DNA of 63,960 nt, the filler included, from Reticulomyxa filosa (Eukaryota; Protista; Foraminifera), in NCBI GenBank assembly GCA_000512085.1. It is 19 parts of 19 records of this genome, joined end to end, with 100 filler letters (N's around TTAATTAATTAA, not from the genome) between each part and the next. Parts side by side here need not be neighbours in the genome. Positions count along the whole stretch, not along the records: positions 25,142 to 32,768 come from ASPP01011185.1; 18 more parts are not named here. The stretch is one strand, 5' to 3'. The notes under the pieces were generated by a model. That model did not search any database. It worked only from the letters and a program-made list of their open reading frames with translations, and was not told where the DNA came from. The position numbers were made by a program, and so were the translations under genes. The first letter of the stretch is position 1, and every line of letters begins with the position of its first letter. This document shows, piece by piece, positions 1 through 63,960 of the stretch.

Positions 1-37
<37 letters not shown>

Positions 38-104
38 AAAGGAGTTTGATAATATCATATATAACATGTTTGTACAAAATCCAATGTGGTAATGTTGTTG
101 ATAG

Positions 105-3100
105 ATATTCACATTGATTGTGAACATATTGATTTTCTTCAGCTGCATACTACTAGCGTTGGACTCGCACAAGCTCAAACAAAACAGCCAATTGTACACG
201 TTCATTGAAGCTTGCAACGTCATTTTCGCAATTCTATTCACAGTCGAAATGATATTGAAATTTGCTGCCCTTGGCGTGATCAAATATCCTTTCTTTGCAA
301 AGCGAACCTATCATCATGTCACCACTGAAGGTTTCCACATATACATACATGCATGCATGCATATATGCATACATACATGCACATATACATGCATACAACA
401 AAAACAAAATTGGAAATGAAATATAATTTGCAATGACACAGGTGATTTACATAAATGGAAGGTAATCTGCAGACAACAGTTTGAGAAAACGTACAAGTTG
501 CTTCCGGAATACAAAGACGTGGACCAGTATCGCCGCGGTGGTATCTACGACTGCGTGCAGTGTGTGAAGAAGCCCGACGCGAACGTGCCGAACGACGTAT
601 ACTACATTGCGCATTACATGTTCACAGAGCAAAAGTTCAACATTCGCTTTTTGTTTATAAAAGAGGCGGAAAATCGCTATCGCTACAAAGGCTCGTATTT
701 GCTCAATGAAACCACGCATCGCCGATGGGCGCCATTCGAAGACAACGGTGTAAATCATGGCTGCAATTGGGACGACGAATTGCACCAAGTGTGCACGAGC
801 GTATTGCTGAGTGACGCCAACACCAATGCATATTTCACGAGCAATTGGAATCGCTTGGACGCCTTTGTCGTGTTCGTCTCGTTATTGTCCTTAATTTTCC
901 CAAGCATCACTTTTCTGAGAAGTTTGCGCGCCATTCGTCCGTTGCGAATTGCCGCCAGAAATCCTCGCATCAAACTCGTGCTGAACACCTTGATGGCCGC
1001 CATCATCCCTGCAGGGAGCAGCATTTTGTTTGCGGGCTTGTTCATGTTGATCTTGGCCATTGTCGGAGTACAATTCTTGTCCGGAAGAATGAGCTACTGT
1101 TCCATTTTTGATGATGGGATGGATTACAGCTTGGTTCCTGAGGAAATACGATATGATTTGGCAAAAGAAGGTTCTGTCTTTTTCCTATTTTGTGTGCTTT
1201 CACAACTTACACATCAACATATACATATATACATATACATATATACATATACATATATATATATATATGTATATGTTGATGTATGCATGTGCGTGCATGT
1301 AATATTTAAAAAAAATGCAAAAAAAAAAAACAAGCACAAATGGAATTACTTGTTATGACCCTGAAATAGAGTGCCACTCGACAGAAGAACATCCAAATGT
1401 AAGATGGGTGACCAACGTGTTCAACTTTGACAACATATTGAACGGCTTCGTCACTGTGTTCGTCTTGTCTGCCTGGGATGGATGGAATCTTATCATGTGG
1501 AACGCTGTCGACGCCACCGAAATAGGTGAGGCTCCAAAACGAGATAATCATCCCGAATATGCCGCATTCTTTGTCTTGGTGTTAATTGTCGGTACGTTTA
1601 TCCAACCTTTCTTTTTGTTTTTTTTTTTAATTGTTCAATTTTTTATCATTTCATTTGCGTTTGCATAATTGGACGTTCCCCTTCCCCCTTTCCCCCCCCA
1701 CCCCCAGGTGGATTTTTTTCGCTGCGCTTGATTGTGTCGGTGGTGTTGGAGGAATTCAAGACACAGAAACGCTTCCAAGAGGGACAACTGTTCCGAAGCC
1801 AGACGCAAACCGATTGGGTTCGAACGCAGCACTTGATGTTGAAGTTTAAGCTGGAAAACCGCGCAAAGCCACCTTTGAACCGATTCAGGGCCCAGTGCTT
1901 TTACTTGGCCAACCATCGCTATGAAAGCGCACATCGATTCGATTGGTTCATTTTATGCTGCATCATTGCAAACACAATACAAATGGCCGTAAAACATCAT
2001 AATCAAGTTCTTTTTTCGTTTTTAAACAAAACAAACTAATAATAATAAATAATAAATAATAATAATAAATAATAATAATAATAATAATAATAATTAATGA
2101 TAATCCAAATGAAACATAAACTCCAATTTTGAGTGTGTATTTGTGTTGTTGAGATATTTTGACAGGGAATATGTGTCTGGCTGTGCGATTACAGAGCAAA
2201 GCTTTTGACACTTTGGAAGTGATTTCGGACTTGTTCTTTGTCGGTATCTTTACATTGGAAGCGGTCATTCGAGTCATTGGCTTAGGATGGAAATACTATT
2301 GGAGATCCAATTGGAACAAATTGGACTTTTTCATTCTGCTTATTTCTTATCCAGGTTTGTTTTTTTTTTTTTTTCTTTTAAATTTAAAAAAAAAAAAAAA
2401 AAAATTGGATTGATTTGTATTGTCAACAATCTAAAATAACTAGGATTACTGTTTGCATGCTTTCCTTATCTTGGCTCCGGATTTGCTGGAGTTCAGGCGC
2501 AGACGATTCGCACTTTTCGAATAGCCCGTATTTTGCGATTGCTAACAACGGTGAAAAGCCTCAACTTTTTAGCACGCATGTTCTTGTTTGCCCTGCCATC
2601 ACTTTGGAACATTGCAGTGACAGTGTTGATAATATTCTACATCTTCAGCATTGTCGGTGTGAATCTGTTCGGCCATGTCGACAGCGGATTGGAGAGATAC
2701 AATTTCCGAGACTTCCCACATGCCATCTACACGCTGTTTTTGTGCTCGACTGGAGAAAGTTGGTGGGTCATGTTGGGCAAATGCATGTCTCAGACCAATC
2801 AGTATATTGCGGTATTGTATTGGTTACTGTTTTTCTTGGTCGGTGGCTTGGTGAGCATGAACCTGTTCATTGGAGTCATTTTAGATACATTCAGCGAAAA
2901 CTTGAAAGCCGAAAAAGAACATGAACTCCAATTGATGAGTGTGTCACGGTTTGTGGAAGCTTGGAATGAAGAAGATCCCTCAGCCATGGGCATACTGCCG
3001 GTCCACAAGTTTTGGCGTTTGATGCTACGCACTCCTTTCCCGTCCGGATTCACACAGCCCTTGCCTAATGATGAAGCAGAGCTAACCGATGAAGCGTATC

Positions 3101-3823
3101 AACGCTTTACCAATATCATCAAATCTGGCGTGTACAAAGAACCCAATGTCATTGAAGCCAAAGAACACATTGCGAAAATCAAACTCATTTGCCAGAAAGG
3201 AATTAAAGTTGGAATTGGAAAGCATGCCGAATACCGATTTTTAAGCCAAGAACAAGAAGACATTTACACCATCGGAAACAAAATTTTACAGTTCTTTATA
3301 GACTTGTGCAATGAAGAGGAACATGATCACAATCAAGAATTTCATCATAGTGATGAAGTTATTTTTTAAAAAAAAAAAAAAAAAAAGAATATATGCATAT
3401 ATGTACATATACATATATATGTATATCTTTCCACGCATTGTCATCGTAAATACAATAAATGACATCATCTTGTTTGTATTTGTTAATCCACTTTCAGAGT
3501 GAACACTCCAGCCGACACAAAAAAAAAAAATGGCAGCAAGCAGCTCTGCCTTGTCCGTTGAAAGCGAAAATGAAGACACTGACAAGGGCGTGTGGCTGGT
3601 GGAATTTAAAGATGCTATTATTGCTCTATGTACGAGTGTCACTGGCCCAGAACTATCAGTTCGAGTCAACAACCCTCGATACGAAATGACGTTTATTGAT
3701 TGGTGGGAAAAATATGAGTCAGAAAACTTTTCCAAAAATGTCGCCGGAAGCGAAGGTGCTCTTGGCGCACAGTCAATGTTGTCTTTCGTTGACCAGTGGT
3801 TGGAAAAGAAGACAACAAAATAA
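105..3823 (+). CDS. Four-domain voltage-gated Ca2+/Na+ channel alpha subunit, domains III-IV and C-terminus (5' partial, multi-exon)
   Basis: S2 FTVEMILK; S3 WNRLDAFVV; S4 LRSLRAIRPLR (III) and IRTFRIARILRLL (IV). Pore loops FDNILNGFVTVFVLSAWDGW and NFRDFPHAIYTLFLCSTGESW; IVS6 MNLFIGVILDTF; EF-hand-like FVEAWNEEDPSAMG. Exons are separated by GT-AG introns. Confidence 0.93.
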
Positions 3824-3864
3824 AATATAAATTTTGGTGTTGTGTAATTTTTTTTTTTTTTTTT

Positions 3865-3964
3865 NNNNNNNNNNNNNNNNNNNNNNNNNNNNNNNNNNNN
3901 NNNNNNNNTTAATTAATTAANNNNNNNNNNNNNNNNNNNNNNNNNNNNNNNNNNNNNNNNNNNN
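3865..3964. other. Artificial contig-joining linker (N44-TTAATTAATTAA-N44); 18 copies in the window
   Basis: Identical 100-nt spacer with stop codons in all six frames, starting at 3865, 5991, 9415, 11496, 13693, 15072, 16540, 18193, 22902, 25042, 32769, 34894, 44190, 49604, 51564, 58351, 60272 and 61719. Confidence 0.98.
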
Positions 3965-3977
3965 TTTTTTTTGGGTG

Positions 3978-4007
<30 letters not shown>

Positions 4008-4008
<1 letters not shown>

Positions 4009-4992
4009 TTTCGGCAATCCGGAATTGACAGTGCAAATGTTTTGGAAATAATTAGAAAGATTCGGAAAAATGAAGGCATTCTTGGATTTTGGCGGGGCAA
4101 TTGGTTGAACATTATGCGCGCAAGCATCCAAAAAGGATCTTTGTTTGCGTTGAACGACTTTGGTCAAAAGCAGTTCCATCAATCGAATCTTTCATTGAGC
4201 ACGGGAAGCATTAATTTCATTAGCGGCTCTCTTGCAGGTGTCATTAGCACATTTACCACACATCCTTTGGACATAGTAAAGACAGCCAATCAAGCCATTG
4301 TTCATTCCACATCGCAGGCCCGTTTTCAAGCAATCCCGATTTGGTACGGATTAACTCTCAGCAAAGTTTCGTGTGCGTGTTTTCTGTGTAATTTGTGTAC
4401 AATATCTATTACATTACATAACGTTGTGCATCACATATACATATAAATTTATACATATACATACATATATGCGCGCATATGTTAAACAACACGTGCCATC
4501 TGTGCAAATGATTTCATGTTGTGATAAAAGGGGATATTTGGACCGTGGATCACATTGGTACCAACGCTTGCTGGGACTGCATTGTATTATGGGATAAAAT
4601 TCGCCGGCTTTGATTTGTACATGAACTATTTGAATAAACTCGCGCAGACTTTCGATCTTGAGTCGAAGACTGAGTCGGGTGTCTATCTTCAAGCCCAACG
4701 TGGCACTGCTGGAATGTTGGCGGGATTGAGTGGCAATTTCGTCTGCTTTCCGAACAATTGCGTTCGCAAATATTTGTCCACTACCAATGTCCTCTATGCT
4801 TTTCATCTCAGAACAGAGCCCCCGCTCAAGTACTTTGGCGCTGTTAAATATTTGTACAAAACATACGGTTTAAAACGTTTTTACAATGGCTTCGGCGTTA
4901 ATTTGTTGCGAAATGCACCCAACACTGGAATACAGTTTATGGTTTTTCTCTCGCTGAAAGATTACTATCAGGGCTATCAACTTAAAATCTAA
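4008..4992 (+). CDS. Mitochondrial carrier family (SLC25) protein, 5' partial
   Basis: EGILGFWRGN, carrier signature HPLDIVKT, YGLKRFYNGFGVNLLRNAP; one intron at about 4366-4530. Confidence 0.9.
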
Positions 4993-6090
4993 CATTATCA
5001 TACAAGCTATTTTTTTTTCTCCTTCATTCGCAAATTTACAATTATTACCAACACTTCATTCCCAACTGATGACGACCAATTTTTGAGCTTGTTTTGCTTT
5101 TTTCAACAGTCATGATAGTAATCGACTACCTTTTATGTTGTTATGATTTAAAAGCAAAAACTATGGTTCACAACCAATGTGTAAATTTGTTTCATTTTAA
5201 ATTTTCGGATTTTTCTGTTTTACTCGTTTTGAGATTTCTCTTAACAATTTTTTTCGGCAAGCACAAAGCAGATTATGTTTGCAATAATTAAATTTAATAC
5301 TAGGCACCATGCTGCACATATGTTCACCTTTATTCACCAGTCCAGAACTACGACCGTACGAACAGTGGGTACAGAAGCGTTTAAAGAAGCCAAAGTAAAA
5401 AAACCTGTCTTTCCAAATTTAAAATAAAATTAAAACAACTAGAAAAAAATGCCTAAAAGATTGGGCCAGTATCTTTCCGATCGCTGTCTAAAAAGTTGTC
5501 ACCGACGTAATACTAAGCAAGTCAAGTAAAGTTTTTATTGGACAATTTTTTTAAAAGAAGATTGTTTGGAGAAAAATAAACAACTATTTATAGAGAAAGC
5601 AAATTGAAAAAAGCATCAAAACACGCGAAAAAGTTCCAATAACAATCGTTGGGTTTCGTTGTCTCTTTTCTCGCCAGTAGCGTCAAGTTTGAGACCTATG
5701 CAGGCAGTACATGCTCTTGCATGTGAAAGATATGACCAACATCACCAAAATATGTTTGGGCTTGGTTGGTCCGATCGTCTTATTTTTGCTTCTATTCTTC
5801 TTCCGAATGATGGCAGCTTGTTTTTTGCGCCATGCAGATTTTTGTATGACATCGTTCCATACTATACTCGCAAATTTTTCGAAAATATACGAAATAACTT
5901 TTTTAAAATTTCGATGATGTTCTCGTTAGTTTTTTTTAATGTGATTACAGTCTTCATTCAGGTTATTTTTTTGTCCATTTTTTTTTTTTTNNNNNNNNNN
6001 NNNNNNNNNNNNNNNNNNNNNNNNNNNNNNNNNNTTAATTAATTAANNNNNNNNNNNNNNNNNNNNNNNNNNNNNNNNNNNNNNNNNNNN

Positions 6091-6147
6091 GAAAATATGG
6101 CGAAGACTCCGGATCGAGAAAATATGGCGAAGACCCCGGACCGAGAA
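6091..6147. repeat. 27-bp tandem repeat (2 copies, truncated at contig edge)
   Basis: gaaaatatggcgaagactccggatcga followed by gaaaatatggcgaagaccccggaccga; the + frame reads ENMAKTPDR twice. Confidence 0.75.
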
Positions 6148-7215
6148 GGGGTGGCAGAAATCGCAGATATGCGCGGTAACAATCGCATCCTTGTTTGCGT
6201 TACTGCTCAAAAAATTGCTCATGACAAAGAGTGAAAACATTTTGATGGAGACACATAATAATATCAATCTAGCAAGTGCACAGTGGTTGCTAAGGAAGCA
6301 ATTTACGTCTTCCGAATGTTTACTTTCCATTTTGGCATTAAAGTTTTCTTTCCTATGGCTCTCCCACTCTTCCTTTTGGATTCTGGTCATTTGATGGAAC
6401 TTCAAAGCATTTTTTTTTATTTCATGTCAACTTTTGCATCGGTGGAGAGTTTTTCCTTTTAACTCTTTTCAAATTTTTGTTTCGAAAGATGAACTCTGGT
6501 CTTGCAGTCTTTTACTCTCTTCTTACAAACACCATAAATAATGAAATGCCAATTTGCTCATATGAACCATTTACCTTCATTTTACTGAAGTAACTCATTT
6601 ATTTTGAACAATTGACGCATGTAGAAACAGTGAGCTACGACCAAGTGTAATACGAGGAATTTTGTTCCGAGAAATAAATTCAGTAACACGAAATAATTCA
6701 TGAAAGACAAACAATACAACGAAAACGAGAAAAGAGAAAGTGCTGTGAGAGTTTAGCCCACTGGGGCTCCAAGGTTCCTTGAGTTTTATGCTAGCTGTAT
6801 ATAGAGTAAGTCTATTATAACTCTCTTTTTTGTTTCCTTCGAGGTATTGTGATGGCGTAACTTTTGAATAAGCAGTTAAATTTTGAATATACATTTTCAC
6901 GCAATAACTTGCGTAAGTGGATAGTTACATATATTTCGATCAGATGCAGAAAATTGAATCAAATACATCACAAGTACTCGTGGCAATAAACAATGACAAC
7001 AAAAGAGAAACAAATTAAACATTCATTCGAAATTTTTCTGTTGAATTAAGTTTATTTTTCAAGAATAAAGACAAACACAAAATCAAAAACATCAAACAAA
7101 AATCAACAACAAAAAACAAAAAAAATTCTAAATTGAGCTTTATCTTAGTGTTTTTTATTTTTTGTTGAATTTCAGTATTATTTTTAAGGTTATTTATTTT
7201 GCAAAACGTGAAAAT

Positions 7216-8283
7216 CTAACAATGTTGTCTGAAATAATAGTAACCTCCATTGAAAGCAAAAGGACACATTAAAATAGCTAGAACAAACATGACAATAGCA
7301 GCAATTAAAAGGCCAGTGCCTTGTTTGGCCGGCTGAGATTCAGTAGTGTTGTGTCGATGATGAGAAAAATTGTAATCAGCAATAGGAGTGAAGTTCAAAC
7401 TCCATATTGTGCATTCTTCAAATTTGGAAGTTACATTGTTTGTACAAAACAGTTGTTGACCAACAGTAAGAGATTGTGTAACATTGCAAAGTTGCAAAGT
7501 ATTTCCAACGCATTTACGTGAGTTACCAAGACTTGTGGTGACATTCAGCGAATAAGAAAAAAGGGTTTTTTCACACATGCTGTTGTTGGCCCACTGCCGA
7601 TTTGTGTCATTCAACACTTGACATACATACTCATTCAAATAGACGCCTTTGCTCTCTGACGTTTGTCGGAAATGTAGAAATAGTAAATAACATATCACAC
7701 CAGCCAGTGTTACCGCCATACAAACAAGAAATAACCCCAGGCCTTTTTAATAATTTTTTTTTTTTTAATACGTATATTTTTTTATTTTTTAATTTTTTTT
7801 ATTTTTTTTTTGAAAAAAGAAAATACCTACTCTTCCAAGATTACTGGAAAAATTCTCCTCAGGTTCATTTTCCTTGTTATCATTCTTTTCTTGTTTATTG
7901 TCTTTTGGATTTTCAACATTATCATGGCCCCATGGCAATATTCCGCCGAAATGCACTCTTCGTGACGATTCTTGTCGTGGGGTTGGTACTTCTTCCAGTT
8001 TCGCTTCTTGGAACAAATGATCTATTATCTCCAACTTTTTTTGTACACTTGAGTGCATGGCAGAATTTGGACTCGGTGGATATGTTGGAGCTGGTGATAA
8101 CTCTCTTCCCAAACTCATACTTTGCATGCTGGTCAGTTCCGTCAAAGGTCCAATGCTTGGGATATCGTCTGTGCTCAGCTGCTTCGAGTTTTTCATCGCT
8201 TGTGTTGGATTCCCATCCTTGTTTTCCAACCCTGTTTTAGGGATGGTCAACGTACTGGCATCTGGCTTGCCGTTATTCATCAT
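7216..8283 (-). CDS. Two-TM membrane protein with a Cys-rich, N-glycosylation-rich loop (2 exons)
   Basis: ORFs 7789-8289 and 7216-7719 join through an A/T-rich intron (about 7745-7828). Disordered N-terminus, TM1 GLGLFLVCMAVTLAGVICYLLFL, loop with 6 Cys and many NxS/T sites, TM2 GLLIAAIVMFVLAILMCPF. Confidence 0.7.
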
Positions 8284-11200
8284 CGACACTATAGCATTTT
8301 ATACAACAACAAAAAAAGTTCTCTCTGTTCTTGAGTGTTCGTCTTGCTTATGTTACAATTGAGGAAAGGTCAACACTTATCAAATTATTAAGCAAAAAAG
8401 ACTGAAAGTAAAAAACAAGAAACTGGATTGAATTAAATTGTCTTCGAGTTTTTCATCTTACACACGCTCCTTTCATCATAATCTCGATTTTCATTAAATT
8501 AAAGAGTAATGAATAGATTATTCTCATCAACAAATCTATGGCATCAGCAACATGTGTGGCGATCTTCTCCACTAGCGTCTGTATGGACTTCTAGGAAGGA
8601 ATCAGATCAATAAAAAGTGATAATTGTCAATGAAAATAACGGAATTATTGGCGACGCAGCACGATCAAAAATGCGATCAGATAGACTCTGGCACCGTGCG
8701 TCTTTTATTTATGTGTTCAACTCAAAGTTTAATCTTAATCCAAACAAGCAAAAAATCAACAAAAAAGACGAAAATATTCCTTTTAAATCTTAATTTCAAA
8801 AAGGATCATACTGTTAATTAACGTGCATAAATCAAAAACAAAGAACTGCGCAAAAAGAATCCACCATGTCAAAAAAATCTACTGAAAGCTGTTTTGTGTT
8901 TTACAAAACAAAGATGTTTAATCGAAAATGTTTACTAATTTTAGCACTATCATAAAAGTAAAAAGAAGTTTTTATATTTAACATGAATTTCTCGCAAAGT
9001 TCCTTTGCAAAAAATTATGTGAAAAAAATTTGCTTTTGATGTTCAGACTTTACTTTCATCAATTCACATTCTGACATATTAGTCTTCATAACATCATTGC
9101 TTCCCGGGAAGCAGCAAACTAATGAATAAGGAATATACATTTAGTCGATTTGTTGAAATCGTTTTTCCGAAAGTTAGCACTTTCCTTCCACTTATTATAC
9201 TGCAACTGCTTCAATTCATATTTTGTAAATACTGAATTGAATAACATCTAGAAATATTATCAAACTAGACAACTTTAAGCTTTCATACAGCTTCTACGCA
9301 AAGAGGAAGATATACCAAATTGAAATTAAATTCTCCAACAACAGAACAAAAATTTTATACGTGTACAATCAAACAAAAAATTTTATGAAGCAAACTCTGG
9401 GACATTTGTATTCTNNNNNNNNNNNNNNNNNNNNNNNNNNNNNNNNNNNNNNNNNNNNTTAATTAATTAANNNNNNNNNNNNNNNNNNNNNNNNNNNNNN
9501 NNNNNNNNNNNNNNTTTTTTTTTTGCTCGGGTCTTTTTGTTCTTTCAAAAATCGGTCAATTTCTTTATTGTACTCGCATATACTTTGAAGTGAAATGTGA
9601 CTGTGGCTTTGCCAGACGTTCATTTGGGACTGTGTGTAAGGGTAGCCAAATAGAAATGTCGTTCCAACTGTGAGTTGGAAAATAAAAACTCTCATGTAAA
9701 AAAAATATTGGACAATATTAAAAACTTCTGGAGCTTTTGTACAGTTGTTTCTCTGTAATAACGTCATAAGCTAAATCTAAAAAAAATTAGAATGCCACAG
9801 ATGACAAAGAGCAATAATACCACACTAATTTTCATTTTAAAGAGCTTGTTCAACTGTTCATAGATTTAGAGCTCTTTTTTTAAAAAACTTTTTCTTAGTC
9901 TAGAACTTTTTTCCCTCTTTATCGTAAAAAAAAATATTGATAAGTTTTTTGGTAAAATATTTTGATAAAAATAAGTTATTTTGATGAATGTGGCCATTGA
10001 AATTTAAACTACAAACTTCTTTTTTTATGGCTATTGTGCTGTTGGATAGTTGTAAGGGCTCTTTTTCTTGGTGATGTTGGAGTTCTCTAGTGCTGGCGTT
10101 GGACGTTGACTATGCTTTTCAATATTTACTCCCTAATGGCGCGCATGTCATTTTCTTCAAAGTTGGCTGTTACAATTCCTCAATTAAAAACAAGGCCACT
10201 TCTCACCAGACCAACCACTATAACGTCAACAATTATATTAACAATTTCACAGGTGACCAGTCCGACTATCAAACAAAATATCGCGCCAACTATTGCACCA
10301 ACTCTAAAATCAATTACTAAAATACAAATCGCGATCATAAATATGGACAGTCAAATTTGTGGACACTTAACAGGATTTGCAAAAATAATGAATGGGGAGC
10401 ATTGGATTTCGTGGTCACCTTTCAGTTAATTTTTGTATCTTTTTTCAATTAAAAAAATAAATAACCAAGAAAAAGATTGATATAAGTATGAAAATTATTT
10501 TTTTAATTTATATAGACGTATACAAATATAAAATATAAATAGACATGGACATGGCATGTGCAAAATGTTGTGCTTAAATACTTGGCAAAGTCCAAAATGG
10601 TGACACAACAGCCAAGACAATGCGCACACTAATATTGAGTTATGGCTTGGGCGATTTCAATAGTCCTCAAATGGAGGACGATAAATGGCCGATCCATAAT
10701 GACGTCCGCGCCTGCAGCAACAAACAATAAGTAAGCAACTAAATTATGACACGACAAATTAGTATATATCAACAATTTACATGACATAAGTATATATATT
10801 TACACACTTTTTTTTTATATGTAGAATTATACACAAAAATAACGTATAAATTTGGTGATGTATATACACATTATTGAAAAAAAATATAGACAAAGCACCC
10901 ACGATGATCCAGTGACAACAAGAAGAAAAAGGGGTAGAAGTCAACCCCGTCTCCGAAAGGATTATGAAAGGTTTGTCCTATCTTTATAGTGTATATATAA
11001 ATATGTTAATGTGTTATGTGTTTTTGCACAGGAGTCCCCCCCGCCAGAAACAGTTACATGTATACCCAATTCACACAAAACAAAACATTGGGGTCGAAGG
11101 CCGTCCGGTGCGCAAAATAAGGAATAATGGTTTGTTATATTTTATATATGTTTATCTTTCTTTTGTTAAGATAGTGTGATTGTGTGTATATCATAAATAG

Positions 11201-11923
11201 GAATTCCCCCTCACAAGAAAAAAATATGTGTATATTCTTTCATCCCCCTCATCCACACAAAACAAAAATATGTTGTTGAGTGTTTTTAACACAGTTGAAA
11301 AAAAATTTAGATGAAGTTTGAATTATATTTTTACAGTTAAATATATTTTTTCTTGTGCATATAAAAACATAAAAAATAATTTTGTTGTTTGTGTAATAGG
11401 TGTACCAGGATCCAAAAGAAAAAAAGAAGTTTTAGAAAATGTTGTGATGGGAAAAAATGGAAAAATAAAAAAACTGAGAAAAAGATAATAAAAAANNNNN
11501 NNNNNNNNNNNNNNNNNNNNNNNNNNNNNNNNNNNNNNNTTAATTAATTAANNNNNNNNNNNNNNNNNNNNNNNNNNNNNNNNNNNNNNNNNNNNTTTTT
11601 TTTTTTAACACCCTTTTTCAATACGTATACACACATACATGCACGTTTATATGTATAAATTTAGAGATGCTTACGTTTATATAAATACATATACAATAAT
11701 ATGTATATATATAATCTTTTTTTTTAAATACGTTTGATTGCAATGTAAAAAAAAGGTCCCTATTACCTGTCCGGCAAAGCTGTTCCCGGTTGGAATGTAA
11801 ATACCTCATCGTGGATATGGTCTTCCCAAATGCAAGGTCTGTCCTCATTTGCATTAAAATGGTAACACAAAACAAACAAGCAAATGAATGACATATACAT
11901 AAATTTATATATTGTATGTCAAG

Positions 11924-12453
11924 ATCAACAAGTTTTCTTTCGAAAAGTGATCCGAATTCCAATGTCGACAAGCCCTTTGGCAAGCATGAGCGTGATGACA
12001 ACAAGTAAGTTGATAGCGACGTATGGGGGTGGGGCATCGTACGACCCGCAGCGCGACGTGATATGGCTGATCGGGGGATACTCGGACTACGAAGAAGAGG
12101 AGCCTGTGAACTTGGTTCAATATTGGAGCGTGCAAAACAATAGCGCGAACACGTGGGACGGTATATTGGACAGCAGCTGCGTCAGCGGTGCCAACGCTTA
12201 CAACACCATCTATCAAAGCTCCAGCTTGTGGTTTGGCGCTCCGACGGGTTTATGTCAATACCAATTGGTCGACGACGACAGCAACACCACCACTCGTCTG
12301 TGGACATGGCCCAACTCTACTTCTTCCAACGCCACCGCCATCGCTCTGAACACCGACTTCCAAGATATCCTTTACATTGTCACTTCCGACCACATCTTTT
12401 GGATCTTTGATATCAACGCTGCCATCAACAATCTTGCTAATCCCTGGGATTTT
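11924..12453 (+). CDS. Kelch-like/beta-propeller exon, hypothetical protein
   Basis: GC-elevated open exon with DVIWLIGGY (Kelch-type GG motif), beta-rich Trp-containing sequence and NxS/T sites; GT donor at about 12454. Confidence 0.5.
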
Positions 12454-12478
12454 GGTATATTCAAATAAAAGCAAATAC

Positions 12479-12491
12479 ATATAATATATAT

Positions 12492-12584
<93 letters not shown>

Positions 12585-12590
12585 ATATGT
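12479..12590. repeat. (TA)n microsatellite
   Basis: About 100 nt of near-pure TA dinucleotide; similar tracts fill many introns in the window. Confidence 0.95.
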
Positions 12591-12623
12591 TTTATATTAA
12601 AATAAAAAATAAAAAAAAAATAG

Positions 12624-13407
12624 CGAGGATGGAAACATGCTTCGACGTTCGTGGTTCCAAATCTTAAAGTGTGTGTCAGAGATTGACATGTTACATTTGG
12701 TGAAATCACGTGAGGTAGTGGACGCGACCCATTTCATAAGCGACCAAGAACGTGTGCAAATTAGCAACGCGCATAACCACGGGAGTGGCGGACATCCGTC
12801 GAAGAATTACAAAACCAAGTTGATTCAAGAGCACACGAAATTTACGCGAGAAGGGGTGTTGCGATTTTCCGGGGAGTACGCAAATGCGGCCATGGTCGCC
12901 GCAGAAATCCCGGCGTCGACAGTCGATAAGATATTTGCCGATAGCATCAAACTCGACAACGAATCGATTGTCCATTTTTGCATTGCCTTGGCGGCGGTGA
13001 GCGCGGTGGAGTTGGATAACCCTTTGAACCCGCGCGTGTTTTCTTTGCGTAAGATTATCGAGGTGGCACATGACAATATTCATCACCGCATTCCATTGAT
13101 TTGGCAGCGCATTTGGAGCGTGCTGGCACCGCACTTTGTGAAAGCAGGACTGCATCGCAATGTGAACATTGGCGAATACAGCATCAACAGCTTACGACAA
13201 TTGGCGGGCCTGTTCTTTGAAAAGGAAGAACTCACCAATTTCCAATTCCAATCCAAGTTTTTGCAGCCCTTTCATCAAATCATGGAACAATCCAAAAACC
13301 AAGCCGTTCGATTGCTCATTGTCGAATGCATTTTCATCATTGTCAAAACGAGATTTACCAATGTCAAGTCAGGATGGAAGGCTGTTTTTCAGTTCCAAAC
13401 ATATACA

Positions 13408-13439
<32 letters not shown>

Positions 13440-13692
13440 TTATATTATATATGTATACTAACTTGTTTGGGTAATAAAAATAAGGTAATGTCATTAGCAG
13501 CAAAAGATCCCCACGAAATGCTCGTGTCGAAAACGTATGATATAATGGAATCCATTCTGCAGGAATACTTTCCATTGCTGCGGTACAAAATTGACGTGTT
13601 GCCGTCGGAAGAACTGAAGCAAAACGCGGACGATTTGACCGACCAAAGCAGTGATAACAACACCAACAACAATAATAACAATAACAATAACA
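12624..13692 (+). CDS. BIG1/BIG2/Sec7-type large ARF-GEF, HDS region (partial)
   Basis: EDGNMLRRSWFQILKCVS, VDKIFADSIKLDNESIVHF, PRVFSLRKIIEVAHDN, RIWSVLAPHF, SLRQLAGLFFEKEELTNFQFQSKFLQPF and NVKSGWKAVF are hallmark HDS motifs of BIG/Sec7. Confidence 0.92.
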
Positions 13693-13792
13693 NNNNNNNN
13701 NNNNNNNNNNNNNNNNNNNNNNNNNNNNNNNNNNNNTTAATTAATTAANNNNNNNNNNNNNNNNNNNNNNNNNNNNNNNNNNNNNNNNNNNN

Positions 13793-14001
13793 ATTCCGAA
13801 ACCTGCTATTGATAACAAATTCGCAAACATCATTACCTCGTATGCAAGTCTTTCACTACGCCTACCTTTCCAAATTGCTATGGATGAGAACCTGTTCTCC
13901 ATGTGTTTTGTTAATTGCCAAGAATAGCCCACTCTCAACATTAGCAAGAATATTAGTATCATTATTGCGCTAATTAGCGGAAATAAAATCAGTGTAAGCA
14001 T
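13793..14001 (-). CDS. Hypothetical membrane protein, N-terminal fragment
   Basis: ATG-initiated ORF with a hydrophobic N-terminus, open to the contig edge; divergent from the 14231 gene. Confidence 0.4.
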
Positions 14002-14230
14002 TTTTCTTGAAGACTAAAATGATATTGAAGTGAGTTTTTGACAAAAAGGAACAAAATTTGATGTTAGGAAATTTGGTGTAAAAAGATGAATAGAATGTGT
14101 GTTTTTTTTAAAAGTAAAGTGTTTAATTATTCCTTTTTAAAAAAGAGCAACAAGGAGAAACTGTAAGTTTGAACTAAAAAAAGTTGAAGTCGAATTTCCT
14201 TCCTTTATAATAAAGTGCTAGTTGAAAAAA

Positions 14231-14997
14231 ATGTCTGAAGAAGGGCCAATGGCACTTGTAAAAAATGACACTAAAGAGGCCTTAAAAAAACAACTAGAGA
14301 AGAAGTTGGAACAACTATACAAACAGAGAAAAGAGATAATATCAAGGAACAGAGCCATAAATGAGCCAGGTGGAATAAACGAAAGACATAAGCAATTGCA
14401 AAATGAAATAACAGCTAAAAAAGGATCGATTACAAGTTTGAATGGAACGTACAACAGCGAATTGAATTCATTGCAATCAGTTTTTTTTACATATATTATC
14501 CTAATTTTTTTTACGAATACTAACTCTATAATGTATAGCCTCCATAAATAATAAAAATAGCTTTCAACAAAAATGGAAAAAATGATGAAACAAGGAAAAT
14601 GGAATAACAAAGAGATAAGTGAAAAAAAATGGGAACAAAAATGTGGAATAAAAAGCGGAAAGAAATCAAAGCTGTCAATTCCGTACACTCCACAAATGGA
14701 AGAACTATCCAAAAAAATTGAAAATACAATGAACGATGTTATATTGCCTACATTTGAGCAGAAATTATTTGTGATTGAAAAAACGCACAATAGCATTTGC
14801 ATTGGCTTCGAAGAACCAATCAACTCTCTCGCTTTCCGAGAATTGTCTTTGCAAAAACAAATGCCAGAGAAATGGATTGATGTTGTCTTGACAAAAGCCG
14901 ATAAAAAAGCCAAATCTCATTCTTTTCAATCGTTGCGATCGAATACTTCCTATTTATTTTGTGTCCCAAATCAGACTCCAATTTTGTGTCGAACAAG
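14231..14997 (+). CDS. Coiled-coil protein with a fibronectin type III-like domain (3' partial)
   Basis: Heptad-rich exon 1, intron at about 14480-14560, then KTHNSICIGF...W...SHSFQSLRSNTSYLFCV (FN3-like L-x-x-x-T-x-Y-x-F-x-V). Confidence 0.55.
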
Positions 14998-15567
14998 TTT
15001 ACTCTTTTTTTTTTAAAAAAAAAAAAGATATACATATATATATATGTATATATATATGTATATATATATGTNNNNNNNNNNNNNNNNNNNNNNNNNNNNN
15101 NNNNNNNNNNNNNNNTTAATTAATTAANNNNNNNNNNNNNNNNNNNNNNNNNNNNNNNNNNNNNNNNNNNNCTAGTCTTATCTGAACAAAGGCTTTTAAG
15201 TCGTAAAAGTACTTTTTATTGCAAACAAATGATTCTGCACTGTGTCAGACATCATGATTGATATCTGTTGTTTTGCACTGACTGTTTTTTTTTCATCTTT
15301 GTTGTTACAAAAAAAATTAAACAGATCCTTTCAAACGTTCTGGCTTTATATTTTTCTGCGGATGCACGAAAAAGGAGAACGAAAAAACAGAAACAAGTTC
15401 CGATCAATCGAAACTGTTTCAAAAAACGACACGCCTCAAAAAAAAGAAAGAAAAAAAAATAATAATAATCATCCTCTCCTTTTAACCTTGCCCAAACTTT
15501 TGCATTTTTGAAATAATTAAAAACAAACCAATCAAATCAAACCAAAACACACACTTCAACCTTCAAA

Positions 15568-16410
15568 CTAAAACAGTGGATATATTCCTCTTGGTGGCTC
15601 AATATCTCCTAAAATTCCAACCATTTGATTTTTCAAAGTAAACTTGATACTTCCAGGTGGTTCCATCCATGCCTCTCCATCGACTTGAATTGGAATTTGC
15701 TTTGTAAATGTAATCTCGATCTCTCTGGCTTGCGCTAGCCGGCGATAATGGGACATCCCCAATTTCATTTGCAAATATTTATATAAGCCTTTACTCGCCA
15801 TTACTTCTAGCAAACCATCACCCAAGCTGGGTTCACTGTACGTTTGCAAGTCTTTTTGTGTTGATGCAGCCGATCCCCTTTTATATATATATATTTGTTT
15901 GACAAAAAACAAAACCGTTAAAAAAAAAAAAAAAAAGTGCATAAATATACATAATACAAGTATAAATGCATAAAAATAAATACCAAAAATTGACACCATC
16001 AGCCATGCTACTGAGATTCGACACGACAATGCTTTTGCAAACACGAGGCAGCTTGATCACTCTGCCATCGACACGAAGTGTAGCAAAAGTATTCAACACT
16101 TGGGCTTCTTCAAACACGGTGACGCCTCCGGCCATTACATATTGCAACTTGTTTTTCCAAGGTTTGTTGAGTTTATTTGGGGCCTGTGATCGAGCCTCTT
16201 GGAACTTCAAAGTGATTTGGGCAGTGTATCCAATACTAAAATAGCAAAGCATTTCAGACATCTGCTTTTGTTCAACCTTCCCTTCCGCGTTGCGAAAGGT
16301 AATACTCCATCGGTCAATCCGAGTTAGACGACGATTCGATTTCATTAAATTTTTAAGGACTTTGGGGACCCTGCGGCTTCCTGGATAGATGTGTCCCATT
16401 CCAATACATC
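15568..16410 (-). CDS. Diacylglycerol kinase, accessory/C-terminal catalytic region (5' partial)
   Basis: IDRWSI, YFSIG, KF-x-EAR...NKLQY, SIVVSNLSSMADGVNFW, DGLLEV, RRLAQ, IPIQVDGEAWMEPP; intron at about 15879-15985. Confidence 0.9.
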
Positions 16411-16463
16411 TAATTGAGGATAGTCACAAATGGTAATAATAAAAAGCACATATATTCATTATT

Positions 16464-16500
<37 letters not shown>

Positions 16501-17055
16501 TGTGGTCCATATGTAAAAAGTAGTATGAATGGACCACCTNNNNNNNNNNNNNNNNNNNNNNNNNNNNNNNNNNNNNNNNNNNNTTAATTAATTAANNNNN
16601 NNNNNNNNNNNNNNNNNNNNNNNNNNNNNNNNNNNNNNNTTCATGGAGAAAATCGATTCTCTTCATATAGTGCCATTTAGGTATGTCAGTTTTTTTTGCA
16701 ATATACTGTATTTATTTATAAATTGTACAAACTTCAACTTTGTAAGAATATACAATAAAATTTAAATAAATATTAAATAAACATATAAAAAAAAACATTA
16801 TATCAAATATAAAAAATAAATTGGAAAAAATATAATTAAAATATTATCGTGTCGCTTAACATAGTTTATTATTTTTTTTCTTTTAAATTGGCGATCGACT
16901 GCATTCGTTTTATTGTTGAAGTTGTTTTTTTTAAGATTTTTTTTAAAGACGAAAAATGTTTTTTAAAATTTAAAATTATTAACTTTTGTTATTTGACAAA
17001 TTTTTTTGTATGAAATTTTGTGAAAGTTTTGTGTTGTGACAATTTTTTTGCGGTT

Positions 17056-18180
17056 TTAGTATGTTGCTATAAATCCAATTCCTTCTTGCCATTTTGGGTC
17101 AATTGTGTCGTTATTTAATACTATTGTTAAGATATATTTTCCTGGTGGTATGTCATGAATATGGCAACCAATCTTTTGTTGTGTGTCTGAAACACATCGT
17201 GTTGTGATATCAGTATGTCTGTTAAACCAAAATGTGCTGTTTTGTGATTTGCGTGGTACATTTAAGGGTGTTAGGAATGCACTGTAAGACGATGAAGGGC
17301 CAAATCGGTGAGCATTTAATCCAGAGTATAATACCAGTGAGTTATTTCCATTGGCCGGTACTTTAATTCCAATGAGTAATGCATGATTTTTTCCTTTGAG
17401 ATATTGTGCAAGTGTTGGTTGTGATGATGATTCGTTAGCAGAAACGAAGTTCTGATAGTTATTCAATAGTCGCATGTAGACAGTATCGTTTGGACGAAAG
17501 ACAAATCTGCATATGTTTATATTGTTACCCTATCCAATAGTTAATTTAACACTTTTTCCATTAATTTTTTTTTAAGAGATCAATGTATTAAACTTATGAT
17601 CTATGGGTCCTTGTCCTCCAATTTTGTCATCAAGCCAAGATTCTTGGTCGTCATTCCATCCTTCTTTGTACCATCCTTCACTATGCATATTTGAATGATG
17701 GAGTGTGTGCACAAAAAAAAAAAAGCAAAGAGAGAAATTCCATTGTGTTGAAAGGAAAATACCCTAGACAAAAACAACGGAAAAAAGACCTGGTCAAATT
17801 TACATTTAAGATATAATCGTCCAAACGAAAACCGAGATTCCATTCCATAGGATGAAATGAAGTTAAACTAAATGGGACAGTGGCACAATAAGGCCAGCAG
17901 TATTGAGGGAATGGGAACAGTGATTGGTCACGTTGATAAAAGGGTGTCATCCAATTTCCTGATTTTTCCTTTAAAAACGCGTCTAGTCGATCATTGGCCT
18001 CATCTACATCACACCACAAAAAAAAAAGATATGGGTAAGCTCTTCAAGCCTGGATATGTTCATATATGTACACATACGTATATGTATATGTATATGTATA
18101 TGTTTGCTTTACCATTTGCCCTCATTTCACAAACATACATTTCTGATTGTATTGCGTTGGAACCGAAAGGGTTTGAATTC
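17056..18180 (-). CDS. Hypothetical multi-exon protein, C-terminal part
   Basis: Chain of open exons (17681-18019, about 17604-17680, 17056-17530) separated by AT-rich introns; no family recognised. Confidence 0.5.
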
Positions 18181-20518
18181 CGGGTTTTTAAANNNNNNNN
18201 NNNNNNNNNNNNNNNNNNNNNNNNNNNNNNNNNNNNTTAATTAATTAANNNNNNNNNNNNNNNNNNNNNNNNNNNNNNNNNNNNNNNNNNNNTTTTTTTT
18301 TTTGCTGCAAGTTTGACTTGTAAGCATCTCTTCTGTAAAAAACAGGAACCTTAAAGCCTTTGAATGACATGTACTGACATTGTGATTGAAGTGGTTTTTT
18401 TTTATATGATTGATTGTTGTCAAACTATTGTGCACTGCCAATCAATAAACATAACCGTGTTTTTTTTTCCATCATTGTTTTGATGCAGGTTTTTTGTAGT
18501 AATCTTTTTTTTTTTTGGAATTTTTCTTGTTTGTTTGTTGTTTTATTGTTTTGTTTTGTTCATTTTTTTTTTCGTGGAAAAAGGCAAAATCAAAGTTTTT
18601 GCCTGCTTGGTGTGCAACGTAAACGAATGAAAATCAACACAAAATTCAGTAAAAAGTGAGTATACTTTGATCCTGCGGATTTCTTTTTCCTTGGCTTATC
18701 CCCTTTCGTTGATTTCATTTTGTTTTCTTTTGCTTCTGGTGACCGCGATGCTCGCCTTTTTGGATTTTGGGAAGGATGTTGTTGTGATGTTGCTTCCTAG
18801 TTTTTGCACAGTATTTGTTTTTTTTCGAGTTTGGATGCTATATCATTGATTTTTGAGCAATGTTGCCTTTTTCCCCTTCGTGATATTCTTCATCGGCTGG
18901 GACATATTATGACCACAAATTCTCTAGTTTTTTAAAATGGCTCAGCTTTAGCAGTGTGCACGTCATGCAAGATGTTAATATGAAACGCAACATGCTAAAA
19001 TATTTCAAGTCCAAAATGTTGCACACACGAACAACATTAGTCTGTGTATTAATGCGATGAAAACATAGGGAGGATACCGACGTACTCTTTGACGGTTCAT
19101 TGTTGTACGACAACTAACAACACGATGATCATTCTGGATTGCAAAGGAAGTGTACAATTATTTATTTATTAGTTGAGTAAGGTAGAGGAAAGTAATAATA
19201 CATCAAAGTAATGTGAATTATTGGGTATTTTTACAACAAATGTTGCAATTCAAAGTATTTTCGCAATACTATCCCAAATAAAGCACAAACTTCACAATAG
19301 TGAAAAGCACGTCTGCAACGACTTCTAGTGTTGCCAAGTCGGCAATAAAACATAAAAATCACATATGTAGGGATTTACTGCGTAAGTTGTCTGTGTCTTC
19401 GTTCAAGAAACTGACTTTGCTTCCCAAAACTGGCAAAAAGAAAATACATATTTTCACTCGTATTCATACTTTGGTTTTTGGAACTGTTTTTGATGAATCA
19501 ACATTTCATTGGCCAATTAAAACCAACATTTTTTTGCAGACCAATTTGTAATATGCACATAAAAAAATATTAATTATGATTTTGTCAAAAATGTATGCAA
19601 TGGCAGAATTTCCATCAGAGAGAAGCAATTTTAGAGAACAGCCAATACGATTGCTGATAAATATTCACTACTTGCAGTGAATAGTAATGATATGTTCTGG
19701 ATGAAGGAATAAGATGTCTTACATTTCTACAATTGAAAGAAAAACAATTGCAAGTGTGCCTGTAGCATTAATTTGTGTTATGGTATAGATAATGGTTTTA
19801 TTCATATACAAAATATTTTTTGATAAGCTGGGCGAATCAACATTATGTATTTTAAAAAATTCTCTTTTTAATATTAATATTTCAATTTAAATAAGCGAGA
19901 CAAAATAATAATTAAGTTGAAGTATAAACAATTTACCTTTTCCACACATAACTTTCAATCTTGATATATTTGTTTTGTTATGCTCCTTTTTAATAAATTT
20001 GATTAATGAAAAAATAATTTGCTTAACTAAATATATTACAAGTTAGGTATTCGAAAAAATTTTTATCAAGAATTTTTAATGCTTCTATTAATATCAATGA
20101 TAAACAGACACAGAACACTTCCAAAACCAAATGATAATTGAAGTCGGTGTTCCGTGAAGTCTTGAGGCATGCACGTCTACTCCAAAACGGGACAAAATCC
20201 ATTTAAATGATCTAATTACAATTATTTTTTAGATGGACATTTACATGGCATTCATTAAAAAAAAAGTAATTCCATCTGCTTGGTCATGATATAACACAAT
20301 TTTACTTTTTGTAAAGGATGCAAAAATCGAAAATACAATAAATAAGAACTCTATAATGAATTTTTATTGCAAAGGTTACTTAAATATTTTTACACGTAAC
20401 TTGTAATAATTTGCATGAACTGACTCTTTTCTTAAAGGATTCTTGCCAACCCTTTCAATTTTTTTTTTAAATCTCACATCATCAAAAACAAAGCAAGAAA
20501 AAGCAAAGAACGGAAAGA

Positions 20519-21862
20519 ATGACTACTATTATTAATGAAAAACAGACCTTAATGCAACTAGCATTGGTAAACTTCATTTCAACTGTTCAAAAAAAAGCTA
20601 ATGGTCTTTAAACTTTGTTTTATTTATTGTTGAATCAGTTAGAAGAAGAAATCCACGTCATTATTAAATATTGGATTCGAATATTAAAGATCAAATTAGG
20701 ATGGATCCATGATTTTGACAAACTTGTTGTCAATTATGTTAGGTTTTTTTTGTTCAATGATAAACAAATATTTATATACATATATATTTATATTCACTAT
20801 TTGAGATAGGTAAATATAGCATTCCTATTTAATACATTTAGCCTAGCATCTAAATTAATTAAAACTTTCAGTGGACATACAAAAAGTGTATTGAGTATTG
20901 ATTGTTCAACATTTGATGGTAATCAATTTATTTGTTCAGGATCATTAGATAAAACAATTCGTATATGGGATATTGAAAAAAATGAACAAATTCAATCATC
21001 AAATGAATATCCAGATCCTGTGATATGTGTGAAATTTTCATTATATCATAATAATAATAATAATTGTAGTGTGATTTGTTTTTCATCAGCTAATAAAACA
21101 ATTCGTTTTTGGGATTTTAAAAATAATAAACAATTACAAATATTTAATGGACACACAAATTGGGTTTTTGAAATTAAATTTTCATCATTTAGTGGTGGTA
21201 GATATTTATGTTCTGGATCTAGTGATAAAACAATTCGTTTATGGGATATTGAAACATCAAAATCATTAAATATTTTTAATGGTCATACAAAAAATGTTAA
21301 ATGTATAGATATTTCACCATTACGAAACAATGATAACAGTAATAATATTGGTATAATTGGTGGTAATGGATATACAATTTGTTCTGGATCATGGGATACA
21401 ACTATTCGAATATGGGATATTGAAACAACCAAACAATTAAATATATATAAAGGACATAGTAATTGGATTAATAGTGTAAAATATGGATCAAATGAATTAA
21501 TGAATACAATATTATCTGGATCTGTTGACAAAAGTATTCGTTTATGGGATATCCGATCTGGTGGACAAATTCAAGTATTTAATGGACATACACACGCTAT
21601 AGAGACAGTTGAATATTCACCATTTGTAGTAAAGAATAATAGTGATGTTGTTGGTGGTAATTCAAATGTGATATGTTCAGGATCAGATGATAATACAATT
21701 CGATTTTGGGATATTCGATCAAATAAAAAGGAATTATATGCAATTTATGGAAATGAAAAGGAGTATATGTTTTGTCTTAAATTTATACAATTAAAAAAAA
21801 GCAGTTATGATTTGTGTTATGGTGCAAGTACTGGTATCATTCGTATTTGGGGATTGAATTAA
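20519..21862 (+). CDS. WD40-repeat protein of an expanded lineage-specific family (3 exons)
   Basis: Short exon MTTIINEKQTLMQLAL, exon EEEIHVIIKYWIRILKIKLGWIHDFDKLVVNY, then about 7 WD40 repeats (GH...ICSGSxDKTIRxWD). Confidence 0.92.
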
Positions 21863-23059
21863 ATCAAGCAATTTTCCCCCCAATAAAACAATAAATATAA
21901 TATATTTCAAATATTTCTTTTTAAGATTTTATGTAAATTTGATTCATAAATTAATTATCAGAAGAGATAAAATTTGTAAATTATTCATTTATAAAAGATT
22001 TCAATATTTACTTAAAAAAATATTTAATGAAAAGATATGCGAACATACAAAAAAATTTATTTATATGTGCTCATCCCCAAATATGAATTGGACAAATATG
22101 AATAAAAAAAAATTTGGTCTTTATCTTCATCAATTGTATTTAATTCAAAATTCTTTTTAGTGAAAAATATGATACTCTCTTTATGTTTTCATATTTAATG
22201 TAATCATATATTTTATTACATAAAAGAAATTGGATAGTAAAATAATATTTGTCTAGATAAAACATAATTAAAATTCATTTTATTTATTTCTTGTTTTGCA
22301 GGATAACAAAACAGTTTTATTCTTTTCTCTCACCTTATTTTTAAGTATCACCATTCGTGGATAAACAAAGCTTCTGATGACAACACTAAAAATGTCTTAT
22401 CATAAATTTTTTGAGGGATTGTTATGTTGCTGAATAGCATAACAAAAAGATTAGCAAATACATATTTGAGTGTAACTTAGTCATTATTAAGTCGAGAAAT
22501 ATAGTATTTTTGCAATTAAAAAAAGATGATTTACTACAGTTTTTTTTTGATTAAACTCTATGCACGATATAAAGACCTTTTCTTTATTAAAAAAAATTTA
22601 GCCATTGGGGGAGGGGGGCGAATCCAAAAAAAAATAATTTGGAAATAGTCTAAAAAATCTTTGATTTCGTACATGCGTTTTTATCTGTTTTTACAAAAAA
22701 GAATCATAAACACAGTTCCACCAAATAAGCTTACAAAACGTCTACAGTAGGTTGCAAAGAAAACTGAACGCCTAAAATGATATAATATGATGATAATTGA
22801 TTTTCTCAATGAAAGATCAACATTTAGACCTAATTTTTTTTTATTTTAAAAAAAAATATCTACAAATATTGTAGTTTTTAAATATGAAATTGGTTTCTTA
22901 ANNNNNNNNNNNNNNNNNNNNNNNNNNNNNNNNNNNNNNNNNNNNTTAATTAATTAANNNNNNNNNNNNNNNNNNNNNNNNNNNNNNNNNNNNNNNNNNN
23001 NTTCTAAAGATCATCGTATGGATGGATACAAGCATCTAGTTCAACCGGTTCTCCTCCTG

Positions 23060-23560
23060 TGTTGCGGTCCGTTGATGTGCTCATTCCTGAAGTTCTTCAT
23101 TACCCTTTGGTCCTGTGGATGTGTTCCTGTGGTTGCGTTTAGGTTGGTATGTTTCTGTGGATGTTCCTGTGATTGCGTTCCTGTTGGTGTGTTCTTGTGG
23201 GTATGTTCCTGTGTTTGTGTTCCTGTGAGTATGCTCCTGTGGATAAGTTTCTGTGGTTTCTTCGTGGAATCTTTCCTTCATGTGCTCCAGATTTTTTTGT
23301 CTGGAAGCCCTTTTGTTATATTATGCTCTATCTGTAACTGCTGTTACTGTAATAACGACCATTGGACACATAAGAGAGTCAGAAGAATTTTTCTTTTTAT
23401 TGCAAGCTCTGACATAGTGACTCCAATGGTCTGGGATTGGATATCTTGGAGTTATTGCCTCCAAACTTCAATCACGTGTAAGAGATATTGCATTTGGCGA
23501 GCATATCAGTTAGTGCAAGTGATTGTTCGTATGGAAAATGGCTTTGAAATTTGTTGTAAA
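23060..23560 (-). mobile_element. Possible decayed non-LTR retrotransposon ORF1 (zinc-knuckle) remnant with short internal repeats
   Basis: Minus-strand fragments TITCTN*Y, LAKCNISYT*LKFGGN and RACNKKKNSSDSLMCP resemble three CCHC knuckles broken by stops and frameshifts, followed by TYPQEHT(H/N)RN repeats. Confidence 0.35.
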
Positions 23561-24287
23561 CAGCTTGCGATAAAATATCTTAGTGATAGCACGAACGCTA
23601 TTCAAGACAATGTTGGAATATAAAGTGTTGCAAAGAAAGTCTTTTGACGATCTGTTGTTAGCTACAGAAAAAGGCGAATCTCTGGACTTGTACGTAACGA
23701 TGTGGACCTATTAGGCTGAGAGAATAATTACTTTTTTATTCCGATGCTCCAAAAAAAAAAAAATAAATGAACTGATAGTCTCCAAAGATGAAGTGCTGTG
23801 AATGATTAATCTTTTCACGTGTATTTGATTTGAAATATTGGTCCAAAGCAAAGATAATACGAATGGACGTATCGATGATATCCATTTGCTTCTAGGCGGG
23901 ATGATGCGTGCAAATGGGAATCATTTTGAGCCATTATTACAATTTTTATCAAAACGAATAACGATAACTAAGCTAGTCGTCCAAATTCTATATTTTAATT
24001 TGCTCATCTCATCATCGCAACATGTCAAAAAAAAAACAAAAACTTTTAGTCGTTTTTTGTAGTGTATGTCCATGTATGATTTTCCAAATTTTAAGGTTCT
24101 TTTTTGAATTAAAATTTGTTCTCGACATGGTCAAATAATTTGTACTCCTGTCTTTTGCAAAAAAAATAAATTAATCTAGTTTGATTTTTTAAAATAATCA
24201 TTCTTCCCTTCAAATTAAGATACAACAATATTAAAAGAGCTATACTATCTTTAGATAAGAAAATAGCAAATTAAAAACACAGAAATT

Positions 24288-24756
24288 TGAGCAAATAGCT
24301 TTATTATTGGAAGATTGGCTTCGATCTTCATCAATTAAAAGAGGTGGATTTATGATTTTAATAATATCATCTCTAAATATGTTTTTTTTTTTGTAAATCC
24401 AATTAAAAATGGATTGTGTTTGATTAATTATCTAATATCCAACTTTAAGCTAAAACATTTACATTGTTGAAAAGTTTGCAAGGACATTATGCAGAAGTAA
24501 GGTGCGTTAGATTTTCAGCAGACGATAGTAAAATTGTTTCGTCATCAGACGATAAAACAATTCGCATATGGGACGTTGCATCTGGAAAATAAATTCAAAG
24601 TTTCAGAGGACAGTGCTTTTATCTTTTCTGCAAAATTTTCACCAGATGGAAATACTATTATTGTTCTCGTGTTCTTATGATAAAACTGTATTCGGTTGTG
24701 TGACGTAAGACCAGGAAGGAAAATAACGCAATTAAAGGGAATAAATTTTGATTGGT
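24288..24756 (+). pseudogene. WD40-repeat pseudogene
   Basis: EQIALLLEDWLRSSSIKRG../IYDFNNIISKY exon (frameshifted), then LQGHYAEVRCVRFSADDSKIVSSSDDKTIRIWDVASGK*IQ and SAKFSPDGNTI, with in-frame stops and frameshifts. Confidence 0.85.
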
Positions 24757-25141
24757 GAAGAAGCACAGTTACACCTTTTAATGTAAATCTTTTCTATGGT
24801 GCAACAACTCGTAGACATATAAGTAGCGCTGGGGACAAAAAAACGTTCAGTTTTTAAACATGTACAACGCTCTTTATTATTTTTTTGTAAAGGGGCAAAT
24901 TTCAATGCTTTGAGATTAACATTTATTTTTTTTTATGTTATATTGAAATGGCAATACGCTTTACTTTATTCAGGGCTTGTTTCTGCAGATGTTAACTTTG
25001 AAGTTTTTGTCGCAAAGAGAAAACAAACAAGTAATTTTTTTNNNNNNNNNNNNNNNNNNNNNNNNNNNNNNNNNNNNNNNNNNNNTTAATTAATTAANNN
25101 NNNNNNNNNNNNNNNNNNNNNNNNNNNNNNNNNNNNNNNNN

Positions 25142-25179
<38 letters not shown>

Positions 25180-27180
25180 CAATGTGTTTGAACGACCCAA
25201 TAATCCATCAATAACTCTAAAGACTGGACTTGTGATGAGCGATGCGAATAGAACGACTCGTGCGACGAGCAACGGCAGTGGTGGCTCCCCTGTGAGCGTC
25301 GCTTCGTCAGGCTTTACGTACAACATCCAGCAAGCGGAGCCGAGCTATCGACGCTACTTTGCCATGTGCAAGTCATTGGACGTGCCTTTATTTGTCGTCC
25401 TGTCCAAGTGCGACGACACCAAGTATCAGCATCGCATCCCCGAGTTGCTGTCGAGGCTGTCCGAAATCATCCGAAAAGAGACGGCTGGACAAATGAGGAC
25501 TCATCACGTTCTCACCCCAAACGAAAGTTGCACCGCTGCACGTGCCATGCAGGCAAATGAAGTTGTCCCCGTTTTTGTCTGCAGCTCTGTCACGGGCTAT
25601 GGTATTTATATACGTATATACATATACATATATGTACATGTATATGTATATGTATATGTATATATATATGTATGTACATATATTTATGTGTATAATATGA
25701 CACATTTGAATAAACTTATGTTATTCAATCCAATAGGTCTTGCTACTCTCAAGACGTTTTTGTTTTCATTATCAAGGGAACAGCATTGGAACAGTGCTAC
25801 ACACCAGGTAACTTCAAAACAATGTTTATTATTATTATTATTATTGTTTTACATAATCTTGTTTGGGATGACATAGCCTGCAGAGTTTGCGATCGATCAC
25901 ACAATCGAAGTCGCTGGCGTAGGTGTGATTGTCGGTGGAATAGTCCGCAAAGGTGCAATTCACTCGGGACAGACCTTGCTATTGGGACCCATGCCACTCT
26001 CCTCAGCCTCGCCTGCTTCCATCTCCGTGTCAGCGTCATCCTCAATGTCCCTGCCAATGCCAATGCCAATGCCAATACCAATATCAGCATCCAAAGAAGA
26101 GAAGGAACGAGATGACAATAGCAATGACAATGATAATAACAATGATAATAACAATGATAATAACAATGATAATGATGATGATGATGGTAATGGCAATGGA
26201 CATGACGGTGATGAGGACGAAGACGGTTATGAAAATAGATTCGAGCGCGTAACAGTGCAGTCCATTCACGTTCGTCGACGGCATTCGTTTGTTGCGTATG
26301 CGGGCCAATTAGCGACCTTCCATTTGACCGAGGTCAACAGCTTGCTGCAGGTGCGTCGGGGCATGGTACTGCTTGCCCCTTGCTTGCAGCCAAAGATTTG
26401 CTTTGCGTTTGAAGCCGAGTTAATCGTGCTTTACAACTGCCAAATCCATACCCACTCGCAACCCATCGTCCATATCGACAGCATTCGACAAGAGGCACAT
26501 ATCCTCAAATTGAAACCGAACACTTGCTTGCGCGGAGGTGAGCGTGGCATTGCCATGTTCGCTTTCCTTCATCGCTGCGAATATGTTCAGTGCGGACAAC
26601 GGGTCATTGTTCGCAATGCCGTTGATGTTGTCGCGGTTGGTCGAGTCACTAACATTATTCATTCGTTCAAACATCCCTTTTGTCATCCCAAGCTTTACAG
26701 AGATAAAAAAGTCAAATCTGCTTTTCATTCTAAAACGGTATTTTTATTTTTTTTTTATGTGTTCAAATTTTCTATAAACAATGCTTTGCATACATGCAAT
26801 ATGTATATACATATTTCGTCACACAGAGGAACACGCATGTTCAAAGTCCAAATGTAGCTTGCACACTCAAACCGTCCATTGGCAAGAATAAGCTGTCAAA
26901 GTCCTCTTTACCATTGAATTTCGGAAGTAGTGACGCTGATGATGAAAGCAGAGAACCGTCGGATGTTATTGCAAAACAAGACAGGACATTGTCCTTCCCT
27001 TCTCCCATGCTTTGCCCGAAGAAAAAAAAGATCGACAAGCTTTGCGGAGAAAAGAAAATCTCGTGCAAACAACTTGCCCAAGAAAAACCCGCTTCTACTG
27101 TTTTGAATATTTTGTCAGAAGATAGATACACCAACCATGATAGAACGCCCACCGTTGCCGCACTAGAGAAGCATCCTTGA
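25142..27180 (+). CDS. GTPBP1/GTPBP2-like translational GTPase (5' partial)
   Basis: LDVPLFVVLSKCD (G4), VVPVFVCSSVTGYG (G5), domain II IEVAGVGVIVGGIVRKG..GQTLLLGP and VQSIHVRR..AGQLATF, RRGMVLL, domain III FEAELIVL...PIVHIDSIRQEA. Confidence 0.85.
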
Positions 27181-27682
27181 ATGAAACAAATTTAAAACAA
27201 AAAAATAAATTAAAAAAAAAAGAGGTGTTTGAAAAATATCATACAAAATGTCGCCTTCAAAACAATTTGTGAGTGTTAGAGAGCGTTCACTACCATTTTT
27301 AAACAAAAATGATAATACATTGAACACAAATCTGGTAACACATGTGCCTTTGCTATGTTGATGATTTCTGTAACCAAAACTGGGTGTTCACATTGGTTGT
27401 GACAAACTGATTATGGCATCTCAAATCTCTAATTGCAGTGCACTTTTTGTAGTAATTTTTTGCCTAAAAACTCTATCAAATAAAACTATTTTTTTTTTTT
27501 TTTGCAATAAGTTGATGAGCTTTTTGTTTTTATTTGTAACAAGGATCCATCTACCCCACTTCAAACTTTATGACCATCAAACACTTATCCTGTTCAGCAA
27601 TAGTCAAATACAAGCATAGGAGTGTCCTCCTGAAACACACATAAACAAAAACAACCCAAATCAAAAAAAACAGACAATATGA

Positions 27683-30600
27683 CTACCAATGTAACCACAG
27701 CACGCCATTAAACGCCCCACCGCGTTGCTTCACCAGCAATTTTTGTTGATCATTTAAACCTTGGACGCCTTTCCAAAGGCTACCAACCATGGACAAGCCA
27801 CAGCTTTGAACACCACCTTGCCATTTGCACGTGCCCAATGATCTATCCCACAAACGGATACTTTTGTCGTCAGATGATGACAAAACCGAACATCCATCTC
27901 TGGAAATCTCGGCTGTTCGTACCGCAGCCGAATGGCCTTCAAATTTTTGTAATTCCCGTCCAGATGCAATATCCCAAATTCGTATGGTCTGATCACGAGA
28001 GCAAGAAATAATAAGTCGTTCATCTGCGGAAAACTTTACGCCTGTCACAAGATCCGTGTGTCCTTCTAATTTTTTCGCTTCTCGTCCTGAGGGGACATTC
28101 CACAATCTGATTGTTTTATCACAAGAGCAAGATACAATTGTACGATTATCGGATGAAAAGTGCACTTCGGTGACACCAGCTGTATGTCCCTCAAATTTTC
28201 GAATCTCTCGTCCTGACTCCACATCCCACATGCGAATCGTGGTGTCATAAGAACACGACACGACATTTCTTCCATCTGGTGAGAATTGCACCCCCAAAAC
28301 ACTGTCCGAATGTCCTTCGAATTTTTTAATTTCCGACGCCGTTTTTGTGTCCCAAATTCGAACTGTTTTATCTTCAGAGCCAGAGACAATATAGCGACCA
28401 TTCGAAGAAACTTGCGCCGCTGTAATGCCTCTGAAATGTCCTTCAAATCTTTGAATTTCCTTGCCTGATAGCAGACTCCATAATCGGATTGTCTTATCTT
28501 CAGAGGACGAAATAATAGTAAGACCATCGGTTGAAAACCCCACTGAGGTGACAGCAGCAGAATGTCCCTCAAGTGTTTGAAGCTCACGTCCCGAATGTAT
28601 GTCCCATATTCGAATTGTCTTATCACTTGAGCAAGATATAATACTGCGATTGTCGGGTAAAAAGCGGGCAGCAACAACGTTATCAACATGTCCATCTAAT
28701 CGTTGGTTCTCTCTTCCAGATACCACATCCCACAATCGAATCGTCTGATCTCCAGAGCATGACACTACACTACAGCCATCAGGTGAAAATTGCACACCAA
28801 ATACACTATCGGTATGGCCTTCCAATGTTTTTATTTCGCGTCCCGAAGAGACCTCCCACAATCGAATGGTTTTGTCCCATGAGCCAGATACAAGATTTTG
28901 ACCATCTGGAGAAAATTGCGCAACCGCAACAACATTGGAGTGTCCTTCCAATTTTCGCACTTCACGTCCAGACGCCACATCCCATATTCGAATTGTGCAA
29001 TCTGCAGAACATGAAACGACCTGTTGGCCATCGGGAGAAAATTGCGCCCCTGCCACAGGACCAGAATGACCCACTAGTCTTTGTAATTCCTTTCCTGATT
29101 TCACATCCCATAATCGTGTGGTTTCATCCCAAGATGAAGATACGAGAATTCTTCCGTCTGGTGAAAATTGAGCCCGCGTTGTACCTCTGGTATGTCCTTC
29201 CAGTTTTTGAATCTCCTGTCCTGATCTGATATCCCAAATTCGGACAGTGGAATCGTTTGAACAAGAAGCAATGATTTTTCCATCTGGCGAAAATTGGACT
29301 GCAGTTACAAGATGGTCATGTCCTTGAAACTTGTGCATTTCGCGACCCGATGCCACATCCCATAATCGAATCGTTTGATCATTCGAACACGAGACAATGG
29401 TACGACCATCTGATGAAAATTGCACATCATTGATGCCCCCTGTATGTCCCTCCAATTTTTGGATTTGCTTTGCAGAGGCTATATCCCACAATCGAATGGA
29501 GTCATCATAAGAGCTGGACACAATAGTAAGACCATCGGGCGAAAATTTGGCAGCTGTAATGATATGCGAATGACCTTTGAGATAAGCATACTCACCAAAC
29601 AAAACGTCAGACATTGAAGCGCTCTGAAAATTGACTTTATTTAGAAAAGCTTGCAGAAGAGATACATTTTGCAAATTGGCATTGCTGAAATCAGTGCCTT
29701 CAAGAAATGCGTGGTCGAGAATTGCATTGGAAATGTTTACATTACTCCAATCCTGATAAGCCAAGGACACCCTTGCTGCATTCAAAATCGTGGCTGCATT
29801 GGCCGCTGCAATGGCAACTGGATACGCTTTCGATGCTTCAATGATTCGTAACAAACGCGATTTAAAATTCACATACATGGGATTTTTGTCATGGACTCTT
29901 TCTGCAATGAAACGAATGATTCCATTTTCGTCATTGAGCAACTTCTTGTTTATTGAAAAATGCTGCACTTGTTGTGCAAACGTTTGCTGAAATACTTCGG
30001 CATTAATATCAACTTTGCTCCATTTCCAAGAGATAATCTCATTGATGACCTTATGTGCCGCAAAATATTCTTGACAAGATTTATGCAAGAATGTGTACTG
30101 ATTGGCGCCAATTCGTCGTAATGCATACTTAGTTAAGCCCTCACCTCTGAAATATTTTTCCCAAATGTCTCGCTTTTTTGCACTGTCATTAGTGCTGGCT
30201 CTTTCTTGTTCTTCGGCCATCTTATTCTCCATTTTCACATCCGGGTCCGGTAATGTGGTGGTCCAATCGGACTCATTTTCAGTTTCATTTTCCACTGCAA
30301 CTTGGTTGGATTGCAAAAACATTTCAAATGCTAGCCCTTGACAATATCTTTGGAAAGCAGATCTCATTTTATTTGTGTACGTTTGAATCCTTAATTCGGT
30401 TAATTTCTTGGAAATATGTTGGATGTGAAAATCTAACCACTGGTTGGTGAAAACCTCATATACTTGGGCCCTTGAAATGGTGCTTCCAACGGCATGCTGT
30501 TGAATCAAAGATGGCAACACGGTTAAGATCAGACGGAGGAGAAAAGGCTCCTCTACCATTTTGTACAAGTTTGGATACTTTTTTAATGTTTCGTGGTACT

Positions 30601-32720
30601 GTTGTGCATTCCAGTTATCTTTGGTTTTGTTGAATTGTTCTGTGTTTACAAATTTTTCAATGTAGGAATGCATTTGAGTATTTGAAAAAGGCCACAAATG
30701 CACCATTAATGTATTGCTATTTTGATTTGATCCCATTAAAGTGCGTTTGATATCTTCTTTGTTTAAGACATTACTTCGACAAGTAAGAATGACTTTTGCA
30801 TTCCATTGACCAAGTTGTAATCGATCATAAAAATACATTTCATGATTGTTGCTTTTGTTATAAGAATCAAAAACTTCATCAAATCCATCTAAAATAAAAA
30901 TGAATGGAATAGATTTTTGAATAATATCAATAATTTCTTTATTGATTTGTTTCATTTGCAATGCTTCAGAAATGATATCTATTTCATGAAGATGATTATA
31001 AAATTTGGGTAATGAAATATAAATAGGAATAAATGTACTGGAATGATTAGAATAATCTTTCCATAAAGTTTCTTCTAAATAACGACAAAATAAGCTTTTT
31101 CCTGAACCTGAATTTCCTTGTAATACCATGACTGATTTTTGATCAGTTTTATTTTCAACAAATTCTTTAACATATTGATAACAATCAAATCCATCATTTT
31201 TATTATCATTTTCTGCATATGGATAGTTATTAGCTTGTAAAGGAATATATAAATTTAATGCTTGTGATATTGCAGCATCTTCTTCAATTTCTTGTTTTTG
31301 TGATTCTTGTAATATTGTAGCTACTTCAAAACAAGTAGCAGGATTTTTATCACCAATAATATATTTTTTATAAAATTCAAATAAAATAACATAAATAGCT
31401 TTTCCTTTTATTTTCATTGGAATAAAAGTACAAAGTTGTTCATATACAAATGAAGCTAATTTTAAAGAAGGATCTATAATAATATTATTAATTATTTTTT
31501 CTTTTTCTTTTTCTTCTTTTTGTTCAATAATTTTTGTTTTTAATTGAGGTGGATATAATATTCCAATATCTAAATGAGATTGATAACGTTTTGTAATTTT
31601 TATAATTTCTTTTTCTTCAATCCATTCACAAATAATATCATTAATTTTAGTTAAAGTTTCATCACATGCTTGTTTCAATTCTTCTTCTGCTTTATTAGGT
31701 TTCCAAGATCTTATAAGTTCATAAAATAAATGACTTAATTTTGGATTTTCAATGTTTGAATAACCTTGTAAAGTGGTAAAATTTTTTAATGTTGCTTGCA
31801 TTTCTACATATACATCATATTTTGGAACATATAATTTAATATTATGAAATCGATGATGTGTTTTTGATTGTTTTTCAAAAAAATCTTTATCTTCAGATAC
31901 AATTAAATTAAATTCTTCTGCTTTTTTCATTACTGCAACTGCTGTTTGTAATTTAGTTGGATTATCACATAAAATAGTAAATCTTCCAATATCAAATGCT
32001 TGATTAAAATCACCACCATAATCTGCTTGAATTTTTTCTAATAATCGAACATTATCTTTTAAATTTGGTGGTTTCACAACTGTAATTTCATATTTCTCTA
32101 ATTTTGTTATCAAATTTATTATTTCATTACTGTTCATTGCATTTTCACTTCGAATTCTTAAATCTTCCAAACTTATTGCATGTTGTCTAATTTTTTTAGC
32201 TTTTAATTCATATTTTGTATTTGCTTTAATTGTATATAAACATTGATAATGATTATCTTCAACTGGTATAGATTCATCATTAGCTCGAATTGAATGCTCT
32301 GAATTGAAAAACATTACTTTTACAATTGATGAAACTGTTTGTTTTCTACAATCTGGACAATTGTAATATCCTTTTCCTAAATCCAATGATAGCGTTTCAA
32401 AACCAATATTTACCCATACTGCTAACATTGCTTTTGCAGCCAAGCAATCTCCATTCGAACAATATCCTTGCAAATTTATCCCTGTTTTGATATCTCCAAT
32501 CTGCGCTTTTTCTTCTTCTTTTTGCAAACTCGTTGCTTTTTGCAATGGATTCTTTGTTATGTTTTCAATTGCTTCCTTTTTATTTTTATTTTTATGTTTA
32601 TTATTTCATTTTTATTTTATTTATGAAACAAACAAACAAAAAAAAAATCAAAACTGATACAAAATGATTCTGTGCCTCTTCTGTTTTGTGTTCAACTTGT
32701 GATGGTTGATCTTCAATCTT
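27683..32720 (-). CDS. NLR-like STAND protein: Zn-binding module + RelA/SpoT-like nucleotidyltransferase + NACHT + pentapeptide repeats + 14 WD40 repeats (5' partial)
   Basis: 1620-aa uninterrupted ORF plus an upstream exon (about 32660-32720) beyond an intron. Walker A GNSGSGKS (~31093-31118), Walker B FIFILDGFDE (~30875-30905), KVILTCRS, PFLL, winged-helix FLHKSCQEYFAA (~30057-30095). Pentapeptide AILDH-AFLEG-TDFSN-ANLQN (~29610-29730). Fourteen 42-aa GH...WD repeats (~27840-29585). Confidence 0.93.
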
Positions 32721-33508
32721 TTTTTTTTTTGCAGCATTCAATGTGTATGTGTATACGTAAAAAAAAAANNNNNNNNNNNNNNNNNNNNNNNNNNNNNNNN
32801 NNNNNNNNNNNNTTAATTAATTAANNNNNNNNNNNNNNNNNNNNNNNNNNNNNNNNNNNNNNNNNNNNTCAGAGGCGATACTTGTTACAATAGGCATGCC
32901 CACTTTGCTATTCTCGTTCATATTTAAGTCGATCTCCATATCCAAGTGCATTGGGTTAACGATAAAGTTCGTATTATCTGCATTGTAGCCAGTTTTACTT
33001 TGGATCATCGACTGCAACAACTTTTCTTCGGTCTCCACTCTTTCCAATTCACTCACTCGTGCAGCAACTCATTCAATGCCCTTTCTTTAACTTTCAAGTC
33101 TCACAATAGTGTTCGAGCTTGATCTGTTGTCTCATTTTATATGTTTTTAGAAATTCTTCTTGTGACAAATGACGAGCATATCGTCTTGACGCATATTCCA
33201 AAGCTAGTTTTTCCATTTTGGGAAAAAAAATACCCTTTAAAGAGTTTTGCTTTTTCACACGTGAACTCTTTCTTTTTTTTTGAAGATGTTAATGTTATAT
33301 AAGTTAATAAAAAGAGAAGAAAATAGAATAGTTTCAAAAACGGGATTTTGCTAGTACATCCTGAGAAATTATATGTTTTGTATTGAGATTTTTTTTTTTT
33401 TTGATAAGAAAGATTGTGAAGATAGTTGAAAGAGTGAGAATTACAATAATGAGGTGGCAAGGAGTATTCAACCAAACTATTACTTTTGTTACTCACTTCT
33501 CAATTATC

Positions 33509-34860
33509 TCAGACCAAAAAGAAATTTTTTTTAAAGACAAACGAGACTGCCTTTAAAGTAAAAATTATGCCTGGACAAAATGATATGCAAAAAAAAAAAT
33601 AAGAGTGTGTATTTGAAGTTTGAAGTGTGTTTGAATCATGTATAATTTCAACAGTGAACGAAGATGAGCTAGTGTTAGGATCACTGATATCTGCACATTT
33701 ATCAAATCTTCGATGTGTTTGATGATTGAGATTGTATCGATGGAGAAAGGGGACATTGGTTTCATGAGAATCATATTCATATCCAGTTTCACACAACTGC
33801 GCGATTGGTAATAGCCATTGCCACCAGTGTTGGGCCAAAGATATCACTAAAATTTTCTTTTCTTAATTTTCGTTGGAATGAATACTCTTCCTAACATATA
33901 TACATATATATAATATAGTAATTACCAAATGCTTCATTCTCATATTTTCTAAAGTGATTTTATTTTGGAGTAACAAAGAGACATGAAAAAGAAAAAATCC
34001 GCCGACGGATAGACAAAATGAAAATGTGATAAACAGACTTAGGATTGTCCATACTCCGACTTTGTCTCCAAAAAAGTTTATATTGTCAAAGATGAACGTC
34101 CCAGTACACAATGTGTATATCTCTGTGGTAATTGACACCCAGAATAAAAACACCAAAAAGTATTTGTAATTGTGCAATCCAACGCAATTGCCAACCCATG
34201 GACAATGATGATCCTATTGTTTAATTCCAGTTGTTTATTCATATCATTCCAATTATTCATTTTGTTGTTGTTTTTTTTTCCCTCCTCCTCCTGCATGCAA
34301 ACATACTATTTTCAAAATGCATGTTCGACTTTGTTGTGTTCCATTTTCATTTATTTGTATGTATATTATTATTATTATTATTATTTAAACAGATTTTTTT
34401 ACATTTAAAAAAGATTATACCAAATGGAACAATGATGTGCTCTTGGAGGCTTGATATTTTTACATTTTTCACACTTTGTGTCACAGAGCATGATGGAATC
34501 CTTATTTTTAACAACATTTTGTGATTAGAATTTTTATTTTTATTGTTGTTGCAAGCAATAGATATTATTGCACCTTCTACAGCACAACTTGTGCACATGG
34601 CTTGTAGATACGAAATGATCAACAAGGCTAAACAAATGGTGAAAACAGATATGCAAAGATTGCTTTTTAGAGGGTCCAGCTTTTTTAGCAGCGTTTTTCG
34701 TGCTGAACTATACATTACACTACTGTCACCATAAATTATGACGAATACGATCAGATCTGTGTAGTCGGCAGCAGACACACATAGAAATCCACTTAAAAAA
34801 CAAATACACATATATATATAATGTCTGATACTTCAAAATTAATAATAAACATACCTGGGA
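33509..34860 (-). CDS. DHHC palmitoyltransferase (multi-exon, 5' partial; apparent 1-nt frameshift near the 3' end)
   Basis: [17 protein letters not shown], micro-exon [38 protein letters not shown] (TTxE-like), [18 protein letters not shown] (PaCCT-like). Confidence 0.92.
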
Positions 34861-35699
34861 GTTTGCATGCTAACTTCAACCAGAAGGAAGAACNNNNNNN
34901 NNNNNNNNNNNNNNNNNNNNNNNNNNNNNNNNNNNNNTTAATTAATTAANNNNNNNNNNNNNNNNNNNNNNNNNNNNNNNNNNNNNNNNNNNNAAAGGGG
35001 TGATTAACGCAAAATACCATTTTTTTTTATTTATTTAAAAAAAACCTATTGCTTTAAATCTTACATTAACTATGTGTTTGTACATTTGTATTATAACAGT
35101 TTTAATTGGCTGCTTACTAAAGGTAATTCAATTTCATTCATTTGTTTATTTATTTATTTTACTTCATTTTTTTTTTACTACGTAAAAAAAAAAAGAATTT
35201 AAAGTAGGTAAAAAGGAGACAGCACGAATAAAAAAATGTATGTATACATATTATTACGATTTTTTGTAGTTTTTTTTTTTAAAAAAAAAAAGAATGTGAA
35301 CAAAAATGGACCTGACTTAAAGGAACCTTTTTACGAAACAAAGAAAATAGTGAATTTTACAATTGAAAACCAAAACGGTATTTCATGTGTGTCATTTTTT
35401 TTTATAGACACCTTTTTTTCATATATCTGCCTTTCCTTTTCTCCGAATTCTCGTGAAGATGTTTGACTACTTTTTGCGTGTCACAAACACATACACACAG
35501 ATTGAAACTTTTAAATCAAATTAAAGAAATTAATCATTTCCACGTTGATAAGAGTATCCAGAAGAATGTTGGTTGCTTGATTTTTTTATTTAATTTTATT
35601 TTGCTTTTTACTTTCAACTTACAACATCTGCTTTGACTTTTTTTTTTGAATGTTTGCAAAAACACGAATCGAAAGGAAAAGTTCGAGTATCAAAATTCA

Positions 35700-36080
35700 A
35701 AGACTTTGGCAAGTTGCTAATGTGGTGATGACAGTCCAGCTTTTGATCCAAATCAAGTATATTTCGTACTTGGCAAATTCGATGTGGAAATTGTTTTTGT
35801 CAGAAGAATTGGAACTGCAATCTTTTCCTTTTGATGTTTTGTTTCTCATGTAGTTTCCTCTCTAAGAGCACTCCAGCTTATATGCACATATATATGTATA
35901 CACGTATAAGTATATGATGTTGTTGTATCTGTATGTTGGTGTGTGTGGTGGTATGGACACACATGAAGTGACAAGACTTGAGTGATGTAATTCATGAGAA
36001 AAGCACTCGTGAAAGTAACATTTATCCCCAATATGAGCAGCTTCCATATCCCATTCGTCAATGACTGAATAACGCGGATC
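35700..36080 (-). mobile_element. Possible highly decayed non-LTR reverse transcriptase remnant
   Basis: Fragments IWKLLI and QVRNILDLDQKLDCHHHISNL resemble the LINE RT C-terminal pattern W-x-L-x-I...KYLG-x-x-LD-x-KL-x-W-x-x-HI. Confidence 0.22.
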
Positions 36081-37465
36081 TACATTACCAAAGCGCGTTC
36101 TACGTAATTACAGTTCCACAACTTACAGTGATTATCTTCAGGTTTAGTTGTTTTTTTCCTTCGCTTCGTGTGTTGCATTGCCTCTCCTTGTTACTCGCAT
36201 TGAATCTTTTCCCCCTATCCACATCATTGCCAACGACAAATATGCCCTTTCTTATCAGGGAGTTGAACTAAATCAAGGATACACAATTGAAATAAGATAA
36301 AGACGAAGATGAATATATGATGAAGAAAAAAACAACTGGAACATAAGACAGAAATAACTCCAAGTTATTTGTTTGATTGTTCATTTGGACAAATGAAATA
36401 TGGTTAGATTGAAGATTAGTCGTCGATGGGGAAGCATCATGTGGAACGTATGTTTTTTAATGTTGGCATTATCGTCATTTAGCATAGATCATGTCATCGA
36501 CACTGGCGACCACTTATAATATTACTCGTTATGTGTGCAAGTTTGAGTCCTTTTTTTTAATAAAAAATTTTGACTTTGTTGATTATTGTTTTAAATAACT
36601 CCACTATTAGGTGAAGCATTTAGTATTCAGTTTGCTTTGTTTTGCAAAAGGTGATTACTTATATTGAAAGATTTCTTGCAGCTATATGTTTTTTTTGCCA
36701 AATGATGAATAAAGCAACTCATATTTGATCGTTTCCTTTTCAGCAACTTTAACATATCATACAAACTAATTTTACTATAATAAAATCAATTCAAAACATT
36801 TTTTAAAGAATAAAAACTGCAAGACATTCTGCAATTTATCAATATAATATAAATATTAATGTTCCTACATTAAAAAAAAATAGTTTCAGGTGAAGTCGCT
36901 ACGCGCACTCATCCACAAATGGTGGGCATGTCAGCTGATGCTAAAGTCACACTGCCACCACAAAGATGAAACTGCATAGTTCGGAAACTCTGAACAACTA
37001 TATATTTTTAATTTTAGGATATGTTACCACACAATAACACACTTTTTTTTGTGTGTATTTGAAAATATTATTTATAGTTTTTAAAGACTTTTCTGTTGAA
37101 GTTTTTCCAGCAAAAAAAAAGCTCACAAAAGACCTTTTGTGAAAGTAAGATCAGTTTTACAACAATTTTGTTTTGATTTAAAGATTCCACTCCATTTCAT
37201 GGCAAGCCACAATAAAATATGTGAATGACGATCCAGATGATGATCTCTTTTTTTTGCATGTTTAAATTTATTTTACCGAATCAAAACATTTATTTCAAAA
37301 ATTATGTTCATAGATTTGCCATTTAGTACGCCAACATACCGTATTTGTTGTTTGTATTTTAAAATTAAAAAAAACTTGTTGTGAAATATTAAAAAACTTG
37401 AAAACATTTAAAAGAATAATAAGAGATTGACAAAAGTAGAGTCAGAAAAAGATAGCGTCAATATC

Positions 37466-38134
37466 TCATGAAAGTGTAGTGAGTTCTTGAACAGATTTTT
37501 GATGCGACCGACTTTTTTGTTTTTTATTTTTGTTAAAAATGAACTTGCGATTTTTTCGCAGCCTGCGACGTAGATCGTTGATATTGAGTCCTTGAATGAA
37601 AGCGGGATGTGAGGTGGGATCAGTAGTGTCAATATTTTCAAATTTTTTATAGTGAAGAGGGAGATACAGTCCAATGATGAACGCGATATCTTTACCAAAC
37701 TTGTTTCGCAAAAGTTGATTTGTATAGATAAATTCGTAATGTTCTTCAAAGGTCCGAAGCATTAATTGTTTGGTGGTAAATCTGTCATAGAAATTAGCAA
37801 AAAATATATACATATATGTACATATATATATGTATATATATAAATTAAACTTGTAAAAATGCATTCGAGCATAGGCGTGACTATACTTGAAGAAAGCATA
37901 GAGTTCAAACCAAATGGAGCGCAGAAAAGGTGCATGTGAGAAAAAGAGAGGCAGTGACAAGGAGACGAATATCAAGCAAAAGACAAAAAGACGGAGCCAA
38001 TGAGGATTTGTTGTAAGCTGAAGTTGCTAATGGTGAAGGCATATTGTGTGGGCAAAGAGAAGAACCATTGCCACGTGTGGATACTCCAAACACTTGGAAA
38101 TGCTATATTTGGAGAAGAAGAAGAAGAAGAAGAA

Positions 38135-38170
<36 letters not shown>

Positions 38171-40141
38171 AATAATAATGAAGACATTGACGACGTGGAG
38201 ATGGTAGTAGCAGTAGTAGGCGGTGAAAAAGCAACAGCGTAGACACAAGCGAAAGGCAAAAGGAAGTCGACCAGCTTTCCAAAGACATAAGACGGTATGA
38301 ACACGTAAGTGATAAGCCACAAGACGACATGCAAGCACTTATACTTGAGTCGACATTGCACGGACAGATGAGCTCGCTTGTTGCGAAACGTGTATCGACT
38401 GACGCCAAACAACAGCAGCCACTTCTTCTCCACGGCCTCTGCATATCGACTCAGCCACGACTTGGTGCCAAGTGTCTGCTCTCGCAAATGTCGCATGTGA
38501 TTTGCGGCGTCGTCGTCTTTGTTGTCGTCTTTGTCGTCTATCGCGAAGAGAGCTTCTCGATGCACGTGCACCCACTTGGCTGTCTTCAACACGAGTCCAT
38601 CCGTGCGAACGGGCAAGGCAATGCCCATGATGTAGTCCATGGTGCATAGTTTCCAGAACAAGATTTTTCCGGAAATTTCGGGGACTCGGCGACGTATTGC
38701 TGTCGATGTCGATGTCGATGTCAATGTATGATTATCATGACGGTCATGACGGTCATGATCATCAACATTAACATTGGCATCGACATCGGCATCGACATCG
38801 ACAGTGACATCGATATCAGACGAAGATGAAGATGAAGATGAAGATGAAGAAAGAGAAAAAGCAAAAGAACAAGGCTGCTGCAACCAATAGTAAATCCATT
38901 TGACTGCAAACTGCTTATTCACTTTGCCCTCACAAAAGTCGAGCTTATGATCTTGAAACACTGTGTTCCACAGATAGCAACACCACGTGAAGCACGCCAT
39001 TTCCAAGGACAGCGTAAGGAACAGGATAAGCCAAATAGAAAACACCATGGTGCAAAACAACAATCCAAAGATGCCGAACAGCGAACACAACAGCAGATAG
39101 TAGCGTCTCGCCAAAATCGCTTGGATGCCCTCGTGCATCACAAACGACATGTACATCACGCACATGCTGCTCACCAGCGGCAGCGTGCAAATCAGCACTT
39201 TCCACTCCCAAATGTCCAGCATCAGTTTTAGTCCGGACTTGCTCGGGACGGTGTGCATTGTCGCCATTAGCACTTGGTCTTTCCCATTTCCATTTAGTTT
39301 ACTATATACATAAATAAATAAATAAAAGTTGAACTCAAAAAAAAAAAAAAAAAAAAAAAAGGGGGAATTAACAACACTTAATACTATTATATATACATAT
39401 ATATGTATATGTATATGTATATACATTTATAAATATACAATATGTATAAATGTTATGAATTGCTCCTCTCACGCTTTTAAAGACACAAATGGTTTACCCA
39501 AAGGGGTAAAAGCCGTCGGTGTCGGTGTTGTCAGTGGGATCTTGCATGTAAGGATCGGACGTGTCCGCGACGACCCAAAAAGTGTAAAAAAAGAAAAACA
39601 GGAGAAAGAGACGCATGACGTCAAGACGAAGCACAGCCACTTCCAAAGGAACGTCTTCCACAAAAGCGCGTTTGTGGACGCCAGCAACGACTTCCACACC
39701 AAACTCAACAAGCACGTGGTCAAGGATACATTCAGAATGGCGTTGTCGAACTCGTTGAATCCGAATACATACATGATCTGCAGTAGTAGCATGGGCAGAG
39801 TTTCAAACCACGCCTGAATTATCAGTCCCTGACATTCTTGAATTGTGTCATCTTTCCACGATTGCTTTGTTATGTAAGGATACATATATTCATTCCATGA
39901 CTTGTCATTGTTGTCATTGTTGTCGTTGTTGTCATTATCTTCTTCCATGTTGTTTTGGTGACGGTCATATGGGACTCGATATGGTCGTTGTCTTTGACGT
40001 CGTCTATGACGTCTGCGTCGTTGTAAATATATCACGTAAGGGATGCAAGGCACTCCAATACATAGTATTGTCATATTCAATATAAATTGTTTCATTCTAC
40101 AACACTCTCTTGTTTGTCCATTTGCTTCAAAATTATTCTCA

Positions 40142-40196
<55 letters not shown>

Positions 40197-40602
40197 TATT
40201 GCTTGCTCTAGACAGTAACGAATTCGCCTCTTTTTGATTCAACTCTATTTCTTGAATATACACATACACATACGCCAAATGCGTTATCAATAACACTACG
40301 CTTGTCAGGAAAAAATAGGTGGCGTTGCCAATGCGATTGAAATACCAAACTAATAATACACTTGCCAACGTTCCCGATATACTCAATGCTATCAGCACAT
40401 ATCGATACACTCCTAATAATACGTCCAATAATCCTGCATCCGAACACATCCCCCTTTTTTTCCCAAACCGAGACCCAAAGGTTTCTTCTGGATTTTCATG
40501 CCAGTCAAAATCGAAATGTGAATCTAACGCATTTGTTAAAGTAGACCCGTAATTTCTTCGGATTCGAGGCACACTTTCAATTGTTGCATGAGACAGATCC
40601 AT
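37466..40602 (-). CDS. XK-related (scramblase-like) multi-pass membrane protein; two apparent frameshifts
   Basis: Multiple TM segments; QAWFETLPMLLLQIMY resembles the XK motif E-x-x-L-E-S-x-P-Q-x-x-L-Q. Introns at about 39303-39497 and 37787-37851; poly-N and poly-S tracts. Confidence 0.6.
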
Positions 40603-40899
40603 TCTATTTTATTTTATTTTATTTTGCAGTTCTCTCCCTTTCGTCACTTGCACTAATTTCACCTGTTTTCATTAATAAACTTAAATGATATTACAAAAAT
40701 TTTTTCTCTTGTAAAAAATGGTACGAACAAAAAATAAAATTTTCCAAACATTTCATTACGTATATATAATTATATCAAAGTTAAATGATTTATTTTGTTG
40801 TCTAATGTAAATTTGTGTAAATAAGTAAATAAATAAAAAAAGATATTAATAAAATTAAAATTATTTACATTACAATCAACAGGTCCCCTAAAATGAATC

Positions 40900-41350
40900 C
40901 ATATAAACATTGATGTGTTTATTCATGAAAAACCAGTATTTATTCAAAATCCTTTCTACACATCGCGGAGAATCCAAAAATGTATTAGTAATGTCATGAC
41001 ATTATACAATCTATTGGAGAAAATATCAAATCATAGCTATACTAAATCAAGGAACAATACGGAATTACATGAAATGAGCTAACAAACTGGCAAAAAAATG
41101 CATTAACGAAAGTTGAAAGAATTCAACCAGAATTACATCATATTTTGAGCAGTAAAAAATTAGTATTAAACATTCCAGGACTGGCTCAATCATATGCAAT
41201 GCAAAGCTGAAAAAAAAAATTTATTAAATTATTCACAAAAATTGTTTCGACTAGTAGCTGTCAGTTTACAAATTGCTGAACTAAAGAACACAAAATGATC
41301 AATCGAATGTAGAGAACCTGGAACGGAAAAGCACGTTTTAAGAAAAGTGT
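40900..41350 (+). mobile_element. Decayed non-LTR retrotransposon ORF2 3' end (RNase H + CCHC finger remnant)
   Basis: Fragments in the expected order: VFI/SKSFL (cf. I-x-SDS-x-S-x-L), YGIT*NE/NKLAKK (cf. GI-x-GNE-x-AD-x-LAK), ECREPGTEKHVL (cf. C-x-x-x-ET-x-x-H-x-L). Confidence 0.45.
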
Positions 41351-43541
41351 TTTTGAATTTAAATTAAAAAGAATAATTTGTATATTTGGAGTCATACTGA
41401 CCCCATTGTGACGTAAGTAGTATCACTACACGAAGTTCTTCAATTTCTATTTGTATTACTTGATCCGTTATGTTCAATTGTTATTGTCATTATTCTCTTT
41501 GCAAAATAACTTATAACATATCAAGAAACAAAAATAAATGATCCAATATCAAGATCACTGCATAAATGATACAAAGACAACTTTTCATGGTATTATTCTT
41601 TGTTTGATTGTTGCCATTAAGTAAGCAAAAGATAATTCCGAATATATTCTCCTTTTGGAGAACGTTTTCTCTAAACGCAAGATAACGATGTTGGAAAGTG
41701 TTTGCTTATTGTTATTCGCGAATGTGGCCTTTTCCTTTCGCTATTTCGCAAATCGTTTGCTTCCTGTTAGCAACTTGAACGTAGACCTTTTTTTTCTTGA
41801 CTGGTGTCTCAACTTTCTTTGTCGTCAAAGTATTTTGTGTGATAATATTTGCCCGTTCATAGCAAAATAGTATATGTGATTAAAAAATAGGCATTTGATA
41901 TTGAGGAAACGAGTTTTTGCTGATTCTTTATGACATATTTTTTGGATTTGTTTTTTTAAAAATGTAGTTATCAAAAAAAAAAGAAAACCCGATGCCGATG
42001 ATGAACAAGCAAAAAACGTACAAACGTATATACTTTTCGGATTTGAAAAAAAAATTGACAAAGCAAACAAATATCAAAATAAATTTTCAGTATTACAAAT
42101 GCAGATCTAAAATTCAAATTAATAAATGTGAAAAACTTAAAAGAAACAAAGCATACCATGAAAAACCAACAACAAGAAGTCGTAACGCAAATCTGAAGAA
42201 AAAATGTCCAAACAGCAAATTTTTCGTGAGTTGAGCACTTTTAGCTTTTTTGATAAAATTATTCTTAGTGATCAAAAATTCGCTGTCGGATATGTTAATT
42301 TTTACATAGATAGCTTTTTCATATTTGAAACTCCTCAAAGTATGACAAACGAATTGAAGAAATGTGCTACTCCAAAAATTGCGATAATTTGAAAAACCAA
42401 AGATTCGTCATCTAATCAAAAACATAGTTTTAGACAAAAAAGACGCGACGACAAAAATAATATCTTTTTTTTTCACATTTTTGGGCTTCAAAACATGTTT
42501 TGCTTCGGCTTTCTTTGTGTACATCTTGAAGACAAAGTCAGAAGAAATGTTAGATCCGTAATTCTTCACGTGAAAGCAAAAAAAAATTTGCTTTGTCAGA
42601 AAGATGACACACAATTGAAATGAAAGAATTAAAAACAACAATTACATATTTTTTATAGATGCAAGGCGCATATAAGCGATAAACTTGCGAACCAAGTTCG
42701 CCAGCCTTATCTAAAAAGGACATAGTGCGCATTAAGAAAAAAGAAATTAAAACAATTTTACAATTTAATGAGATAAAATTCAATATAGATAAGAGCAAAA
42801 GTGTCATGTGTCATCATTTGTGAGTGACACAATATGTGATATAATATGAGATCTTTGCCTCTGTTCATTACATTTGCCTTCATAAGGCACGAAATTTCTT
42901 CAATAGAATTGAAAAATAAAATTTAATTTAAATTAAATCAAAAAAAATACAGTATGCACAAGTTGTTGTTATTGTTTGTTATTGGCCTCAGGGGCTTTCT
43001 TATTAATACATGAGCTTGTGTGGTCTTTCTTTTAAAGTCTCCTCCATAGTCGCTGACTTAGTTTTTTTAACAGATGATGAGCAAAGTGGTTGAATTTTTT
43101 TTACGCAAGATTTGAACAAATATTTGATTAATGAAATAAACCAATATTTTAAATTAGTAATGAAAGAATTCGAAATGATTAAGTGATTATACAATATTTT
43201 TAAAACAACAAAGTGTATGTTTTGTTTTGATTTCATTAATATAAAAACAATTATTATTTCTTTATTATTTGATCTTATTACTTAATAGCAACATGAAATG
43301 TACGCAAGCCAAATACTTAAGTGTCAAAATATTTAGAGAAAGGGGTCTTTTCGAAAAGAAAAGACTGACACCAAAATTGAAAGATTAAATATAGTACTGG
43401 AATATGGAAATATGGAGGGAGATAGGGATACCCAAGATATACTAATATTAAAAGTGGTCAAAGTAAAACAACAGGTTCACTTGAAAAAAAGGGGAACGTT
43501 GCGTCTGTCCAAGCCGTTGATATAAAAAATTTGAATGTAGA

Positions 43542-44115
43542 ATGGCTGACGAAAATCAAGATCAAGAGCTTAAACATGCGCGCATTGAAGTAATTGGGGT
43601 GTTCATATTGTTCATCTCACTATTTTTTGGTTACTGTTACCAGCACTTGTTTAGATTGTGTTCCTATTTTTTTTAAAAAAGTGTCCAAAATTTTGAAGAA
43701 AAAAAGCTTGTTTATTTGATTGCGTTTCTTCAATAGTCCTTTTTTCAAAAAGGTGGAAACCTTTTTTCCGTACGCCAGTGCCAACATTGTGTTTGGAATA
43801 ATCTTGGGAGCATTTATTGCGTTGATTGGGGACCTTCGAGGCAGCTTTAGTTTCAATTCTGAATTTTTTTTCTTATATTTGTTGCCACCTATTATTTTCG
43901 CAGCTGGTTATGAAATTCCAAAAGTTTGGTTTGACGATCATATGTTTTTTTTTTTAATTATACCTTTTCTCAAATCAAATAAAAAAAAAAAGAAATTTCT
44001 TTAAAATAGGATTTTTTCTTTCATAATTTCGGCACGATCATGTTGTATGCATTTTTGGGAACCGCTTTGTCTTCGTTTGTAATTGGTGGACTTTTGTATG
44101 CGGCTTGTTATAGTT
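43542..44115 (+). CDS. Na+/H+ exchanger (CPA1/NHE family), N-terminal part (3' partial)
   Basis: MADENQDQELKH..., FSFNSEFFFLYLLPPIIFAAGY, FFFHNFGTIMLYAFLGT; two short introns. Confidence 0.92.
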
Positions 44116-44289
44116 AAGTATGCGCTCAGTTTTTTTTTTTAACAACATAATGTCCTTTTTTTTTTCCCCCCCCCCTCTTCTTCTTCCTCNNNNNNNNNNN
44201 NNNNNNNNNNNNNNNNNNNNNNNNNNNNNNNNNTTAATTAATTAANNNNNNNNNNNNNNNNNNNNNNNNNNNNNNNNNNNNNNNNNNNN

Positions 44290-44934
44290 TTTGGAAGAAT
44301 TTTAGGTGCTGGTCATGAAATTAGAGATCGAATTACAGAAGTAAATAAAGATCCAAATAAATTTTATAATGAACAAGAAAAAATTAAAAAGAATGCAAAA
44401 GGTGTTGTTAATCAAATGTTATCAACAAAGACAAATAATTTAAATAAAAGTTCAATGATGTATGATATTAATCCTGATTGTCTTGATGATGAACAATTTT
44501 TTCCAGGAGAAGAAGAAGAAGGAGAAGAAGGAGAAGAAAGGGAAGGAGAAGAAGAAGAAGAAAATTATAAACCAGATATGAATTCATGTACTGACTCCAA
44601 AAATTGTTCTACGAAATGTAGTAAAATGGATACTGAAGATAATAATACAACTCCAAACAAATATAATAATGACTCTGAAAATAATAATGAAAGACCACAA
44701 ATTGGTTGGGAAGAGAAAATGAGTGTAGATGATAATGATGATAATTATGATGATTGTTGTGGAAATGGTAATGTTAATATGTGTGAAAATGATACATCAC
44801 AGCGTATTGGGAATCATGACAAAAAAGATATGAGACAAAACAAAAATTATGAATCATCGTGTGGAATGAAAAGTAATAACAATAGTGACTCCAGAAATAC
44901 GAATAAAAGAACAATAAAAAAAGGAAAAGAATAA
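44290..44934 (+). CDS. Hypothetical protein C-terminus with an acidic/Asn-rich low-complexity tail (5' partial)
   Basis: Frame is open from the contig edge (GRILGAGHEIRDRITEVNKDP...) through the 172-aa ORF. Confidence 0.55.
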   Translation, partial: FGRILGAGHEIRDRITEVNKDPNKFYNEQEKIKKNAKGVVNQMLSTKTNNLNKSSMMYDINPDCLDDEQFFPGEEEEGEEGEEREGEEEEENYKPDMNSCTDSKNCSTKCSKMDTEDNNTTPNKYNNDSENNNERPQIGWEEKMSVDDNDDNYDDCCGNGNVNMCENDTSQRIGNHDKKDMRQNKNYESSCGMKSNNNSDSRNTNKRTIKKGKE

Positions 44935-46419
44935 AAATGTTTTATTTTGAGTAAAATTATACGTTTTTTCATGTATACTCTTCTTCAAGTATACGTTTTC
45001 TTTTTAAGTATCAACATTTTGAGCATAATAAGTTCAATTTTCAAAATATTTGAAATTCTGCATAATCATGAAAAAGAATTTATTTGTCTGAAAATTTATT
45101 CGATTCAATAAACTAAAAAAATAAAAAAATGGAGTAATATTTTATTTTATTTTATTTCACTCTACAAAATTACATTCTCTTGGTCTATTGCTGCTATATA
45201 TATGTATATGTATATATTGCTTATCTATATTTATATTTTCCATTTTCCAATACGATATTTCATAATTTGATAATTTGTATAAAGTGTAATAATATGAAAA
45301 ATCAATTAAATAAAAATTTACAATTTTGTATAATAATAATAATAATGACTCTCTCTCTCTGAGAAAACAAGAATAAAAGTAAATATTTTGTGAAAAGAAA
45401 TTTCAATGTATACATACATATATATATTTTTAAAAAAAATATCCATACGAAAGAAGAAAAAGAGTTATTCTGTAATTAGTATATCTTATAATAAGAAATA
45501 ATTATAACAAAACAAAGAAAATATATAGTAAATATATATATGTATATAAATCGAAATTTTGCAGTTATAAAAAAGATTCTTTTTTTCTTCTTAAGAACAA
45601 CAAAAACTTTTGTAAAAATAAAAATGAAATCTAATTTTGTAATTATTGTAAATAATTAAATAATAATGAAAATATCTTCTTTTTTGGAGGAAAATAAAAA
45701 AGTTATATCTTATTGTAAAAAAATTGAGACAGAAAATAATTACTGAAAGGTGTTTTCGAAAAAAGCAAACAAAAATAATTAAATAATTAAGAGATAAACA
45801 ATTCACTGATAAGAAATAAGAAGATAGTAAAGGTTCATTATACTAAATAATGATGGGAATATATCTTTTTTTTTGAAGAAAGAAATAATAAAAATGATGT
45901 GTATTTTATTATTTGTTAAAGATAGAAAAAATATAAAATCTTATAATAAATTTTTGATAAACTGGCATTAAAATATCTTATAATTTATAACTGATTCTGC
46001 ATTACTGAAATAATATAATAACTATTTATCGATTCTTATATTGATATATGTAAAAAAAAAATACAATGTAAATGTATTACTAAAATGATTTTATTATGTT
46101 AAAATATGTTGTCATAAAACCAAAAAAAAAAAATCAAAAGAATTTTCATTCATATTACATAAATAGGATATGGATGATTTACATTTTTCTGTATATGAAC
46201 AATTATGATTATTTTTTATAATAAAATGAAAAATGTATTATTAGTCTTGTTAACCAAAAATATATGATTAAAATACACAAAAGAAAAGATTGTAATTTAT
46301 GCAAATTGATGTCTGTTTACATTCAAAGAAATATATATTTGATGAAATTTCTGTTTTAATTAATTTAGTTACAAGTAATTATAGAAAATATTGAGTGTTT
46401 ATTTTAGTGAAACAAATAT

Positions 46420-47990
46420 AAGATATTTCATCCAAGATTATGATAATTACAAAATGAAAAAATGATTTATTGTTATAAATATTAGACTAATAAAATTTGG
46501 ATGAAAATGAAATAACAGTCCACATTAAACTGTAATTTCCGTGAAATCAAATCAAATTAAATAAGTAAAACGTAAATTGAGAAGAAATGAAAGGAAAGAA
46601 GAAAATTTAGCATACTGGTGGATTCCTTAGTTCAAGTATTTATAGTAGTAGAGACTTGTTCTACAAATATAAAACATAATTGTTGAATAATTAAAAATTT
46701 TATTGATTATTTAATTAACTATGTGGATTTTCTGAAAGAGGTGTATAAACTGTAATACGAAAGGTTTTCGCTCTTTTGAGCAATTTAAAACAAAAGAGAA
46801 AAAAAAATAAACAACAAGATTCAACAAGTGAAAGAGAAAAGATAAATCGTGAAAGTGAGTAGTGTGTTGTTAAAATAAAGAGTTCCAAAGTTCACTTGTA
46901 GTGAGAGAATTACTTATTAAATATAATGAGCAAACTCTTTCTCTTTGATTGTCTAAAATAATTTGTATGATAATTTGTATCATTTAAATTATCAACATAA
47001 GTAAATAAATTGTTATCACTTTTTTATTGTACAATATATAAGACATTCAAGTATTGCACACATGGCTGAACTGAGGATCTACATTTGGGTTAAACTTCCT
47101 CAACCAACTACTTCTTACTTTCCTTTTTTTTATCATTTTGATTTATTACTTAATTTACTTTGTTTTACTTAAAGTCACTCTCATTCGAGTAAAATCTTTT
47201 TGTATTACATTTAGTGTAACTCTTCACATTAGACTAAATTTTAAGTAGAAATATTTCATTCAAGATTATGATAATTACAAAATTAAAAAACTCGAAATTT
47301 ATTTCAAGATGAATGATTTATTGTTACAAATATCAGGCAAAAAAATTAATAACACATGTTTTTTTTTTTTGTAAAAACTGATTTAACATTTTCTCACACA
47401 ATGAAAATATTATTTTGTAATTTGAACTCAAGTAAATGGATAAAAAACTTGTTAAATTTTGAGTGGATTACTCTTTAATAATCTCTCAAGATATCTTTAA
47501 AAAATATTTTTTTTTATAAAACATAACTGTTGAATAATTAAAAATTGTATTGATTCTTTTGATGATAATTTATATCATTTAAATTATCAATATAAGTAAA
47601 TAAATTATTATTGTACAAATATATAAGCTATTCAAGTAAAAAATATCATCCAAGATTATAATAATTACAAAATGAAATTTATTTCAAGATGAATTAAACA
47701 ATATTTTCTCACAAAATGAAAATATTATTTTATAATTTGAACTCATGTTGAACATCAGCTGGAAGAGATTATATATTAAATGTAATACGAAAAGAATTTT
47801 ACTCAGTAAATCAGTGTTCGGTAAAATAAAAGAAAGATGAATGACGCAACAAAAGAGTAAGGTGAGTTTTAATACACTGGATTCCTTCAACGTTTAGATA
47901 TTGATAGGACCTTGCCCTACACTCAAGTGAATGGATAACAAAATTTGGATGAAAATGAAATAATTTCTCAAGGTATATTTCTCTACAAAC
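46420..47990. repeat. Cluster of shuffled, degenerate non-coding direct repeats
   Basis: caagattat(g/a)ataattacaaaat at ~46432, ~47261, ~47651; gataattt(g/a)tatcatttaaattatcaa at ~46969, ~47564; aacataa(t/c)tgttgaataattaaaaatt at ~46673, ~47520; aaatttggatgaaaatgaaataa at ~46493, ~47941. Confidence 0.8.
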
Positions 47991-48184
47991 AGCTGATAGT
48001 TTACAAGAAAAAATGAAGATAAAACTTTTGTTGATTCTTTTTGATTATTATTTTTAATTTTTAAAAAATACTTTTATTAAAAACATATTAATATGGGATA
48101 GTATTGGTGTAATACTGGGGATTTCTCTGTTTCCTTTGACGGTAATTTTGTAATAACAAAAAAAAAAAAGTATTTTTAAAAAAA

Positions 48185-49115
48185 ATGTCAAAAAAACCAA
48201 TAGATGCTTCACTTGTTGAACAATGGAAAATAAAAACTTTAATTAAACACTTATCACAATCACGTGGTAATGGAACTTCTATGATATCATTAGTAATACC
48301 ACCAAAAGATCAAATATCAAGAATACAAAAAATGATACAAGATGAACATGGAACAGCTTCAAATATAAAATCTAGAGTAAATAGATTATCTGTATTATCA
48401 GCTATAACTAGTGCAAGAGAAAGATTAAAATTATATTATAAAGTACCTACAAATGGTTTAGTTGTATATTGTGGTACTGTAATAACAGATGATGGAAAAG
48501 AAAAAAAAATGTGAATACATTTTGAACCATTTAAATCTATAAATACATCATTATATTTATGTGATTAATAAATTTCATGTAGAACCATTAAATGAATTAT
48601 TAGAAAGTGATGATATATTTGGTTTTATAATAATGGATGTACATTATCTGATAGTACATATAATATATTACATGGTAGATGTGGACAATCATATTACGTA
48701 TGAAAAAAAGACATAATTATGTACACAACAAGTGCTAATTTTAAAAATGATTTATTTAGTGGTGAAAATGGTTTTAATCACAAGCTATTGAATTAAGTAA
48801 AGATGTTAAATTTGTTCGTAAAAAAAAAATATTAATGGATTTTATGCAAGAAATTGCTAAAGATACAAATAAATATTGTTTTGCTATGGAAATGGGTGCT
48901 TTACAAACTTGTATTGTTTGGGAAAATCTTGATCTTTTAAGAATACCAAAATTCTATTGATTTCTTAAAAGATTCTTTTACTGGTCTTATTTGGGAAATT
49001 GTTCAACAAGATCAATTTCTTGAATGGCTTGCTTCACAATATAAAAATTATGGATCGCTCACAAGAAGGATGCTCAATTTGTTAAATGTTTTGGCGGAAT
49101 TGGAGGTATTATGTA
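48185..49115 (+). pseudogene. eRF1: Eukaryotic release factor 1 (eRF1) pseudogene
   Basis: [39 protein letters not shown], then stop; FEPFKSINTSLYLCD**, HGRCGQS (GGQ lost), QFVKCFGGIGGI. Many stops, frameshifts and deletions; no introns evident. Confidence 0.92.
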
Positions 49116-49810
49116 TTTTTTTTAATACATACATTTATTTTTACTTTTATACACTTTCATTTACATTTACATTTTCAAAGGCTTCTTGATATATGCTGTC
49201 AACTTTGCTGAACTTGAAGACGCCATTGATGGTGACAATAAGGAAGACGATGCCTGGATTTGAAGCATTTGTGCGCTTGGAAGGGAAAACGTGTCCCTGT
49301 CCGTGCAAGTGAACATTAGATAGCACCACGGACTTAATTAATTTTTTAAACCAAAAAAAAAATCCAAAAAAAAACAACGAAGAAAAAACTAAAACCACAT
49401 TTTGGTATGAGTATTTGGCGGCTTTTTCGCCTTGTTTGTTTTTTTTTGCGTATGGACAGTACCAAGGGGGGGAAACGTTTCAAAAAAAATTAATTTTATT
49501 TGACGGCCTTTGAGCTCCTAGCTTTTTTGAAAGCCGATTTGTACGTCGAAGATATTATTAAAAAAATTCGTAAACTTTTAAACTTTTTTGGCCTGTGTCA
49601 AAGNNNNNNNNNNNNNNNNNNNNNNNNNNNNNNNNNNNNNNNNNNNNTTAATTAATTAANNNNNNNNNNNNNNNNNNNNNNNNNNNNNNNNNNNNNNNNN
49701 NNNTTTTTTTTTTTTCCTTTTTTTTTTTTTTTTTTTTTTAAAAAAAAGGGGGGTGTAATTATAAAAGAAAGGAGGGGGGGGATGTGTATGTATGTATGTA
49801 ATGTGACAGA

Positions 49811-51169
49811 TTATAATTTGACAAATGATACATACTTGCTTGCACGGATGAGTGAAAGTGAAGGTCATTGGGTGTCATTGGATTTGATCTGTCGTTCTCC
49901 ACGCATACGTGCATTGACCTATTTGCGATCGCGTGTGGTGACAGCGTTGTCGAAGTCGGTATTTTTAGAGTTGTCGGCGGACAATGCGAAAGTACGTCGT
50001 CCAGGGTATGTGTTGCCAAGTCCTCGCAAATCTGGTGACTTACGACGAACGGTATTTTTATACGGCGTGCCCCCTTTGCACGCGAGTGAAAGCGCCATTC
50101 GCGAGCTGATGAAAGAGTACGGCGAGGTGAAGCGAGTGCATATGGAAGACACGTGTAGTGAAGAGGATGACTCGCCAGATAAGAAGATCGCCCTAATTAT
50201 TACCAACAAGAAGATTCTCTTGCCATTTCTAAGAAGACACCACTCGCAGTGGCTACGTGAAGCAATGCGTGTGACTATTGGCATGCACAATCCTCACTCG
50301 TTGTCGTCGTCGTCGTCGTCGTCCAATCCGACTTATTCCGATTCCAGGCACTCACAAGACTATGAAGATGACCTCAACATGCAGCAGTTTGAAGATCTGA
50401 TGGAAAACGTGTCTGTCATGTTGGCACAGTCGGAGTCTCAATCTCAATCAGTGTCACCGTCATATAAGAAATGTCGTCAAGACGATCAAAGTTGTTTTTC
50501 TCCAATCTTTTAATAAGCATCTGGACATATTCACACACATACACATACACACATACACACACATAAATGGAAACTTAAGAAACCGAAAAAAGTGACGCCG
50601 AAAGTAACCACACACCCGAAACCAAGTTAAACGGACACAAAACAGATACGAGTGTCGAGGAAAGTGACCAAGCAAGAAACAATGGAAATGACAGTGGACA
50701 TAATACTATGCAAGGCAATGATGACAGTAGCATTAGCAACAGTAATAGCAATTGTAATGGCAATGGCAATGGCAATGGCAATGGCAAACAACTACCAATG
50801 AATCACGAAACAGTATATCGGGCTTTGCAAAATGTACATCCACATATAAACTCACACCGACCTCTGGACTTGTCGCACTTGTCCTCATGCTTTGTCGTGT
50901 TTGCGTCGCAGTCGCAGGCCACAAAGTGCGTCAAAGACCGCACGCGTAGCGAAGACGGTGTCCGCGCAATGCACAAATATGACTTCAACAAAATGGTCAA
51001 AAAATACAAAACAGCCGAGTTGAAAGGCGAAGCCATGTCTATATCTCCGCCTATGCGTGCCTGCACTATGCTGAACTTTGCCCCCCATGGCAATGTCATC
51101 CACGCCAATCACGAGTCGTCTTCGTCCTCGTCCGTGCGTTTGTCACGCGACGCAAAGCTGAATGGCATT

Positions 51170-51207
<38 letters not shown>

Positions 51208-51540
51208 TAACAATAACAATAACAATAATAACAATAACAATAATAATAACAACAACGACCGCCGTCTCACCTGTTTCAATCCTAACAAATACGAATCGAG
51301 AACGAATGATCCAGTCAATAAGCGTGGGACCAAGCCCAAAGCTACAGCTACATCCACAGTCACACATGGACATCCCAAAGATGAAACATGGTCCGTCTCC
51401 TTTCTCTCAAAGAAAGACACTGCCGTGTCTTCTGAACACAGTCGTCACGCGCAGGCCATTGCGCATAAACAAGCAGATACCACTAACAGTCATTTTGGTA
51501 TGCGAAGTCTTACTATGTCACCTTTAACCGAGCAGTTTAG
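49811..51540 (+). CDS. La-motif + RRM RNA-binding protein (La/LARP family), partial
   Basis: La motif NLTNDTYLL...WVSLDLI...RIRAL...ALSKSVFLELSADNAKVRR; RRM RTVFLYGVP...YGEVKRVHM, with a distal SCFVVFASQSQATKCV. Confidence 0.85.
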
Positions 51541-51663
51541 TTGGTTTTTTTTTTTTTTTTTTTNNNNNNNNNNNNNNNNNNNNNNNNNNNNNNNNNNNNN
51601 NNNNNNNTTAATTAATTAANNNNNNNNNNNNNNNNNNNNNNNNNNNNNNNNNNNNNNNNNNNN

Positions 51664-52300
51664 ATACCACAAACACCTGCAGTATGTCCATTCAATATTT
51701 GTATATGTTTATCTTGTTTTATATCCCAAACACGAATGGTTTTATCTCGTGACGAAGAACAGACAACATTAAGGTTATGATAATAATAATAAAATGATGA
51801 AAATCTCACACAATGTACGGTATTTGAATGTCCATTAAATGATTGAATATGTCTACAAGTTTCTGTATTCCATACACGAACTGTTGCATCATCAGATCCA
51901 GAACAAATAAATTGATTACCATTAAATCTTGAATGATCAATACTCCATACAAAATTAGTATGTGCACTAAAAGATTTGAGTAATTTAAATGAAGAACGAA
52001 ATATGTCAATGAAAAGGGCAACAGAAGCCTATATTAAATAAATTAACATATTTATATATTTTGTAATAAAAAAGAAAAAAATAATCTAACATAATTGGCA
52101 ACAAGTTTGCCTAAAGCATTGAACGGTCCAAATTGAACATGTAATGTCCGAGCCCAATGCCGAACAATTGTTTGAATCTCTTCTTCTGCTGACTGTTTCA
52201 GTCACAAGAAAAAAAAATATTTTCTTGAAAGACCAAAAAAAAAAAAGATTACCAAGGAAAGATGTGTTGAAGTTTCTTTTTCATTAAAAAGTTTGGCCAT
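51664..52300 (-). CDS. WD40-repeat protein, same family as 20519-21862 (3' partial)
   Basis: Same three-exon layout: MAKLFNEKK..., EEEIQTIVRHWARTLHVQFG...KLVANY, then AHTNFVWSID...GNQFICSGSDDATVRVWN and GHSNTVHCVRFS. Confidence 0.88.
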
Positions 52301-53207
52301 TCTAAGCTTTTTTCTATAGATGATTTCAGATAAAAAAAAGACAACTTTTTTGTGAAAACCCTTTCATTGACCTCAAAAAAATTTGAATTGAGTAGTGTTT
52401 AAATGGATTGAAAATTATTCAATTAAAGAGATATTAGAAAGTATATAAATATTTTTCATTTTAATTGATGTTTCAATATTTTATGATTATTGTTTAATTA
52501 AGCATTTTATCATTGTCATTGTATTTCGTGTTCATCACGTTGCAAAAAAAATCCCTAAAATGAGTCACTGATAAAAAACTGACAATATTAGATGAATTGA
52601 AGATATTGTATCATGATGATATTCATAGACATATGGGATACCCGTTTCAATTGGCTTAATGCTGTTGAATTTGCTTTTTTTTTACAAATTTAAGATTTTT
52701 TTAAAACAAATGACAAACAATCGTATGCAGTGATTGTTGTTGCAAAGTTTTCACAATTCAATAATCTTATTTCCGCTATTCATTTTTTCATTCATCAATA
52801 CAATTTAATGTTCTCTTTCGAATTTCAAACTAATTACGGTAAAAAAAACGTTTGGCCTGTCAAACCAAAAAAACTATCTGAAATGCTTATATACATCAAA
52901 CAAAGCTCAAAATGTAATTGTTCACGATTTTTGGTTCAGCATTGTTACAGTTTTTTAATTGAAACAATTTAAAATGAACAATTAATTTTTTCAAGCATTT
53001 TTGAAGAGTATTAATACCACCATAAGTGTAGTTATTTGAACAATTGCGGGGTTTGAAGAGACGCACAAATGATCACTTTTCTTCTAAAAGTAAAACAAAA
53101 CTTTTGACTAAATAAGGCTTTTCGGTTACAGTTTCAGTAGTTTTTTGAATTTTCATTATTGAATTTCGAGGTTCAAATTATTTATTATCTTTTGTGTTAA
53201 GAGAGCA

Positions 53208-53675
53208 ATGCCAGGATATGAGTTATTTATTGCAATGGCACCACGTGCCAGCAAATTAGATCTACTCAACACATTTCGAAAGATTGGCAGAGAAATAGTG
53301 GAGAGAGGAGGTGTCATTCGTGAAATGAAACATTATGGCATTCGTCACTTGCCACAAAAAATGCGTCGGCACGGTTTGGTGTGCAGTGAAGCACGATACA
53401 TTGGAATGAAAACAGATTGTAGTGCCGAAGCAAGGAAGATTGTGGATATAATATGCAAAGACGAGCAGCATGTACTTCGTTGGGAAATGTCTAAATTGAA
53501 ACTAAAGAATATCGTGCCATTGAAAAAATCTGAGTTACAACAACTCACGGATCATCAAACCCCAGTTATTGATGATCCTACTTTTGATTTCCCAAAACAA
53601 GAAGAGATGAGAAAATTAAAATACAATGCTAAAAGAAGAGCATTGGATCACAATTCAAGAGAAAATCTGTACTAA
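53208..53675 (+). CDS. MRPS6: Mitochondrial ribosomal protein bS6m
   Basis: MPxYEL start and IVERGGVIREMKHYGIRHLPQKM...H...ARY, typical of mitochondrial S6; complete single-exon ORF. Confidence 0.85.
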   Translation: MPGYELFIAMAPRASKLDLLNTFRKIGREIVERGGVIREMKHYGIRHLPQKMRRHGLVCSEARYIGMKTDCSAEARKIVDIICKDEQHVLRWEMSKLKLKNIVPLKKSELQQLTDHQTPVIDDPTFDFPKQEEMRKLKYNAKRRALDHNSRENLY

Positions 53676-54088
53676 TTTTTATATTTTTTTTGAATGCAAT
53701 TGAAGAAGACAAAATAAAAAAACCCAGAAAATGTTGGTAATTTCTATCTTCGAATCAAAAAGTATACAATCTCCCTTTGTTTTGGTTTTGGTGTTAGTTT
53801 AAAAATTTTTCTAACAAATCAACACATTTCAACAATTTTATTGATCAATTTGTTTTCAAAGAAAAACAACAAGTTCATTTTTTGACTTTTTGTGATGCTA
53901 TTTGGGAAAAATTTTCTGTAATGATTTTTGCTTTGTCATATTTTTCCCTTCCCTCTAGCTCCCAGAAAAAAACACATTAACAATACAAATCTGCTTTTGA
54001 ATAATGAACAATTTTAATTCTTTCAATACACCACAAAAGCAGAGCCATTATTTAATTTTTTTATTATTATATCTACAAAGGAAAATCA

Positions 54089-55568
54089 CGCATTTTCACT
54101 TGAAGGAGCTCTTTCTATATGTAACGTATTACTCTCCATTTGATCGTGATGAGCGATTGGAGCGTCATCTTCAGTGTTTTTTGAATTTGAAGGCTGTGGT
54201 GATAGACCATGTCGATTTTCTTTTTCATATCTGCGCAATCAAAAGTGGTCATTGGTATTAATGTCGAATTGCTTTGCCACAAGAGCTGTTTTTTTTTATC
54301 GATTATGAAATAATGAGTTGTGCAAGGTTTCGTGTCGGGTTGGTATTGTCATTGCAAACAACAATTTTCAATACATTCATAGAGAATCGATTCCAACAAA
54401 ACTTCCATTGAAGGTACAAATTTGAGTTTTGCATCATTGATTTCATTGACAACATCTTGAGCACTCGCGGAAAACTTGCTCCTTGTATTTTTGTCTTTTT
54501 GGTTATATTCCGTGAACCACCATTGCTCATCCAAAATTAATGATTTATAATTTTCGCCTGTGGCAGGATCAAATATAGTGTGCAAATGATCGGATACTTC
54601 CTTCCAAGCAGTCATCGACGGGTCGAACCAAACCACTTTTTTTTTTTGTCCATGATCCCCAATTTTTTTTTTTTTAAAGCCACTTGGAATAAATTTACGA
54701 AGCTACTAAAAAAAATGGGCCGGATAGTGCACGTACGTGCATGTGATTTACAAACAAAATAAAATAATAATAAAAAACTTAGTTTTTTTTCATCTTTCTT
54801 TCGTATCCATTGCAGCACATTTTTAGACAAATTCATTTTAGAAATGAGTGAACTTTTGGAAGCAATTTTTTCTTGTTGTGTTTGCGGAAACAAATGTGCT
54901 TTTCGAACAGCGAAACAAAAAATCGCACTTTCGAGCACTTGTTCTGGAATTTGAGCAAAACTGAGATTTAAGCTGTTAATACTGATAAAAATCACTCTTT
55001 TTTTTTCTTTGGTCGTCACTACATTTATTGGCGATGGCATTTGTTTTGATTCGCCTTTTGAGTGTCGGTTGCTTGAATTGTCGTTCAAACTTGCAACTGT
55101 TTTTTCTTCGTCATCATTATTAATTACGTAGTTACGGTCTTCTCTTGGTGCTACATCATCCACGAAGCTTTCTTGGGCATGGCTTGATTCTTCCATGTTC
55201 ACAAACTCTAAGTTTTGCATTGTACCTAGAGCGTCATCAATTTTGTCAATGCTTGTCAGATGTCTATCATAAAAGTCAATTGTTGGTCAGTTTTTTTTTT
55301 TACCTTGTTGTCAATCCCTCATTGCAAAAACTAAAAAAAAAAGCAAATATCATCACCTGGGATCATAGGAAAGTGACTGTTTTTGTTGCAGAGGAGGAAT
55401 TTCACTTTGGTTTTGGCTATTTTTTTCCTTTGAGTTGCTTGCAGCCGAATTTGTCTGCTGGTCCTCCTTAACACTGTTATTCGTTACAGGCAAAAAGAAA
55501 AAACAAGCTAACAAAAAATAGACCATGCAAAGAGAAGAAATGAGACCACCCGACCTGATGCAACCCAT
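54089..55568 (-). CDS. Hypothetical protein with N-terminal signal/anchor, multi-exon; 3' part disrupted (possible pseudogene)
   Basis: Hydrophobic N-terminus (55353-55568), open exons 54612-55220 and 54349-54636; in-frame stops after 54349. Confidence 0.45.
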
Positions 55569-56138
55569 TTCTTTTGCTTATCCAGTGAAAATGGCCAAAA
55601 TAGACCTTTTCACAGGGACTTTTGAGGCTAAAAAAAACTGCACAAAACTCCGTTTCGACAGAACAAGCAAAAGGGAGGAGCTCGAAGATGACAATGTAAC
55701 ATTTTTGTGTAGTTTAAGATAAGGTCCTTAAGGAGATTCCAGAGAAAACTATAAAAAGTGGTTAAATAATAATTACTAACATCAGATTAATATATAAATT
55801 GTCACATTTAAGATAACCAACATTGAATACTTTTTCATGACAACTTTGAATGAACGAAAGCAAAAAAAAAAAAATTATTGCGATTATTTCGTTAAGAAAT
55901 AAATTTTTTCGTTTTATGATGAAAATCAGTGGAAAGACCTTTTCCCTCCCAAAAATTGCCATTTGATTGAATTTGAAAGTCTTCTTTACAAGACATTCAA
56001 AGGTCAGTTAAATTAGGTGAAAAAAGAAAACAAAAAAAGAAAAAGTTTGCACAACATAAATAGTGTATTGTTTTGGGGGGTCTGAAAAAGACAAAAATGC
56101 ATCAACAATGTTGACCGGAGACAACTTGCCAAGGAAGC

Positions 56139-58350
56139 CTAATTGGCCGAGTTTTTGGACGGATGGGACCCCTTGGACGTACTGTAATCAGCAGCGGATA
56201 TTTTGGTTTTCCTTCCAAACAATACATCCAGTAATTCTTTGATGAATAAAGGACCCGAGTTGTCATCGAATGACCTACAAGAATGTCACAGATATCAAAA
56301 TACAAACAAGTGAAGAAAAGTAGTAATTTAAATTCGCACATGAAAAAAAAAACCAAATGTAGTTACGTAACATTTCTGACGACAAAAACTCTGGTAACGA
56401 AGGAAAGTTATGTGCCGTGATAAGCTTGTAATCCATGAAATTCATGTAAGTGGACAATTCAAAGATAAGCACTTTCAATGTTGTTGTTTTTTTTTTTTTT
56501 GCCACCCCCCCAAAAAAAAAAAAAAAGGTGTAAGTAAATAACAACACATACATGTATACATGTATATGTACAAAGAAAAGTTAATAATAATAAAAATAGA
56601 ATGATCCCCAACTGGATTTAGTTTGCAAGTTGAAGGCTTTGCATTCAAAACAAACGGGTCGCCTCTCCTTGTCAACAGTGTTTTGATGCAAAAGCTGTTG
56701 GGCCATAGCATTAGTGGTAAAATCACTGACACATTTGATTTTGATAGCAGTCATCATTTCGTACAGCCCAATGACTTGCGTCATCATTTCTCTTTCTTCC
56801 AACGCTTTTTGGCGTTGCAGTTGAGTCTCTTTTAATTGTCGTTGCAAATCTCTCGTTTGCTCCTTGCCTTCGTGCAGCTGCGCCTGATAGCTTGCAATGT
56901 CAACTCTGGACTTGGTCAATTCTTGTCGCAACGACTCGAGACTGGACTCGGCATGCAACACATACTGCGAGCGATGAGACAATGGAGAGCGGCCGGACGT
57001 GGTCGATCGGCGTCGTTGTATCGCATTGATCAAACTCGTCACGTCGCCATAGCAAGGGTAGTTCATCGCACTATTCGGTGTGTCATCACTGCACTGTTGT
57101 TGTCGATACTCTTGACATTGGTTTCGTTCCTGTCATTTTCATTTGATTCTTCATTGCAAGCATCTGTTTCAGGATTCATCTAATAACAATAGCAATTAAG
57201 TAATAATAAATATAAATAAATATTATTATTATTATTATTATTATCAAGTTTATGTTTTAAATGCTTATTATATACATATACATATATGTATATATATTAT
57301 ATATTATGTGTATATGTTATATAATAACTTGTTTTAATTTTTGCATTTCTTCTTTTAAAGCATCGTTTTCTCTCTCCAATTGTCCAATGAAAATGGCTGT
57401 TTGAGTTGCTTCCTCCCTTTCTTTTCGTTTGGTCTCTTCCTTGAAATCGTTCATTTGCGTTTCTAAATTGCGATATTTCATTTCCAAATGATTTATTTCG
57501 ATTTGGTGTTGCGCGCGCACTCGTTCCAACTCTCTTGCTTGCTCTTCATGGAACTCGGACATTTGAGACTCCATTTTCAAGTTTTTCCGTACATTTTGTT
57601 GTTGGCTCTCTTCCAATTGTTGTTTCATTTCCTTCATTTTTTCTTCCGTTGATAATATGATCTGTTGCTGCTCTTTTTTCATTTCATTTGTGATTTGTGA
57701 TTTGTGATTTGTGATTTATGATTGGGAAGGAGGAGGGAGGGAGGGAGGAGGGGGAAGGGGAGGTAAAAGTAAACCTAATAAGATGAAGCTCCCAACACAC
57801 ATATATATATATATATACAACATATGCAGACTCTTATACCTTTGAGTTTGTCTTTCAGAGACTTGTTTTCCTGTGTCAACACAGGGTCTTTGCAAGATGC
57901 CTTCATCGCGAGCTGTTGAAACTGCTGCTCGAGCGTTGTCATTTGCGAATGCACATTTTGCATGTATTGTTTTTTCTCTTCCACCAAATGGACTACTTTT
58001 TTGTTCAACTGTGTCAGCGTCTGTTCAAAGTGATTTCCCAATTGGCCGCACTCTTGCAATAGTTGGTTGTAGCCGTTTACCTGAACAAAATAGCATACAT
58101 ATATATACATATATATATATATATATATTTTTTTTTTAAATAGCCTTTGTTTTAAATTGAAGAAGAAACTTATACCTGCTTGTGATTAAACTGCAGGGAA
58201 GTGTCAATGAAAGGCTCAAGTGCTTGCAACGAGTGATTTAAATGTTTGGAGCGCTTGAGAAACTCTTTGGCGTGTTGATTTAATTCGGTCAATATTTCTG
58301 TGTCCATCGGTGGCTGCTTTACTTTTGGCAAAGGGGGTATTTTATACTCT
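56139..58350 (-). CDS. Long coiled-coil protein with a C-terminal Csm1/Pcs1 (monopolin)-like RWD domain (5' partial)
   Basis: Spliced C-terminus LYEMMTAIKIK...CFECKAFN...VLIFELS...MDYKL...LPEFLSSEM|SFDDNSGPLFIKELLDVL matches the Csm1 pattern LY-x-x-LTG-x-x-I...F-x-C...L-x-F-x-L...Y...LP-x-YL-x-x-x-I-x-F...F; preceded by several Q/E/K-rich coiled-coil exons. Confidence 0.68.
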
Positions 58351-58450
58351 NNNNNNNNNNNNNNNNNNNNNNNNNNNNNNNNNNNNNNNNNNNNTTAATT
58401 AATTAANNNNNNNNNNNNNNNNNNNNNNNNNNNNNNNNNNNNNNNNNNNN

Positions 58451-58984
58451 TTTTTTTTTTTTTTTTTTTTTTTTGTGTAAAAAAAAAAAAAAAAGCAGGA
58501 GGGGTAGTTTATTCGTACCGGTATGATTCCTACATGTAATGTACGCAAATTCAGGATCATCGTCACCGTTTATGGATAAACAGTAATCAAATTTAGACAA
58601 CCCAAAATTGCCTAGTATTCGAATGAATTCTGCACATTCGATAACACGGCAAATAGACCTTGTATCCCAAGCTTTGAGTGTGTTATGCTTGTATGGAAGC
58701 CATGTTGCGTTGCTTATCCATTGGTATCTCTCATAGTAACTCTGAGGCTTTTCTACATACTTTGTGAAGAGTACTTCTAGTTGTGCGTCGCTAAATAGTC
58801 GCTTTGAAAAATTCACATCCCAAGTTTCTGGGTATGGAAGCGATTGCTTACAAGGTTGGTGAAGGATTAACACTGGCGGTTGTGACAAGTTGTTAGCTGG
58901 TTTGGTTTCACCCCAAAGAAATATATAGCCAAACCAACAAAGGAATAGAAAAAAGACAATAACTACAACTTTGTTTTTGATCAT
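58451..58984 (-). CDS. Type II membrane protein, possibly the N-terminal part of a SAM-dependent methyltransferase-like enzyme (3' partial)
   Basis: N-terminal anchor VVVIVFFLFLCWFGYIFLW, a stem region, then RVIECAEFIRIL...DDDPEFAYI. The catalytic part is missing, so the family call is tentative. Confidence 0.45.
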
Positions 58985-59577
58985 GTTAAGCAAAAAGAAT
59001 AATAGCAAACGAACTGCACAGAAGACGTTATAGCTTAACTTTTTCCAAAAAAAAAAAAACAAGTAAGTTTAGAGTACAGTGCGTGAAAACTAATAGATCT
59101 AATTTTTTAATATTAATTCTTTTTAAAAATTAGAAAAAGAGCTCTTTTGGAACAATAAGCAAACAAGAGAAAAAACTGAAATTAAAAAAAATGTGAATTA
59201 CGGATTGTCTTTAATTGATCTGCATAATTTACGACTCAACTGTATGTACACACTGACTTTGATTAACAACAGAATATATTAACTTATTGGTGTTATTGTA
59301 CAACTTTTTTGCCAAAAAACTCTGAGTATGATCCGATTGCGTGGAGATGTGGCCCACTATTAGCCTCAGAAGGAAAACGCAATACAAAAAGGTGCCTCTC
59401 TTGTCAAATTTGAATAACCAGCGCGCAACAAAATAAAAGAAAAAATAAAGAGAAAGAGACCAACGAGACAGCTTGTAAAAAAAAAAACTAAGCTTCAGAG
59501 AGAAAAAAAAGTTTCAAAGGATCCCTTTGAACGTTGTCATCTGTTACAAGGGGCTTGCCCTACAACAAAGTAAAAAT

Positions 59578-60190
59578 ATGTGGAAATCTGGCTTAAGAAT
59601 CTCAACAACATCGACAACATCACATAAAGAAAGCAAGCAAAAGAGCGCAGCACATGAGATGATTTCTTCGGTAGCAATGACTTGCAGTTTGTCAGAGAAA
59701 CGGTTGTATGTGTCAAGACTGGTCCATTCAGCGAAGAGTAAGCTGTCGAAAAAGCTGCGCGTTTCGCGGACCCCTTTCGCATCTAAGTCAGGTGTTCCTG
59801 AACAAGAGTTAAGAATCGATGACGTTCCAGCCTGTGAAAAGTCAAGTTGCGCAAATAACCAAAAGTATGAAATTCTCGCAACAATCGCAGTTGGAAGTTC
59901 CTGCAAAGTGTACAAAGTCCGATGTGTGGCCAATGACAAGCTCTATGCAATGAAGACTATGCTAGTTGCATATTAATCTTTTTTTTTTTTTCCCCCCCCC
60001 CTCCCTCCCTCTCCCATCTTCTTTGTTACCCAATCCCAAAACCTTAATAAAGATGAGCCACACATTAAGCCAAGTTTACTTTAATTAAAACATAATAATT
60101 TTTTCAGCGTAGCTCTGGTAACGATGAAATATTAGTTGAGGCAGAACGTCGTTGTTTGAAAAGTTTGAAAGACTGCGATGGTGTTTTACA
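59578..60190 (+). CDS. Ser/Thr protein kinase, N-lobe (3' partial)
   Basis: YEILATIAVGSSCKVYKVR...LYAMK (subdomains I-II), intron, then VEAERRCLKSL (alphaC Glu). Confidence 0.82.
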
Positions 60191-61530
60191 GTTTAATAAA
60201 AAAGATTAAACTTGTGCTCCCCCTTTTTTTTAAAAAAAAAAAAAAAACAACCCCTTTTTTTTTGATGGAGGNNNNNNNNNNNNNNNNNNNNNNNNNNNNN
60301 NNNNNNNNNNNNNNNTTAATTAATTAANNNNNNNNNNNNNNNNNNNNNNNNNNNNNNNNNNNNNNNNNNNNAAATTACAACAACGTATCTTGAATTTCCC
60401 GGTCATATGTTCACTTTTTGTTTAAAGTATGAACTTAAGGCATTACATCACAGCATTTGACGAACCTTGCATGAATATCTAACAAATGGGACTGCTTTTC
60501 TTTATTAAACAATATATTATTTTTATGTACAGACAAATCTGTATACATGCATTCGTTGCAAACTCTGGAATGTATAAGTGTCTTTGAGAATGAGGAGACA
60601 ATAATTGATAACGTGAGACAACAAATTTCAAAATTGTCGGTATCTATCAGCAATATCATCTAAATAAAATGATTGAAAGATGAGACAATATCAGGAACAC
60701 GAAAATCAATTAAATTGAAATTGTCTTAACTGGAAAAAAGAAAAAAGTTTAAACATTTTTTATCTTACAATCAAAGAAGATCCCAAACAAAGATTGATAA
60801 TATTGTAACAAATGCATTTCAATCAAACTTATTTCAATTTATTACAATAATATTAATTTTTATATAATGAATGGCAAGGATATTATGCTGAACAAAAAAT
60901 TATATTTGATATTACTCATGGAAACATAATACAAAAATTTAAAATTATGTCTAACAATTATATATCGATGAAAAAGAAAAAGGAGAAAACCAGTGTTAAG
61001 CATTTGTTGCATCAATGTAAATGGAAATACTTTAAAAAATGAATATTGCCCCATAACTGAGTTGTTATTATTATTTTTGTTTTGTAAAAAAAAGTTAATG
61101 GATGAAACTTTGTCGCATAGAATCAAAGAAAATGCACAGACTGAAAGCAATGAAGGAAAAGTGAATGAATTAAGTGATTATTTTAATTGTATGTTTGATT
61201 GAAAAAAAATATAAAATAACAGATTGAATATATGATAATAGACAAAATTAAAAAAATTGACAAATAAAATTTTTCGACAATTCAGGAAAGTTTGTGATAA
61301 AACAGTTCAAATAAAAGAAAACATGCAAAAATAAAATTAAATGATTCAAAAAAAGTATTTAATGCTTTGTTTTGAAATTAAAAAAAATAATTTCTTCAAT
61401 AAGGAAATATTTAAAAATAATCTATCAAATAAAATAAAAAACTAAATATAAGTTGAAAAAACATAAAAAAAAAAGTAAAATTTACTCGCATTAATGAAAT
61501 ATCAATAAAAAATGTTCATGCAAAAGCAAA

Positions 61531-61643
61531 TAAAAAAGCAAAGTGATGAAAAAGAAAAAAAGAAAAAGTGAAATAACGCGGCGCCTTAGGCGCCGCCCAA
61601 TTTTACCTTTTCTTTTTGCTTTTGTCTTCCTTTGCTTTTTTTA
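61531..61643. repeat. Inverted repeat with a GC-rich perfect core
   Basis: gcggcgcct-t-aggcgccgc (61578-61596), flanked by ~45-nt imperfectly complementary A-rich and T-rich arms. Confidence 0.8.
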
Positions 61644-63423
61644 AGCTTTCCGAGTTCAAGAAAAGTGTGTTTTTGTTTATCTTTTGAAATCTCAACTGTA
61701 TCGAGTAAAACTTTATTCNNNNNNNNNNNNNNNNNNNNNNNNNNNNNNNNNNNNNNNNNNNNTTAATTAATTAANNNNNNNNNNNNNNNNNNNNNNNNNN
61801 NNNNNNNNNNNNNNNNNNTACGTATAATTTTGCTGTATATAAACGGCGAAAAGCAGATGTATTGGTGGGCAAGGTGGAAAAATTCATCGGATATCGAATG
61901 GTTTACTCGCCGTGCTCGTTGGCAAATATGAAGGTGGATGAACTAGTAAATTTATTGGACGTATCAATAAATTAAGCGGCCATCAATATTTTTGATGAAG
62001 ATGATGATGAGACAAGCCTCAAGATGCAGCGAAATACATAAAGAACAAGCAGCAGCAAACGTGACGCCGAACAGATTTTTATCAAAGATTGTTTTTTTTT
62101 ATTGTAAGAAGGGAGGTTGCAAAGCAATTGTCCAATCGTTTTATTTCTTTAAATTTAATTTGTTTAAATGAAACCTTCCGAATCAAAAAGTCTTTCCTTG
62201 CAAGTTCGCGACATCGCGATGCTATTCTTTATCTATTTGCAGAAATTCACGAATTTTTGTAAATCTTATTTCGCTTTGAACAATGTTTTACATTGAAACT
62301 GATTCATTGTATTTAATGCACTTTTTGACAAATTGCTAAGTCTTCAAATGGATAGTCTGTGTATCAACGTTGTAAAAATATTTCATCTTAGAAAAAAAGT
62401 ATATTTATATGACTTAGCAACATATTTGCTGCCTTTAGCATTATTTATTTCAATGATTTTTCATAAAACAGTGCAAGCTTTGGCTTGACGTTCAATCTCC
62501 AAAACAAAGTAGAAGAAGATCGTTAGTGATCCCCATACATTTACAAATAAAGGTTAAAAATGGCATATGATATGTTTATTCGCTACCGTGAATACATGTT
62601 CTGATCCATCCAAACATTAACGTGATAAAAAAATCATTGGCTACGAACATGAAAACGGAGAACAATGGGCTGACTTGAGTGAGCAAGACCCCGAAGCAAG
62701 CCAGTACATCGAAATACAAACTCCGCACGTGAGGTGTATTTTTCAGAACAAGCATAAAAAAGATTATAGCAATGCTACCAAAAGTTTGATGACATTTCCA
62801 ATCAAAACAATAATCAATCTGCGTTTTTATTTTAAAAAATTATTCGACGGTAATGATTAGTGTTTGTATTGATCTCTTTAACCATCTGATCTATTGGTAG
62901 TTAAGGACATTTGCCACGTAACAAGACTTAGAAAAATTTCAAGTTATTGTGATTTTTAGAACCACTCAAAACTGTCTTCTTTAAAAATGTAATCTCCCAA
63001 AATTTGAAATGAGAAACCGCTTTATGTTGTGCTGCAAAAAAAAAAAGTGCTTAAGACGACTTCAATCACAAACAAAAACAAAACAATTTTAAAAATAGCT
63101 CAAAATAAAATGCGCAACATCAATGGGTTGTCATCGTGATTATTTTTTTTTGATTAGGTATTGTGTATTATATTTATGTCTTTTGTTGTTATGTTTATGG
63201 TCGAAGTAGTAATAAAAGCATGTTCATATGTATTAAAATGTTTCAACAAGCATTGTTGATCCGTCACAAAGCAAAATATTTCATTTGAAACAACAAAATG
63301 AATAATTTTTTTGTTAATCTTTTGGATCGCGGTTTCCAGGATCTGTGCAAAACAGACGAACCAAGAAAAGCACACAAAAAGTGTTGTTGTTTTTTTTTTG
63401 GAAATTAAAGTAAATAATTTGAG

Positions 63424-63885
63424 TTATTTTTGTAACACAGTTCGACAATTACCTCCACTTTTGCTTCTGTCTTTGTTCCGTGAACTTGTGGGTTGTTGAC
63501 GATAAGAGCGTTGTTTTTCTCGATCTCCAGATTGATCATTTTGATCTTCCTCTGCATTTTGCTCTGTAGCAATGGCCTTGGTCGTGGTTTCTTTGACATT
63601 ACGAGAGCTTCTTTCTTTTTCCGCGGCTTGTTCATGTTTTTGATAATTTAGCACAGTCCAGTCAAATCGATAGTCTGCAGCATAGCCCTGTCTGAAAAAC
63701 AAATCCCGAAACAATCGTCGTAGGTAAGCATAATCAGGCTTATCATCAAAACGTAGAGCGCGGCAGTAATTCAAAAACGTTGCAAATTCATTCGCAAAGT
63801 TTTTGCACAAAACTTCCACCGGAGTTGACTATTTTTTTCTCGGCGATGCGATTGTTATTTTTTCTTTTTTCGTTGTTTGTCCGTT
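63424..63885 (-). CDS. CK1: Casein kinase 1, C-terminal exon (5' partial)
   Basis: [58 protein letters not shown]. Confidence 0.96.
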
Positions 63886-63960
63886 TTTTTTTTTTTTTTT
63901 TTGTAAGGGGCGTGCCAAAAAAAAAAATTCATCCCATCAATTAAATTTAAAAAAAAAAAA

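Follow-up and report, generated by a model that had tools for sequence, protein, structure and literature searches.

Metabolite-consuming effectors of NLRs recur in bacterial, plant and animal immunity, with TIR and SIR2 consuming NAD. Among the toxins with a RelA/SpoT-homologue (RSH) domain, Tas1 is secreted by bacteria and is neutralised by an immunity protein, and the toxSAS enzymes CapRel, FaRel2 and PhRel2 pyrophosphorylate the 3'-CCA end of tRNA, with the toxic RSH domain of CapRel being inactive within one polypeptide until the sensor binds a foreign protein. We know of no fungal NLR with the architecture RelA_SpoT-NACHT-WD40 that has been characterised, such proteins having, to our knowledge, only been listed for over a decade, and Rhizaria are, as far as we know, almost absent from the literature on innate immunity. 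The product of Tas1 is (p)ppApp, and its activity drains the ATP pool (PMC8118318). Catalogues of fungal NLRs have included the RelA_SpoT-NACHT-WD40 type since Dyrka et al. 2014 (PMC4986451), and for Sordariales a number of 17 NLRs with RelA_SpoT can be derived from the value of '14 - 82%' (PMC12258605).

The gene considered here is an intron-free and uninterrupted open reading frame (ORF) of 1620 codons plus the stop, located on the minus strand at positions 27683-32545 of the window, i.e., of the whole stretch of 63,960 nucleotides of Reticulomyxa filosa DNA that was analysed. From the N-terminus to the C-terminus, the encoded protein has a Cys4 domain, an RSH domain, a linker, a NACHT domain, a helical region, pentapeptide repeats and 14 WD40 repeats. 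Ahead of M39 there is no in-frame ATG in the ORF, and the gene may truly begin in an exon further upstream or past the edge of the piece. A gene model with the ATG at 32736 as the start of an upstream exon was dropped, this ATG being in another frame than the ORF. It is noted that bacterial contamination of the assembly is rejected in view of the GC3 of 2-19% in the 5' half of the gene, of the adjoining eukaryote-type gene with microsatellites, and of the R. filosa contigs that carry the paralogues, at least 57 in number.

In the original prediction, which was made from the DNA alone, a RelA/SpoT nucleotidyltransferase was placed N-terminal to a NACHT domain at 31680-32100, a range that corresponds to aa 149-289. 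The residues that it quoted are present at aa 162-253 (...NLKDNVRLLEKIQADYGGDFNQAFDIGRFTIL...EDKDFFEKQSKTHHRFHNIKL...YVEMQATL...), and they do lie N-terminal to NACHT, which Pfam places at aa 472-634 (PF05729, E 2.3e-10). Based on Pfam, profile comparisons, Foldseek and VIA-align, the RSH synthetase-type domain, of the Tas1-like subgroup, is delimited to 31646-32233 on the minus strand (aa 105-300). When isolated, this domain of 196 aa matches PF04607 with 20.7 bits (E 5.2e-4), which is under the gathering score of 27 bits, with residues 59-146 of the 196 aligned to profile positions 4-88 of 113; no Pfam match was obtained with the N-terminal piece of 450 aa. The paralogue P0001 reaches 30.2 bits and exceeds the gathering score, and 27 of the 33 sequences in the mixed alignment A1 are matched by PF04607 with an E of 0.1 or better. 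A phmmer search of the PDB with the 450-aa piece gave only PCNA noise (E about 1). The mixed profile A1 matches Tas1 (6ox6) with E 2.5e-11, RelP with 3.2e-5 and RelQ with about 0.01, while the single PDB match of the R. filosa-only profile A2 is Tas1 (E 1.3e-3). The profile of the bacterial relatives, A4, matches Tas1 with E 4.5e-18 and RelP with 5.2e-10, and in hhalign it aligns with A2 at a probability of 98.9% (E 1.1e-17).

The predicted fold agrees with the profiles. In the AlphaFold model, where the domain has a pLDDT of 83, the best 50 Foldseek matches are all RSH synthetases, with Tas1 being the first (E 1.6e-7). In VIA-align the whole RSH set gives Z values of 8.6-14.0, with RelP at 14.0, RelQ at 13.9, Tas1 at 12.4 and CapRel at 12.1 (157 residues), whereas the other Pol-beta-type nucleotidyltransferases (RsfS, Cid1, Pol mu) reach at most 8.6. 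The modelled domain has the RSH synthetase fold, as distinct from that of the other Pol-beta-type nucleotidyltransferases. Because PF04607, the Tas1, RelP and RelQ profile matches and the predicted RSH fold all coincide, the match of motifs from which the prediction started goes beyond chance, and both the proposed RelA/SpoT identity and its structural check come out in its favour. The assignment to the RSH family stands, but the nearest solved relative is the (p)ppApp-making Tas1 and not a classical (p)ppGpp synthetase. The prediction of a homodimer from two copies of the domain gave a score of 0.00, which speaks neither for nor against self-association.

The catalytic motifs of the domain can be followed one by one. 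The basic helix LKDNVRLLEKI (32030-32062, minus strand, as are all the features below), with K163, R167 and K171 conserved at 93-98% among the paralogue copies, has the same K-x3-R-x3-K spacing as IKSRERAMQKI of Tas1, and it is presumed to be the binding site of the ATP phosphates. The strand FDIGRFTIL (31970-31996), with D185 and R188, is aligned to D-I-A-G-V-R of RelP and to DLARNTI of Tas1, with D185 presumed to be the catalytic Asp. The stretch EDKDFFEKQSKTHHRFHNIKL (31832-31894), with D219, F223, R232 and H234, is by alignment the counterpart of KDYI...GYRSLH, the acceptor-binding region. Finally, YVEMQATL (31787-31810), with E248 and Q250, is the counterpart of the catalytic strand E-I-Q-I-R-T and is aligned to VEIQIRT of RelQ. 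Among the 59 paralogue copies, D185, D219 and F223 are conserved at 100%, K163, R188, R232, H234 and E248 at 98%, and Q250 at 97%, i.e., the catalytic residues are kept at 97-100% as compared with a column average of 78%; taken together, the positions aligned to RelP, RelQ and Tas1 (D185, E248/Q250, K163/R167/K171 and D219/F223) are conserved at 92-100%. The metal-binding Asp and the Glu-x-Gln that had been described as intact are indeed so, in this copy as well as in the family. By contrast, the acceptor stretch HHRFHN resembles neither the GYRSLH found in SAS enzymes nor the GYSGVN found in Tas1, and the substrate is therefore not readable from the sequence.

We now consider the part of the protein that carries the RSH domain. 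The NACHT NTPase (30644-31132) has an intact Walker A motif GNSGSGKS (31094-31117, aa 477-484) and an intact Walker B motif FILDGFDE (30875-30898, aa 550-557). It is followed by a helical region (29771-30643, aa 635-925), which belongs to a chassis common to bacterial NACHT-pentapeptide-WD40 proteins, by pentapeptide repeats (29591-29770, aa about 926-985; PF00805, E 8.5e-9), with a HetL-type match, and by the 14 WD40 repeats of 42 aa (27830-29581; PF00400, E 5e-163, in 14 stretches). The WD40 repeats are 52% alike on average and would suffice in number for two seven-bladed propellers. No DNA-level repeat was found in the WD40 region by Tandem Repeats Finder, and the repeats are therefore unlike the near-identical kind of some fungal NLRs. 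The WD40 region is presumed to be the sensor. With the intact Walker motifs of NACHT, C-terminal repeats that diverge faster and an N-terminal domain that is exchangeable, the protein has the features of an NLR-like STAND protein. At the effector position the chassis relatives have PARP, possible lipase or unassigned domains, and in the bacterial ones PARP lies about 100 residues before the P-loop, in line with the effector position that was proposed for the RSH domain.

Two further segments lie on the two sides of the RSH domain. At the N-terminus, alignment and AlphaFold (pLDDT 79) delimit a beta-rich Cys4 domain (32234-32497, aa 17-104) with C29, C34, C63 and C66, which in the paralogues always accompanies the RSH domain. 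Neither Pfam nor the PDB gives a named family for it: by sequence the PDB search gave only noise from CPxC knuckles, and in the structure searches the best Foldseek E was about 1 and the VIA-align Z was at most 2.9. Its look-alikes in ESM-Atlas are rotifer and Mucoromycota proteins. Between RSH and NACHT there is a linker of 170 aa (31136-31645) with no family match, having a median identity of 56% among the paralogues.

The counting of paralogues, which had been suggested as a check, gives at least 57 family proteins in R. filosa, with D/ExQ conserved in 59 copies; over the N-terminal 450 aa the proteins are 60-72% identical. Some paralogues have N-terminal extensions of up to 590 aa, in which no Pfam domain was found. 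In the 35 full-length paralogues the median identity is 77.8% for RSH versus 59% for NACHT and 46% for WD40, the most divergent region, and within the protein the sequence constraint is strongest on the RSH domain. In the RSH tree the R. filosa copies group together as a single, long-branched clade (SH-aLRT 100); the tree, unrooted and from a quick search only, does not resolve the sister group and so is silent on the donor and the direction of transfer.

The RSH domain has its closest relatives among bacterial toxin domains that occur in the context of T6SS or of immunity genes. In one relative (P0126) the RSH domain is C-terminal and PAAR and VgrG genes are nearby, a Shewanella homologue is followed by an immunity-type gene of SUKH_5/SMI1_KNR4, and one relative is named RHS repeat-associated protein. 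Such a setting, in which the toxin is secreted and paired with its own immunity gene, is absent here, where a eukaryotic gene joins the domain to NACHT-WD40. The distant phmmer matches of the RSH region for which the source was looked up are bacterial or metagenomic, and no long match of NLR type over the RSH region was found in the exhaustive phmmer search. The nearest detected relatives are bacterial for the effector and mostly bacterial for the NACHT chassis.

We propose, with a probability of roughly 60%, that the proteins form an NLR-like STAND family of at least 57 members in R. filosa, in which the N-terminal effector is an intact pyrophosphokinase of the Tas1-like RSH type, working by the following mechanism. 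The WD40 propellers would bind a non-self or altered-self ligand, upon which the NACHT module would exchange its nucleotide and oligomerise, and the oligomerisation would free or assemble the RSH domains. The RSH domains would then move the beta-gamma pyrophosphate of ATP onto the 3'-OH of an acceptor. The first choice for the acceptor would be adenine nucleotides, as in Tas1, giving (p)ppApp together with a rapid depletion of ATP, and the depletion may bring the affected cytoplasm to arrest or death. A ligand-triggered pyrophosphokinase is the most likely identity of the effector. Such a depletion of ATP would be analogous to the action of the NAD-depleting TIR effectors and would fit an organism that is syncytial and fuses. 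It speaks against this proposal that some 60 copies of an ATP-depleting effector would have to be kept under tight auto-inhibition. A narrower version, in which a Tas1-type (p)ppApp synthetase output, derived from a bacterial toxin and controlled by the Cys4 domain, responds to the ligand by depleting ATP, with the syncytial cytoplasm dying locally, is possible, and we put it forward tentatively.

Three other explanations are to be weighed. Firstly, the RSH domain may be an active enzyme that makes (p)ppGpp, either as a eukaryotic second messenger or aimed at bacteria that are eaten or harboured, the latter being in the sense of the manipulation of bacterial signalling proposed by Dyrka et al. 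for the fungal RelA_SpoT NLRs (PMC4986451). It is consistent with this explanation that the fold is as close to RelP, RelQ and Rel (Z 13.6-14.0) as it is to Tas1, and that R232 matches the Arg in the GYR motif of canonical (p)ppGpp synthetases, a position at which Tas1 has Ser. However, Tas1 is the best match of the mixed and the bacterial profiles and the sole PDB match when the R. filosa-only profile is used, its pattern is followed in both the K-x3-R-x3-K helix and the D-x-G/A-R strand, and there is no obvious route by which a cytosolic NLR would bring a nucleotide into bacteria, so that we consider the production of (p)ppGpp unlikely.

Secondly, the RSH domain may be a silent scaffold or a nucleotide-binding regulator, with the output located elsewhere, e.g., in the Cys4 domain or the linker, or this copy may be a decaying pseudogene. 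A PF04607 score under the threshold, a divergent acceptor loop and the lack of an in-frame start codon ahead of M39 could all be accounted for in this way. What makes it improbable is that the catalytic residues are retained well above the column average in the 59 copies, that no other part of the protein is as well conserved as RSH, and that the frame of 1620 codons is uninterrupted. Lastly, pyrophosphorylation of the tRNA 3'-CCA end, by which activation would halt translation rather than deplete ATP, is also unlikely, for although CapRel is among the strong structural matches and is likewise a sensor fused to an RSH toxin, CapRel-type proteins gave no profile match in the PDB searches with the mixed, R. 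filosa-only and bacterial profiles, basic residues are in no notable excess in the domain (31 K+R versus 28 D+E), and the nearest bacterial relatives resemble secreted toxins of the Tas1 type.

If the reading as a ligand-triggered, (p)ppApp-making and ATP-consuming effector is true, the R. filosa proteins would be the first eukaryotic enzymes that make (p)ppApp, NLR effectors of the RSH class would for the first time have a function assigned to them, and ATP would be a second currency beside NAD. The family is suitable for testing, as it offers about 60 natural variants with a strongly conserved catalytic core, a clear link to Tas1, for which the chemistry is known, and a compact domain of about 200 aa that can be assayed directly. 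Moreover, it documents an expansion of NLR-like receptors in Rhizaria.

Finally, we compare the R. filosa proteins with the known systems. The closest relatives of the chassis outside the foraminifera are bacterial NACHT-pentapeptide-WD40 proteins with PARP, from MAGs of Gammaproteobacteria and Myxococcota and from Mycoavidus, most of which are 26-32% identical over the full 471 aa. Their C-terminal part likewise consists of pentapeptide and WD40 repeats, and immediately ahead of the P-loop they too carry an enzymatic domain, but this effector is PARP/ART or unassigned, and none of them has an RSH or a Cys4 domain. With RelQ, RelP and the synthetase domain of the long Rel/RelA/SpoT enzymes, the R. 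filosa domain has in common the fold, the catalytic Asp and Glu-x-Gln, with a sequence identity of only 12-17%; unlike long Rel, it has no hydrolase domain and no ribosome-binding domains, and there is no evidence of a tetramer. For CapRel (PDB 7ztb), an anti-phage sensor with a toxSAS, a similar logic is proposed, but its sensor is a small C-terminal pseudo-zinc-finger, it has no STAND NTPase and it targets tRNA. Tas1, the T6SS toxin of Pseudomonas aeruginosa, is the best solved sequence relative, having in common with the R. filosa domain the K-x3-R-x3-K helix, the D-L/I-A/G-R strand, the E-x-Q strand and the fold, and differing in that the R. filosa domain is part of a NACHT-WD40 receptor in a eukaryote, with HHRFHN instead of GYSGVN in the acceptor loop.

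With respect to the fungal RelA_SpoT-NACHT-WD40 NLRs, the order of an N-terminal RSH-type domain, NACHT and WD40 is the same, and both groups are eukaryotic, expanded and variable families that are uncharacterised. The statement in the original prediction that no characterised eukaryotic NLR with an RSH output is known of holds, but its architecture is not without precedent in view of the fungal listings (PMC4986451), and the novelty is more modest than was held, such fungal proteins having been known since 2014. By contrast with the fungal NLRs, R. filosa is a rhizarian foraminifer, its RSH domain stays below the PF04607 threshold and falls among the Tas1-like bacterial toxin domains, and its proteins add a Cys4 domain before RSH and pentapeptide repeats between NACHT and WD40. 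Moreover, while RelA_SpoT is rare among the fungal NLRs, RSH is, with its at least 57 copies, the dominant effector in R. filosa.

It is noted that the minus strand of the piece 25142–32768 contains a single long unbroken ORF, 27683–32545, of 1620 codons, the translation of which has a NACHT NTPase at aa 472–634 (Pfam E 2.3e-10) with intact Walker A (GNSGSGKS, aa 477–484) and Walker B (FILDGFDE, aa 550–557) motifs, pentapeptide repeats at about aa 927–985 (Pfam E 8.5e-9) and 14 WD40 repeats at aa 989–1572 (Pfam E 5e-163), all on the minus strand. The interval 31680–32100, where the original prediction placed a RelA/SpoT-type nucleotidyltransferase, corresponds to aa 149–289, and the residues quoted for it are found at aa 162–253. 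In the window ORF there is no in-frame ATG before M39, the frame being open as far upstream as the TGA at 32606–32608, and the piece ends at 32768; the gene models of the paralogues start 2–590 aa upstream of the shared N-terminal module. The first exon may be missing, or this may be a copy without a start. In 32546–32768 (minus) an ATG at 32736 lies in a different frame from the ORF, with an A12 run after it. Within 27686–32545 (minus) a strong break in composition is also seen: GC3 goes from 0.02–0.06 in the RSH (RelA/SpoT homologue synthetase-type) domain and linker, through 0.19 in NACHT, to 0.34–0.48 in the helical region, the WD40 repeats and the tail, and the total GC, 0.20 at the low end, climbs to 0.45 in a step near aa 635 (~30640), whereas it is flatter at two paralogue loci (L004, 0.26–0.34; L005, 0.27–0.42); gene conversion and a recombination breakpoint are possible causes. 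The adjacent opposite-strand gene, 25184–26857 (plus), runs off the piece on the left, and both TA-rich microsatellites and a repeat rich in Asn and Asp interrupt it. It weakly matches the EF-Tu-type GTP-binding domain (PF00009, E 7e-4) and probably encodes a GTPase, its coding sequence being split by introns.

The domain at aa 105–300 is of the RelA/SpoT type, on four independent lines of evidence: Pfam, transitive homology, solved structures reached by sequence, and the predicted fold. Firstly, the isolated 196-aa domain matches PF04607 (RelA_SpoT) at 20.7 bits (E 5.2e-4), which falls short of the gathering score of 27, while the R. filosa paralogue P0001 reaches 30.2 bits and, of the 33 sequences that make up the mixed R. 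filosa and bacterial alignment, 27 match the same family. Secondly, an exhaustive HMMER search gave 90 cluster representatives, largely fragments of the same R. filosa family, together with distant bacterial proteins of 22–36% identity, some from Myxococcota MAGs and some named RelA/SpoT domain-containing, which match PF04607 with 23–27 bits each; hhalign of the R. filosa-only against the bacteria-only profile gave a probability of 98.9% (E 1.1e-17, 161 columns). Thirdly, the mixed profile finds in the PDB first Tas1, the Pseudomonas (p)ppApp-synthetase toxin (6ox6, E 2.5e-11), and then RelP and RelQ; Tas1 is the sole match of the R. filosa-only profile (E 1.3e-3), and the bacteria-only profile finds Tas1 (4.5e-18) and RelP (5.2e-10). 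Fourthly, with the AlphaFold2 model (pLDDT 83, pTM 0.74) the best 50 Foldseek matches are all RSH synthetases, Tas1 being top (E 1.6e-7), and the VIA-align Z scores are 14.0 (RelP), 13.9 (RelQ), 13.6 (Rel), 12.4 (Tas1) and 12.1 (CapRel), compared with at most 8.6 for the other nucleotidyltransferases of the Pol-beta type, namely RsfS, Cid1 and Pol mu. The call originally made for aa ~150–290 from motifs stands, in agreement with PF04607, with the profiles to Tas1, RelP and RelQ and with the predicted fold.

In the alignments the catalytic motifs have these counterparts: the basic helix K163, R167 and K171 (IKSRERAMQKI of Tas1), D185 and R188 in FDIGRFTIL (DIAGVR of RelP, DLARNTI of Tas1), D219 and F223 in KDFF (KDYI), R232 and H234 in HHRFHN (GYRSLH), E248 and Q250 in VEMQ (VEIQ of RelQ), and H272 and Y275 in LSHLFYE (the H..Y motif). 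Over 59 paralogue copies, where the mean column identity is 78%, D185, D219 and F223 are invariant, and conservation is 98% at K163, R188, R232, H234 and E248 and 97% at Q250. The median identity of 35 full-length paralogues to the window protein is highest in the RSH domain (77.8%), followed by NACHT and the pentapeptide repeats (59% each), the Cys4 domain (58%), the linker (56%), the helical region (53%) and the WD40 repeats (46%). A repeat tail that diverges fast behind an enzymatic head that is conserved is the pattern expected for a receptor family with a common effector.

With the first 450 residues of the protein as query, a search gave at least 57 proteins, every one named Reticulomyxa filosa and 60–72% identical to the query, the majority of which continue into NACHT-WD40 as the window protein does. 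The family module consists of the Cys4 domain (aa 17–104), the RSH domain (aa 105–300) and a 170-aa linker, and the three always co-occur; in P0001 (RFI_08856) the whole module is present twice in tandem (aa 19–403 and 389–849), with one NACHT after. The Cys4 domain (32234–32497, minus), which stands ahead of every RSH domain in the family, is beta-rich with four conserved cysteines (C29, C34, C63 and C66). It has no match in Pfam or the PDB; its ESM-Atlas look-alikes (features 0.94 and 0.91; shape TM by query 0.56–0.62 over 79–91 residues) belong to unnamed eukaryotic clusters (rotifers, Mucoromycota) in which the domain adjoins ubiquitin, RING or ART domains.

The contexts of the nearest bacterial RSH relatives are toxin-type, resembling that of Tas1; the RSH tree, which comes from the quick search alone, is unrooted. 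The protein P0126 has DUF4781 at the N-terminus and RSH at the C-terminus, with several small ORFs after it and PAAR and VgrG genes a few kb away (DUF4781-RSH loci, L001 6001–9330 and L002 4101–7430), and the 261-aa Shewanella homologue (L003 4001–5284) is followed by a gene of the SUKH_5/SMI1_KNR4 family, the members of which are known as immunity proteins in polymorphic toxin systems. One relative bears the name RHS repeat-associated protein. P0138 (397 aa), with RSH followed by an ADP-ribosyltransferase (ART-PolyVal and exotoxin A-like matches), and P0127 (3127 aa), with two nearly identical RSH copies and a calpain-type protease, are polyvalent bacterial proteins. For the chassis (NACHT plus helical region, aa 455–925), the closest non-foraminiferal relatives are from bacterial MAGs (Myxococcota, 32% identity; Gammaproteobacteria), from the fungal endosymbiont Mycoavidus and from a few eukaryotes (Hexamita, Linnemannia). 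Most of the bacterial ones also have pentapeptide and WD40 repeats, and in none of them is an RSH or Cys4 domain present. Since three Gammaproteobacteria-type relatives hold a PARP catalytic domain ending ~100 residues before the P-loop, and another has a weak lipase match at the same position, the effector slot accepts different enzymatic domains, as it does in other NLR-like families. The MAG proteins P0260, P0261 and P0264 (2384–2510 aa), of NACHT-pentapeptide-WD40 type with PARP just ahead of the P-loop and, in P0264, a weak OTU match besides, seem to form an NLR-like family of bacteria whose effector is an ADP-ribosyltransferase.

The architecture, the predicted fold, the intact motifs and the sequence constraint are observed; from them we propose that the WD40 propellers would sense a ligand, the NACHT module would oligomerise, and the RSH domains, then released or assembled, would transfer pyrophosphate from ATP. 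The acceptors ranked first are adenine nucleotides, giving (p)ppApp and ATP depletion, with an overall probability of about 0.3–0.35. Production of (p)ppGpp, ranked second, is rather unlikely; RelP and RelQ are among the closest structures to the model, and Tas1 heads the sequence profile matches. Slightly less likely still is that the RSH domain is an inactive scaffold or the window copy a pseudogene, with the lack of an in-frame ATG before M39 to be set beside the near-invariant catalytic residues. Pyrophosphorylation of tRNA 3' ends is the least likely of these. The foraminifer R. filosa is syncytial and forms networks, and a plausible use of such a receptor would therefore be to shut down cytoplasm locally where it has been invaded or has fused, by analogy with fungal heterokaryon incompatibility.

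Fungal NACHT-WD40 NLRs with an N-terminal RelA_SpoT effector were reported in 2014, where they form one of 12 annotation classes, exemplified by Gaeumannomyces graminis, and the authors suggested that the effector manipulates bacterial ppGpp signalling (PMC4986451); later surveys list RelA_SpoT as a canonical yet rare fungal NLR domain (PMC12258605, PMC9815663). Our literature search found no experimental work on RelA_SpoT NLRs and no paper pairing Reticulomyxa with NACHT. Because the fungal cases have been catalogued since 2014, the R. filosa family extends a known RelA_SpoT-NACHT-WD40 kind. By contrast with the fungal proteins, it sits in a different eukaryotic supergroup, its RSH domain belongs to the Tas1-like subgroup, it has the extra Cys4 domain and the pentapeptide repeats, and it shows a large expansion with RSH as the common effector.
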